58,014 bases of DNA from Bdellovibrionales bacterium (GCA_040380025.1 JBEIJY010000013.1:1-58014); one strand, 5' to 3'; counted from the first letter of the stretch, positions 1-58,014 are shown. Notes: a model not told the origin generated them from the letters alone. Numbers and translations are program-made.

Positions 1-122
1 TCTCGCGAGCCAGGATGGCGAAAGCGAGGCCGGAGGACCCGGCTCGGAGGTAAAAACGGAATCATCCCATCCCCTTGGGCGAGCGCGCTCAGCGCAAAAG
101 CGCAATCAAAGGGGGCAGTTTG
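1..122. repeat. Truncated (window-edge) copy of palindromic REPIN/MITE-like repeat
   Basis: 1-97 aligns with 55757-55855 (TCTCGCGAGC...GCGAAAGCGAGGCCG.AGGAC.CGGCTCGGAGG...); 98-122 AAGCGCAATCAAAGGGGGCAGTTTG matches 35261-35285 at 23/25 positions. Confidence 0.8.
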
Positions 123-128
123 TATGAA

Positions 129-794
129 CTACTGCTCCACCGGCTCTTCCGTCGAAGCCGGCATTCGATACATGGGAATTCCTCTTTTTTTCAGCTCTTC
201 CATCTTTCGTTCTTCGTCGGTCTCGTGGTTCAAATAGTCCTGAAGCGCCTGGCCCGCATAGTCGGGATTCCGGTTGGGGTTGCCTTGGGCCTGATACGAG
301 TCATATTCCCGAAGCATGGTTTCCCGAAGAGACGGATCATCCGAAACTCCGGCAAGTCCCCGGGTCATTCCGAGAAGGGCCCGCCTTTGCTCGAAATCCG
401 CCTCTCCCACCTCGCCCCAGGCATGGTGGACCTGCTGGATCGATTCCGAGACATCTTCGGAGGAATCCAGATGGAACTGCCCGAGTCCGTCACGAGTCTC
501 AAGATTGTCCGCTGTAGCCCGGTTCAGGGGATATCCGGCCACCTCGGGGGTGTTTCCATTTTGACGGGGAGGGCTTCCGGAAGCCGAAAGATCGGGCAAA
601 ACCGCCTGGGGCCGTGACTCCACGAAGTCCGCCATTTTTTGCACCACCTGCGCCTTCGGATCCTCGCCGGCAAGCCCCCGTCCTTGCGAGGGCGCCACGT
701 CAGCATCGCTGGAAGGATCGCGATTCAGAAGGTGATTCACGCCCAGGAAGACGCCACAAATGAAAAGAAAAAGGAACCATGTTTTCTTCGACAT
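129..794 (-). CDS. Hypothetical protein with N-terminal membrane anchor/signal
   Basis: 221-aa ORF, basic+hydrophobic N-terminus (MSKKTWFLFLFICGVFLGV), starts 2 nt after the upstream gene's stop. Confidence 0.7.
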   Translation of the reverse strand: MSKKTWFLFLFICGVFLGVNHLLNRDPSSDADVAPSQGRGLAGEDPKAQVVQKMADFVESRPQAVLPDLSASGSPPRQNGNTPEVAGYPLNRATADNLETRDGLGQFHLDSSEDVSESIQQVHHAWGEVGEADFEQRRALLGMTRGLAGVSDDPSLRETMLREYDSYQAQGNPNRNPDYAGQALQDYLNHETDEERKMEELKKRGIPMYRMPASTEEPVEQ

Positions 795-796
795 GA

Positions 797-1276
797 TCAG
801 CCTGCCTTCTTTTTCTCCGCACGGTTCCGGAACTGCAAATTGTAGGCATCAGGCAGGTCCCGGAAGAAATCATCTTCCCGGAAGTGGAGCGGCTCGGGCA
901 GGCCCGTCTCGGCCACTTTCTCGAAATGGCTCCGGAGCCGGAACAAGGGACCGGCGATCCGATGAGATAGAATCAGCCCGAATACCGTCGACAAACACAC
1001 CACCCCGGCAAAACACCCGAGCTCGATCCAAGTCATTTCCGCCTGTCGTTCGGCGATGAACTGATAGAACACATGCCCTTGCGGAACTCCCGCGTACACC
1101 GCTTGCAGTTTTAGCCGATAAAAGAACCAGGAGTGGGAGATCCGCATCAGGAGAATGACCAGGACTCCGAGAGCCGCCATCCAGGAGATGAACCGGAGCT
1201 GGAAAGACGGGTGGATCAGGAGCGTCTTCCGGCGTTCCTGTGGGGTGGATTCGTGTGTTGTCTCTTCGTCCATCAT
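797..1276 (-). CDS. Two-TM membrane protein with HAMP-like C-terminus
   Basis: RRKTLLIHPSFQLRF N-terminus, two hydrophobic helices, SHRIAGPLFRL...FREDDFF HAMP-like segment; GGAGAGG SD before ATG. Confidence 0.7.
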   Translation of the reverse strand: MMDEETTHESTPQERRKTLLIHPSFQLRFISWMAALGVLVILLMRISHSWFFYRLKLQAVYAGVPQGHVFYQFIAERQAEMTWIELGCFAGVVCLSTVFGLILSHRIAGPLFRLRSHFEKVAETGLPEPLHFREDDFFRDLPDAYNLQFRNRAEKKKAG

Positions 1277-1292
1277 GGGTACCTCTCCGGAC

Positions 1293-1320
1293 GGATCGGA
1301 GGAATCCGTAGAAAACTTGA
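1293..1320 (-). promoter_or_regulatory. Possible sigma-28 (FliA) promoter
   Basis: Minus strand TCAAGTTT-N12-TCCGATCC versus consensus TAAAGTTT-N11-GCCGATAA. Confidence 0.3.
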
Positions 1321-1330
1321 AGCATTCCAC

Positions 1331-1371
1331 AAAAATGAAAAAGGGCCGAGGCATCTCTGCCCCGACCCTTT
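1331..1371 (-). terminator. Intrinsic terminator of HU gene
   Basis: Minus strand AAAGGGTCGGGGCA-GAGA-TGCCTCGGCCCTTT followed by TTCATTTTT. Confidence 0.75.
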
Positions 1372-1406
1372 CAAAAACGATCTTTCAAAAAATGGTGGAA
1401 AGAATC

Positions 1407-1820
1407 CTACCAGTTTTTCTTGTCTGCGAAGGTTTCCTTCAGGTTCTTCGGGAAGGACCAGCGAGGCTTTTTGGACTCGGGACGGCCCTTGACCATGATC
1501 TCTTCGCCGGTGAAGGGGTTCACGCCCTTGCCGGATTTGCGGGCTTTCACATCCCGGCGGGCAAGAACGCCGATTACGGGGAACCGTACGCGCTCGCCGG
1601 AAGCGGCCTTCTTCGCGCCGTTCAGGAAAGTGTTTTCCACGGCATTCTTCAGGTCCGAACGCTTCATCTTGATCTGGCCGTTTTTGCCGGCAGTCGCGAT
1701 GTTGAGGACGGCTGCGTGAAGCTCATTGATCATCGAGAACTTGGTGCTTTTCTTCGCAGCCTTGTTTCCGGTGGATTTTTTCGCGGTCGTTTTGGTCGTT
1801 TTTTTGGTGTTTTTCTTCAT
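1407..1820 (-). CDS. HU/IHF-family DNA-binding protein with Lys-rich N-terminal tail
   Basis: GERVRFPVIG...KARKSGKGVNPFTGEEIMVK...SKKPRWSFPKNLKE resembles the HU arm motif. Confidence 0.85.
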   Translation of the reverse strand: MKKNTKKTTKTTAKKSTGNKAAKKSTKFSMINELHAAVLNIATAGKNGQIKMKRSDLKNAVENTFLNGAKKAASGERVRFPVIGVLARRDVKARKSGKGVNPFTGEEIMVKGRPESKKPRWSFPKNLKETFADKKNW

Positions 1821-1932
1821 ATTATTGATTCCTCCAATGCGTTCAGATTAGATGTTTTTTCTTGTTTGACAACTGAATTCTGGAAAAAAAGCGGGAGTTG
1901 ACGAAATCCTCGCAAGCTCCGAGAGTGTGTGC

Positions 1933-2427
1933 ATGATCAATCCCCTGCCCTGCGGAAGAAAACGTCCCGAAGAGTCCAACCATGAAAACGAGGAATTCAC
2001 GGGCAATTGGAAGCAAGTTCTGAACGATCACCTGAAGTCGAAGGGACTGCGTGCGACCCGGCCGCGGGAGCAAGTCGCAGAAATCGCGCTCGCAAGGAGA
2101 ACCCATTTCGAAATCCAGGATCTGGTCCGCGAAGTCCGCGCGAAGCATGCCGAGATCAGCCCCGCTACTGTCTACCGGAGCGTGAAGACTCTTTGCGAGG
2201 CCGGACTTCTCATCGAGACCCTGCAAGGAAGCGGAAGAGTGGCGCTCTATGAAATCGCATCCCCCGATCATCATGATCACCTCGTGTGCCTTGATTGCGG
2301 AGAGATCTTCGAGTTCCACAACGAGGAACTCGAAGAGGCCCAGGCGGGGGCGGTGAAGGAAATGGGCTTCGAGGAAGTGCGGCACCGGCACGTGGTCTAC
2401 GCGCATTGCAACCGGCTCAAAAGGTGA
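1933..2427 (+). CDS. fur: Fur-family transcriptional regulator
   Basis: GLRATRPRE, ISPATVYRSV, HHDHLVCLDCG motifs; exact metal specificity not determined. Confidence 0.85.
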   Translation: MINPLPCGRKRPEESNHENEEFTGNWKQVLNDHLKSKGLRATRPREQVAEIALARRTHFEIQDLVREVRAKHAEISPATVYRSVKTLCEAGLLIETLQGSGRVALYEIASPDHHDHLVCLDCGEIFEFHNEELEEAQAGAVKEMGFEEVRHRHVVYAHCNRLKR

Positions 2428-2496
2428 ATCCGCGGACGCGACCATCCGTCCGCGCAGGATGCACACACGGGGCGGTCTTTATCATCAACCCAACGG

Positions 2497-4938
2497 CTAT
2501 TTTTTCAGGGAATCCTTGAGCGAGGCCAATCCGGCGAACGGGTTGTTGAACACCTGCGCAGGCTTCGAGGTCCGCTCTTTCGGAGGAATCGGACGCCCTC
2601 CGCCCGAAGAAGGCGGAGAGAAGGTCTTCCCTCCCGAGGGTCGGATTTCGGGTCTCGGCGCCGGACGGGACTCGGGAATTCTCCGGTCGCCCTCGTAGCT
2701 CACCACGAGTTTTTTCGGCTCCACAGGCGCTTTCGATCTCGGCTCGTGCTTCGGCTTCTCCTCGAGACGCATCGTGAGCGCCATCTGGGATTTCTCGAGA
2801 TTCACCTCGAGCACCTTGACGGTGACCTTGTCGCCCGGGCTCACCACCTGACTCGGGTCGGACACGAAACGATTCCCGAGTTGCGAGATGTGGACCAGTC
2901 CGTCCTGGTGCACGCCGATGTCCACGAACGCCCCGAAATTGGTCACATTCGTCACCACGCCGGGACAAATCATCCCGGGTTGCACATTCTTCAGCTCGCT
3001 CAAATCCTCACGGAACTGGACCGGCACGAACACATCGCGCGGATCCCGGCCCGGTTTTTCGAGTTCGGTCACGATGTCCTTCAGTGTGAATTCTCCGAGG
3101 CGCTCTTTCGCCTCGGGCACCGAGAGAAGCTCTTTTGCGCCTTTTCCGATGAAGTCGGCCACAGATTTCCCGCGGGCTTTCGCGATCGCCTCGAGATCGG
3201 CGTATTTCTCGGGATGCACGCCCGTGCGATCCAAGGGATTCTCGCTCTCGGGGATGCGCAGGAACCCGGCCGCAAGTTCATAGGTTTTTTTGCTGAAGCG
3301 GGGCACTTTGTTCAAATCTTCGCGCGACCTGAAGATCCCGTTCGCCTCGCGATATTCGACGACCGCCCGGGCAAGCCCCTCCCCGATTCCCGAAACGTGC
3401 GAGAGAAGATGCACGGAACCGGTGTTCACATTCACACCCACCGCGTTCACGCACGAATCGACGACATGGTCGAGCGCGCGCTTCAAGCCGGTCTGGGACA
3501 CGTCATGCTGGTACTGCCCGACACCGATGCTCTTCGGATCGATCTTCACGAGCTCGGCCAGCGGATCCTGGAACCTTCTGGCGATCGAGATCGCGCCCCG
3601 GACCGTCACATCGAGATTCGGAAACTCCTCGCGGGCGACAGCGCTTGCGCTATACACCGAAGCCCCGGCTTCGCTCACCATGACGACCGGAATGGAAATG
3701 GACTTCTCTTTCAGGGTCTGACGGATGAACGTCTCGGTTTCGCGGCCTGCCGTCCCGTTTCCGACCACGATCGAGGCGATCGCGCCGCTCTCGGCGAGAG
3801 CCAGAAGGAAGCTCTTCGCTTGCGCCTTCTCGGACTCCGTATGAAGACGGATCACGGTTTCAGAAAGAAACTTTCCCGAACCGTCAATCACCGCGAGTTT
3901 GCAACCGGTCCGGAGCCCCGGATCCACGCCCAATACAGGCTTCGGGCCGTAGGGCGGGGCAAGCAGGATCTTCCGGACGTTCTCAGAAAACACCTGGATG
4001 GCCATCTGGTCGGCCACATCCTTCAGTTGCTTGTGGAGCTCGTTTTCGATGCCGGGAATCACATGGGCTTTGAGCGCCATGCGGGCGGCTTTCTCGAGCG
4101 GGCCCTTCACCGGACTCTCGCGATCCCCTGCTGCGAAGGACTGAAAGTGGCCCGTCAGATCGGCCTCAAAAGCAGGATCCGACTTTGATCCTCCGAAGGA
4201 GATCGAAAGCTCCTCTTCGATCCAGCCGCGCCGGATCGCAAGATACCGGTGCGAGGAGCGCGGCTCCAGCAGTGCGTGCGCCTTTTCTTCGTACTCGAAG
4301 TAGTTCTGGTATTTGGAGTTCGGTTTCGCCTTCTCCGCCTTCAAGGTGCGAAGAAAGGCGCGCTTCGCATAGGTCTCGCGCACGAATTGCCGGAGTGCGA
4401 GGTCCTCGCTCATGCGCTCGATCAGGATGTCGGTGGCGCCGGTGATGGCGGACTCCGCATCCTTGAAGCCTTTTTCTTCGTTCTTGAAGGTGAAGGCCCA
4501 GATCTCGAGGGTTTGCCCGGCCTCGGGCGAGATTTTTCCGTGCCCCACATCCCAGATCCAGTCGGCCAGGGGTTCGAGTCCCGCCTCTTTGGCGAGGGTC
4601 GCCTTGCTTTTTCTCTTCTGCTTGTAGGGAAGATAGAGGTCTTCCAGGAGATTCCGGTCGAAGGTTCCGAAGATCGCGGTTTTCAGCTCACCGGTGAGCT
4701 TTCCCTGCTTCTCGATTTCTCCCGAGATGTACTGCTGGCGATTCAGGATCTCATCCCACTCCTCTTTCAGGTCGATCACCTTCTGGATCTTCACCTCATC
4801 GAGATTGCCGGTTTTTTCTTTCCGGTAGCGCGCGATGAAAGGAACGGTGGCTCCTTCCGTCTTCAACTCCAGCACCGCATTCGCGGAAGCAAGGGGGACT
4901 CCGGGGACTTGGGAAACGAGAAATTTTTCGAAGGTCAT
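2497..4938 (-). CDS. tex: Tex transcription accessory protein (S1 RNA-binding)
   Basis: GATVPFIARYRKEKTG, LEDLYLPYKQKR, GVDPGLRTGCK, IGVGQYQHDV, C-terminal S1 (NFGAFVDIGVHQDGLVHIS). Confidence 0.95.
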   Translation of the reverse strand: MTFEKFLVSQVPGVPLASANAVLELKTEGATVPFIARYRKEKTGNLDEVKIQKVIDLKEEWDEILNRQQYISGEIEKQGKLTGELKTAIFGTFDRNLLEDLYLPYKQKRKSKATLAKEAGLEPLADWIWDVGHGKISPEAGQTLEIWAFTFKNEEKGFKDAESAITGATDILIERMSEDLALRQFVRETYAKRAFLRTLKAEKAKPNSKYQNYFEYEEKAHALLEPRSSHRYLAIRRGWIEEELSISFGGSKSDPAFEADLTGHFQSFAAGDRESPVKGPLEKAARMALKAHVIPGIENELHKQLKDVADQMAIQVFSENVRKILLAPPYGPKPVLGVDPGLRTGCKLAVIDGSGKFLSETVIRLHTESEKAQAKSFLLALAESGAIASIVVGNGTAGRETETFIRQTLKEKSISIPVVMVSEAGASVYSASAVAREEFPNLDVTVRGAISIARRFQDPLAELVKIDPKSIGVGQYQHDVSQTGLKRALDHVVDSCVNAVGVNVNTGSVHLLSHVSGIGEGLARAVVEYREANGIFRSREDLNKVPRFSKKTYELAAGFLRIPESENPLDRTGVHPEKYADLEAIAKARGKSVADFIGKGAKELLSVPEAKERLGEFTLKDIVTELEKPGRDPRDVFVPVQFREDLSELKNVQPGMICPGVVTNVTNFGAFVDIGVHQDGLVHISQLGNRFVSDPSQVVSPGDKVTVKVLEVNLEKSQMALTMRLEEKPKHEPRSKAPVEPKKLVVSYEGDRRIPESRPAPRPEIRPSGGKTFSPPSSGGGRPIPPKERTSKPAQVFNNPFAGLASLKDSLKK

Positions 4939-4957
4939 GGGATCGGATTTTCCTGGA

Positions 4958-5464
4958 TTATTTCTTGCGGAAGCGGCTCCACAAACGGGAGAGGCCGGAT
5001 TTTTCGTTGTTCTTCTGGATTTCGTGGAGCTTTTCTTTTTGTTCGTCGGTCAGCTCGCCGGGACTCTCCGGATTCGCCGAGGCATTCTCGAGCTGGGCTT
5101 CGAGCTCGGGGGATTTCTTCAAAAGCGCCTGGACGGAGGGCGGAAGTCTTTTTTGCAGATCCTCGAGCTCGCGGCTCACATCCTTGCCCATCATGCCTTT
5201 TTTCATGAGGGATTGGAGTTGCTGGAGCTGGCCTTTCGGAAGCCTCTGAAGGGCGCTGCTGAACTCGGCAAGCCAGTTCAGATCCATTTTGGAGGGGTCG
5301 AACTGGGGTGCCGCAGCTTCGGCCGAAGCGTCGTCCGTTTGGGCCGGAACGGCCGGACTTTCGTTCAGGGATTCGTCATCTGCATGACAACGCTTGAATT
5401 TTTTTCCGCTCCCGCAGGGACAAGGATCATTTCGGCCCACATTCTTGAATTGTTCAGTATTCAT
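4958..5464 (-). CDS. SEC-C motif protein
   Basis: N-terminal [19 protein letters not shown]. Confidence 0.85.
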
Positions 5465-5550
5465 GAGCGTTCGATCGTGCCCAAAGTGGCGGGCCTTTGC
5501 AAGGGGGGCGGGTATTGATTTTATGTGTGTTTTTTGATTCAGGAGAGGAA

Positions 5551-5635
5551 TGGTGCGGTCGACTGGACTTGAACCAGCACGCCTTTCGGCATACGCCCCT
5601 CAAACGTACGTGTCTACCAATTCCACCACGACCGC
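5551..5635 (-). tRNA. tRNA-Leu(GAG)
   Basis: GCGGTCG...CGACCGC-A-CCA acceptor, TACGT-TTGAGGG-GCGTA anticodon arm, long variable arm, TTCAAGT T-loop. Confidence 0.95.
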
Positions 5636-5714
5636 ATTCCAAATTGATTGAGGGCAGGACAAACCTTAGCCAAGATTTGTCCCACCGTCAATCTCATTTC
5701 AAAAAAACCTGATT

Positions 5715-6653
5715 TCAGAGCCAGTTGCCCGATGCGGGTTTGTACCAGCACCGAGGACGGAACCCGAACGGATCCCGATTTTCCTGGCTGCACGCTCCGG
5801 TGACACCCTCCGTGCCGCCGAAATCCACGAGTCCAGAAACACCGCAAATTGCGCCCGCAAAGTAGGTATCAAGCCGGCACTGGGCGAGCGGGTGACCATG
5901 ACTGGTGGCGCTCACTTGGGCTTGCGAAGGAGTGTCGAAGGCAGGAGGATTTGCAGGTTCCGCGGAGCGCGCTCCCCGTCTGCGGCCGAGCTCGTAGAGC
6001 ACCTGCGCGAGAACCTTTCCGGTCATCGCCGAGCGCTTGCAGATCGCAATGTCTTTCGCGCTCACGAATCCGAGCTGGCATCCGCGGGAAACATCAACCG
6101 GCACTTCCATGGTTGCAAGAATCGCTTCGTTGTCGTCGTTTTCGATGATCCGGCGGAAGCACTTCATGGTGGCGAAGTAGTCCGATTGCCCTTCATCCGA
6201 GGCCCAGGCACTGCCGAATCCGGAGTACCGGGGGAATCCGCCCATGTGATGCCCCATCTCGTGGCAAAGCACCATGAGCTCTCCGTCCGGAGTGATCGAA
6301 GGATAGCGCGCAAGACCGCCGTAGGCGTTCACGATCCAGGTTTTTCCGCTGCGGGTGGCGCTTGCATTGACCTCATCCGAGGTCCACTTGCGATTGATCT
6401 GCAGGGTCGCTCCGCGAGCGGCCACGATCTTGGTATAGAGCGCCTCCACACGATCGATCACGCGATCGTACTCCTCTCGCGAGATTCCCCCCGCGAGTTT
6501 GCTGTCGACCGGAATCCGAAGATCGTGTTCCGGTGCGAAATCGCAAAGCTTGATTTCAGTCGGTTCATTCCCGGTCTCCGGAAGCCCGTGTGCATGCACG
6601 GTCAGAGACAAGGTCAGCAGAAGCGCGCAAGAAAGCGCCATCCTTTTGGTCAT
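5715..6653 (-). CDS. Secreted zinc metallopeptidase (M48-like HExxH)
   Basis: Signal peptide, EVNASA, LCHEMGHH, DEGQSDYFA, multiple Cys. Confidence 0.75.
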   Translation of the reverse strand: MTKRMALSCALLLTLSLTVHAHGLPETGNEPTEIKLCDFAPEHDLRIPVDSKLAGGISREEYDRVIDRVEALYTKIVAARGATLQINRKWTSDEVNASATRSGKTWIVNAYGGLARYPSITPDGELMVLCHEMGHHMGGFPRYSGFGSAWASDEGQSDYFATMKCFRRIIENDDNEAILATMEVPVDVSRGCQLGFVSAKDIAICKRSAMTGKVLAQVLYELGRRRGARSAEPANPPAFDTPSQAQVSATSHGHPLAQCRLDTYFAGAICGVSGLVDFGGTEGVTGACSQENRDPFGFRPRCWYKPASGNWL

Positions 6654-6681
6654 TTTACCCCCCAAGGTCAGTCCATTATCC

Positions 6682-6707
6682 TTTCGATCGAGTCAGTTCG
6701 ATCGAAA
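6682..6707. promoter_or_regulatory. Perfect 10-bp inverted repeat, possible operator
   Basis: TTTCGATCGA-N6-TCGATCGAAA next to a minus-strand GATAAT -10-like hexamer upstream of the peptidase gene. Confidence 0.4.
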
Positions 6708-6777
6708 CTCTTCTATGAGTGCAATAATCGTCTCAAACCTGACGCGAAAAACAACCAAATTCTGACGGACCGCGCGC

Positions 6778-7719
6778 CTACTGACGATAGCATCGGGAGA
6801 CATCCAGGCCGGCGGGCACGAGCTTGACCTCGATCAACTGCCGGTACAGCTCCTCCCAACGGGCGCGACTCATGAATCCGAGGCCGTGTTTTTTCGTGTC
6901 GGCGGTCTCGATGAATCGCTTTTGGATCTTCGAGGATTCCTTGAAGGTTTCAAGGCTCATGGACGGATTCAGCTTCTGCATCTCCCGGTTCGAATCCGCC
7001 GGATCCTTCAGGTACGAGGTCCAGCCCTCTTTCGTGGCTTTCAGGAACTTCCCGACCATTTCCCCTTCGTCGCGAAGCGTGTCCTCGTGAACGACAATCA
7101 CCGTCTGATACGAATTGAAGCCGGAATCTGAGATCGGAAAGGTCACGGGGTTCAACTTCTCGCGCCGTGCGGCGATCGGCTCGGAGGTCAGAAAACATTG
7201 CTGCGAGAACTTCTTGTCCTCGAGAAACTTCGAAATCCCGCCCGTATAAGGAACCAGTCTTGCCTTAATCGGCGCATACATCTTCTCGATCCAGAGGGTG
7301 TAAGGAAGTCCCTTCTGGAGGGCGATCGTTCCCTCGGACTGGAAGAGTTCTTTCAAGGAGCGGATCCCCCGTTCGGGATGAACCATGAATCCCTGCGGGT
7401 CATTCTGGAACACGGTGAACAGCGCCACGATTTTCGCTCCCTGCGCGCGCGCAAGGAGCACCTCGTCCGAAGAGACGGTTCCGAATTTCACCTTTTTTCC
7501 GGCGACCATCTGGGCGACCGGCTGTCCTGCGCCACCGGGAAGGATCTCGATCTTGAGTCCGACTTTTTCGTATATTTTCTTGAACAGCGCCTCGTAAAAC
7601 CCTCCGAACTCGGGCTCGGGCTTCCAGTTCAGGGCGAGGGTCTGCGCCTGCGCGACCCCGCAAAGCGGCGATAAAAAAAGGGACAAAAAAACCGTGAGAA
7701 TCCTGATTCGATTTTTCAT
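6778..7719 (-). CDS. ABC transporter substrate-binding protein, NMT1/THI5-like
   Basis: Signal peptide, LNWKPEPEFGGFYEA, PGGAG, FQNDPQG; in operon with permease and ATPase. Confidence 0.85.
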   Translation of the reverse strand: MKNRIRILTVFLSLFLSPLCGVAQAQTLALNWKPEPEFGGFYEALFKKIYEKVGLKIEILPGGAGQPVAQMVAGKKVKFGTVSSDEVLLARAQGAKIVALFTVFQNDPQGFMVHPERGIRSLKELFQSEGTIALQKGLPYTLWIEKMYAPIKARLVPYTGGISKFLEDKKFSQQCFLTSEPIAARREKLNPVTFPISDSGFNSYQTVIVVHEDTLRDEGEMVGKFLKATKEGWTSYLKDPADSNREMQKLNPSMSLETFKESSKIQKRFIETADTKKHGLGFMSRARWEELYRQLIEVKLVPAGLDVSRCYRQ

Positions 7720-8468
7720 TCCGTACGGGCCTCCTTCCGGCCCACCAAAATCCGCGAGAGGAGCGAGATCGCCCCGAAGAAAACAATTCCCATGACGGAT
7801 GCGAGCAAAACCGCCGCAAAAACGCGGTCCACTCTTTGCTGGTTCCGTGCCGCATCGACCACTCCGCCAAGCCCGGTCCCCGAGATGAACTCGCCCACGA
7901 TGGCGCCGATCACGGCGAGCCCCGAGGCGATTTCAAAGCCGGTCAGGATCTGCGGCAGAGCCGCCGGGAAACGGAGCCGGAGCAGGGTTTGCATCGGAGT
8001 CGCTCCGATCAGACGGAAAAGATCGAGGAGCGCGGGTTCCGTCGCGAGCAGTCCGTTCACACTGTTCGCGATCACCGGAAACACCGAAACGATGAAGGAG
8101 CTCGCGATCACGGTCGGGGTCCCGTATCCGAGCCAGATCACGAGGATCGGAGCGATCGCGATGATCGGCACGGTCTGGAAGAAGATCGCATACGGATAAA
8201 ACATCGCGCGAATCAGGCGCGAGATCGAGAGTGCCAGGGCGATCCAGAGCCCGAGGGCGACCGAGATGAGGAATCCCGACACCGAGGCGATCGACGTTTC
8301 GAGAAAAGCCTGCATGAAAAGAGCATGATCCTCGATCATGACCCGGAGGACCTGGCTTGGGGATGGCAGAAGAAAGCGCGGGATGCGCCCGCTCTCGACC
8401 GCAAACTCGGCAAGAAGAGTGATCGCCGCAAGAGGAATGAGCGGAAAAAGAAACGGCCTCCAACCCAT
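7716..8468 (-). CDS. ABC transporter permease (SsuC/TauC-like)
   Basis: LLPSPSQV, FQTVPIIAIAP, LRFPAALPQI, GAIVGEF. Confidence 0.9.
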   Translation of the reverse strand: MGWRPFLFPLIPLAAITLLAEFAVESGRIPRFLLPSPSQVLRVMIEDHALFMQAFLETSIASVSGFLISVALGLWIALALSISRLIRAMFYPYAIFFQTVPIIAIAPILVIWLGYGTPTVIASSFIVSVFPVIANSVNGLLATEPALLDLFRLIGATPMQTLLRLRFPAALPQILTGFEIASGLAVIGAIVGEFISGTGLGGVVDAARNQQRVDRVFAAVLLASVMGIVFFGAISLLSRILVGRKEARTE

Positions 8469-8470
8469 GA

Positions 8471-9199
8471 TCAAAGCCCTCCTTTCAGCATCGAGAAGCA
8501 CTCCTCAACGAGCGACAGAAACTTCGGGTCCCCTCTTTGCGAGAGCGTTCGCTCGGGCCCGAGATCGATCCCGCGGTCGAGCGCCACCCTCCCGGGCTGT
8601 CCCTCGAAAAGAAGAACACGATCCGAGAGCCATAAGCCCTCGGTGATGGAATGGGTCACCATGACCACAGTGGGCTTCAGGCTCCGGAAGAGCTCCCGGA
8701 GCTCAAGACCAAGTTCGATCCGGATCGGCTCATCAAGGGCTGCAAAGGGCTCATCGAGCAGCAAAAGACCGGGATCGGTGATCAGCGCGCGCGCAAGCGA
8801 CACCCTCATGCGGAGCCCGCCCGAAAGCTCCCGGGGCTTGCTCCCCGTGTGGCGTTCGATCCGGAGTTTCCGGATCCACGGCATGGCTTTCTCTTCGGCT
8901 TCCTTTCGCGACATTCCCCGGATGGTCAGGGGGAGCGTGATGTTCTCGATCACCGTCCGCCAAGGAAGCAAGGCCGCCTCCTGGAACACATATCCGATTT
9001 GCCTCGGGGTAAAGGAAGACTCGATCGATCCGGCCCCCGGTGACTCCAGACCCGCAATCAGCCGGAGAAGCGTGGTTTTTCCGCAACCGGAGGGCCCGAG
9101 AAGTGTCACCCACTCCCCGTCCCGGAATTCGGCACGGATGGACCCGAGTCCCAGCCCGGTTTTCGGAAAAATCTTCTCGACTCCCTGAAGACGGATCAT
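8471..9199 (-). CDS. ABC transporter ATP-binding protein (SsuB/TauB-like)
   Basis: GPSGCGKTT, LSGG, LLLLDEPFAALD, VTH. Confidence 0.92.
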   Translation of the reverse strand: MIRLQGVEKIFPKTGLGLGSIRAEFRDGEWVTLLGPSGCGKTTLLRLIAGLESPGAGSIESSFTPRQIGYVFQEAALLPWRTVIENITLPLTIRGMSRKEAEEKAMPWIRKLRIERHTGSKPRELSGGLRMRVSLARALITDPGLLLLDEPFAALDEPIRIELGLELRELFRSLKPTVVMVTHSITEGLWLSDRVLLFEGQPGRVALDRGIDLGPERTLSQRGDPKFLSLVEECFSMLKGGL

Positions 9200-9573
9200 G
9201 GCCCGAGAGTCGCCTTTCCCATGGCGCGGCCATCGAGATCGCAAAGCTCGACCGAGACGGAATCGAGCGGTGCGCCGGACAGTCTTTGCTCGAATTCATC
9301 TGAAATCCAGACACAAAGGTTCTCACTCGTCGGACTGAGGCCCAGAGTTTCGTTCAGGTAGGTTCCTTGCAAAGGCGCAAGGGCACCATCCAGAACCTTT
9401 TGCAGAAGAACCAGATCGATCACGCGGTCGCCCTGCAAGGGGAAGGGCATGCGGAATTCCACCGCAACCCGGAACAAATGAAAATGCGGAGTCTCGAACC
9501 CCGCCAAGCTGTGGGATGCTCTGAGTTCCCCGAACACCGAGAGACGGAAAAACCGGTCAGCAGTTGTTTTCAT
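9196..9573 (-). CDS. PTPS/QueD-family (T-fold) protein, variant motif
   Basis: LRASHSL...FETPHFH, VIDL, GTYLNE, SPTSENL. Confidence 0.75.
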   Translation of the reverse strand: MKTTADRFFRLSVFGELRASHSLAGFETPHFHLFRVAVEFRMPFPLQGDRVIDLVLLQKVLDGALAPLQGTYLNETLGLSPTSENLCVWISDEFEQRLSGAPLDSVSVELCDLDGRAMGKATLGP

Positions 9574-10057
9574 GGGTGTATGAAGCCCCCTGTCCGGGGC
9601 TCTCCTCGATCAATACGGTCATCGAGAGCGGCGGACATGCCGCGAACACCGGCCGAAGGGCGGCCGACAGGCGCTCAAAGTAACAACGCGCAAGCTCCTC
9701 GCAAGTCACATTCGTGATCTCCAGAAGCACCACCTCATCCGACGGAAGAACATAGCGTTTTCCGCAGAGACGGAATTCGATCTCGGATTCGCTCCGGGAG
9801 ATCTCCCGATAAAAGGGGTTTTTGACGGCGATCAGGGTCTTCTCATCCCACTCGCGGGCAATCCCCCGCATTCCCTCTTTCAGCTCCGAAAAAGGAATCA
9901 TGTTCTCGAACGAGGCATCCCGGAACCGCACAAGGATTGTCGGCTGATATTGATGCCCGTGCAAGGCCTCCTTGGAGCCGTCCGGAAAAACGGTCATATG
10001 GCTGGAAGCGAACTTGAGCGCCTCTTTTCTGATGCGGACCTCGTAAAGGTGGGGCAT
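9557..10057 (-). CDS. PTPS/QueD-family protein, ExxHGH (PTPS-III-like)
   Basis: FASSHM...KEALHGHQY, NVTCEELA, IEESPGQGASY. Confidence 0.8.
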   Translation of the reverse strand: MPHLYEVRIRKEALKFASSHMTVFPDGSKEALHGHQYQPTILVRFRDASFENMIPFSELKEGMRGIAREWDEKTLIAVKNPFYREISRSESEIEFRLCGKRYVLPSDEVVLLEITNVTCEELARCYFERLSAALRPVFAACPPLSMTVLIEESPGQGASYTHENNC

Positions 10058-10081
10058 AAACGGATCATACCAGAGGTGGGC

Positions 10082-10831
10082 ATGAATTCACACCCGATCG
10101 TTGACTCCGTGATTCTTGTGACCGGCGCCGGAAAAGGCATCGGAAGGGCGTTTGTGGAGGAGGTTTTCCGGCTCGATCCCGCACGCCGGAAAGACCTGAA
10201 GCTGTTTTTGACCTCGCGGACCGCATCCGACCTCGAAGAGCTCCGAAAAGAGGCCGAAACCCTTTCCATTTCGGTTGAAGTTCTGGCTGTCGACCTCGCG
10301 GACGATGCGGTTCTGCCGGTCACCCGGTGCCTGGAGTGCTTCGGGCGAATCGATATTCTCGTCCATTCCGCCGGAGTGGGCCGGTTCGGTGATCTTCATG
10401 AGCTCACCTGGGAGGATCTGGAGTTCACGAGCCGTACGAACATCCATGCGACGTTTTTACTTTTGCAAAAAACCTATCTGCAGATGAAATCCCAGACACC
10501 CCGGGATGGCCTGCGCGGCCAGATCCAGGTGGTCACCTCGATTGCGGCCGAGATGCCCTTCGAGCAAAGCGCGATTTACTGCATGACCAAATATGCCCAG
10601 CGCGGACTCCTCGATGTACTGAAGCTCCACGGAAGAAAAGACCGGATCCGGATTCTCGAAGTGAAGCCGGGCGCCACCTTCACACCGATGTGGGGAGAGG
10701 TCGAACAAGCCCAACGCGCGCGCATGATGGAAGCCGCCGATATCGCAGGACCGATGGTGGATGCCTTGTTCGCCTCATCCCGGAGCTCGGTCGAATCGAT
10801 CACGATCCGCCCGGTTCAAGGCGATCTTTGA
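10082..10831 (+). CDS. SDR oxidoreductase, sepiapterin-reductase-like
   Basis: TGAGKGIG, SAGVGRFG, YCMTK, PGATFTPMWG, ITIRPVQGDL; by recollection very similar to the Chlorobium-type sepiapterin reductase. Confidence 0.8.
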   Translation: MNSHPIVDSVILVTGAGKGIGRAFVEEVFRLDPARRKDLKLFLTSRTASDLEELRKEAETLSISVEVLAVDLADDAVLPVTRCLECFGRIDILVHSAGVGRFGDLHELTWEDLEFTSRTNIHATFLLLQKTYLQMKSQTPRDGLRGQIQVVTSIAAEMPFEQSAIYCMTKYAQRGLLDVLKLHGRKDRIRILEVKPGATFTPMWGEVEQAQRARMMEAADIAGPMVDALFASSRSSVESITIRPVQGDL

Positions 10832-10835
10832 GCGA

Positions 10836-12299
10836 TCACGACTGAAGACAGGCTTCGAGCCTTGCCTCGATCACGGACCACGGAAGCAAAGGCAAAAGAT
10901 CAAACAGCCCGATCGAGGACTGCGGATGGCCGGTGACGAAAAGACGCATCGGCTGGGTCAGATCTCCGAGCTTGATCGAGTGCTTCTCGCAGGTTTCGCG
11001 CAGAATCGCATCGATTCCGGCATGATCAACCCCCGCATCCGCAAGCCGTTTGACAGAACTTCGAGCGACCTTCGCCGCAAGTCCGGCCCGGACACTCGCG
11101 ATCGCTTCTTTGATTCCGGCTTTCTGGGCCGGATCGCGGTTCCATTTCAGCCCCGAGGAGTCAACCGCCCGGACCGCGGGATCGAGCAGAGGATCAAGTT
11201 GGGATGCGAGTTCTTTCAAGAGCTTCACTTTGGGTTGCAGGTGGGGAATCAGGGCAAGCGGAAGCTCGCCATCAAGCACCGCAAAAGATCCGGCCGAGAA
11301 TGCCCCTGCGAAATCGGATTTCAGAATTTCGACCAAGCGTGCGGGATCGGCTTTTTTGATGTGCTCGCCCGCGATCCACAACAGTTTCTCGGTGTTGAAC
11401 ACCGCTCCACTCACCTGCACGTCCTCGAGTTTGAAGAGCGCGATCATCTCTTCGCGCGAGAAAACCTCCTGATCGCCGTGGCTCCAGCCGAGCCGCACCA
11501 GAAAATTCAACAGCGCTTCGGGAAGATAGCCCTCCGTCCGATACGCATTGGTCGAAGTTTCGCCGTTCCGTTTCGAGAGTTTCTTTTTGTCCTGCCCGAG
11601 GATCATCGGCAGATGGGCAAAAACGGGCTTCACCGCGCCAAGCGCATCATACAGGAAGATCTGTTTCGGGGTGTTGTTGATGTGATCGTCACCACGGATC
11701 ACGTGGCTGATCCGCATCTCGATGTCATCCACCACGACCACAAAATTGTAGGTGGGCACGCCGTTCGAGCGGATCATCACGAAATCATCGAGATCCTCGT
11801 TCGGAAACGAGATCTCCCCCCGGATCAGATCCGTGAACGAAGTGGTGCCGGTGAGCGGAAACTTCGCACGGATGGCGTGAGACCTTCCCGCAGGCGCCTC
11901 GTTTTTGTCTCGACAAGTGCGCGCGTACATGGGCTTTTTTCCGTCTTTGATCATTTGCTCGCGTCCGGCCTCGACTTCGGCTTCGGTGCAGTAGCAGCGG
12001 TAGGCAAGCCCCTTTGCGATCAGGCCTTCGGCGACCTTTTGATACAGGTCGAGGCGCTTGGACTGATACAAGATCTCCTCATCGGCCGTCATTCCGAGCC
12101 AGGCAAGCGAGGTGAGGATGTCGTCGGTGAATCGGGGTTCGGAGCGTTCGGTGTCGGTGTCTTCGATGCGAAGAAGAAACTTGCCCCCCTGCTGGCGAGC
12201 ATAGAGGTAATTGAACAAGGCAGTGCGGACACCGCCGATGTGCAAAAAGCCCGTCGGCGAGGGCGCAAAACGAACGCGGACTTCGGATGCGGATTTCAT
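10836..12299 (-). CDS. gltX: Glutamate--tRNA ligase
   Basis: RFAPSPTGFLHIGG, LRIEDTD, KLSKR. Confidence 0.95.
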   Translation of the reverse strand: MKSASEVRVRFAPSPTGFLHIGGVRTALFNYLYARQQGGKFLLRIEDTDTERSEPRFTDDILTSLAWLGMTADEEILYQSKRLDLYQKVAEGLIAKGLAYRCYCTEAEVEAGREQMIKDGKKPMYARTCRDKNEAPAGRSHAIRAKFPLTGTTSFTDLIRGEISFPNEDLDDFVMIRSNGVPTYNFVVVVDDIEMRISHVIRGDDHINNTPKQIFLYDALGAVKPVFAHLPMILGQDKKKLSKRNGETSTNAYRTEGYLPEALLNFLVRLGWSHGDQEVFSREEMIALFKLEDVQVSGAVFNTEKLLWIAGEHIKKADPARLVEILKSDFAGAFSAGSFAVLDGELPLALIPHLQPKVKLLKELASQLDPLLDPAVRAVDSSGLKWNRDPAQKAGIKEAIASVRAGLAAKVARSSVKRLADAGVDHAGIDAILRETCEKHSIKLGDLTQPMRLFVTGHPQSSIGLFDLLPLLPWSVIEARLEACLQS

Positions 12300-12985
12300 C
12301 TCGAGGAGTTTACACTAATTTTTCCGGAAGCCAAAGCCTCGCGATATGCAACCAGACCGCGAAGAGCGCGGGCATCGAGCACGATCCCGCCCGTGGGGCG
12401 ATGGTTCTTCGAAAAGTCCCTGAGGTAGGACTCATTCAAAAGCGTTGCTTCGAGCTTCGGTGTTTCGCGGAGACTGTGGCAGGCCATGCAGCTCTGGGTG
12501 AAGAGCTTTTCGCCCCGGGAAGCGGCCGGGTTTGTCCGGACCTGGAGGCGGGTTCCCGGGTACAACGTGGAAGCACGGGAGAGTTCGATCTTCCGAATGT
12601 CTTCCACTGCAAAAAATCCGGAAGGAATCAGGGGCGGAGCCTCACTCGCACGGGACTGGAGCTTTCCACCCTGCCCTAGCCGGAGCTTCAGGCTTCCCTT
12701 CCAGATCATGAACCGGGGAATGCGCGCAACCTTTCCGTCGCTCCCGTGCAAGGTGATGAGATCGATCTCGGCCCGCGCATTCAAATCAAGATTCCGCGTG
12801 GACTCCTCGAAAACAAGCCCCTCTGCCGGAATCATGCCTCCTCGGGAGAGCTTTTTGAGACCATCGACGGTCCAGCTTTTCAGCACGCGCGGCCCCTCGG
12901 GTGTCAACAGACTGACTTCCAGAGCCTGTGCGAAAGAAGAAAGCGGCAATAAAGCCCAAAAAAGCAGGAATTTCATGGATATCAT
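12296..12985 (-). CDS. Exported c-type cytochrome domain protein
   Basis: Signal peptide and C-terminal RGEKLFTQSCMACH heme motif. Confidence 0.7.
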   Translation of the reverse strand: MISMKFLLFWALLPLSSFAQALEVSLLTPEGPRVLKSWTVDGLKKLSRGGMIPAEGLVFEESTRNLDLNARAEIDLITLHGSDGKVARIPRFMIWKGSLKLRLGQGGKLQSRASEAPPLIPSGFFAVEDIRKIELSRASTLYPGTRLQVRTNPAASRGEKLFTQSCMACHSLRETPKLEATLLNESYLRDFSKNHRPTGGIVLDARALRGLVAYREALASGKISVNSSR

Positions 12986-13046
12986 GACAACAATCTAATG
13001 ACTTGCTGTCAAGCTGTGGTTTAATGGAAGCAAGGAGTCCGAAGGA

Positions 13047-13823
13047 TTGGACATACACGCGACACGAACCCTGACCCGGATCAGTCACTCCCTCTGGGGT
13101 GATTTTGAAAAATCCCTTCCCATCAGCGAAGACATTCTGACGAGTGTCGGCCTTCTCAGGCTCGACGAGGATTCCACCATGGAGCGCGCGCTGAAGATGC
13201 TGATCGAGCGCGCCGAGCGCTCCCCTCCCAAAACATTTCTGCTCCAGCATCCTTTTTTCAGGCTTGCGCCCATCGAACGGTTTTTGATGACCGCGCTTCA
13301 TCTCGAACGATGGAGCTATGCGCGGATCGCCCGGGTCCTCGGGATCGATTCCCGCCTGATCGCCCCATGGGCGTGGGCGACCCGCATGAAGTTCTGCTTT
13401 CAAGAAATGTCCGATCCGGTGGAGTACCCTCGGGGACCCACCTCTCTCGGCCGGAGCTGTCCGGAATACAAGGTCACAGAGCCTTGGACACAATCTTTTT
13501 TGGATGAGGAACTCGAGGGTCGCGAGCGGTTGTTTTTGCAGAACCACCTGATGGCTTGCGACCAGTGCCGCAGGAGTCTTGATCTTTCCCGCAAGATGAT
13601 CTTCAGGATCGAATCGATGATTCCGGTCCGCGAGGCCGACCGGGATGCGGAAATCGCAGCCGAGCGACTCCTAAAGACCTGGAAAGCGGGAGAATCCGCA
13701 TTCGATCCCTCCAAAACCACGTTCCGCCAGAGCCTGATCCCGCTCTATCAAAAAAAGCGGGTCCGGATTGCGCTTGCGATCGCATTCGGGACCCTTGCTC
13801 TTTTGCTGAAGAATCTTCTTTAG
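13047..13823 (+). CDS. Sigma-70 region-4-like HTH fused to zf-HC2 (ZAS) anti-sigma domain and C-terminal TM
   Basis: RLAPIERFLM...WSYARIARVLGI; FLDEEL...HLMACDQC; hydrophobic C-terminus; start codon uncertain (TTG). Confidence 0.65.
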   Translation: MDIHATRTLTRISHSLWGDFEKSLPISEDILTSVGLLRLDEDSTMERALKMLIERAERSPPKTFLLQHPFFRLAPIERFLMTALHLERWSYARIARVLGIDSRLIAPWAWATRMKFCFQEMSDPVEYPRGPTSLGRSCPEYKVTEPWTQSFLDEELEGRERLFLQNHLMACDQCRRSLDLSRKMIFRIESMIPVREADRDAEIAAERLLKTWKAGESAFDPSKTTFRQSLIPLYQKKRVRIALAIAFGTLALLLKNLL

Positions 13824-14608
13824 CGACGGTGGTTCGCGAAATACGCCTTGCCGTTCGAAAGATCGAAGATCGCCCCGTCGGCATCCAGCCGGAACGAGAC
13901 CGTTTCAGAAGTGCGGCGAAGGAAGCTTCCGTAATTCAGGATCACATCGAGCGAGATCGCGGCGAAGGGATCCTTCTCGGTTCCGAGGTTCTGGATCGCT
14001 GTCTCCCGAACCTGCACGTTCACGTTGAATCCCCAAAGCACATCGACGAAGCGCGGGATCACGCGGGCGGATGCGATGTAGCGCCCGTTCTTTTTCACGC
14101 TTCCGCCGTAGATCAGACGCACATCATAGCGGATGTCCATGACGGTGATGCCATAGTAATTCTTGAACTGCATTCCGTACTCGACCCCATGCTCGGGCTT
14201 CCAGCCGGTCAAGGATTCCCAGCGGTCCTTTGCGACATTCGGAAGCGCCTTCACATTGTTCGACTCGACATTCACGACCGCTTGTCCTTCGCGCACGACA
14301 TCCCAGGCTTTCAGAAGCACATCCGCGATCGCGAGCGGATTCGAGCCCTCGGCTCCGGCGGGCGGCTGAGGGTTGTCTTTGAAGGTGGCCTGGAATTCCA
14401 CCCTCGCCTTCTCGAGCGAATTCTTGTCGAGTTTGCGATCCGCGCTTTTTTTGGCCGTGATCGTGATCGAGGCAATCTCATGGAACGGATCCACCTCCTC
14501 GGTCGCAGGAGGACTCAGATGGATCTCCTTCACGAGCTGGGCATGCACGGACGAGGAAGAGAAAACAGAAACGAGCAGAAAAAAAACAGAAACAGAATGA
14601 TGCTTCAC
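13820..14608 (-). CDS. Secreted hypothetical protein
   Basis: GGAGG SD, GTG start, signal peptide ending VHA, beta-rich C-terminal domain. Confidence 0.7.
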   Translation of the reverse strand: MKHHSVSVFFLLVSVFSSSSVHAQLVKEIHLSPPATEEVDPFHEIASITITAKKSADRKLDKNSLEKARVEFQATFKDNPQPPAGAEGSNPLAIADVLLKAWDVVREGQAVVNVESNNVKALPNVAKDRWESLTGWKPEHGVEYGMQFKNYYGITVMDIRYDVRLIYGGSVKKNGRYIASARVIPRFVDVLWGFNVNVQVRETAIQNLGTEKDPFAAISLDVILNYGSFLRRTSETVSFRLDADGAIFDLSNGKAYFANHRR

Positions 14609-14720
14609 GGAACCTCCCTTTGCGCTGGAAATCAATTACCATAGTTTATCAATTCAGCAAGAGAAAATGACGCTTGACGAGAAAATCCCCGATCGTTACC
14701 TTCCTGAGACCACTCTGTGT

Positions 14721-14795
14721 TGGCTCGTAGCTCAGTGGTAGAGCACTACCTTGACATGGTAGGGGTCGCTGGTTCGATCCCAGTCGAGCCAACCA
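14721..14795 (+). tRNA. tRNA-Val(GAC)
   Basis: TGGCTCG/CGAGCCA acceptor + ACCA, CTACC-TTGACAT-GGTAG anticodon arm. Confidence 0.95.
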
Positions 14796-15050
14796 AATTC
14801 TTTTTTCACCCTCCGCTTCAAAAAATCAACGTTTCGCGCCAAATCCCGGTCTTTTTTTCATGCACTCCGGCAAGTCGAGGAATTGATTTCCGTTTTCCCG
14901 CCCCCCCGGGATTTCGCCTGCTCTTAGATTCCGCGTCGCAATTGTTGAATTGTTTTTGTCTTTGGAACGGGAAAGTTTTTCCCATTACCCTCCCGAAAAG
15001 CCCCGCAAAAGGATTGCGGGACACCACACCACTCAACGGAAGAGGGCATC

Positions 15051-15788
15051 ATGAAATCAAATCCTGTCTCGACCCCAGTCTCAACCCTGCTCACATCCAC
15101 CTTGATTTGCGCATCGACATTGCTCGGCGCATGCAAAATCCCGCCAGGTCTTCTTGACCCGAAGCTGGGCGCATTTCCGGTTGCCGGAGGTCAGCCGTCC
15201 CCTTCTCCCGGCGGATCCGGCGGTGAAGGTGCGACTCCCGCGCGCTCTTGCCAGAGTGACGATCCCGAGTACCAGTGCCTCGGACTCAAAATGGTCTCGT
15301 ACGACGACAGCCAGGGAAACACCGTTCTGAGCGGGGAAGAAGCGCAGACCCTGACCGCGGAACTGAATGTGGTGTGGTCGCCGTGCAAGATCGGATTCCA
15401 GCTCGAGCAGTACGAGCGGGCGAATCCGACTGAATTCGGTCTGAGCATGAATCCGAACTGGCGCTCGGAGGGGTCAAGAATCCGATCCGCATTTGACGAC
15501 AAACAAACCATGCTCGTCGTGAGCGTCGGCGAATTCGCAGCCTCGACCATCGCCGTGACCCAGATGCCGGGATCCGGTCCGCACGGGACACTCGTGGAAT
15601 CGCGATATGCGAGAAACCAACTGACGGTGGGGCATGAACTCGGTCACTACATGGGTCTCTACCACATCCGCAACACTTCGAACCTGATGAATCCCTACAT
15701 CGGACCGCACACCGAACTTTTGAGCGAAAGTCAATGTTCGATCGCACGCGCGACGAACCTCCGGTACTGGACACAAATGATGCGATAA
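15051..15788 (+). CDS. Lipoprotein metzincin metallopeptidase
   Basis: Lipobox LLGAC, HELGHYMGLYH (HExxHxxGxxH), Met-turn NLM. Confidence 0.8.
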   Translation: MKSNPVSTPVSTLLTSTLICASTLLGACKIPPGLLDPKLGAFPVAGGQPSPSPGGSGGEGATPARSCQSDDPEYQCLGLKMVSYDDSQGNTVLSGEEAQTLTAELNVVWSPCKIGFQLEQYERANPTEFGLSMNPNWRSEGSRIRSAFDDKQTMLVVSVGEFAASTIAVTQMPGSGPHGTLVESRYARNQLTVGHELGHYMGLYHIRNTSNLMNPYIGPHTELLSESQCSIARATNLRYWTQMMR

Positions 15789-15796
15789 CAGGGCAA

Positions 15797-15832
15797 AAAA
15801 GGCCGTGGCGAAATTTCTCGCAACGGCCTTTT
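15797..15832. terminator. Intrinsic terminator hairpin
   Basis: AAAAGGCCGT...ACGGCCTTTT inverted repeat after the peptidase stop. Confidence 0.7.
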
Positions 15833-15907
15833 GGTTTCAGGTAAAATATCAGTGTGGGGCCGAAGGATCGCGCTCCGAATTCAACCGGAATCCAGAAGGA
15901 GTAATCC

Positions 15908-16225
15908 ATGAATCTCAAAATCAGCTACAAACACCTGCAGTCCACCGCTGGAATCGACGACATCACCCGGAGGAAATCCGAAAAACTGAAAAAATATTTC
16001 GAGGGGAAACTGAACCTCGATTGGAACTTCACGGTCGAAAAGCACCTGCACATCGCCCACTGCCACCTGACCGGGGACCATATCGAATTTTTCGCCGAGG
16101 CCACGACCGACAACCTTTATTCGGCGATCGACGAGGTGATCCGGCATCTTGAGCGTCAGGTGAGAAAAAACAAGGAACAGGTGAAGAACAAAAAAGGATC
16201 GTTGAAGGAGCCCGACGCGGCCTGA
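15908..16225 (+). CDS. hpf: Ribosome hibernation factor HPF/RaiA
   Basis: MNLKISYKHL...NLYSAIDEVIRHLERQVRK. Confidence 0.88.
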   Translation: MNLKISYKHLQSTAGIDDITRRKSEKLKKYFEGKLNLDWNFTVEKHLHIAHCHLTGDHIEFFAEATTDNLYSAIDEVIRHLERQVRKNKEQVKNKKGSLKEPDAA

Positions 16226-16237
16226 GGAATTTCTTCC

Positions 16238-16666
16238 TCAGTGAATTGATCCAAGCGTCTTCAGTGTCGACAGAACCGCGAGAGCGGCCTCGCGCCCTTT
16301 GTTCTCGGGATCATCCGAGGAGCGGGCGCGGGCCTGCTCTTCGGTGTAAGTGGTGAGGATTCCAAACGAGATCGGAACTCCGGTCTCGAGGCTCGCGAGC
16401 TGAATCCCCAGCGCGGCGCCGAGGCTGATGAACTCGAAGTGCGCCGTATCCCCCTTGATCACACACCCGAGGCAGACGACTCCGTCGTACTTACGGGACT
16501 CAACCAGCTTTTTTGCGATGAGCGGAATCTCAAACGCACCCGGCGCTGAAAACTCCGTGATCTCGCGCACTCCGTGTTCGCGGAGCGCCTGGATCGCTCC
16601 GGCGCGGAGACCTTGGGTCACGGTTTCATTGAACTCGCTGCGGACAATCGCGATTCTTGGATTCAT
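16238..16666 (-). CDS. ribH: 6,7-dimethyl-8-ribityllumazine synthase
   Basis: PGAFEIP, LGCVIKGDTAHFEFI, NKGREAA. Confidence 0.95.
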   Translation of the reverse strand: MNPRIAIVRSEFNETVTQGLRAGAIQALREHGVREITEFSAPGAFEIPLIAKKLVESRKYDGVVCLGCVIKGDTAHFEFISLGAALGIQLASLETGVPISFGILTTYTEEQARARSSDDPENKGREAALAVLSTLKTLGSIH

Positions 16667-17913
16667 AGATTTTTCAGCTCGTGACGGAAGCGGGAGCGCT
16701 TGGTCCGGAGATACTCCTGATTGTGGGGCGTGACCTCGGCCTCGACCGGAACACGCTCCTCGACTTCAATTCCGAAGTTCCGGATCTCGGCAAGTTTCGC
16801 AGGATTATTGGTCAAAAGCCGGATCCGTTCTGCACCCTTCAGAAGCAGGATCTTCGCGGCATCCTGATACTGGCGCTCATCCGCGCGGAACCCGAGAGCG
16901 AGATTCGCATCCCAGGTGTCGTGTCCGCGGTCTTGAAGCGCGTAGGCCTCGATTTTGTTCCAGAGACCAATGCCCCTGCCTTCTTGGTTTTTCAGGTACA
17001 CCACCGCACCGCCCGAGGGAGACTCCGCGATCATGCGCAGGGAGCTTTGAAGCTGGGTTCCGCAATCACAACGGGAGGACCCGAGCGCATCTCCGGTCAG
17101 ACACTCGGAGTGAATCCGCACCAAGGGCGCATCGCTTTGATTCCGGGCCGGATTCTGACTGGGGTTCTGGCCGAAATTCTCGGTGAACAAAAGTACGTGT
17201 TCGGCGCCGGTCAGGCGGTTCCGGAATCCTTGGATTTTCCACTCGTGTCCGATGGATCCCTGGAAGCGATTCGGAAACCGCGCCGGTGCGCTTTCGGCGA
17301 GCCAGTCGGCATGCCGGACCTGATGCCGGACCAGATCCTCGATCGTCACGATGGGAATGCCGTATTTGCGCGAAAACTCTTCGAGGTCGGGCTTTCTTGC
17401 CATCGATCCGTCCTCATTGATGATCTCGCAGATCACCGCCGCAGGACGAAGCCCCGCAAGCTTGCAGAGCTCGATCGATCCCTCGGTGTGCCCCTCGCGT
17501 TCGAGCACGCCTCCCGGCGCGGCACGAAGCGGAAACACGTGTCCGGGTGCGACGAGATCCTTGCGGGTCGAGTTCGGATCGGCCGCAACCTGAATGGTGT
17601 GGGCCCGGTCGGCAGCAGAGATCCCGGTCGAAACTCCATGCGCGGCTTCGACCGAAACCGTGAATGCGGTTTTTCGGGGACTCTCGTTTGCGGGCACCAT
17701 GGGAGGAAGCCCCAAGCGGTCAACCTGCTCGGACTCGAGCGCAAGGCAGACGAGACCGCAGGCCTTCCGGATCAAAAAGTTGATTTTCTCGGCAGTGGCG
17801 AATTCGGCCGCCAGAACCAGGTCTCCCTCGTTCTCCCGATCCTCACTGTCCACCAGGATGACCATCTCACCCTGTTTCAGGGCGTTCACGGCCGCCAAAA
17901 GTCGTTCATTCAT
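16663..17913 (-). CDS. ribBA: Bifunctional DHBP synthase / GTP cyclohydrolase II
   Basis: DSEDRENEGDL, RIHSECLTGD...RCDCG, EGRGIGL. Confidence 0.95.
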   Translation of the reverse strand: MNERLLAAVNALKQGEMVILVDSEDRENEGDLVLAAEFATAEKINFLIRKACGLVCLALESEQVDRLGLPPMVPANESPRKTAFTVSVEAAHGVSTGISAADRAHTIQVAADPNSTRKDLVAPGHVFPLRAAPGGVLEREGHTEGSIELCKLAGLRPAAVICEIINEDGSMARKPDLEEFSRKYGIPIVTIEDLVRHQVRHADWLAESAPARFPNRFQGSIGHEWKIQGFRNRLTGAEHVLLFTENFGQNPSQNPARNQSDAPLVRIHSECLTGDALGSSRCDCGTQLQSSLRMIAESPSGGAVVYLKNQEGRGIGLWNKIEAYALQDRGHDTWDANLALGFRADERQYQDAAKILLLKGAERIRLLTNNPAKLAEIRNFGIEVEERVPVEAEVTPHNQEYLRTKRSRFRHELKNL

Positions 17914-18515
17914 GATTTCAGTCTTTCGATGTATTTGGCCAGAATATCTACCTCAAAATTGACCAAATCACCACGATATAAATCAGAAAGCGCCGTTTCC
18001 GCCCAAGTGTGGGGGATGATCTGAAACCAGAGGAGTTGATTTTCGATTTTGTGGATGGTGAGGGAAATCCCGTCCAGAGTGAAAGAACCCTTGGGAACGC
18101 AGTACCGGAGAAACGAAGGCTCCGGGAGCTCGATGGCGATCTCGTAACACCCGCCTTCCATCGGAAGCACTTCTGCGACTTTCGCCGTGCCGTCGACGTG
18201 CCCCTGCACCCAATGCCCTGAGAGGCGGTCTCCGAGCCTCATTGCGCGCTCGAGATTCACCCTGCTTCCGGTTTTGAGCCGCGAAAGCGCCGTCACCCGG
18301 ACGGTCTCGGGGGCGAGATCAAAACAAAGATGCTCCCCGGTCACGCGGGTCACGGTGAGGCAAACACCGTTGTTCGCGATGCTTTCGCCAAGAACAATCG
18401 GGGACTCGGACGGATCAACCGCAAAAGGATTGGTGATCTCGAGTGCAAGCCCCTGATCGGGCTTTTGCCCGAGCGCGCGCACGGTGCCTGTTTTTTGAAT
18501 GATGCCTGTGAACAT
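17910..18515 (-). CDS. ribE: Riboflavin synthase
   Basis: MFTGII N-terminus, NGVCLTV, GHWVQGHVDG. Confidence 0.95.
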   Translation of the reverse strand: MFTGIIQKTGTVRALGQKPDQGLALEITNPFAVDPSESPIVLGESIANNGVCLTVTRVTGEHLCFDLAPETVRVTALSRLKTGSRVNLERAMRLGDRLSGHWVQGHVDGTAKVAEVLPMEGGCYEIAIELPEPSFLRYCVPKGSFTLDGISLTIHKIENQLLWFQIIPHTWAETALSDLYRGDLVNFEVDILAKYIERLKS

Positions 18516-19778
18516 TTAAAACTCCCGGATTCCTTCTAGCGGAGTGAGCTTCGCCGCCCCGCGGGCCGGATAGTAAGACGCAATACACACGATCACAAAA
18601 GAAATCAGCGGAACTCCGGCGAAATAAACCGGATCGAACGATACCGGCAGAGTCCGGTCATAATAGACATCCGGAAGCGTGATGAAGGGGTAGCGGCTCA
18701 GAAGAATGCAGATCCCGATCGCACCGAGAGCGCCGAACAGCACCCCGGTCCCGCCGATCAGGATCCCCTTCCAGACGAAGATGTCGCGGATTTTCCCGGG
18801 CGCGGCCCCCATGGCCTTCAAAATCGAGATCTCGCGGATTTTTTCCTGCACCAGAAGAGTCAAAGTCGAGACGATATTCAGACTCGAGATCACCACCGTG
18901 AAGAGCAGGATCAGGAACATCGCAAGACGCTCAAGGCGCATGGACGCGAACAGATTCTGGTTCAATTCGTTCCAATCGCGCACTCTCAAATCCGGCATCG
19001 CGGAAAAGTAGCGTTTCACGAACGCGCTCGACCGCGAGGAGTCCCGGAGTGCGATCTCGACCTCGCTCACCACGCCCTTGCGACGCAGAAAGTTCTCCAT
19101 GTTCCCGATCGGGGTGAACGCCACATGGGATTCCTGGTCGGGAACACCGAGCTGGTAAATCCCCTCCACGACGAAGCGCTTGATCCTCGGGATGTTCTGG
19201 AACGGACCCTCCATGCGCGAGGGCGAGATCACCGTCACAAAGTCCCCGGGAATCAGGTTCATCTCATAGGCAAGCTCGCGCCCGATGAAGATTCCCGGAT
19301 GCCGGAAGGACTCCGGACCCTCCCGGCCCATGAGCATCTGGGGGAGCGCCTCCTCGGTCAGGGTCTTCCGGACCCGGGCGAGCTTCGCATCCTCCACGCC
19401 CTTCAGCTGGATTCCGGATACCTTGTTTCCGTGCCGGATCACCACCTCGGAGCTCAACTGCCAGCTCAGGAGATCCACCTCGGCGCTCGTCGAAACCGCC
19501 GCCAATGCCGGATCGCTCTCGATCGCGCCTTTCGGGACAAGCCCCATGTCGAATCCCGGGATTTGCGCGCGCGGCGTGATCAGCACATGCAGATCGCTCG
19601 AAACGAGCTTGGCGCGGAGCTGGGTCTCGAATCCGCTCATCACCGAGAGGACGATGATGATCGCGGCGACACCGAGACCGATTCCCCCCATCGAGAGCGC
19701 ACTGCTCAGGCTCAAAAACCGGTTGTTCCGCTTCGAGCGGATGTAGCGGCGGGCGACAAAATAAACCCAGCTTTTCAC
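18516..19778 (-). CDS. Lipoprotein-releasing ABC permease LolC/E family
   Basis: VARRYIRSKR, IVLSVMSGF, EISILKAMGA, YYPARGAAKL; GTGA overlap with fadJ stop. Confidence 0.9.
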   Translation of the reverse strand: MKSWVYFVARRYIRSKRNNRFLSLSSALSMGGIGLGVAAIIIVLSVMSGFETQLRAKLVSSDLHVLITPRAQIPGFDMGLVPKGAIESDPALAAVSTSAEVDLLSWQLSSEVVIRHGNKVSGIQLKGVEDAKLARVRKTLTEEALPQMLMGREGPESFRHPGIFIGRELAYEMNLIPGDFVTVISPSRMEGPFQNIPRIKRFVVEGIYQLGVPDQESHVAFTPIGNMENFLRRKGVVSEVEIALRDSSRSSAFVKRYFSAMPDLRVRDWNELNQNLFASMRLERLAMFLILLFTVVISSLNIVSTLTLLVQEKIREISILKAMGAAPGKIRDIFVWKGILIGGTGVLFGALGAIGICILLSRYPFITLPDVYYDRTLPVSFDPVYFAGVPLISFVIVCIASYYPARGAAKLTPLEGIREF

Positions 19779-21970
19779 GGGTAAAACGAACCCTTTTTTG
19801 CGTACCGGACGAGCGCCTCCGAAGGCGCGAAGCGCGAACCGAGGCGTCCCGAGAGCTCCTTCAGACGCTCCACGATGGCCGAAAGCCCCGTGGAATCCGC
19901 ATGACGGAGCAGTCCGCCGCGGAACGGGGGAAATCCGGTTCCCATGATCATGCCAAGATCGACATCCTCGCATGAGGCCACGATTTTCTCGTCGAGGCAG
20001 CGCGCGGCCTCATTCACCATGCTGTACACACAGCGTTCGACCATTTCCTGCGCCTCGAATTTTCGGGGCACGGGAGTGATTCCGAGAAGGCCGTACACGG
20101 CGGGATCGAGATGCTTTTCTTTTTTGTCGGATCCGGAATACACATAGAATCCCGAGCCGGTCTTCTTGCCGAGACGTTTTTCCTGCAAGAGCTTCTCGAA
20201 GGTCTTCGGAGGATTCATCCGCTCCCCGAAACCGGCATGAAGGATGTGTCCGACCTTCTCGGCCACATCGAGGCCCACCTCGTCAATGAGCTCGATCGGC
20301 CCCATCGGCATGCCGAATTCGAGCAACGCACGGTCGAGCTCCTCGATCGGAGCGCCTTCCGAAACCAAAATGGCGGCCTCTGTGAGATACGGCATCAAGA
20401 GGCGGTTCACAAGGAACCCGGGAGCGTCCTTGACGACAATCGGGGTTTTCCCGATCTGTTTTGCGAACTGGTAAATCTGCGAGACGGCCTGATCCGAGGA
20501 CTTCGTGCCACGGATCACCTCGACCAGCGGCATGCGGTGAACCGGATTGAAAAAGTGCATGCCACAGAACCGCTCCGGCCGCGCCATCGCGGTCTGCATC
20601 TCGCTCACCGAGAGCGAGGAGGTGTTGGTCGCAATCACCGTCGACTCGGGAACAAAAGTTTCGAGTTCCCGAAGGACCGACTTTTTCACATCCATTTTTT
20701 CGACCACGGCTTCGATCACGACCTCGGACCCTTGAAACCCTTCATAGGTCGTGGTGGGGGCGATGCGTGCGAGCTTTTGCTCGAACTGGCGCGGGGTGAT
20801 GGATCTCCGCTTCAGGCTCTTCTTGAAGAGAGCAAGCGCCGATTGGACGCCGATCTCGAGCCCGGGAAGGGCGATGTCTTTCATCCGCACGGTGACGCCT
20901 TTGTCCGCGAAAAGGTGCGCGATTCCACCCCCCATGACCCCGGCTCCCAGAACGGCGGCAGACGCGATTTTTCGGGTCGTGACCTCGACTCCCTCGGGGA
21001 GCCCGTTCGCTTTTTTCACGGCCTCGGTCAGAAAAAAGATTCGGATGCAGTTCTTCGACACTTCGGTTGCGGCCATACGACCGAATCCTTCGGCCTCGCG
21101 AAGCATGGCGAGGGCCCGTTTTTCTCCCCTGAAATTCCCGCCAAAGCCGGTTCCGGTTTCTTCGATGACCCGGATGGCCTCCATGGGCGCCGGATACTGC
21201 CCCTTGGTTTTGGCAAGGACGCCTTCACGCGCCTTTTTGAAAACAACGCTCCTGCCGAGCGGATTGTTCTCGAGAAGCGCTCCCGCAAGCCCGCCCATGC
21301 CTCCGAGTTTCGGCTCTTTCGCGATCCGCTCTCCGCGCTTCAGTCGATCCAGATTCTTGAGCACCCATGCAACTGCGGACTCCTCGAAACTCTCTTTTTG
21401 AAGCAGTCCATCGGCGAGACCCGCACGATAGGCCTTCTCTCCGCTCAAGGTTTTTCCCGAAAGAATCAGGTCGAGCGCCTGCGCGATTCCGACTTTCCAG
21501 GGCATCCGGACACAGCCACCCATTCCGGGAATCACGCCGAGCAGAGTCTCCGGAAGGCCGATCCGGGCCTGGGAATCATTCGACATCACGATTGCGGAGC
21601 TTGCCAGCGAGAGCTCGCATCCTCCCCCGAGACATGCGCCGTTGATCGCAACGACGCGCGGAAACGGAAGGTCCTCCCACTCGTTCAAGAGTTTCTGACC
21701 CGCTTCCGAAAGCGCCTGCGCCTCGGGTGCGGTGCTTGCCGCTTGAAACAACGTAATGTCGGCTCCGGCGATGAAGTTCCCGGGCTTTCCCGAAAACACG
21801 ACCAGTGCCTCGATCTCATTCGCTCGGCGCCGCAGGTCTTGCAGAAGCGTCTCGAACTCCGTCATGACCTCGCGGTTGAACTTGTTCACTTTCTCGCCCT
21901 TCAGATCGAAAACGAGGAATCCGAGGGAGCGCCCTGCTTCGGAACGGACGGAGAGTCGGAAATGATTCAT
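19775..21970 (-). CDS. fadJ: Fatty acid oxidation complex alpha subunit (enoyl-CoA hydratase/3-hydroxyacyl-CoA dehydrogenase)
   Basis: FIAGADI, CLGGGCEL, GAGVMGGGI, GMHFFNPV. Confidence 0.9.
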   Translation of the reverse strand: MNHFRLSVRSEAGRSLGFLVFDLKGEKVNKFNREVMTEFETLLQDLRRRANEIEALVVFSGKPGNFIAGADITLFQAASTAPEAQALSEAGQKLLNEWEDLPFPRVVAINGACLGGGCELSLASSAIVMSNDSQARIGLPETLLGVIPGMGGCVRMPWKVGIAQALDLILSGKTLSGEKAYRAGLADGLLQKESFEESAVAWVLKNLDRLKRGERIAKEPKLGGMGGLAGALLENNPLGRSVVFKKAREGVLAKTKGQYPAPMEAIRVIEETGTGFGGNFRGEKRALAMLREAEGFGRMAATEVSKNCIRIFFLTEAVKKANGLPEGVEVTTRKIASAAVLGAGVMGGGIAHLFADKGVTVRMKDIALPGLEIGVQSALALFKKSLKRRSITPRQFEQKLARIAPTTTYEGFQGSEVVIEAVVEKMDVKKSVLRELETFVPESTVIATNTSSLSVSEMQTAMARPERFCGMHFFNPVHRMPLVEVIRGTKSSDQAVSQIYQFAKQIGKTPIVVKDAPGFLVNRLLMPYLTEAAILVSEGAPIEELDRALLEFGMPMGPIELIDEVGLDVAEKVGHILHAGFGERMNPPKTFEKLLQEKRLGKKTGSGFYVYSGSDKKEKHLDPAVYGLLGITPVPRKFEAQEMVERCVYSMVNEAARCLDEKIVASCEDVDLGMIMGTGFPPFRGGLLRHADSTGLSAIVERLKELSGRLGSRFAPSEALVRYAKKGSFYP

Positions 21971-22013
21971 AATCGCAAGTTTAGGAAATCCGTCATCGGA
22001 TGAAAACAGAAAT

Positions 22014-23222
22014 TCAGCGAAAATCTTGTTCGAGCGCAGGAACAGTCGGACCCGTGACCGGTTCTTTCTTGGCGAGAAACTCAAATGCGCGGACCACCGC
22101 CCGGTAGGCACCGATGGTGCCGATGCGGGGGTCGGATTCCTCGCTCGCGACAAAAAGCCGCTCCATGGGCGACTGGAACCACGAAATCGAAACCGGGCCC
22201 TGGATGCGGCGTTCGACAGGAATCTGAAGGCAGTTCGAATACGGATAGAGGGACGGAAGAGTCGATTGCTCGGTTTTTTCGGGGTCCCGGAAATCGGGGA
22301 ACAGACTCTTCAGATTGTACTCCAGATCGGGGATGAATCGACCGAGCACCGCCACCATCCGCTCGCAGAGTCTTCGCTGATAGGCACGATCGAGCGTGAA
22401 TTCCTGAAGCGGCAGGGTCGTGCGCAGAAGAAAATCCCCCGGTGTGTCTTGCAAAATCTCCAGAATCGGCGCGGACTCCTCGACATAAAGCATCCGGCTC
22501 CCGGCTCCGCCGGGCACAGCCTCGGGGGCGCAGGTGAGCCGCATCTCGAATTGCCATCCCACCGATTCCGAAACCGGCGGACAGAACTCGGTCATGATCG
22601 CACGGAACCGTTCAAATGGTCCGCACACGAATCCGGCCCTCGTCGAGATCATGCGGGAGTGTCCGGAGAGTTGGATCCCGGCCAATGCCTTGCGATCGAC
22701 GAAAATCCGCTGGAGCTGGCCGGGCTTCGCAACATGAGCCCCCGAGTCGAGCAAAATGCGGATCATTTTCCCGGTCAAGGAGGCCACATTGCGATCGATC
22801 AAAACGAGATCCAGAACCCGAGCAATCCAAGCATCCCAGTCCGGCAGATCGGCGGGGCCCGGATCGCTCGCACCCGCAAGATGGACCAGTCCCCGAAACA
22901 ATTCCCGCGGCATGGTTCCCTGCGTAGCCTTCGATCCGAACTGGAATTCGTATTCGCGTTCGAGGTCGGAACGGGTGACGCCGATGCGGAATCGCCGTGC
23001 GGGAGTCAGAATCTGAATCGGATCGAGCGCCCGATCCGCAGGCCCCTGTCCGTCGAGTCCGAAGTCCAGCATCACTCTTTTGGGAATGCGAATCGCAGGC
23101 GGAGCGACGCCGTCCGGCACGATCAAAACCTTTTTGCCGAGCGCAAGAGCCTGCCGCGCGGCCCAGAGTCCGGCCGGGTGGTCTCCCAGAATGGCAAAAT
23201 CATAGTGCGCAAGCAGTTCCAT
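22014..23222 (-). CDS. Hypothetical protein with degenerate FAD-binding Rossmann N-terminus
   Basis: YDFAILGDHPAGLWAA...GKKVLIV; co-oriented in operon. Confidence 0.6.
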   Translation of the reverse strand: MELLAHYDFAILGDHPAGLWAARQALALGKKVLIVPDGVAPPAIRIPKRVMLDFGLDGQGPADRALDPIQILTPARRFRIGVTRSDLEREYEFQFGSKATQGTMPRELFRGLVHLAGASDPGPADLPDWDAWIARVLDLVLIDRNVASLTGKMIRILLDSGAHVAKPGQLQRIFVDRKALAGIQLSGHSRMISTRAGFVCGPFERFRAIMTEFCPPVSESVGWQFEMRLTCAPEAVPGGAGSRMLYVEESAPILEILQDTPGDFLLRTTLPLQEFTLDRAYQRRLCERMVAVLGRFIPDLEYNLKSLFPDFRDPEKTEQSTLPSLYPYSNCLQIPVERRIQGPVSISWFQSPMERLFVASEESDPRIGTIGAYRAVVRAFEFLAKKEPVTGPTVPALEQDFR

Positions 23223-23234
23223 CAGCGATTGACG

Positions 23235-24434
23235 CTACCGAATCCGCAAGGACTCTTCAAGCAACGAGAGGTACTCCCGTCTTCTCCGGGCGATTTCGGC
23301 GGAGGAAAGCGACTGGGTGCCGTTGGAGCCCATCCACGAACGGAAGTCCTCCGCGTACCCGCAAACCCGCAAAACACCCCGTTCTTGAAGCTCGAGCGCG
23401 TCCGGGAATTTCTCGACTCCGGAGGGTCCGCAGGCCACCGGAAGGCCCGCGATCGCGGGCTCGAGTGTGGAGTGAATGCTTCTTCCGAACCCTCCTCCGA
23501 CGATTGCCCGATCCGCGTGGGAATACAGCTCCACGAGGATCCCCATCTCCGAAACCAGCAAAAACCGTCCCGCAAGCGACCGCTCGAGCCGTTCCTGCAT
23601 GGTCGCGAGATTCGAGGGTTCGAGCGAGTGCGGCACCACCACGAGCGATCCGGCGGAAGTCTCGATTGCCGGAATCACCTGCTCGAGATCCGTCATCCAC
23701 GCGCTTCCGAGAATGATCCTAGGCCCCGGCAAGGCGCTCATCTGGGAAGCCCAGAACCGAATCCGGGCTTCATTCGAGGAAATGCCGTTCCCGGCTCTCT
23801 CTCGTCGTCTGCACACCTGTTCCCATCGGGGATCCGTTCCCGGAAAAATCCTCTCGCGGGGAAACTGCGCATGGAGCAGGGAACGGGCCTGTTCCGAATT
23901 GGAAAAAAACCAGAACCGGGGCAGGGGGCGCCCGAGAGCGCGAAAAAGTCGCTTCATCGAGATCAACGAGCCGCGCGCCTCGGCATTGATGACCAGAACC
24001 GGGAGATCCAAGCGCGCGGCCGCATCGAGCATCCCGGGCCAGAAATCATACTTCGACAGCACGAGCTTCCGGACTCCGAATCGCGCGAATACCTCGACCC
24101 AAAGCCCCTCCCGTGGAGAAAGCCCGGCAAACACGCACTGGCCTGCCAGGTCCCGCAGACCAGAAAGGGCCGAATCCGAAAACACACTCACGGCCACCCG
24201 TTTTTTTGCGCTTAGAAAATCCTCGATCAAGGGACGGATCATCTCGAGCTCACCCAGGCTCGAGGCGTGGAACCACACCGTATCCCGAGGAGCAGCCCCG
24301 TCCGGATCCGGAATGGGGGAATCAAAGCGGGATCGATCGAGGAAAGCTTGGATCCGGGCCTTCCGGACCCCAAGAGCCCGAAGAATCCAGCGGCACTGTT
24401 CGATCCGGTCGATGAGCCAAAGAAGGGCGTTCAT
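23235..24434 (-). CDS. waaA: 3-deoxy-D-manno-octulosonic acid transferase
   Basis: VWFHASSLGE, GILVELYSHAD...VGGGF...HSTLEPA. Confidence 0.85.
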   Translation of the reverse strand: MNALLWLIDRIEQCRWILRALGVRKARIQAFLDRSRFDSPIPDPDGAAPRDTVWFHASSLGELEMIRPLIEDFLSAKKRVAVSVFSDSALSGLRDLAGQCVFAGLSPREGLWVEVFARFGVRKLVLSKYDFWPGMLDAAARLDLPVLVINAEARGSLISMKRLFRALGRPLPRFWFFSNSEQARSLLHAQFPRERIFPGTDPRWEQVCRRRERAGNGISSNEARIRFWASQMSALPGPRIILGSAWMTDLEQVIPAIETSAGSLVVVPHSLEPSNLATMQERLERSLAGRFLLVSEMGILVELYSHADRAIVGGGFGRSIHSTLEPAIAGLPVACGPSGVEKFPDALELQERGVLRVCGYAEDFRSWMGSNGTQSLSSAEIARRRREYLSLLEESLRIR

Positions 24435-25468
24435 GGTCGGGCCCCGGGGATGAAGCGAACCGCATCTTCCGCGCTCAATCGTTTCATGCAGGCATACGGA
24501 TCAAAAAACCGGCGACACACCCTTCCGTCTTTCGAACAAGGAGAGCACCCCATTCCATACGAAATCGCGCGACTCTTCGCGCGGATCGGACCGAATCCGA
24601 GCTCCGGTTGGGTGGGGCCAAAGACCACGTGGGCCGGACATCCGACCGACTCGGCAAGATGCGACAGCCCGGTATCGCAACCCAGATAAAACGCGGAGTG
24701 TTTCAGTAACACCGCGGTCTTCAAAAAATTGGGTTCACGGAGGGCCTCCCGGAACGGGAGATTCGCCGCGGTCAGAAGCTCCTTCAGTCGTGCGCAGGCG
24801 GGATCGCGCTCCCGACCGAGAATCAGGGGCTCGAGACCGCGGTCGCGAAGAAGGTGGATGGCCTCGAAAAACCGATCGGCTCCCCACTCTTTCGTGACCC
24901 AGCGCGAGGCCGGCATCACACAAAAATAGCCGCCTTCGGTGAGTCCGTACTCCCGAAGGACCGTCGAATCCTCGAGCCCGGAGGCCTCCAGGATTGGAAG
25001 ATACGAGGGAGGAAGAAGAGCATCCCTCGAACGGGTGCCGGCGATTTTCTTCGCCATGCGACCGAAGCGGATCCAGTAGGGCGTCGGAAAAAAGGAGGAA
25101 AATGCGTGCTTCCGGAGCGCAAGAAGCGTCAAGGTCCGGATCCGTTCTTTTGAGATCCGGAGGAGCCGCCCGGAGCCTGCGAATCGAAAATAAAAAAATG
25201 CGAGTCCGGTGCGAAGCGTTCGATGAAGATCAACCCTGTGATCATACTGTTCCCGCGACAGCGCCCGGATCAGTTGCCACCATCCGCGAAGCCCCTTGGC
25301 GCGATCGAATGCAATCAGACGTCTGATTTTCGGATGTCCCTTCAGGACAAATTCGAATTCCCGCGCGATCACCCAATCCACCTGCGCCGATGCCGGGAGG
25401 TTCTCGAGAAACGCGGTCGAAAGAAGAACATCTCCCATGCTGCTCATGCGGAACACGAGAATTCTCAT
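24431..25468 (-). CDS. Glycosyltransferase family 9 (LPS heptosyltransferase-like)
   Basis: ILVFRMSSMGDVLL, TKEW, DTGLSHLA, FGPT. Confidence 0.9.
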   Translation of the reverse strand: MRILVFRMSSMGDVLLSTAFLENLPASAQVDWVIAREFEFVLKGHPKIRRLIAFDRAKGLRGWWQLIRALSREQYDHRVDLHRTLRTGLAFFYFRFAGSGRLLRISKERIRTLTLLALRKHAFSSFFPTPYWIRFGRMAKKIAGTRSRDALLPPSYLPILEASGLEDSTVLREYGLTEGGYFCVMPASRWVTKEWGADRFFEAIHLLRDRGLEPLILGRERDPACARLKELLTAANLPFREALREPNFLKTAVLLKHSAFYLGCDTGLSHLAESVGCPAHVVFGPTQPELGFGPIRAKSRAISYGMGCSPCSKDGRVCRRFFDPYACMKRLSAEDAVRFIPGARP

Positions 25469-26574
25469 CGGCTTGGCGCCTTCCGGAGAATCCGAACTCC
25501 GCCTTCCTTGCTCTGGGCATGAATGACGGGAGATGCTCGTTTTCCGACGATTCCCTCGACTCTCCCCGGAGATTTCGGTCCGTATCGATTCCGGTTGCGG
25601 ACTCCTGCAAGATCATACGGAAACTGCACGACCACCTCTCCTCGCAGACTCATCAAATCCAGAAGGCCTTCGAATTGGGGCACGAGCGAAATCTGGATGT
25701 CGCCTTTCTCGGTATCCACCCGAACCGGTCCCTTGATTCCATCGAAATCCAGCACCACCTGTCCGCTCCGGGTCTGAATGTCCGCACTTCCGTCCATCTG
25801 ATTCAAAAAGGCCCCTCCGTCCTCGCTTTGAAACGCCACCTGCCCCCGAAACCGCGTGAGATTCAATCTTCCGGTTGTGGTACGCGCATTGAGACTTCCG
25901 CTTCCCCGCTCCACGCGGATCTCTCCCGAGGATCCGTCAATCGAGAGATCCACCTCTTCGATATCCGAGAGGAGAAGAGGTTTCGAACCGACCGAAATCC
26001 GGCCCTGGATCCTGGACTCCCGGACCTCGGTGTCGCACTCCACGCATTGGACAAGAAAATTCTTCCCTCCGGTCAGCTTCGAGAACCGGAGACGATTCCC
26101 CTTCCCGCTCACCGTCACTCCGCCTCGCCATTGTTCGAGTTTCAGCTCGCGACCCTCGCCCAGCACCAGTGTCAGATCAGTCTGATAAGGTGCTTTGATC
26201 TCGAGATCGACTTCCACCGCGCTCCGGGAGCGATTCCGCATTTTTGAAACAAGATCCGCACCCTGGGAGTGGCCCACGCGGATCTCATGCCGATCCGGTC
26301 CTTCGAACGTGACCAAAGAGATTTTCTTGAACTCCTCTTCGGCCCGGAGAGGGGTCTCGGCGACCAATCGTTTTTTCAGGACTACTTTGATCCGGTCCTG
26401 GACCCAGCCCTGGACCGAGACGCTTCCGAGGTTGTGCTGAAGATACAAGGGCAATGATCGACGCAACGGCACCACCCGCTCCTCTTCGTGCTCGATCAAT
26501 GAGGACGACCAGACGGAGGGGGAGACCGCCAAGCTCAAGAAAACCAAAATCAAGGAAAGAGCCTGATCCTTCAT
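25465..26574 (-). CDS. Exported beta-strand repeat (DUF4097/adhesin-like) protein
   Basis: Signal peptide; recurring SSGEI/TTGRL/RSGQV/EKGDI/LRGEV beta-repeat motif. Confidence 0.7.
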   Translation of the reverse strand: MKDQALSLILVFLSLAVSPSVWSSSLIEHEEERVVPLRRSLPLYLQHNLGSVSVQGWVQDRIKVVLKKRLVAETPLRAEEEFKKISLVTFEGPDRHEIRVGHSQGADLVSKMRNRSRSAVEVDLEIKAPYQTDLTLVLGEGRELKLEQWRGGVTVSGKGNRLRFSKLTGGKNFLVQCVECDTEVRESRIQGRISVGSKPLLLSDIEEVDLSIDGSSGEIRVERGSGSLNARTTTGRLNLTRFRGQVAFQSEDGGAFLNQMDGSADIQTRSGQVVLDFDGIKGPVRVDTEKGDIQISLVPQFEGLLDLMSLRGEVVVQFPYDLAGVRNRNRYGPKSPGRVEGIVGKRASPVIHAQSKEGGVRILRKAPSR

Positions 26575-26632
26575 GGGTATCTTCTGGAACTTACAGTGAA
26601 ATCAGGAACTTTCCCAATGAATCCGAAATCTC

Positions 26633-26660
26633 TTGCGCTAGTAATGCAATGCGCTAGAAT
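26633..26660 (+). promoter_or_regulatory. Candidate sigma-70 promoter for the aptamer RNA
   Basis: TTGCGC-N16-TAGAAT; contains direct repeat TGCGCTAG x2. Confidence 0.4.
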
Positions 26661-26777
26661 CATAATTGTGAGCAATTCTTAACGGAGGGCAAACAAAGAC
26701 AACCGTTTTCGATGAAATTTTTGAGCCCCGAGGGATCGGGACTCATGAAGAGGCAGGAGAACCCAGTTCCCCCCTTT

Positions 26778-26872
26778 GAAAAAGGCAACCCGATGGAAAC
26801 ATCGGAGACGCAAAACCTACGGGACTAACGGTCTTTCAACCCCTGAGACCCAAGTCGGCCGGGCTGCCAAAG
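26778..26872 (+). ncRNA. Cyclic di-GMP-I (GEMM) riboswitch aptamer
   Basis: AAAGGCAACCCGATG-GAAA-CATCGGAGACGCAAAACCTACGGGACTAA...AGTCGGCCGGGCTGCCAA matches GEMM-I hallmarks (GGCAA, GNRA-capped P2, GACGCAAA, GGGxCTAA, GCCGGGYTGCC). Confidence 0.88.
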
Positions 26873-26966
26873 GTGAAGAAGCCTTCCAAAGCTTCAAAGG
26901 GGGTTCCGGAACCCATTGGTCTGCTCACCCCTGCGGACCCTCATCCGGCCCCCTCTTCAGCAACGG

Positions 26967-27010
26967 AGGCGCGAGTGGTGTGAGAGCCCACTCGCGCCTT
27001 TATTGTTTCT
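26967..27010 (+). terminator. Intrinsic terminator downstream of aptamer
   Basis: AGGCGCGAGTGG-N9-CCACTCGCGCCT (12-bp perfect stem) + TTATTGTTTCT. Confidence 0.8.
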
Positions 27011-27038
27011 GGCCTGTGGGATAGAATGGGCTTCTTTT

Positions 27039-27713
27039 ATGGCTTTTGAAGGCTTGCTCGTCACCGAAATCTTCCACTCTCTGCAAGGCGAAACATCCCT
27101 CTCAGGAGTCCCCTTTGTGTTTGTCCGGCTGACCGGATGCAATCTCCGCTGCGTGTACTGCGACTCCGCCTATAGCTTCAAGGGGGGAACCCGAATGAGC
27201 GCGGAGCGGATTCTGGAAGAGGTGAGGCAGTACCAAACCCCGCACGTTCTTCTGACCGGCGGCGAGCCGCTGTTGCAGAGGGGCTCCCTGCCCTTGATTC
27301 AAAGAATGAAACGCGAGGGATTTCGCGTTTCGATCGAAACCCACGGCGAAGTTCCGATCGAGGCCTTCGCTCCGCATGCCCGGATCATCCTTGACATCAA
27401 AACCCCGGGTTCGGGGTATCAGCGCGGGGGATACAAAAAGAATCTGGAATTTCTAAAGCCCGAAGACGAGGTCAAGTTCGTGATCACCTCGCGCGAGGAT
27501 TATGATTGGGCGAAACAACTGCTCGCTGAAAACCCGATCCGGGCACGTGAGGTGCTTTTCTCGCCCGCCGTTCGGGCGGCGGGATCTCCGGGAACTTTCC
27601 AGGGCGTGAATCCCGCCGATCTTGCGCGCTGGATCCTCGAAGACCGACTGCCGGTCCGCTTCCAGATCCAACTCCACAAGTACCTTTGGGGAGCCGACAC
27701 CAAGGGCGTCTGA
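27039..27713 (+). CDS. queE: 7-carboxy-7-deazaguanine synthase (radical SAM)
   Basis: EIFHSLQGE, FVRLTGCNLRCVYCDS, LTGGEP, QIQLHKYLW. Confidence 0.88.
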   Translation: MAFEGLLVTEIFHSLQGETSLSGVPFVFVRLTGCNLRCVYCDSAYSFKGGTRMSAERILEEVRQYQTPHVLLTGGEPLLQRGSLPLIQRMKREGFRVSIETHGEVPIEAFAPHARIILDIKTPGSGYQRGGYKKNLEFLKPEDEVKFVITSREDYDWAKQLLAENPIRAREVLFSPAVRAAGSPGTFQGVNPADLARWILEDRLPVRFQIQLHKYLWGADTKGV

Positions 27714-27734
27714 AGCGGAGCGAGCCCGTGCGAG

Positions 27735-28208
27735 TCAGAGCCCCTCGGGCATCAGGCCTTTTTTCAGGGCTTCCTCTGCTTCCTTCAACTGCCGACGATG
27801 CGATGAATTCAGCGCGTCTCGTGCCTCTTTTTGTTTGTGCTTGAACTCCGTCCACTCCACTTTCTCGTGGTAATCGAAATCATCTTTGCGTTTCACAAAA
27901 TCTTGCACATACGCACGGCGTTCCGGGCCGCTGGAATGGGATTCGAAATACTGGCGGCGAGCTTTCCGTTCTTTTTCGCGCCAGGCCTTGCGGCGCTCGT
28001 TCTGGAGGCGGACCAGCTCACGCCGGAGCTGTTTTTCTTGCTGGTCGAATTCTCTCTGATCTTTTTCGATCGTTTGCCGGATGCCTTTCAGAATCCGGTT
28101 CCGTTCCTTCTCCGGAACCGAGACCGGAACCTGGACGGGAACCGGAGCGGGAAGGTCATCGGCCATCGAGGCGGGAAGCACGAGCAAAAAGAAAATCAGA
28201 GAAACCAT
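27735..28208 (-). CDS. Secreted coiled-coil hypothetical protein
   Basis: Signal peptide, highly charged helical body. Confidence 0.7.
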   Translation of the reverse strand: MVSLIFFLLVLPASMADDLPAPVPVQVPVSVPEKERNRILKGIRQTIEKDQREFDQQEKQLRRELVRLQNERRKAWREKERKARRQYFESHSSGPERRAYVQDFVKRKDDFDYHEKVEWTEFKHKQKEARDALNSSHRRQLKEAEEALKKGLMPEGL

Positions 28209-28262
28209 GGCTGGAGCGTAGAACAGACTCCCCTTGTTTTGAAACCGGAAACAGGCCGGTGA

Positions 28263-30026
28263 TCAGGGAACGGAGCGGGCATCTTTGATCCGGAGAGTGG
28301 GCGTGGTTCGTCCCATGAATCGGTTTAACTCGGGGATCCCCGCGAAAAAACACCATTCACCGGAACGCGCCGAATTCTCGACCAGTTCGGCGAACTCCAT
28401 GCTCTCGGCCGCATTGAACCAGATGCCATCGAATCGCTTCACCCCGGGGGACCCCAGGCGGAGCTTCAGGTGCCTGCCCTTCAGGACGGACTGTTCTTCG
28501 ACCCGGGCCCGAACCCCGACGAGCGGTTCCGGATTTCCCGGACCGAAGGGCGCAAGCGATTCAAGCTCGGTCAGGACCTTGGAATCAAGCTCGGAAAGCT
28601 CGCATTCGCACTCGAGTTTGAGGGTGTGCGAGGAATCGGATGGCCTTGCCTCGCTGATCTTCGCATCAAAAAGCGCGGCGAAGCGTTCGACCGAGGACGG
28701 ATCGAGCGAGCAACCGGCGGCGAAACGATGGCCTCCGAACCCGAATAAAATGTCACTGCAAAGACGAAGAGCCGCAAGCACATCGTGTCCGCCGAACGAA
28801 CGGACACTTCCCTTTGCGATGCCATCTTCGCGGATCGCAAGAACGATGGCCGGCTTCTTGAAATGCTCGGTCACACGGGAAGCGACGATCCCGACCACTC
28901 CCTCGTGCCAGCCCGGAGACGCGACCACCACGGCATGCTGATAACGCCCCTCGCCGATTCCCTCGTTGACCCGTTCCCGGACCTCGTCCCAAATCTGATT
29001 CTGAAGTTCGGCGCGCTCTTGATTCATGCGCTCCAGAACCTGCGCCAGTCGCTGACCCTCGTCGGGATCGCGGGTGGTCAGCAGGCGATACGCCGTTTCG
29101 GCGGTTCCGAGTCTTCCGGAGGCGTTGATCCGGGGTCCGAGCGCAAACCCCAGGTTCGAGGCGCTTACCAGTTTGACCTCGATTCCGGCCACTTTCATGA
29201 GTGCTCGCAAGCCCGGTTTTTTAGTCTCTCGAAGCACCTGAAGCCCGTGTCGGACGAGAACGCGATTGTCTCCGATGAGCGGAACCATGTCGGCCGCTGT
29301 CGCGATGACAACGAGATCCAACAGTTCCCGCAATTTGGGCTCGGCAATGCCTCGCTCGCTGAAAAACCCGCTCTCGCGCGCTTTGATCCGGATTCCCATG
29401 CAAAGATAGAAGGCCAGCGCACATCCGCAAAGCTGACGAAGACCGGAGGGATCGTCGTTTTGCTGTGGATCGATCGCCGCGAATGCGGGCGGAACACCCT
29501 TCGGGTCGATCGCGTGATGATCGACAATGATGAGATCGACTCCCAAGGCTTTTGCCTTCTCGGCCGGCTCGAAGCTCGTGATCCCGCAGTCCACCGTGAT
29601 CAAAATCGAGACGCCCTCTTCGTGGGCCTTCTCGACGGCGCCGGTGTTCAGTCCGTAGCCGTCCTTGAAGCGGTCCGGCTGGACGACATCGAACTGAAAC
29701 CCGAGATCCCGGAAAAACCACGACAAAAGCGCTGCGCCGGTGGTCCCGTCAACGTCGTAATCGGTGTAGACCCTGATTTTTTCGGGGTTCGCAGAGCGCT
29801 GGGACGCCAGAATCCGATCGACCGCCTTTTCGAGATTCAGAATCCGAAAAGGATGGGTCAGCGAATCGAGGCGTGGATTCACGAACGTATCGACCTCGCC
29901 CGGAGTCATGATTCCGCGGTTCACGCAAACAGTGGCGGCGAGGAGACTCATCCCGGTTTCTTTGGAAAGCGAAAGGGCCGCGTCTTTGCGCGACCCTTCC
30001 TCGTTTTTGAATGAAAATGCCGTCAC
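28263..30026 (-). CDS. recJ: ssDNA exonuclease RecJ
   Basis: DYDVDG, ITVDCG, IVDHH, GPRINASGRL, GSVRS, GGH. Confidence 0.95.
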   Translation of the reverse strand: MTAFSFKNEEGSRKDAALSLSKETGMSLLAATVCVNRGIMTPGEVDTFVNPRLDSLTHPFRILNLEKAVDRILASQRSANPEKIRVYTDYDVDGTTGAALLSWFFRDLGFQFDVVQPDRFKDGYGLNTGAVEKAHEEGVSILITVDCGITSFEPAEKAKALGVDLIIVDHHAIDPKGVPPAFAAIDPQQNDDPSGLRQLCGCALAFYLCMGIRIKARESGFFSERGIAEPKLRELLDLVVIATAADMVPLIGDNRVLVRHGLQVLRETKKPGLRALMKVAGIEVKLVSASNLGFALGPRINASGRLGTAETAYRLLTTRDPDEGQRLAQVLERMNQERAELQNQIWDEVRERVNEGIGEGRYQHAVVVASPGWHEGVVGIVASRVTEHFKKPAIVLAIREDGIAKGSVRSFGGHDVLAALRLCSDILFGFGGHRFAAGCSLDPSSVERFAALFDAKISEARPSDSSHTLKLECECELSELDSKVLTELESLAPFGPGNPEPLVGVRARVEEQSVLKGRHLKLRLGSPGVKRFDGIWFNAAESMEFAELVENSARSGEWCFFAGIPELNRFMGRTTPTLRIKDARSVP

Positions 30027-30030
30027 GGTC

Positions 30031-31002
30031 TCAGAGTCCGATGTGGGCTTCCGGAGAGAGTTTTACCTCGCGTGCTTTTCTGCCCGGACCGCGTTTGTTC
30101 CGGTCCTCGCGGTAGTGGGTCAGGATGATTACCATCGAGGATGCGATGAAGATCGAAGAGTAAGTACCGACGACGATCCCGCACATCAAGGCGAACGAGA
30201 AGGGTTCCAAGACCCGCCCGCCGAACACCCAAAGCATGGCAACGCTCACGAACGTCGAAAGCGAGGTCATGATGGTCCGTCCGAGGGTCTGGTTGATCGA
30301 CTGATTCACCACATCCTCGATCTTCGCGCCGGGGTTCATTTTCAGGGTCTCGCGGACCCGATCGTAAACAATGATCGTATCGTTGTTCGAATACCCGATC
30401 AGGGCCAGAATCGCCGCCAGAACCGTCAGATCGAATTCCTTGCCGGTGACGATGAAGATCCCGATCACAATGATCGCATCATGAAAAAGGGCCAGGATCG
30501 CTCCCGGCGCGTACCGGAAGTCGAAGCGGATCGCGACATACAGGAGGATCGCGATCAGGGCGTAGAACATGGCGAGGAAGCCGTTCTTCCGCAGCAGGCC
30601 ACCCGCCGAGGGGCCCACGATGTCCGCGGATTTGATCTCGAACTCCCCTGCTTTCAGGTCGGTCCCGAGCGTGTCGCCGATTTTTTTGACGATCAGGTTC
30701 AGGTCCTTCCCCTCTTCTTGGGCGCGGATCATGAACTCGCTTTCCTCCGGGGATCCGATTTGGAGGATCTTGAGTCCGGTCAACTCACCCTTCTCGAGGG
30801 TTTCGCGGAGCTTCGCGGTGTCCCAGGCGGTCGGAACCCGCACCTTCACCTCGGCCCCTCCGGTAAAGTCGATGCCGTAATTCAGACCCTTGGTGAAGAA
30901 CAAAGCGATCGTGGCGGCGATCATCACCACCGAGAGCGAAACCCAAAGGAGACGCTTGCCTGTGAAATCGATGTTGGAATTCGGACTGATCAGATGAAAC
31001 AT
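30031..31002 (-). CDS. secF: Protein translocase subunit SecF
   Basis: GIDFTGG, IGYSNNDTIIVYDRVRE, GTYSSIFIA. Confidence 0.95.
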   Translation of the reverse strand: MFHLISPNSNIDFTGKRLLWVSLSVVMIAATIALFFTKGLNYGIDFTGGAEVKVRVPTAWDTAKLRETLEKGELTGLKILQIGSPEESEFMIRAQEEGKDLNLIVKKIGDTLGTDLKAGEFEIKSADIVGPSAGGLLRKNGFLAMFYALIAILLYVAIRFDFRYAPGAILALFHDAIIVIGIFIVTGKEFDLTVLAAILALIGYSNNDTIIVYDRVRETLKMNPGAKIEDVVNQSINQTLGRTIMTSLSTFVSVAMLWVFGGRVLEPFSFALMCGIVVGTYSSIFIASSMVIILTHYREDRNKRGPGRKAREVKLSPEAHIGL

Positions 31003-31018
31003 GATTCGCTCCCTCGCC

Positions 31019-32719
31019 TCAGATGCTCAATGTTTTTGCGCCCCGCTCTTCGAGCTTCTTCAGATAGAAGTCGAAGAAAACGCGACAGACGAATACCGCC
31101 GTGAAAATGGTCGTCACGATCCCCACGATCATGGTGACCGCGAATCCCTTCACCGGACCCGATCCGTACATCATCAGGATCACGGCCGCGATTCCGTTGG
31201 CCACGTTGGCATCGAGAATCGTCTTGAAGGCCTTGTCGAACCCGGCCTCGATGGCGGCCGTGAGCGACTTCCCGAGCCCGAGCTCCTCGCGGATCCGCTC
31301 GTAAATCACCACGTTCGAGTCGACGGCGATTCCCACGGTCAGCGCGATCCCCGCGATCCCGGGGAGAGTGAGCGTCGCCTCAAGCCAGACCAGAATCGCG
31401 AGCACAAGAAGCACATTCAAAAGAAGCGATGCGACCGCGATCAACCCCGAGATGCGGTAGTACACGGCAGTCAGCAAGAACACCGCGAGAATCCCGAGCA
31501 AGCTCGCAAAGGCTCCCTTTGCGACCGAGTCGGCACCGAGACTGGGTCCCACCACTCGTTGCTCCATGAGCTCGAGCTGGGCAGGAAGAGCGCCGGCACG
31601 GAGGACGATGGCGAGATCCCGCGATTCCCGGAGGGCTTCTTCGTATGCCCCGCCGCCGGTGGTGATCACGCCGCGCGCTCCGATTTTCGCATTGATGCTC
31701 GGTGCGGAATGGATGATTCCGTCGAGCACGATGGCCAGACGCTTGCCGATGTTATCGCCGGTGAGTTTTTCGAAATTCGCGGCCCCGCGCGCATTTAGTT
31801 CGAAAGCCACTTGCGGACGATTGGTCTCGGGATCGGGAGAAACCTGGGCGTCCTGCAAATCCCCGCCGGTGACTTCCGCCTTGCCCTTGAGCAGGAACGG
31901 AACCCGCATCGTACCCGACTTCTCGAACGCGATCTCATCGCCCTCGGGAATTTGTGATTTTGCCGCTTCGTTGATCTGCCGCACATAATCGGAGAACTTG
32001 AGGTCTCCGCCCTCTTTGAACTCGAGGTTCTTTTCTTTTTCGATTTTGGCAACCAGTTCCGGCAGAGCGATCGAACGCAGAGCCTCCTCGTCGACCATCT
32101 TGAATTCGAGCTTGGCAGTACGGCCGATCAGGCTTTTCGCGCGCTCCACGTCCTTGATCCCGGGAAGCTCCACCACGACGCGATCATTTCCTTGCGAAGA
32201 GATCTGAGGCTCCGAAACGCCAAACTCGTCGATCCGGTTCCGGATGACCTCGATGCTCTGATTCAGCATCTTCTCGCGGTTGTCATTCCGGAACTCGTTC
32301 GAAAGTCCGAACTCGAGGGATTCGCCCTCGTTCTCGGTCAGACGAAGGCTCGGATAATCCTGTTTCTGGATGTCCAGAATCTGGCTCTTCTTCGCTGCGT
32401 CCACCTTGAAGCGGATCCGCGGATCATCGGCGGGCACCCCCTCGGTCCGGAGCTTGGAGTCCGTCACAGACACGCCCTTTTCTTTCAGGCGCTCCAGAAA
32501 CGAACCCATCTGGCGTTCGGTCACTTCGCGGAAGACCTTGTTGAAGTCCACGCCCATGACCAGATACAGGCCACCCTGGAGGTCCAGCCCCAGATTGATC
32601 TTCTTCGAGAACGGCATGCGCCCGGCGCCGGATTTCAGGAACGTCGGGGCGACCATCAGGATTGCCACCACGGTCACCACTGCCAAAAGCGAGAATTTGC
32701 TCCACCACTTCTTACTCAT
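31019..32719 (-). CDS. secD: Protein translocase subunit SecD
   Basis: LGLDLQGG, RNRIDEFGVSEP, LRAGALPA, VDSNVVIYERIREE. Confidence 0.95.
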   Translation of the reverse strand: MSKKWWSKFSLLAVVTVVAILMVAPTFLKSGAGRMPFSKKINLGLDLQGGLYLVMGVDFNKVFREVTERQMGSFLERLKEKGVSVTDSKLRTEGVPADDPRIRFKVDAAKKSQILDIQKQDYPSLRLTENEGESLEFGLSNEFRNDNREKMLNQSIEVIRNRIDEFGVSEPQISSQGNDRVVVELPGIKDVERAKSLIGRTAKLEFKMVDEEALRSIALPELVAKIEKEKNLEFKEGGDLKFSDYVRQINEAAKSQIPEGDEIAFEKSGTMRVPFLLKGKAEVTGGDLQDAQVSPDPETNRPQVAFELNARGAANFEKLTGDNIGKRLAIVLDGIIHSAPSINAKIGARGVITTGGGAYEEALRESRDLAIVLRAGALPAQLELMEQRVVGPSLGADSVAKGAFASLLGILAVFLLTAVYYRISGLIAVASLLLNVLLVLAILVWLEATLTLPGIAGIALTVGIAVDSNVVIYERIREELGLGKSLTAAIEAGFDKAFKTILDANVANGIAAVILMMYGSGPVKGFAVTMIVGIVTTIFTAVFVCRVFFDFYLKKLEERGAKTLSI

Positions 32720-32756
32720 GCGTCCTCCCGATCACGATGTTGATGCGATTTTGATT

Positions 32757-33224
32757 TCAGGCGTTCGATTGGAGATCTTTGATCTGGCCCTTGACGACCT
32801 GGTTCACCTGGCTCTTCAGAACCTTGAGCTGTACGTTCTTCGATACCTCAAGAGTGACGACCTTGTCGTTCATTCCGGCGACAGTTCCGAGAATTCCGGC
32901 CGAGGTCACAACCTCATCACCGTTCTTCAGGTTGCTGATCAGCGCCTGATGTTCCTTCATGCGCTTTTGCTGGGGACGAATCATCAGGAAGTACATGATT
33001 CCGAGCATGACCACGAAGGGCAGAGCCATACCGAGCATTCCCGGTTGCTGGGGGGCCGGAGCGGCTGTGGTTTGGGTTGCGACTGCGGCTTCGGGGGCGG
33101 CCGGTTGGCCGGGAGCTACAACAGCCGGAGCAGATGGCTCGACCACCTCATCGGCGAACGAAGCGGGAACAGAAAGAACGGTTAAAGTGCTGAATACTAA
33201 AGAAAAAAGAATCGAATTTTTCAT
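32757..33224 (-). CDS. yajC: Preprotein translocase subunit YajC with signal-like Ala/Pro-rich N-extension
   Basis: YFLMIRPQQKR...LKNGDEVVTSAGILG; tgt-yajC-secDF synteny. Confidence 0.9.
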   Translation of the reverse strand: MKNSILFSLVFSTLTVLSVPASFADEVVEPSAPAVVAPGQPAAPEAAVATQTTAAPAPQQPGMLGMALPFVVMLGIMYFLMIRPQQKRMKEHQALISNLKNGDEVVTSAGILGTVAGMNDKVVTLEVSKNVQLKVLKSQVNQVVKGQIKDLQSNA

Positions 33225-33229
33225 GATTC

Positions 33230-34471
<1,242 letters not shown>

Positions 34472-34582
34472 TCATGATTGATGCAAATCGTCAAAGCCCT
34501 CCCCCCGCCTGTTCCCGCCCCTGCCCGAAAAAAATCGTAAACATGACATTGCCCCAGCATGAAAATGTGCTATCTTTGATTC

Positions 34583-35185
34583 ATGGCCGAAACGAAATTC
34601 CGTCAAAGCGCCCTGCACGAAACCCTCCCCGTCGGATCCGGGAGCCGCGCGAAGATCCGCGCCCTCCTCCACCCCCGTGTCGCGCACGGCGGACCGCAAT
34701 CGCGCGGGAAGCGCAAAACCGCCCGCCCCTTCGAGAAAAAAGCACCTTTGCATGTGGTTCTCTCTTCGAAACGCGCTAAAGGGGCGTGGTCGCTCGAGCA
34801 CAGGCGCAACCGCTCCCGGATCAGCGGCATGATGTACACCTACGCCGAGCGCTTCAAAGTGAAGGTTCTTCAGGCGCGCATCGAGGGCGGGAGGATCCAC
34901 CTTTTGGTGCGGGCCCGCGATCGCAAGGCGCTGGCGGATTTTCTTCGTGTTTTGGCCGGACGGGTGGCTGTGGTGGTGAGCGGAGCCAAGAGGAATGTCA
35001 AAAAAGTGGGGAAATTCTGGGATGAGCTGTGCTGGTCACGTCTCGTGAACTGGGGGCGCGAGTTCCATCACGCGATGAATGTCGTGCGCGAGGGAATTCC
35101 CGCCGCGATGGAAAGCCAGAATGCGCACGAAGACGCGGCAAAAAAACCGGACGGAACGGCCGGGCCAGGGCCGGATTCGTTGTGA
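34583..35185 (+). mobile_element. Y1 (IS200/RAYT-like) HUH transposase homologue, catalytic residues degenerate
   Basis: RKTARPF...PLHVVL, GRIHLLV at the HUH position, FW, SRLV..GREF; no Tyr in the expected catalytic helix. Confidence 0.7.
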
Positions 35186-35201
35186 AGGCCTGGAACCGGT
35201 G

Positions 35202-35285
35202 CAAACTGCCCCCTTTGAGTGTGCCTGATCTGTACGGTGTTTCGGGAAAGGGGCTGGGTCAAGCACACTCAAAGGGGGCAGTTTG
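35202..35285. repeat. 23-bp perfect inverted repeat (REP/REPIN-like) downstream of Y1 transposase homologue
   Basis: CAAACTGCCCCCTTTGAGTGTGC (35202-35224) / GCACACTCAAAGGGGGCAGTTTG (35263-35285). Confidence 0.9.
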
Positions 35286-35327
35286 AGCGGGTTCCAGATC
35301 CAAAATCGGGATTTCAACCGCAATACC

Positions 35328-36482
35328 TCACCTTTTCTTGGCCGGAACCACCATGAAATACAGCTCGCCCGTCCGGTCCGTCCGGCCCGCCGCGACCTCG
35401 GCATACTGACCTTCTCCCCAGAACACATCCACGCGTCCGGGCCCGAGAATCGCACCCCCCGTGTCTTGCGCCACCACGAACCGGGCAAAACTCTTCCAGC
35501 TGAGCGCCTGATCGCCCTCCACTGCATCCGGGCGCTCCGTCCGGATCAGACCCACCATTCCGAGCGGGAACTGCCTCGGATCGACCGCCACCGAATGAAG
35601 CGGAGTCAGAATCGCGCCCGAGCTGCCGTAGGGGCCTTTGTCTTCCTGTTTGAAGAACACGAAACTCTCGTTTTGATACGCGAACTGCGTCCACTGTTCG
35701 GGATGAAGTTCGACGAAATACTTTCGGATCCCCTGAAGATTGATGAACTCTTCGGGAATTCCTGCCTCCCGCATTTTGCGACCAAGCGAGGTGTAGGGTC
35801 TTCCGTTCTCGTTCGAATAATTCACGATTCTCCGGGTAACGCCCCCCTGCCCATCCTCGAACAAAAGAGCACCCGAGCCCTGCACCTGAAGAATGAAAGG
35901 ATCGACCGGATTATCGAGGTATCCGAGCTCAAGCCCCCTCCCGCGGAGCACTCCCTCGCCTTCGATCTGGGCGCGGGTGAAATAGGGTTTTCGAAGATCA
36001 GACGGAGCCGCATACACCGGATACCGGTAGACCGCATCCGGGGTCTCCTTGGCCCGATGGACCGGGAAGAAGTATCCCGTGAATTGCACTTCGCCCGTAT
36101 CGGGTTTTCCGGTCGAGCGGTACCAATCCAACTGCAGCCTCGCCTTGGCGAAAATCTCTTTCAATCCGAGTCCCGCATCCAGTTCCTTGAGGAACCAACG
36201 GGCCGTGCCCTCGCACCAGCGTTCGCGGGCGATCTTGCTTCCGGCAACGACGAAGTGGGAAGGGAGTCGTTTGCACTCCGGAATCTGACGAAGGAGCGCG
36301 GTCCGGAACAACTCGCGTGAGCCCTCCCGATCAGAATCGGCAGAAGCGTCCTCGACCTGCATCTCGGGGATTTCGCTCCGGGAAAGCTTCTTGAGCGAGA
36401 CTCCGCCCTGATCGGCGAAGGCCGGCGAGAGCCCCAAAACAAAAGCAGACATGGCAAGCAATCGAATTCCCGTGTGTCTCAT
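35328..36482 (-). CDS. mltA: Lytic murein transglycosylase A
   Basis: FTGYF, LQVQGSG, NESFVFF, SVAVDP, AQDTGGAI...RVDVFWG. Confidence 0.9.
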   Translation of the reverse strand: MRHTGIRLLAMSAFVLGLSPAFADQGGVSLKKLSRSEIPEMQVEDASADSDREGSRELFRTALLRQIPECKRLPSHFVVAGSKIARERWCEGTARWFLKELDAGLGLKEIFAKARLQLDWYRSTGKPDTGEVQFTGYFFPVHRAKETPDAVYRYPVYAAPSDLRKPYFTRAQIEGEGVLRGRGLELGYLDNPVDPFILQVQGSGALLFEDGQGGVTRRIVNYSNENGRPYTSLGRKMREAGIPEEFINLQGIRKYFVELHPEQWTQFAYQNESFVFFKQEDKGPYGSSGAILTPLHSVAVDPRQFPLGMVGLIRTERPDAVEGDQALSWKSFARFVVAQDTGGAILGPGRVDVFWGEGQYAEVAAGRTDRTGELYFMVVPAKKR

Positions 36483-36586
36483 TCAGAACTTCCCCCTTTT
36501 GATCCCGTCCCGCCGATCCTAAAGAATCCATCCGCGATTCGCAATGTCCCTCTCCCAAAACTTCCCATCTTTGATAAGCTCGGACC

Positions 36587-37570
36587 ATGAGCACCCACTA
36601 CCTCGGAATCGACATCGGGGGCACAAAAACCGAAGTGACCCTGATTTCGCTTTCGAACCCGAAGGATTTTGCGAGCCATCAGGTTGTTGCACGCAAGCGG
36701 ATTCCCACGGACCGGAACCACGGACTGTCCCGATATCTGCACCATCTTCGGGTGCTCATTCAAGAATTACTCCACGGCGAATCCTTGCAAGTCGGCGACC
36801 TCGCCGGAATCGGAACCGGTCTTCCGGGCTCGATCCATCCGGTGCTCCAGCAAATGGTTCAGGGAAGCATTCCGTTTTTCAGGAATCAGGACCTGAAGCA
36901 AACCTTCCGGAGCCATCTCGGTTATGACGGGGTGATGGTGTTCGAGAACGATGCCAACTGCTTCGCTCTCGCCGAATCCCGCTTTGGCGCCGGTGCCGCG
37001 TGGGCGCACGAAAATGCTCTTCCCCTCTCCGAGCTGTGCCTGTTGGGGGTGACGCTCGGAACCGGAGTGGGAGGAGGAATCATTGCCCGGGGCGAACTCA
37101 TCCGCGGGAGACGCGGCGGCGCGGGCGAGATCGGCCACATCACCTTGAGAGAATTCGATCGGCCCTGTTACTGCGGAAAGTTCGGATGCGCCGAGCAGTT
37201 TCTTTCGGGCCCCGCTCTCGAACTCTCCTACCAGTTGCGGGCCCCGGGATCGCAAGGGATCCCGGGACGCGAAGTGTTCCGGCTCGCCCGGGAGCAGGAC
37301 CCCTTTGCGACCGCGACCATCGCGGCCTACCGCGAAACCCTCGTCCGGTTCTTATCGAATCTCTCGAACATTCTGGACCCGCACGTGATCGTGCTCGGCG
37401 GGGGCTTGAGCCTCGAAGAAGATGTCTATCCGGGACTTGAAGAGCGCCTGAGCGAGGGCTGTTTTCTGACCGAAGAACCACCTGCGGTCCTTCCGAATCA
37501 ACTCGGCGATGCCGGTGGCGCGATTGGCGCCGCTTATCTTGCATTCCTCGAAAGGGAGAGAACCGAATGA
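36587..37570 (+). CDS. ROK-family sugar kinase
   Basis: GIDIGGTK, ENDANCFALAE, LGTGVGGG, GEIGH, CYCGKFGC. Confidence 0.92.
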   Translation: MSTHYLGIDIGGTKTEVTLISLSNPKDFASHQVVARKRIPTDRNHGLSRYLHHLRVLIQELLHGESLQVGDLAGIGTGLPGSIHPVLQQMVQGSIPFFRNQDLKQTFRSHLGYDGVMVFENDANCFALAESRFGAGAAWAHENALPLSELCLLGVTLGTGVGGGIIARGELIRGRRGGAGEIGHITLREFDRPCYCGKFGCAEQFLSGPALELSYQLRAPGSQGIPGREVFRLAREQDPFATATIAAYRETLVRFLSNLSNILDPHVIVLGGGLSLEEDVYPGLEERLSEGCFLTEEPPAVLPNQLGDAGGAIGAAYLAFLERERTE

Positions 37571-38262
37571 TCACCCGGAAACTCTTTACCGCTCCTACCT
37601 ATGCCCTTCTCGATAACCCGAAAATCCGGAACCGGATCATTCTCGAGGTCCGGAAACTCAAGCCCGAGGTCGAAGTCAGTGTCGAGGGGTGCCCCGATCT
37701 CGCACGCGGAAAAATCATCGAGTGGAACGAGAAGAACAAACTCTTCACCGTGCACTGGAAATCCGTTCCGGATGCGTTCGCGCTTCAAACCGGCTCTCAA
37801 ACCGGACTTCGAAGTTTTTTCAAGACCCATGTGTTCACGACCCAGCTGTTGTTCAAAACCGAGATCGTCCGGAGGATGGACGAAGCCCATTATCAGTACC
37901 GGATTCCCGAGGCGTTCTATCAGAACCAAAGAAGGAAGGCGCTTCGGGTCCCTTTGCCCGCCGGAACGGCCTGGCTTGCGAGCGACCGGGGATCCTTTCC
38001 GATCCTCGATTTGAGTGTTTCGGGCGCCGCTCTCAAAATCCGCGCCGATCAGTTTCCTGAGGTCCTGAAGCTCGAGAACTGCGAGCTGATCCTACGGAAC
38101 AAGCGGATCGGCACCCCGCAGTTTGGAATCACCTTCACGCGCAGGGGCGAGGATCAAGCGGGATGTCGCTTTCACGGGCTGAATGAAGGCATCCATGTCG
38201 AAATCAAACAATTCCTTTTTGAGTTTCTTCAAGTGTACTTCAAGGATAAAACCCAATCATGA
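37567..38262 (+). CDS. PilZ-domain c-di-GMP-binding protein (YcgR-like architecture)
   Basis: QRRKALR (RxxxR) and DLSVSG (DxSxxG). Confidence 0.8.
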   Translation: MITRKLFTAPTYALLDNPKIRNRIILEVRKLKPEVEVSVEGCPDLARGKIIEWNEKNKLFTVHWKSVPDAFALQTGSQTGLRSFFKTHVFTTQLLFKTEIVRRMDEAHYQYRIPEAFYQNQRRKALRVPLPAGTAWLASDRGSFPILDLSVSGAALKIRADQFPEVLKLENCELILRNKRIGTPQFGITFTRRGEDQAGCRFHGLNEGIHVEIKQFLFEFLQVYFKDKTQS

Positions 38263-39236
38263 TGAGACAAGACCCTGTCAGCTGGCTTTACCCCGCAATC
38301 GAACCGCGCATGACCGGAATGCTTCCCGTCACCGACGGCCACACGCTTTATTTTGAAGAATCCGGGAATCCCGACGGCAAGCCCGTCGTTTTTTTGCATG
38401 GCGGCCCCGGTGGAAACGCGGGGCCCGATGACCGCAGGTTTTTTGATCCGGATCAGTACCGCATCGTCCTTCTTCATCAGCGGGGCGCAGGAAAGTCGCT
38501 TCCTGCTGCGTCTTTGCACGAGAACACCACCTGGAAGCTCGTGTCCGATATCGAAGCCCTGCGCGAACATCTCGGGATTGCGTGCTGGCAGGTCTTCGGT
38601 GGCTCCTGGGGAAGCACACTTGCCCTCGCGTATGCGATCCAACATCCGGAGCGGGTGACCGAGCTCGTGTTGCGCGGGATTTTCATGGTGCGGAAGTCCG
38701 AGCTCGATTGGCTTTATCAAGAAGGGGGAGCCTCGCAGTTGTTTCCGGACGAGTGGGAGAAGTTCCGCGATTTCATCCCGGAGTTCGAACGCGGCGACAT
38801 GATCGCCGCCTACCGAAAACGCCTGATCGATCCGGACCCTGCGGTTCAGCTGGCGGCGGCGGTGCCGTGGACGACCTGGGAGATGACCACCAGCCGTCTC
38901 TACACTCCGCCAGAGATGATCCGGGCAATGATGACCGATGATTTTGCCGTGAAGCTCGCTCGGATCGAGACCCATTATTTTGTGAATCGCGGCTTCTTCG
39001 AGACCGAAACCTGGATCTTCGAGAATCTTCACCGGATTCGCTCGATTCCGGCCGTGATCGTTCATGGCCGGTACGACGTGGTTTGCCCGATCAGAACCGG
39101 CTGGGAGCTTCACCAGGCCTGGCCCGAGGCGAAGTTCGTGGCGGTTCCGGATGCCGGGCACGCCTCGCGGGAACCCGGAATCGCTCGGGCGCTCGTTGCG
39201 GCCACCGACCGGTTTTCGGGCGGATCAAACCGGTAA
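38259..39236 (+). CDS. pip: Prolyl aminopeptidase
   Basis: HGGPG, GGSWGSTL, GRYDVVCP, DAGH. Confidence 0.95.
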   Translation: MMRQDPVSWLYPAIEPRMTGMLPVTDGHTLYFEESGNPDGKPVVFLHGGPGGNAGPDDRRFFDPDQYRIVLLHQRGAGKSLPAASLHENTTWKLVSDIEALREHLGIACWQVFGGSWGSTLALAYAIQHPERVTELVLRGIFMVRKSELDWLYQEGGASQLFPDEWEKFRDFIPEFERGDMIAAYRKRLIDPDPAVQLAAAVPWTTWEMTTSRLYTPPEMIRAMMTDDFAVKLARIETHYFVNRGFFETETWIFENLHRIRSIPAVIVHGRYDVVCPIRTGWELHQAWPEAKFVAVPDAGHASREPGIARALVAATDRFSGGSNR

Positions 39237-39293
39237 AATCAGACTTGCCGAAACGACGAACTCCGGATAAAAGAAGGGTCTTCCACTCTTCTC

Positions 39294-39370
39294 GGCTCGG
39301 TAGCTCAGTTGGTTAGAGCACCGCATTCATAACGCGGGGGTCGGCAGTTCAAGTCTGCCCCGAGCCACCA
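39294..39370 (+). tRNA. tRNA-Met(CAT), probably elongator
   Basis: GGCTCGG/CCGAGCC acceptor + ACCA; TTCATAA loop; G1-C72 pair argues against fMet, Ile2 not fully excluded. Confidence 0.9.
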
Positions 39371-39373
39371 TTT

Positions 39374-40156
39374 TCACCTGAACAGCCCGGATTTCGTCGC
39401 CCACCAGACGAGGGCGGGAAACGTCGCGATCCAAATCCAGAAAAACCGATTGAGCCCGAAGAAAACCACGTTTCCGACATGAAACAAGGCCGCGAACAGA
39501 AGCGCGACCGGCACAAGATGCGGAACCAGAAGAAACGGGATCAGGAGCTGAAACAGCACTAAAACCGCCGAGATCGGCCCCAATGCTACTGATCCCAACC
39601 TGACCTCCCGTTTCAGGAATGCGCTCGAGACCGGACTTGCGATCAGGAACCCCCGCAGGGCCTTGCCGTTCCACCAACGGGGATTCCGCGCTTTCCGAAT
39701 TCCCGAGAGAAAATACGAAAGAATCGACTGCAGTGAAATCCAAAGAAGTCCGGCCTCGGGACGAAAGGATCCGGCAATGAGTCCGGTCAGCACCACGACG
39801 GTCATGGCATCGCTTCCGCCGTTCCATGCTCCGAGAAACCGCAGCATCGTCAACAGTGTCAGCAGGAGCTGAACACTCCAGCCCGTGGCCCCGAGTCCGA
39901 AGCGAAACGCCCAAATGCCGAGCGCAATGCGAAGGATTTGGATGAGGATCATCGACCGGCTCGTGAGCAAGCCCCGCCACACTCTTGCAGAAAAAAAAGA
40001 AGACTCTTCCAGGATTCTTGCGACTGCGGTCACAGGAACCTGGCGTTCGGCCGACTTGTTCCAAACGGCAATCCCGATTTCGAGTGCTTGCAGAACAATC
40101 GCAAGCGAGGCGATCATTCCGACGGCATGAAGGATCAATGACGCTTCCGGATTCAT
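39374..40156 (-). CDS. HTTM-like polytopic membrane protein
   Basis: Multiple TMs, NGGSDAM, YFLSGIRK...WWNG, FH...FGLNRFFW. Confidence 0.65.
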   Translation of the reverse strand: MNPEASLILHAVGMIASLAIVLQALEIGIAVWNKSAERQVPVTAVARILEESSFFSARVWRGLLTSRSMILIQILRIALGIWAFRFGLGATGWSVQLLLTLLTMLRFLGAWNGGSDAMTVVVLTGLIAGSFRPEAGLLWISLQSILSYFLSGIRKARNPRWWNGKALRGFLIASPVSSAFLKREVRLGSVALGPISAVLVLFQLLIPFLLVPHLVPVALLFAALFHVGNVVFFGLNRFFWIWIATFPALVWWATKSGLFR

Positions 40157-40611
40157 GACGAATCTCCGGGGGTTTCTTGAATCTCTCCGGTGCGAATCAC
40201 TTGTCCGGTGGCCGGATCCTCGAGATCAATCCGGTATTGCACCCGCCCGGCGCCGCTTTCACCGCCAAGAATCCGCGCTTCTTTCTGCACACGCTCCACG
40301 ATCCACGGGCGAAGCACAGCTTCGTCCGAGACACCGAGCCGCAAAAGCGAGTCCTCGAGCAAGACGAGGTTTCCCGCCGGATTGCAAAAAAAATGAACCG
40401 GTCGAAGCACTTGGGAGCGGGAAACCCTCTGCCAATGACCGTTCTGCGAGTCGCCTCCGCACCGGAACCAGAGCACCGGAACCGGCTCCTCGCGGTCGAA
40501 ATAGCGCCATGCCGGCACGAGTGCGCGAAACAAGATTCGCGCACTTCCCCTACGGATCGCGGGAAGAAACAAAACCAACCCGAGACCCGCGCCCAAGAAG
40601 AGCAAAAGCAT
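40153..40611 (-). CDS. Membrane-anchored hypothetical protein, partner of HTTM-like gene
   Basis: N-terminal TM, LVPAWRYFD; overlaps both neighbours (TGATG and ATGA). Confidence 0.65.
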   Translation of the reverse strand: MLLLFLGAGLGLVLFLPAIRRGSARILFRALVPAWRYFDREEPVPVLWFRCGGDSQNGHWQRVSRSQVLRPVHFFCNPAGNLVLLEDSLLRLGVSDEAVLRPWIVERVQKEARILGGESGAGRVQYRIDLEDPATGQVIRTGEIQETPGDSS

Positions 40612-41749
40612 CAGTGCTTCAGTCCCCATTCGATCAGTTCCCGTACCTCGATCGGATGATGATCGATGCGCTCGGCGGTTCCCTTGCCCAAACGCACGAT
40701 TACCCGGTTTCTCTGCGGGAGCACGATGATCGCCTGCCCGAGGATTCCCCGGGCATACGGAACACCCCCGAACTCGGTGGGATACACCCACCACTGATAC
40801 CCGTAATAGTCCACGGGCTTGCCTTCTGAGTTCGGCACCCCATGCGGTCGGATCATTTCTTTGATATACTCCTCGCGCACGACGGGCTTTCCGTTCCAGC
40901 GCCCGAGGTTCCGGACGAGCTCTCCGATTCGGGCAAAATCCCGGGCCCGCGCACTGAAGCAACAGTAGGCCTTTTCCATCCCGTCCTCGCGATCGAGCGA
41001 CCAGAGGGCATCGCTCTCGGCACCGATCGGCTTCCAGAGCTTCTCGGAGGCATAATCGGCCAGATTCCGGTTCACAGCGCGGGCGAGGAGAAGCCCGAGG
41101 AGCTGGGAAGTTCCGCTTTGATACGAGAACCGCGTCCCGGGCGGCTCCATCAGGCGCTGGCGGAGCGCCGTGAACAAAAGGTTGCTTCCGTAATACGCTT
41201 CGGCCGTGATCGACAGGGGATTGTAATAGCTTTCGTCCCAGTTCAGGCCGGAGGTCATCCGGAGAAGCTCGCGGATCGTGATGTTCCCCTCCGGAGAATT
41301 CTCCCACTCGGTCAGGTAGCGCGACACTGGCTCATCGAGATTTCGAATGTGCCCGTCCTCGAGCGCAGCTCCGGCAAGAAGCGCCAGAATGCTTTTGGCC
41401 ATCGAGAAGGATCCCGACAGGACCTCGCGGCCACCATCGCCCGAATACTTCTCGAACGCCACTGCGCCGTCCTGAAGCACCAACAAAGCCGTGGTGTTCA
41501 GCTCCTTCAGAAGCGTTGCGGTTTTTTCGGGCGGGTCGGACATCGTGAGCGCCGAGGCCGGAAGGGGCACAGCGCCCGGAAGGGCCTTCACCGTGCGGTT
41601 CGAAAAAAACCGGTAATCATAAATCGTGGCGAAGTTATGGTAAACGGCTGCGGGAAGATAGGGCTTCAGCGAAAGGAGTGAAAAAACAGAAACGCAGAAG
41701 AACCCGGCCACGCCGAGACGGACCTGACGTTTGTCGAAGGGGAAGGTCA

Positions 41750-41750
<1 letters not shown>
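40611..41750 (-). CDS. Serine hydrolase, beta-lactamase/NylB family
   Basis: SMAK (SxxK), LLRMTSGL, PGTRFSY, ARDFARIG, YGYQWW. Confidence 0.88.
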
Positions 41751-44378
<2,628 letters not shown>

Positions 44379-44480
44379 GAAATCCTCCAAGATTTTTACT
44401 TGTGCGTCGCGTTATATCTTTTTTTCGAATGAAGTGCAAAACTAATTCGATCGGGGAATCGGTCAAACAGAACCGGCAAC

Positions 44481-45380
44481 CTACTTGGTCGCAAGAGAAG
44501 CGCGCAGAACCGCTCCTGCGCGATACACCGGAACCCGTCCTGTGATCCGGCAGAGACCCATCGAATTCATCATCCGGATATACACCCAGCCGATGTCAAA
44601 TTCGAACCAACGGTGCCGGAAGCTTGGGCTTTTCGGGTATTTGTGGTGATTGTTGTGATCGAGTTCGCCGCAAATGATCCAGTTCAGAAGAAACAAGAAC
44701 CCGAGGTTCCGGCTCTCGTCTTTCGCGTCGTAATTCTGGTATCCGAAGGCATGGGCGAAGGCATTCACCCCGCCCACTGCGAACACGGGAGAAATCAAGA
44801 AGCAAAGGGTGCTCATGACGAGCCCGTACACGGGTCCGAAGAAAACCATGAGCCCCACCGCCAACCCCACCGGCGCCAAAAACAGATGCCGGGAGATGAA
44901 CCCCTCGTAGGCGTTCATGGGAATCCGGCTCCGGATTTTCAGAACCTCGGGATCGGACTTGGCGCGGGAGTAATCGAACACACCCAAAAACAACACGTGA
45001 AGCAATCCCTTTTGGGCCGGGCTATGGGGATCTTTCGGCGTGTCAGAATGAGTATGGTGGTACACATGCACGCTGACCCAGTCGGCCTTGGACATGCTTG
45101 TGACCGCCCAGAGCCAGGTCTGCATGGCGGCATCGACCACCGGATGAAGCTTCACCGCCTGATGGGTATGGGAGCGATGGAACGCGATGCTCATGCAGGA
45201 GATGGTGATGTGGGCAAGCCCGATCCAGATCAGACCCATCTTCCAGAGGGTCCCTTCTTGAAACCAAACGCCAAAAAGGCCGTTGGATCCCAACAGCCCA
45301 TCGACCGAGAGCCACGCCACGCCCAGCGACGCGATCAGGCCAAAAATCAAACCGTATGAACCAAGGTCTTTGCTTTTCAT
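44481..45380 (-). CDS. Membrane fatty-acid (delta-9-type) desaturase
   Basis: His boxes HRSHTH, HVYHH, HNNHH; DPHSP; EFDIGW. Confidence 0.9.
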   Translation of the reverse strand: MKSKDLGSYGLIFGLIASLGVAWLSVDGLLGSNGLFGVWFQEGTLWKMGLIWIGLAHITISCMSIAFHRSHTHQAVKLHPVVDAAMQTWLWAVTSMSKADWVSVHVYHHTHSDTPKDPHSPAQKGLLHVLFLGVFDYSRAKSDPEVLKIRSRIPMNAYEGFISRHLFLAPVGLAVGLMVFFGPVYGLVMSTLCFLISPVFAVGGVNAFAHAFGYQNYDAKDESRNLGFLFLLNWIICGELDHNNHHKYPKSPSFRHRWFEFDIGWVYIRMMNSMGLCRITGRVPVYRAGAVLRASLATK

Positions 45381-45500
45381 GACCCTATTGGAACACGGCA
45401 GGAAGGACTTTTGACAGGTGCGGAAGGTAAGTTGATTGTAAGTGTTCAACCGACCTTATCTATTTGACCGATCCGCCTGCCGTGCTAGCCTTACGCCACC

Positions 45501-46340
45501 ATGACGACCTTTCAAACCCTGATTGAGGCGTTTCTGAGCGCGCTCCCGACCTTTCTTCCTTTTTCGACAGCATTCGCCCGCTCCGTGTTCGAGGCACTTC
45601 TTCATTGGCCGGTCCCCGGGGCCGAAATCCAGCTTCTCGTTTTTTTGGTCGCCTCGATCGTCTTTTTGATTCAATTCCGGTACGACTGGCTCGGTATTTT
45701 CTCGGCTCTGATCCGTTCCCTCTTGAACCCGGGAAGCCTGCATCCCGGCCGCCGGACCCTCGACCAACACGTTCTCTTATTCTTGCTGATTGTTTTCCTT
45801 CCGAACCTGCTTGCCTCACTTGTCGTGGCAAGGCCACTGGAGGAGCTGGAGTGGTCCGGGCATCCGGTGCTCTTGTCGGTCCTCAGTTTCGCCCTCGGAG
45901 GATTTCTCCGCGCCTCCTTCCGTTGGAACAAACGGATCAACGGACTGAACCACCTGAATCTCTCTCATGCTGTGCTCATTTCGGCGATCGGAGTACTGTC
46001 GGTTCATCCGGGACTTCCATTGGCCGGACTCCTTTGGATCGGCTTTGCCTTTTGCAATTACCATTACGAGGCGATCCTGAAATACTCGATGCTCCTTTTG
46101 GGGATGTCTTTGTTCGCCCGGACCGGCATCCAACTCGCGGACACAGGCCTTTCTGATGCGATCTCTCGAATCGGCCCCCTGAATGCCGTGGCCGCCGTTG
46201 CCGTGCTCTTCACTGTTTTTTGGATCGGAATCGAGAATTTGCAAAAAAATCTCTCCGAGAACACCTACCAGAGCTTTCTTTGGATCAGCTCTGCGATCGG
46301 GATTTTCTTTCTTGTGGTCCATTTCTTTCTCGGGAATTAG
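45501..46340 (+). CDS. BacA/UppP-like membrane protein lacking catalytic motifs
   Basis: TFLPFST and HPGLPLAG occupy the positions of EFLPISS and PGxSRSG. Confidence 0.65.
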   Translation: MTTFQTLIEAFLSALPTFLPFSTAFARSVFEALLHWPVPGAEIQLLVFLVASIVFLIQFRYDWLGIFSALIRSLLNPGSLHPGRRTLDQHVLLFLLIVFLPNLLASLVVARPLEELEWSGHPVLLSVLSFALGGFLRASFRWNKRINGLNHLNLSHAVLISAIGVLSVHPGLPLAGLLWIGFAFCNYHYEAILKYSMLLLGMSLFARTGIQLADTGLSDAISRIGPLNAVAAVAVLFTVFWIGIENLQKNLSENTYQSFLWISSAIGIFFLVVHFFLGN

Positions 46341-46349
46341 GAGATCCCC

Positions 46350-47363
46350 ATGCTGAAAAAAGACTTCATCCAGTCCGTCGGAAACACCCCGCTCATGTAC
46401 ATCCGGTCGCTGTCCGAGATGACCGGCTGCGAGATTTACGGCAAAGCGGAATTCATGAATCCGGGGGGATCGGTCAAGGATCGCGCGGCACTCGGAATGA
46501 TCCGGGATGCCGAAGAGAAAGGGCTGATCCGGCCCGGCGGACTCATCATCGAGGCCACGGCGGGGAATACGGGAATCGGCCTTGCGCTGATCGCGAACAT
46601 CCGCGGGTATCGCACCAAGTTGTTTGTTCCGGATTCGCAATCGAAAGAAAAAATCGACACGCTCCGAGGAATGGGGGCGGAGGTGATCGTCGTTCCTTCG
46701 GCCCCGTACCCGTCTCCGGGAAACTACCGAATCATCGCGCAGGAGACCGCGAAGCGCGAGGGCGCGTTCTACCTGAACCAATTCGAGAACGAAGCGAACT
46801 GGCGCGCGCATTACGAGAGCACCGGACCTGAAATCTGGGAGCAAACCGACCACGAGGTGAACGGGTTTGCCTGTGCGATCGGCTCAGGCGGAACGCTCGC
46901 CGGGGTTTCGATGTACCTGAAAGAAAAAAACCCGGCCATCCGGATCGGGTGCGTCGACCCTGCGGGATCTGCGATGCACAACTGGTTCAGTCGAGGAGTG
47001 GCCGAGGTGAGTCAGGGCGACACCATGACCGAAGGGATCGGACAGGCTGCGGTGACCGCGAATGTGAGGCCCTGCCGGGTGGACTACTCCACGGAGCTTC
47101 CGGACGAGATCATCGTCAACATGGTTCATTACATCGTTCGCAAGGAGGGAATCTTCCTTGGCTCCTCATCGGGAGCCAACCTGTGCGGCGCCTACCTGCT
47201 CGCGCGAAAAATGGGGCCTGGCAACAAAATCGTGACCATTCTTTGTGACTCGGGCCAAAAATACGTGTCGAAGGTGTACCGTCCCGAATTTTTAAACGAA
47301 CGGGGCTTAAAAATCACGGGCGAGGCCAAGGATCTCTTTCCCGCGCTCGATTCCCGCGTGTAG
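46350..47363 (+). CDS. cysK: Cysteine synthase A family PLP enzyme
   Basis: KAEFMNPGGSVKDR, EATAGNTG, GSGGTLAG, EGIG, ILCDSG. Confidence 0.88.
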   Translation: MLKKDFIQSVGNTPLMYIRSLSEMTGCEIYGKAEFMNPGGSVKDRAALGMIRDAEEKGLIRPGGLIIEATAGNTGIGLALIANIRGYRTKLFVPDSQSKEKIDTLRGMGAEVIVVPSAPYPSPGNYRIIAQETAKREGAFYLNQFENEANWRAHYESTGPEIWEQTDHEVNGFACAIGSGGTLAGVSMYLKEKNPAIRIGCVDPAGSAMHNWFSRGVAEVSQGDTMTEGIGQAAVTANVRPCRVDYSTELPDEIIVNMVHYIVRKEGIFLGSSSGANLCGAYLLARKMGPGNKIVTILCDSGQKYVSKVYRPEFLNERGLKITGEAKDLFPALDSRV

Positions 47364-47503
47364 AGCGCGATCCCCGCCCGTACAAACTTTCGACACTTCT
47401 GCCCGTCCGAAAGCGCCAGAAGCGCGGGTGACTTCAAGGAGTCATGCCAAAAAAGCTAATGATTTCATGTTTTTAACGAAAAACATACCAAAACAATCAG
47501 AAT

Positions 47504-47518
47504 TGGCATCCCTCTTGC
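47504..47518 (+). promoter_or_regulatory. Sigma-54 (-24/-12) promoter
   Basis: TGGCAT-CCCTC-TTGC with canonical GG/GC spacing, preceded by an AT-rich tract. Confidence 0.65.
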
Positions 47519-47566
47519 TTTTTCTACTCGTGAGAGTCCAGACGAAACGAGAAAGGAAAAAGAGAG

Positions 47567-48208
47567 ATGAAAACTTTTGGAAAATTCATGGGAGCGGTTT
47601 TTGCGATCGCCCTCACCGCCTGCGGCACCCCGAATACAAACCCGATGGGACCAAATCCCTTCGGCTTAAACGGACCGAATGGGAATAACTTTTACGGTCA
47701 GGGGGGTTGCCAGCCCATTCAAAACGGTCTTTTCAGCTTCACCGCCCAAGGAGCAAGGATTGAATCGATCCGGATTCTTGCCGGAAACATTCCAACCCCC
47801 CCGTTCCAAGGAACCTATGGCCAAGTGGTCATGGGGGGACAACCGATGCTCAATAATGGCTTCAATAACGGCTTCAATAATAACGGTATGAACGGAAATT
47901 TTGCCGCTTCCTACATGGGATCAAATGGCAGCATTCCCCAACTTGTGATTTCGGGACCGAACATGATCTCCGGAACGATTCAGCTGAGCCAATACGCAGC
48001 AGCACAGCTGATGCAATACTCAGGCGGGGGCTGGAATAACGGCTGGAACAACGGAATGAATCCGAACATGCAGGGGAACCAGTTCGGACCGTGCGTTTCT
48101 TCGATCGGGCTTTGGCTGGCTCGAGGACCCAACGGAAACGGAATCATAGGGGCCACCGCATACTTTTACCTGAACTCTTCTCCAACCCCCATCGCCGTTC
48201 AGCTCTAA
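47567..48208 (+). CDS. Asn/Gly-rich lipoprotein
   Basis: Lipobox LTAC; NNGF and GWNN repeats encoded by 12-bp tandem units. Confidence 0.75.
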   Translation: MKTFGKFMGAVFAIALTACGTPNTNPMGPNPFGLNGPNGNNFYGQGGCQPIQNGLFSFTAQGARIESIRILAGNIPTPPFQGTYGQVVMGGQPMLNNGFNNGFNNNGMNGNFAASYMGSNGSIPQLVISGPNMISGTIQLSQYAAAQLMQYSGGGWNNGWNNGMNPNMQGNQFGPCVSSIGLWLARGPNGNGIIGATAYFYLNSSPTPIAVQL

Positions 48209-48241
48209 TTTCGATCGCGGAACGGATGGACTCTCTCAGAG

Positions 48242-48288
48242 AAGGCCTCGACGCCCGGATCCCCCGGGTGGACGGGGCTTTCTTGTTT
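48242..48288. terminator. Terminator-like hairpin between convergent genes
   Basis: AAGGCCTCG..GCCCGG/CCGGGT..CGGGGCTT followed by T-rich tract. Confidence 0.5.
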
Positions 48289-48302
48289 GAATGAGCATAC
48301 TC

Positions 48303-48506
48303 TCAGCAGGCAATGACATTCCGGGCAAAGAAACCCTTGGCCTCATCGGCATACAGATCGAACTGCACGTGTTGCCCGACCCTCAGGCTCCGGAACCCAT
48401 CTCCCTCAATAGAGCTGTAGTGCACAAAAACCGTGTCGCCGTCCTCGTTCTCGATCAATCCAAATCCCTTGGAATCATTGAACCAGATCACTTGTCCTTT
48501 TTGCAT
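48303..48506 (-). CDS. Cold-shock protein
   Basis: [17 protein letters not shown]. Confidence 0.92.
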
Positions 48507-48592
48507 CGCTCCTTGACGCCCTCCCCTTCCTTCATTGTGACGGAATCCGGACGGATGTCAAAGGGACATCGGGGGAAACTCAAGGCGAACGG

Positions 48593-48895
48593 TCACAACG
48601 AAAACTCGAACACGGCCTCCTGATCGTTCAGATACCCCAGGACCTTCCGGATCTCACGCTCCTGCGCCACCGGGTTCGACTGGAGCTCCCGCGCCACCTG
48701 ATTCAAATAGGCGGAGCGGGCCTCGACGGTCTCGATCTCCCGCCTGCGCTCCCGGAGCATCGAACTGACCCGGTACCACTGCTTCGCGCCCGGGCTTTGA
48801 ATCCAGAAATCAAGAATTCCGCTCAAAAGAAGAAGCCAGATCCCGAAGAACGATAGCCACACCCGATTCAGACTGAGCTTGAATTTTGGTTTCAC
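48593..48895 (-). CDS. ftsB: FtsB/DivIC septum formation initiator
   Basis: TM + coiled coil + [10 protein letters not shown]...E; immediately downstream of eno. Confidence 0.75.
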
Positions 48896-50223
48896 GAGGT
48901 CTTGAACGATCCCTTCCCTTTGAATGTAGCACGAGCCCCCAGGTGTTGTTCAAGCCTCAAGAGCTGATTGTATTTGGCCGTGCGGTCCGAGCGGGAGGCG
49001 GATCCGGTTTTGATCTGTCCCGCATCGGTGGCCACTGCGAGATCGGCAATGAAGCTGTCTTCGCTCTCGCCGCTCCGGTGCGAAATGATCGTGGTGTAGC
49101 GAGCCAGATGCGCCATTTTCATGGCTTCAAGGGTTTCAGTCACGGTACCGATCTGGTTCAATTTCACCAAGAGGGAATTTGCGACTCCCGTCTCGATTCC
49201 CTTCTTCAGGTACTCGGGGTTCGTCACAAAAAGATCATCCCCCACGATCTGCACCTGATGCCCGATCCGTTGGGTGAGCATTCTCCATCCTTCCCAATCG
49301 TGCTCGGCTAGACCGTCTTCGATCGAGAGAATCGGATACTGAGAAATCCATTTTTCATACATCGAGACCATTTCGGCCGCGCTACGTTCGGCCCCCTCGA
49401 ACTGATACACGGTGCCCGAGGCACTTTTTTTCGAAAACTCGCTGGAGGCGCAATCGAGCGCCAGATAAATTTCTGACCCCGCTTTGTAGCCGGCAAGATC
49501 GATGGCATCAAGCAGAAGCGCGAGAACCTTCTCGTGCGAACCGGGGCCCGCCTCTTCTCCGGCCGAGATCTTCGGCGCGAAACCGCCTTCGTCTCCGACA
49601 GCGGTGGTGAGCCCCTTCCGGGTCAGGATCTTCTTGAGCGCATGGAACACCTCGAACCCGCTCCGGAGCGCATCCGAGAATTTCTGGAATCCCACGGGAA
49701 CGATCATGAACTCCTGGATCGCGATGCCATTGTCGGCGTGCTTCCCGCCGTTGAACACGTTCATGAGCGGCACCGGAAGAGTCACTCCCTGGCTTCCAAA
49801 GGTCTTTGCCAGATCGCGGGTCAGAGCAAGAGGTCCTGCCTCATGCTCGGCGATCTGGGCCCGGAGTCTCGCAAAAGCCATGCTGACCGGAAGAATCGCA
49901 TTCGCACCGAGCTTCGACTTGAACGGGGTTCCATCGAGCTCCCGAAGCACATCATCAAACACCGACTGGCGGAGGAATTCTTTTCCGGTGATCGCGGGAG
50001 CGATCTCGTTCCGGACATGGGCGACCGCTTTCAGGACTCCCTTGCCCGCATAGCGTGCGGCATCTCCGTCCCGAAGCTCGAGGGCCTCGCCCTCGCCTGT
50101 GGACGCACCGGACGGCACAATCGCGCTCGCGCTCGTGCTCCCCGAATGAAGTTCTACCTCGACTGTGGGATAGCCCCGGGAGTCGAGAATCTCGCGTGCG
50201 ATGACTTTTTCAATTTTGACCAT
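48892..50223 (-). CDS. eno: Enolase
   Basis: [37 protein letters not shown]. Confidence 0.97.
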
Positions 50224-50279
50224 GATCGGCTCCTTTTTGTGCGCCGTGATCGTGTCAGAATCGGCGGATTTCCGCAAGT

Positions 50280-51980
50280 TCAGGGCTGGATGGTCGCGAC
50301 CGGGGCTCCGGGTCCCCCCGAGACCGCCGGAACCTCTCCCGCCTTGCGGTACAGCAACCGCCCCTCGCCCCGGGCGAAATCGATCTCGCCCCAATCGAAC
50401 AGCTGCGATCCGCGGGAGTGGACCACCTCGAGCCGCGCCCGATAGCGCCCTTCTGGAACCGCGACGCGGCCTCCGGCAAGAATCGAGGGCAGAAGCGCCC
50501 AGGATCGAAGATCCGGGGCATTCGCCCGATCGATCGCTTTTTTGGCGATCATGTACCCGGCCAGGATTCCGATTTTTGCGAGGAGATTCTGGTCCTGATC
50601 TGCTGCGCGATACGCGATCACGGCCGGGACCAGCACGCCGAGATACTGCAAGCCGACTTGAATGGCCTTTTTTGACCATTCCGCATCCATACGTTCGCGC
50701 AACTCCCGGGCCAGGATTTCTTGAAGCGGGCTCAAAACCGGAAGAGGAACCTCGAGTTCCTTTCCTGCGAGGTCTACGAGCTTGAGTCGCACCTTCACAT
50801 TGGAGTCCGGGAACCGAAGTGCGGGGAATGCCATTCCGAATCCGAGCCCCTGATCGACGGCATCGGTGAGAAACCGCGGAGGATCCTCGTCGTCGGATGA
50901 GCTCGCGGCTCCGACCATGGCGCCCGTGAATGCGATCAACCCGAACTCGGGTGCAAGCTGAAACAGGACCTGAAACCCGATCTGCTCGAGCTGGGCCCGC
51001 AACACGGGATTCTCGATGTTTTGAAACAGCAACGAAAGCCCCACCACTACTTTACGAGAACGATAGGCGGGCACAGCACCGATGTCTGCGATCACCAGAG
51101 TGTCGGTGTTTCCCGGCTCCTGCTTGCTCGACTGCTTGTCCGACTGCTTGTCTGGCCCCTTTCCCTTGCCCTTTGCCCGGGAAGCAAGGGTTTCGAGCAG
51201 GGCTTCGAGCTCCTGTCGCCCGCCCTGAAGCGTGGGGAGACCGTCGATGATCTTGGGAAGATTTTCTTTTGCCTGAAGCGCGAGAAGTTCCCCCGTGCGG
51301 CGATCCTGCGAGGTCGAGCCGCTCCCGTGGACGAATCCGCCCAAGATCCGCGCGAAGACATCTTCTTGATAAAACTTCTGATCGGGGAAGGTCCGCTTCA
51401 GGACGGTCAGATGCTGATCCCAGGCCAGAAGCTCCGCGCGGGCTTTGGTCCGGAACTGCGCCACCTCAGCGGGGGAATACTTCCGCGCCGGAAAACTCTG
51501 TGCCGGAACCAGAACCCCGCCCTGCGGGAGCTTCAGCTCGGGCACGGACCACGCAGGCGTCTCGCCCGCGTCGGCCAGAAGAAGATTCGAGAGAACCAGA
51601 AACCCCTGCACATACGAGAACTCCACGGGGTTGCTTTTGTACTCCTTCGAGAACCAGTCGAACCCGCCACGATCGCTCCGCAATTCGAGCGTGAGGCTCC
51701 TGGAACGCTCCAGATAAAACAGGGCCTTCTCGAAAAGTCCCTGACTCATCGCAACCGAAGACAACCAGAGATAATGCTGCAAGCGGCTTTCTTCGTGCTC
51801 CAGGACGTCGGGTGAATACAGAAGCGCTTCTGCCCCGGCGGCATCGCCACGAAGGTAGTGCTCGCGCGACTCCTTCAGTTTGATCTGGTCCGAGGAAGCG
51901 CAGGCCGAGACCAGAGTCGCGGCCCCCGCCAAAACGGACGTCAAAAAAAAGGCCCGGAACCCCTTGGGAATCCGGGCCAT
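50280..51980 (-). CDS. COG3014-like lipoprotein (TPR-like N-terminus)
   Basis: Lipobox VSAC, C-terminal [11 protein letters not shown]; follows LpoB-like gene. Confidence 0.7.
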
Positions 51981-52000
51981 TCTGAGCCCTTCCGGAGCGA

Positions 52001-52618
52001 TCACCACTTGGCGCCGCCCTCGCTGTACTTGTTGATTTTCTCACGCGTGCGGCAGATTTCCTCAGCCGATTCGATGTCCGTGAGGCGCAGATTGACCGTG
52101 TAGGTCTTGATGGTCTTCCCGTTGCGGGTCTCGGGCTTCATATTGATGTCACCGAAGATCATTACATCCGCACCCGACTGGCGACCGATTTTCTTCGCCT
52201 GCGCCGGATCGACCATGCCGTCGTTCTGATAGGTGATCTCCTTCAGAAGCGAATCCCGTCTGGAGGCATCGATCAGGGTGAATTCATTCGAATCCGAGAT
52301 CTGGTGCAGAAGCGCATCCTCGAGGTCCTTCACCGGAAAATACGACTCGGAGGTGTTGTTTCGGATCTCGCCAACGAACATCTTGATTCGCTTGCCCGAG
52401 AACTTCGATCCGTACTCCTTGAAGCGCTTGTGGACATACAATTGCTTCATGGCACCGTCGATCACCCGTACGGTGTCGCCGTCGACCCAGTTGTCGGTGA
52501 TCTCCATGGCCTTTTCGTCCGCCTTGGCCTCATCGACCCTTTGCGCCTTGAATGAGGAACAGGCGGGTGCCGCAAGAACGGCAAGCAGCATCGGCATGAG
52601 AATGGTTTTGGTTTTCAT
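52001..52618 (-). CDS. LpoB-family lipoprotein
   Basis: Lipobox APAC, IRNNTSE, AKKIGRQSGAD, LRLTDIESAEEI. Confidence 0.8.
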   Translation of the reverse strand: MKTKTILMPMLLAVLAAPACSSFKAQRVDEAKADEKAMEITDNWVDGDTVRVIDGAMKQLYVHKRFKEYGSKFSGKRIKMFVGEIRNNTSESYFPVKDLEDALLHQISDSNEFTLIDASRRDSLLKEITYQNDGMVDPAQAKKIGRQSGADVMIFGDINMKPETRNGKTIKTYTVNLRLTDIESAEEICRTREKINKYSEGGAKW

Positions 52619-52649
52619 GAGAGGTTTCTCCTTCTGATTGAATCCGAAG

Positions 52650-53321
52650 TCACTGCGACTTCATGTGCTGTTCGAACTCCTTCTGGAGGTCAACCAGCTT
52701 GTTCTCGACCTTCGCCTTCAGTCCCGCATCCTCTTTGAAGCGGATGGTCTGGGCCCGGGTGATCAGGTCGTCCACTTGTTTCTTGGATACCTTTGCCAGC
52801 ACCCAGCAATGATAAATCGACTTCGCTCCACCGGTGCTCGAATAATCGCGTTGTTCCCAATACTGGCGGTGTTTCTCGACTCCGCTCACGAGGGTCTTCG
52901 AGAGCTGCGAAGAGAGTCTTGAAGTCTCGGTCTGCGATGCGGACACGGCGGTCGATCCGCCCGTATCGGCCCCGGTGGACTCGGACGAAGCGCGCGCCAT
53001 CGCCGAATTCACGAAGGTGCTCACTTGTTTTGCGATGTCATCCATCGCATCCGCATGGGCCCGCTCGCAGGTCATGCGCTTGTCGGCCCCTTGGGCCTCG
53101 CCGGAATAATAATAAAATTTCTCAGTATCGAGCCCTTCGTTCTTGGCCCACGAGTTCGGCTGATCGAGCCATTCCTCGCGACCGCCCGGGGCCGCGTCCG
53201 TCACCTTGAAGGTGGGCGCCTCGACCTCGACCTTGCGGACGGGTGCGCCGCCGCAGGCTCCGAGAATCACTCCCGCTCCCAGTAAAAATCCGATGTTTCT
53301 TGCGATTTTCATCTTCCTCAT
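52650..53321 (-). CDS. LPP20-like lipoprotein
   Basis: Lipobox LGAC, A...A...IAKQVSTFV pattern, YWE. Confidence 0.65.
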   Translation of the reverse strand: MRKMKIARNIGFLLGAGVILGACGGAPVRKVEVEAPTFKVTDAAPGGREEWLDQPNSWAKNEGLDTEKFYYYSGEAQGADKRMTCERAHADAMDDIAKQVSTFVNSAMARASSESTGADTGGSTAVSASQTETSRLSSQLSKTLVSGVEKHRQYWEQRDYSSTGGAKSIYHCWVLAKVSKKQVDDLITRAQTIRFKEDAGLKAKVENKLVDLQKEFEQHMKSQ

Positions 53322-54325
53322 TCCTTTCTTTCGTTGATCCGGCCCCAAACCTTCTCGCACAAATCACGGGAGAGCCCCGGCACGGCCTCTTGCAGAACCG
53401 CCTCGCGGCTCCTTCCGTTCGCCGTTCTCTCGGCGGAGGCCACGGAATGCGCGCCCTTCGGGTCGGTGAGCCGCGCGGTCACCAGCAACCGGAGCTTCAC
53501 CCAGCCCTCGACCTTGAAGTGCTGGGGCTCCTCGACCGAAGAAATCTCGAGCCGGATGGCCCCCTCGGGAGGCTGATCGCCGGAGTGGACCCGCGCGCCG
53601 CGATCTTGCAAACATTGCTCGAGATCAAGCGCATAGCGTTCCTCGCCCTTCAGGGTTTTCAGAGCGAACAGGAGCTTTTCGTTCTTCGCACGGAGGGCGG
53701 TCTCGATCGAGAGAAGCCTCGCATCGAGCGAAGAGGCGTCGATCAGGGCACCCATGCCCATCACCGAGGCCTCGCCCGCAAGCAAGCGGAGATCCTGAAG
53801 ATCGGAGCGAATCTCGTTCCATTTTTCGGTGAGGAACCGGGACTCGAGCGCATCAAGACCCGCGTTGATCCGCGCCTGAAGCCGGGTTGCCTCGAGCATG
53901 AGACCCGAACGGGCCGCGAGCTTGTCGACCACCACGAGGGCGTAGGTGTCGGAACCCACCTTCTGGACTTCCTTCACCTCGGCGCCTCGAAGTCTTGCGT
54001 TGGCCTCAAGGCTCACTTCTTTTTGAACCGCCTGCCGGGCGGACCCCGAGCTGGAACCTGCCGTGGTCTGATCGAGCGCCGACTCGGCGCTCACCCGGGT
54101 CGAGCTTTTGATTTGAAGCAAGAACGATTCCGCCATCTGTTTTTTTGCATCGCGAATGGCTTCGTCACGATTGGCCCCGATCCCGACCGCAGAGAGATAG
54201 CGTTGCTCGGGGTACGAATCGCCGGGCCGGGAAGCCCAGGAGGGAATCGACGGACTTTTGGCTTCTGGCGAGGAAGAGCACGCCGCTGCCACAAGCAAAG
54301 CAAGAAACACTACGGAGTTCTTCAT
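53318..54325 (-). CDS. LPP20-family lipoprotein
   Basis: Lipobox AAAC, PSW...YLSAVGIG...AKKQMA. Confidence 0.75.
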   Translation of the reverse strand: MKNSVVFLALLVAAACSSSPEAKSPSIPSWASRPGDSYPEQRYLSAVGIGANRDEAIRDAKKQMAESFLLQIKSSTRVSAESALDQTTAGSSSGSARQAVQKEVSLEANARLRGAEVKEVQKVGSDTYALVVVDKLAARSGLMLEATRLQARINAGLDALESRFLTEKWNEIRSDLQDLRLLAGEASVMGMGALIDASSLDARLLSIETALRAKNEKLLFALKTLKGEERYALDLEQCLQDRGARVHSGDQPPEGAIRLEISSVEEPQHFKVEGWVKLRLLVTARLTDPKGAHSVASAERTANGRSREAVLQEAVPGLSRDLCEKVWGRINERKE

Positions 54326-54424
54326 GCCATTCATTGTATGCAAAAAGGCGGCCCCGCACCATAAAAAACTCTTTTCACGGGGGCGTCTTTGATTTACTGT
54401 GAGGCCCTTCAATCCTTTGTGTGT

Positions 54425-54500
54425 GGGGATGTAGCTCAGTTGGTAGAGCGCTTCCATGGCATGGAAGAGGTCCTCGGTTCGAATCCGTGCATCTCCACCA
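54425..54500 (+). tRNA. tRNA-Ala(GGC)
   Basis: GGGGATG/CATCTCC acceptor with G3:U70, CTTCC-ATGGCAT-GGAAG, CCA end. Confidence 0.95.
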
Positions 54501-54595
54501 ATATCAACGACCTAAAACCAACGCGTAACCCAACACGCAAATCAACGCCCCGTGCCTTTTCGAGCACGGCCTGTTCGCGATATCACTCCGTGCGC

Positions 54596-55672
54596 ATGGG
54601 AAGCGTCCTCTCGTTCCGCCCCCAGATCGAAAAACTGACCGGCCCCTTCAGCGCCCACCATTCCGAAGCCGAGTTATTTGGCTCGTTGCTGGCCGAATTG
54701 ATCGTGGGAATCTCGGGTTATCGCGAGGAGGGCGTGAAAAACGTGCCTCTTCTTTTTTTGGGTCCCGACCTGAAAGAGATTCTGATCCACCTGCGCGGGA
54801 ATGATCCGGTCGAGATCGGATCCGGCACCCTCGGAGGAACGCTTTCGCGGACGATCCTGAAGACCTGCGGTCCGCTCGCGCAGAATCACGAATGGGCGAT
54901 TTATGTTGCGACCAAAAACCACGAAGTGCACTACGGGCTCTTCCGGACGGATCGCTTTCCGCTTCATGAGTCGACCTTTCAGCGCCTGCGGGGGCTTGCG
55001 CTCGAACGACCGGTGATCATCGGGCTTCAGCGGATCGGCGAGGCACTGGTCGAGATCCGGAGCTCGTCCGGAAGGTTCCACTACATCGACTTTTCGGGGC
55101 TTCTGGAGATCTCGCAAAATCCGGCGCATCTGGTTCTGCATTGGGTGGCGGCCCTGACCGAGGACGTTCCGCCGAACCTAAAACTGAAGGTGGAATCGTT
55201 CTACCACCGGATCGCCGTCGAGATGCTGGCGGCTCCCCACGGCACGCTTGCCGCCGTCCTGCGGGCCGGGGACCCGTATCCGGCGCTTTTGTCGGACGGG
55301 GTGATTTTGAACCGGAGCTTCGGGCTTTCGGAGGCGATCCGCCGCTATGTGAAAAAAAGGGATGAGGCGACCGCGCTGTCGCTAGGATCGTATGCGAGTC
55401 TCATCAAAAAAATGCTCGGCATGGACGGGATCACCGTCTTCAATTCGTCAGGAGATGTGCTCGCGTACAATTGCTTCGTGAGAAATCTTCATCCGTACAA
55501 CCCGAAAGAAGTGATCCTGGGCGGGGCGCGGAAGCGCGCATTCGAGATCATGAGCAAGCGGATCGGCCACGAGCTGACCTGCACGCTTTATCAGTCGCAG
55601 GATGGCTACGGACAGTGCCGCGTGATCCCGGCGCTTCAGCGAAAAATGCCAGGAAAGAGCAACGGCGGATAA
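54596..55672 (+). CDS. Protein with divergent DisA_N/diadenylate-cyclase-like C-terminal domain
   Basis: PHGTLAAV, MDGITVF, GGARKRAF, SQDG in the order of DAC motifs. Confidence 0.6.
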   Translation: MGSVLSFRPQIEKLTGPFSAHHSEAELFGSLLAELIVGISGYREEGVKNVPLLFLGPDLKEILIHLRGNDPVEIGSGTLGGTLSRTILKTCGPLAQNHEWAIYVATKNHEVHYGLFRTDRFPLHESTFQRLRGLALERPVIIGLQRIGEALVEIRSSSGRFHYIDFSGLLEISQNPAHLVLHWVAALTEDVPPNLKLKVESFYHRIAVEMLAAPHGTLAAVLRAGDPYPALLSDGVILNRSFGLSEAIRRYVKKRDEATALSLGSYASLIKKMLGMDGITVFNSSGDVLAYNCFVRNLHPYNPKEVILGGARKRAFEIMSKRIGHELTCTLYQSQDGYGQCRVIPALQRKMPGKSNGG

Positions 55673-55677
55673 AGTCG

Positions 55678-55881
55678 AAAACCGCCGTATTTGATTGTGC
55701 TTGATGGCGGGGCGGGCTCGGCCGAGGGAGGGTGGAATGATTTGGTTTTTCCCGACTCTCGCGAGCGCGTGACGCGCGAAAGCGAGGCCGCAGGACGCGG
55801 CTCGGAGGGAAAAACCAAATCATTCCACCCTCCCTCGGCCGAGCCCGCTCCCCGCAAACGAACATTCAAATGGGCAGATTG
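55678..55881. repeat. Full-length palindromic REPIN/MITE-like element
   Basis: Perfect 42-bp inverted repeat (55712-55753 / 55807-55848) around a structured core; termini resemble the IR at 35202-35285. Confidence 0.88.
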
Positions 55882-55910
55882 CTCCCCACGACCGCGCTTG
55901 CGGTTTCGTA

Positions 55911-56849
55911 TTAGTTTTCGGCGGAATCCTCGGCGGGATCTTCATCGGGGAACTCCTCGATCATCGCATCGCGAATCTGCTCGAGCTCGCGCAGTCGCTT
56001 CCGGATTCGAAGCTGGACCCCGAGACTCTGTACGAAGGGCAAAAGCCGCTCGGCCAGGCGCTCGTCCTTCACGACCAGGAACTGCGGAAGCCGTTTTTGT
56101 TGCTCGATCGAGCCCAGCATGGCCTCGGCGACCTCCTGCTCGGGACTGGCATGCGCCTCGAGGGTCACCAGTCCCAGAAGCCCTGTTCCTCGTTCGGCAA
56201 CCGCCGCACACTGGACAAACACCTCGTCATTCCCCTGAAACCGCGTCGCCGGAAGAAAAAACGGAGCCGCCTCCCACACCCCGTCGCGGGGAAGATTCGC
56301 GGCGTGAATCCGGCTCAGGCGCGCGCCGGCAATCTGGATCGGATCGAACTTCTGGAACTGCTCCTCGGGGAACTCCCGCACTTCGGCCCGCCAGGTGCCG
56401 GCGACCTTCCAGAGGTGATAGCACTCGTCTTCGGACTCGCCGAGAACGGGAAGCTCATCTTGATCGAGTTTTTTCACGAGGTAATTGACGGCATCGAGCA
56501 CCTCGAAGAGGAATTGTTTTTCGTCGACGCGCGGAGGGGCGGGCGGAAACCCGGGCCTGCACGAAACATACGATTCGACCTGCTCCTCGACGATGTCGAG
56601 CCGAATTCCATCTGTGGTCGCAAAATCAAGGCCGAACTCGGGAATCCATTCGCCTGCCCGGTACTGCAAAAACCGGTTTGCCGAATCCGCACCCCGAAGG
56701 ATCAGCATCTTGAAATCGACCTCCTGATCTTCTCCGAACATCACGCAGGTGCTCCCGCGCGAGGTTTCGACCCAAATGCCGGTCCATTCGTCAAACCGGG
56801 TCCAGGGGGCGCACTGATGGAATTGGTCCAAAATCTGATCGGGATTCAT
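55911..56849 (-). CDS. Hypothetical protein
   Basis: 312-aa acidic ORF, -10-like TAGGCT 6 nt before ATG. Confidence 0.7.
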   Translation of the reverse strand: MNPDQILDQFHQCAPWTRFDEWTGIWVETSRGSTCVMFGEDQEVDFKMLILRGADSANRFLQYRAGEWIPEFGLDFATTDGIRLDIVEEQVESYVSCRPGFPPAPPRVDEKQFLFEVLDAVNYLVKKLDQDELPVLGESEDECYHLWKVAGTWRAEVREFPEEQFQKFDPIQIAGARLSRIHAANLPRDGVWEAAPFFLPATRFQGNDEVFVQCAAVAERGTGLLGLVTLEAHASPEQEVAEAMLGSIEQQKRLPQFLVVKDERLAERLLPFVQSLGVQLRIRKRLRELEQIRDAMIEEFPDEDPAEDSAEN

Positions 56850-56908
56850 GCCATGAGCCTAACGGAAGCGGGGTGGACTGAGAAGAAGGTTTTCCGGTAA
56901 GATGAGCC

Positions 56909-57508
56909 ATGTTCAAAATTCCTGTGCCGGTTCTCATTCTCCAACACCCGAAGGAGCCCTCGCGCGCGGATGCCGAGGTGAGCTCGGCCGCGCTGATCCG
57001 CGACCACATCGCACCCTCGTTCATCAAGACCGGACTTTCGTGGCGAAATCTCGGCCATGCCTTGAAAGGCTGGGACGAAATCGAGAATGTCGAGGAACTG
57101 CAAAAGCCCGGGCTCTGGCACACGCTGTATCTTGGCACGAAGCAAGACTCCCGATCGGGAGGCGCCGCGGAGCCCGGAATTTACTATTTGAACCGAAAAG
57201 GCGAACCCGTGGACCCGCCTGAGAATCCCGAGATCGGGGGCCTGATCCTGCTCGATGGAACTTGGGCGCAAGCGAAAACCCTGTGGTGGCGGAATGGCTG
57301 GCTCACCAAAACAAAGCGCATTCACATTGTGCCGAAATCAAAGTCCCTGTACGGCGGAATCCGGAAAGAACCGCGCCCCGAATGCGTCTCGACCGTCGAA
57401 GCCCTGGCGGAGACGCTCGATTTTTTGAACTTGGATGCGTCGATCGGGACTCACCTTCGGACGGAATTCCAGAAGGCGCTCGATCAGTTCCAGAAAAAAC
57501 GGAATTAG
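56909..57508 (+). CDS. DTW-domain tRNA-uridine aminocarboxypropyltransferase-like protein
   Basis: ILQHPKE, LLDGTWAQAK, IRKEP...STVEA. Confidence 0.85.
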   Translation: MFKIPVPVLILQHPKEPSRADAEVSSAALIRDHIAPSFIKTGLSWRNLGHALKGWDEIENVEELQKPGLWHTLYLGTKQDSRSGGAAEPGIYYLNRKGEPVDPPENPEIGGLILLDGTWAQAKTLWWRNGWLTKTKRIHIVPKSKSLYGGIRKEPRPECVSTVEALAETLDFLNLDASIGTHLRTEFQKALDQFQKKRN

Positions 57509-57517
57509 CGACGACGT

Positions 57518-57829
57518 TTAACGACGGCCCTTGCCGCCCCCTTGTTGCATCTTCGAGAGCATCTCCATCGCGGCCTTCATTTGTGCCTGCATTTGCGGCT
57601 GGTTCATCTGACCCATCATGGCGGCCAGATTCGGAGGCATTCCGGCTTTTCCGCCGCGGCCGCTCATCATGTTCTGCATTTGCGACATGGCCTCGTTCAT
57701 GTTCTTCGCGCCCGGGAAGGCCATCTTCATCATCTGTTCGGAGGCTTTTTTGAGCTTCAAGAAAACGAACACATTCACGGCCGTAAGAATCGCAACGAAA
57801 ATCCAGGAAATCACTACCCAAGTGGTCAT
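57518..57829 (-). CDS. Small single-TM Met/Gln-rich protein
   Basis: N-terminal TM followed by Met-rich tail. Confidence 0.65.
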   Translation of the reverse strand: MTTWVVISWIFVAILTAVNVFVFLKLKKASEQMMKMAFPGAKNMNEAMSQMQNMMSGRGGKAGMPPNLAAMMGQMNQPQMQAQMKAAMEMLSKMQQGGGKGRR

Positions 57830-57840
57830 GGGCTGAAACC

Positions 57841-58014
57841 CTAGCGGAGATCGAGCTGATTCGCAAGGGCCGTGACCCGCGCGTATTCCTCGATCATGGA
57901 CTGCCGCACGCGTTCGGTGAAGGGCGCCAAATCAGAAAAGTTGAGCTCTTTTGTAGAAATCGGCGGAAGCACACTGATCACGACATTTCCGCCCCGGAGC
58001 TGGAAGCTCTCCCA
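57841..58014 (-). CDS. C-terminal end of probable lysophospholipid acyltransferase (PlsC-like), 5' part outside window
   Basis: Hand translation WESFQLRGGNVVISVLPPISTKELNFSDLAPFTERVRQSMIEE...* resembles the PlsC C-terminus. Confidence 0.55.
   Translation of the reverse strand, partial: WESFQLRGGNVVISVLPPISTKELNFSDLAPFTERVRQSMIEEYARVTALANQLDLR

Follow-up and report, generated by a model that had tools for sequence, protein, structure and literature searches.

A putative merRNA-type RNA gene in Bdellovibrionales with mutually exclusive predicted folds around its c-di-GMP-I aptamer

The locus and its putative RNA gene

The window, by which we mean the whole 58,014-nt stretch of DNA that was analyzed, belongs to the 2.35-Mb genome of a Bdellovibrionales bacterium, whose order is uncultured and known from assemblies alone. 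The locus is the divergent intergenic region between a DUF4097 gene on the minus strand (25465-26574, Pfam DUF4097), the upstream neighbour, and a queE-like radical SAM gene on the plus strand (27039-27713, Pfam Radical_SAM, 57.1 bits), which is probably a separate transcription unit and whose top NCBIfam model, TIGR04349 QueE, scores 256.1 bits, under the cut-off of 300. Between them the plus strand carries a promoter-like sequence, a c-di-GMP-I aptamer set among further helices, and an intrinsic terminator. Ninety distinct loci of the same order were gathered.

A c-di-GMP-I aptamer had been claimed here by the first-pass annotation, which also called for a covariance-model search. We ran it, and the Rfam scan returned RF01051 (c-di-GMP-I) at 26774-26871 on the plus strand with 62.5 bits (gathering score 35), the match covering the complete model (1-87). 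The aptamer agrees with the consensus at AAAGGCAA and at GCUGCC, and is predicted to bind c-di-GMP. Contacts of the c-di-GMP type would presumably be made by the G before GGCAA and by the C in UGCC, as in the Vc2 structure. In an alignment of 66 RNAs the aptamer hairpins (helices 4-7) are paired in 97.5-100% of cells, with two-sided changes at 15 of 18 pairs, and both hairpins covary strongly. The closing helix P1, which adjoins the ligand pocket, is formed by CCUUUG (26773-26778) with CAAAGG (26868-26873). This is the only c-di-GMP-I aptamer of the genome, and the presence of three GGDEF-domain genes means that the genome should be able to make c-di-GMP.

The promoter of the putative RNA gene (26633-26660, plus strand) consists of a -35-like TTGCGC at 26633-26638, a 16-nt spacer, and TGCGCTAGAAT at 26650-26660, which includes the -10 hexamer TAGAAT (26655-26660). 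In the order, 48 of 89 loci carry the pattern TTGNNN-N13-15-[TC]GNTANNNT 5' of the aptamer, compared with 4 of 205 windows taken within queE, and the spacer is conserved among the order loci as well. A consensus promoter scan over 26400-27200 called neither this promoter nor that of queE; it did call the terminator. Counted from a presumed start about 7 nt past the -10 box and closing with the T tract, the transcript would be an RNA of about 340 nt on the plus strand (26667-27010), its ends being deduced from promoter and terminator.

The intrinsic terminator occupies 26965-27010 on the plus strand. Its 11-bp arms, GGCGCGAGTGG (26968-26978) and CCACTCGCGCC (26988-26998), are extended at the base by 26965-26967 and followed by the T tract TTTATTGTTTCT (26999-27010). 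The earlier claim of a strong terminator about 95 nt past the aptamer is thus borne out, the start lying 96 nt after it. In the 66 RNAs the helix is paired in 90.4% of cells, with two-sided changes at all 10 pairs; its predicted pairing probability has a median of 0.97 in 64 full-length relatives, and it is predicted to form in all relatives folded. The T tract is short in one family (f4), where 3-5 T merge into the queE promoter box, so that read-through may be substantial there.

That no credible ORF lies inside the RNA had also been claimed, and this agrees with the 17 RNAs of the genus, in which no conserved ORF was found: their longest ORFs run from 11 to 93 codons and disagree in frame, start and length. 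A Shine-Dalgarno-like AAAGGAGG stands directly 3' of the aptamer in most relatives; its distance to a start codon, judged by eye, is not constant, and we rejected it as the mark of a translated ORF. RNA-library contigs of relatives, 164-227 nt long, cover 26734-26950 and then continue into unlike sequence, and no such contig lies on the flanking genes in the 4 of 5 runs compared. Each of the five RNA runs contains about 4% of the sampled words, and the contigs give neither level, ends nor strand; they are neutral on a discrete RNA, speaking neither for nor against it.

Two alternative helices on a shared strand

The minimum free energy (MFE) fold of 26660-27010 has -136.4 kcal/mol (z = -5.0; none of 100 shuffles reaches this stability) and includes two outer stems, A and B, together with the terminator. 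All of its elements lie on the plus strand. The 5' hairpin (26723-26744), GAGCCCCG-AGGGAUC-GGGACUC with GGA in its loop, is present in this fold and shows two-sided changes at all 5 pairs in the 66 RNAs. Stem A pairs GAAGAGG (R1, 26747-26753) with CCUCUUC (Y2, 26952-26958), of which TCTTC is invariant in the 66 RNAs. The CCUCUUC strand is anti-Shine-Dalgarno-like. Stem B pairs the whole of CCCCCUUUGAA (Y1, 26770-26780) with UUCAAAGGGGG (R3, 26893-26903), a strand that repeats the CAAAGG (R2, 26868-26873) of P1; the P1 portion of the shared 5' strand is 26773-26778. Two further hairpins of the MFE fold are less general. One is inserted between P1 and stem B (AAGGU-GAAGAA-GCCUU, 26870-26885) and is absent or swapped for other hairpins in relatives; the other, between stems B and A (26904-26951), is genus-specific and mostly missing in several genus members.

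Direct reading of the DNA confirmed the positions first proposed for the outer complementary segments, namely GAAGAGG at 26747-26753 with CCTCTTC at 26952-26958, and CCCCCTTTGAA at 26770-26780 with TTCAAAGGGGG at 26893-26903. The inner pairings proposed along with them, GTTCC/GGAAC and GCAGG/CCTGC, were not confirmed: they are not kept in the genus alignment, and GTTCC pairs locally in the MFE fold. The 66 RNAs share a series of nearly invariant segments, which from the 5' end are the 5' hairpin, GAAGAGG, a small hairpin, CCCCCUUUGAA, the aptamer and CAAAGG, and then a variable hairpin, UUUCAAAGGGGGG, a hairpin, CCUCUUC and the terminator.

Covariation of the outer stems in relatives had been put forward as a check. 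Over the 66 RNAs stem A is paired in 97.8% of cells, with 4 compensatory GC-to-AU cells, all at one pair, and stem B in 94.8%, with 3 compensatory cells; a slid-partner control on the same alignment, in which a shift by one column drops the pairing of the whole structure to 55-57%, gives the measure of these values. With so few compensatory changes, the support for stems A and B is mostly conservation. P1 is paired in 97.0% of cells and has 10 compensatory cells, and RNAalifold, applied to the same alignment, picks P1 (CCUUUG with the CAAAGG just 3' of the aptamer) and not the rod. It also joins the distal G run to the C run that precedes CCUCUUC, so that R3 has an alternative partner in the C run before 26952; each of the six pairs of this alternative 3' hairpin (R3:Y2) can be formed in 62-66 of the 66 RNAs. 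P1 and this hairpin agree with the sequences no less well than the rod does.

P1 and stem B have their 5' strand in common, and the distal strand of stem B repeats the 3' strand of P1; consequently, the rod and the closed aptamer exclude each other. In ligand-free folding predictions over 64 RNAs, stem A has a median probability of 0.85, stem B one of 0.55 and P1 one of 0.00. The predicted energies favour the rod over the P1 state by 7.0 kcal/mol in the study RNA and by a median of 1.95 kcal/mol in the 64 RNAs, the values ranging from -15.7 to +11.3 kcal/mol, a spread for which alignment errors are partly responsible. When P1 is forced in the study RNA, the distal G run folds onto the C run, GAAGAGG is left unpaired and the terminator is unchanged. 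Binding at about 1 nM is reported for this aptamer class in the account of merRNA, the c-di-GMP riboswitch RNA of Bdellovibrio bacteriovorus (PMC3627812); taken at face value, the rod and P1 energies would lower the apparent affinity, on a rough estimate, by one to five orders of magnitude.

The first-pass annotation had proposed a merRNA-like RNA in which the rod serves as a scaffold with the aptamer at its tip. Of this, the discrete RNA gene is the likely part, having its own predicted promoter and terminator; the passive scaffold is doubtful, given the conflict between P1 and stem B, and on these folding models the rod is probably not a mere holder of the aptamer.

The gene behind the RNA and the distribution of the locus

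The queE-like gene is preceded by a -10-like box, TAGAAT, at 27022-27027 on the plus strand, 11 nt before the ATG; it lies past the terminator, as had been claimed, and its counterpart in related loci is TGNTA. This motif, often as TGTGNTA, occurs between terminator and queE in 49 of 71 loci, compared with 15 of 349 control windows; it is absent from the other 22, and the box of the study locus is without an in-register TG. In 38 of 47 loci 5-11 nt separate the box from the first in-frame start codon, and a Shine-Dalgarno-like tetramer precedes queE in only 3 of the 47. An extended -10 promoter this near a start codon is the geometry of a leaderless mRNA, and queE appears from these motifs to be leaderless, with a promoter of its own. 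In two genomes (G057 and G056) the DUF4097 gene and queE stand back to back without the RNA, and the box is kept at the same spacing. The word TGYGNTANNNT was considered as the signature of a promoter class and rejected, as its two occurrences in the window are the chance expectation. The queE upstream regions of four genomes of other families showed no clear common promoter.

A queE motif lies 3' of the RNA on the same strand, 150-578 nt away, in 72 of the 85 loci with enough sequence, and it does so across at least ten families. In three genomes, each from a different family, the RNA and terminator have tRNA-Cys directly 3' of them instead, on the same strand. Near the RNA loci of other classes no queE was found (0 of 14), and in all five such genomes searched queE lies elsewhere. 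On the other side, DUF4097 homologues hold the same position in 29 loci; as gene order is conserved on both sides, the neighbourhood implies no special tie to queE and is little evidence either way.

The aptamer was matched in 38 of 41 relatives, as a single copy in 37 of those 38. Single copies likewise occur in 88 of the 116 genomes from this order and, across the phylum, in 57 of 151 genomes that are at least 98% complete; among these near-complete genomes its presence tracks family (37/37, 6/6, 7/17 and 0/67). A single c-di-GMP aptamer RNA per genome is thus a widespread trait of Bdellovibrionota. Part of the absences are artefacts of contig breaks at the locus: many matches in the order census sit 30-540 nt from a contig end, and three seemingly negative genomes have a contig that stops within queE or within the RNA. 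These three are among 15 aptamer-negative genomes of the order that were queried for queE, of which two have an intact locus without the RNA; in the remaining 10 a single query found no clear queE, with no match in nine and a weak one in the tenth (G087). A sequence-pattern scan of genome contigs gave at least 11 true members among the 80 loci listed, the others being chance matches.

Probable kinship with merRNA and how the RNA may work

The obvious point of comparison is merRNA, a c-di-GMP riboswitch RNA of 445 nt on the minus strand of Bdellovibrio bacteriovorus HD100 (1,073,741-1,074,185; PMC3627812). According to that paper (Karunker et al., 2013), merRNA rises about 5000-fold in attack phase, when no other non-ribosomal RNA of Bdellovibrio is as abundant; the authors found neither a conserved ORF behind it nor relatives beyond the Bdellovibrio lineage, and proposed that it is a c-di-GMP sponge (PMC3627812). 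Among the native promoters tested in B. bacteriovorus, that of merRNA is the strongest, and a 2025 preprint uses it as such. In the genome that we call G164 the sole aptamer (1073868-1073951, minus strand) falls within the published merRNA coordinates, and the coordinates published for Bd1131 hold the ORF of a class IV aminotransferase convergent to merRNA, so that no gene lies behind that RNA.

The study RNA probably corresponds to merRNA in both position and function, in another class of the phylum. Both carry the only c-di-GMP-I aptamer of their genome, in the same phylum and within a non-coding unit of several hundred nucleotides; judged by eye, both have their own promoter, of similar type (CTTGAA, about 17 nt, GCTAnCCT in merRNA), a terminator about 100-130 nt past the aptamer, the P1 sequence CCUUUG/CAAAGG, and an inserted hairpin that separates P1 from a more distal helix. 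They also differ in several ways. merRNA is 445 nt long, with a 234-nt 5' part that holds a mini-ORF, a feature of 9 of 14 loci of other classes and of 0 of 89 in the study order; it lacks the GAAGAGG/CCUCUUC rod, its distal helix overlaps P1 by two bases only (by eye), and its next gene is the convergent aminotransferase rather than queE. No alignable flank was found between the two RNAs outside the aptamer and P1. We rejected both homology of the flanks and a rod in merRNA, as the sequences differ and merRNA is no more stable than its shuffles (z = -1.5, compared with -5.0 for the study RNA). Massive attack-phase expression has been measured for merRNA, whereas the study RNA is a prediction from sequence. 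We found no published account of merRNA conservation beyond Bdellovibrio, of its mechanism, of a link to queE, or of competition between P1 and a rod.

GEMM-I riboswitches of the Vc2 type from Vibrio cholerae share with the study RNA the aptamer fold, the GAAA loop of the first hairpin, the G before GGCAA, and P1; unlike them, the study RNA has no findable platform that couples P1 to the terminator, and its downstream gene has a promoter-like box and no ribosome-binding site. A riboswitch output other than the gene behind has precedents: in EutX/Rli55 a B12 riboswitch controls a protein-sequestering RNA, and in SreA a SAM riboswitch acts as a small RNA. These too are metabolite aptamers in non-coding RNAs. 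In them the aptamer sets the length of the RNA through termination, whereas the terminator of the study RNA looks constitutive, and here the ligand would alter the fold of the full-length RNA.

We lean towards a merRNA-type RNA gene that is independent, ends at a constitutive terminator and has a rod that competes with the ligand-bound fold, queE being separate and probably leaderless. Going by promoter, terminator and neighbouring genes, the RNA probably works alone and does not switch the gene next to it. It would be transcribed, at about 26667-27010, from its own conserved promoter, with the terminator forming whatever the state of the aptamer. Without ligand, CCCCCUUUGAA would pair with the distal repeat UUCAAAGGGGG as stem B, and GAAGAGG with CCUCUUC as stem A; P1 (CCUUUG/CAAAGG) could not form in this rod. 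Binding of c-di-GMP would favour P1 and release the distal repeat, which would fold onto the C run before CCUCUUC and set GAAGAGG free. The RNA would then take up c-di-GMP in bulk, as a buffer or sponge whose apparent affinity is weakened and set by the competing rod, and may also expose conserved single strands in response to the ligand. queE would be transcribed separately, from the extended -10 promoter just past the terminator, into an mRNA with no leader or hardly any. How the RNA switches, which ligand it takes and what it does we infer from conserved sequence and predicted folds.

The explanation with the most familiar form is a cis-acting c-di-GMP-I riboswitch of queE, in which an expression platform would choose between the terminator and a long-range antiterminator, for example the rod lengthened by pairing of the 5' hairpin with the 5' arm of the terminator, and c-di-GMP would set queE transcription. 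With queE directly 3' on the same strand (72/85 loci, at least ten families), the order of promoter, aptamer, alternative helices, terminator and gene is the usual riboswitch layout, and mutually exclusive helices are the usual sign of a platform. Moreover, in many members of family f4 the 3' arm of the 5' hairpin, CGGGCC, complements the terminator 5' arm, GGCCCG, and is often its predicted partner in RNAs cut before the terminator 3' arm. We nevertheless consider this riboswitch unlikely. The 5' hairpin was the only recurrent candidate when 64 RNAs were cut before the 3' arm and folded, a search that found no consistent partner for the 5' arm, and its duplex with the arm shows no cognate signal (-9.7 kcal/mol for cognate and -9.5 for non-cognate combinations). 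Only 6 of 65 RNAs have a duplex that beats shuffles (at or below 0.05), and the study genus lacks this complementarity, the study RNA itself giving -8.6 kcal/mol against -7.2 +/- 2.5 for shuffles; the GGCCC/GGGCC likeness of f4 was rejected as a general antitermination device on these grounds. The earlier claim that no obvious antiterminator overlaps the terminator therefore agrees with both folding and duplex energies, by which no conserved one was found. Furthermore, queE is preceded by a -10 box of its own at leaderless spacing and lacks a Shine-Dalgarno sequence, so that poor translation would be expected of a read-through RNA (expression in B. bacteriovorus drops strongly when the ribosome-binding site is lost, as a 2025 preprint reports); the box is kept in loci without the RNA (G057, G056), and in other loci the RNA is followed by tRNA-Cys or by a convergent gene. 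A weaker link to queE, in which a discrete and abundant RNA has a leaky terminator that feeds or occludes the overlapping queE promoter without ligand-dependent antitermination, is very unlikely in our view. In many loci nothing separates the T tract from the -10 box of queE, the terminator takes up the place of the corresponding -35 region, and the strength of the merRNA promoter in the 2025 preprint would suit such an arrangement, but all this is geometry, and the queE box is also present without the RNA gene in two genomes.

The remaining alternatives concern what a stand-alone RNA would do. The rod could be a stabilizing scaffold in which stem B simply replaces P1, the RNA acting as a plain high-affinity sponge. 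Stems A and B do dominate the ligand-free ensemble, the whole RNA is unusually stable (z = -5.0), the first six pairs of stem B on the shared strand are identical to those of P1, and a sponge is what was proposed for the published merRNA (PMC3627812). If stem B replaced P1, however, the proximal CAAAGG would be needless, and yet it is kept and covaries with the shared strand, length changes included (10 compensatory cells). In addition, stem B pairs the first junction A residues toward the ligand pocket (26779-26780) and would separate the closing helix from the last aptamer hairpin by an insert of 19 nt in the study RNA and of as much as about 50 nt in relatives, so that we regard the scaffold sponge as distinctly unlikely. 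A bolder proposal, which we rate as markedly improbable, is a ligand-gated riboregulator: c-di-GMP would draw the shared strand into P1, open the rod, expose the nearly invariant GAAGAGG and perhaps alter the presentation of CCUCUUC and of the loops with GGA, and the RNA would act by pairing with mRNAs or by holding a protein such as CsrA. A protein sponge of the CsrB/RsmZ type, which we considered as a lead, is recognized by several GGA motifs in hairpin loops. GGA is found in the loop region of the 5' hairpin in 46 of 64 RNAs, the median number of GGA per RNA is 6, compared with 4.4 in shuffles, and a csrA gene is present. Were the riboregulator true, translation across the whole genome of these predatory bacteria would be programmed by the c-di-GMP level through one abundant RNA.

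For the annotation of such genomes, this locus is a warning that an aptamer before a same-strand gene need not regulate that gene. The RNA that we favour as the counterpart of merRNA offers a compact and highly conserved merRNA-type version in an uncultured order, together with many natural sequence variants for experiments. New in it is the closing strand that the aptamer has in common with a competing rod. The competition between P1 and the rod leads to the testable idea that an RNA of this kind could buffer c-di-GMP reversibly, or report its level, and not lock it away.

Surroundings of the RNA gene and assembly breaks

In the window, the RNA gene with its terminator lies between a divergent DUF4097 gene and queE. 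In three genomes, belonging to three families, a tRNA-Cys(GCA) gene is found behind the RNA gene instead of queE and on the same strand (1770-1845 of locus L153, 1250-1325 of L008 and 1373-1448 of L194), and in two further genomes a tRNA-Cys(GCA) lies no more than 1.4 kb from the RNA. The divergent DUF4097/queE intergenic regions of two genomes of the order, G057 (L230, 2173-2337) and G056 (L234, 1135-1330), carry no RNA gene and retain a T run and the TGNTA sequence, the -10-like box of queE, 9 nt before the queE start. The contigs of many genomes of the order tend to end at the RNA/queE locus, with breaks positioned 30-540 nt from the aptamer, or within queE or the RNA itself; examples are genomes G041, G045, G047, G051, G059, G060, G080, G094, G097 and G106, and also G053, G048 and G081. 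The likely cause is the conserved RNA core that co-occurring relatives have in common. Because contigs break at this locus, the absence of the aptamer from assemblies is partly an artefact.

Downstream in the window, a 157-codon ORF lies on the minus strand between queE and recJ (27735-28208); searches of Pfam and NCBIfam with it gave no matches.

Conserved promoter spacer and terminator

The spacer of the RNA gene promoter (26633-26660 in the window) is conserved throughout the order as TAACGCnnTGCGyTAnnnT, and the word TGCGCTAG occurs twice in the window promoter, at 26634-26641 and 26650-26657. Together with the repeated word, the conserved spacer may point to an operator or to a distinct class of promoter. 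At the other end of the gene, the terminator of f4, one family of the order, has an apical loop conserved in sequence, GCAYGAAWGC (columns 392-400 of A1, the alignment of 66 related RNAs), and the outer part of its stem is also conserved in sequence (GAGGCCCG/CGGGCCUC). Such conservation of both loop and outer stem is unusual for a plain terminator.

A polyproline mini-ORF in other classes

The merRNA-type RNAs of other Bdellovibrionota classes (loci L160-L173) contain a mini-ORF of 12-15 codons, located 90-180 nt upstream of the aptamers and preceded by a Shine-Dalgarno sequence. It was detected by script in 9 of the 14 loci and by eye in 11, for example as MSKRPMDWRLDPPPK, and ends in ...DPPPK-stop, ...PPPE-stop or ...xPK-stop. 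In the window's order, no polyproline-type mini-ORF lies upstream of the aptamer in any of the 89 loci, and the passages of the merRNA paper (PMC3627812) considered here make no mention of a polyproline leader peptide before the aptamer.

Variant aptamers in one genome

Genome G022 alone in the order has three aptamers. Two, L150 and L151, read GAAAAAGCAAG, all other aptamers reading GAAAAAGGCAAG. Numbered according to Vc2, the c-di-GMP-I riboswitch of Vibrio cholerae, this change presumably places an A at the position of a ligand-contacting G. In this respect the two variants would resemble cGAMP-selective aptamers, which also have an A there.
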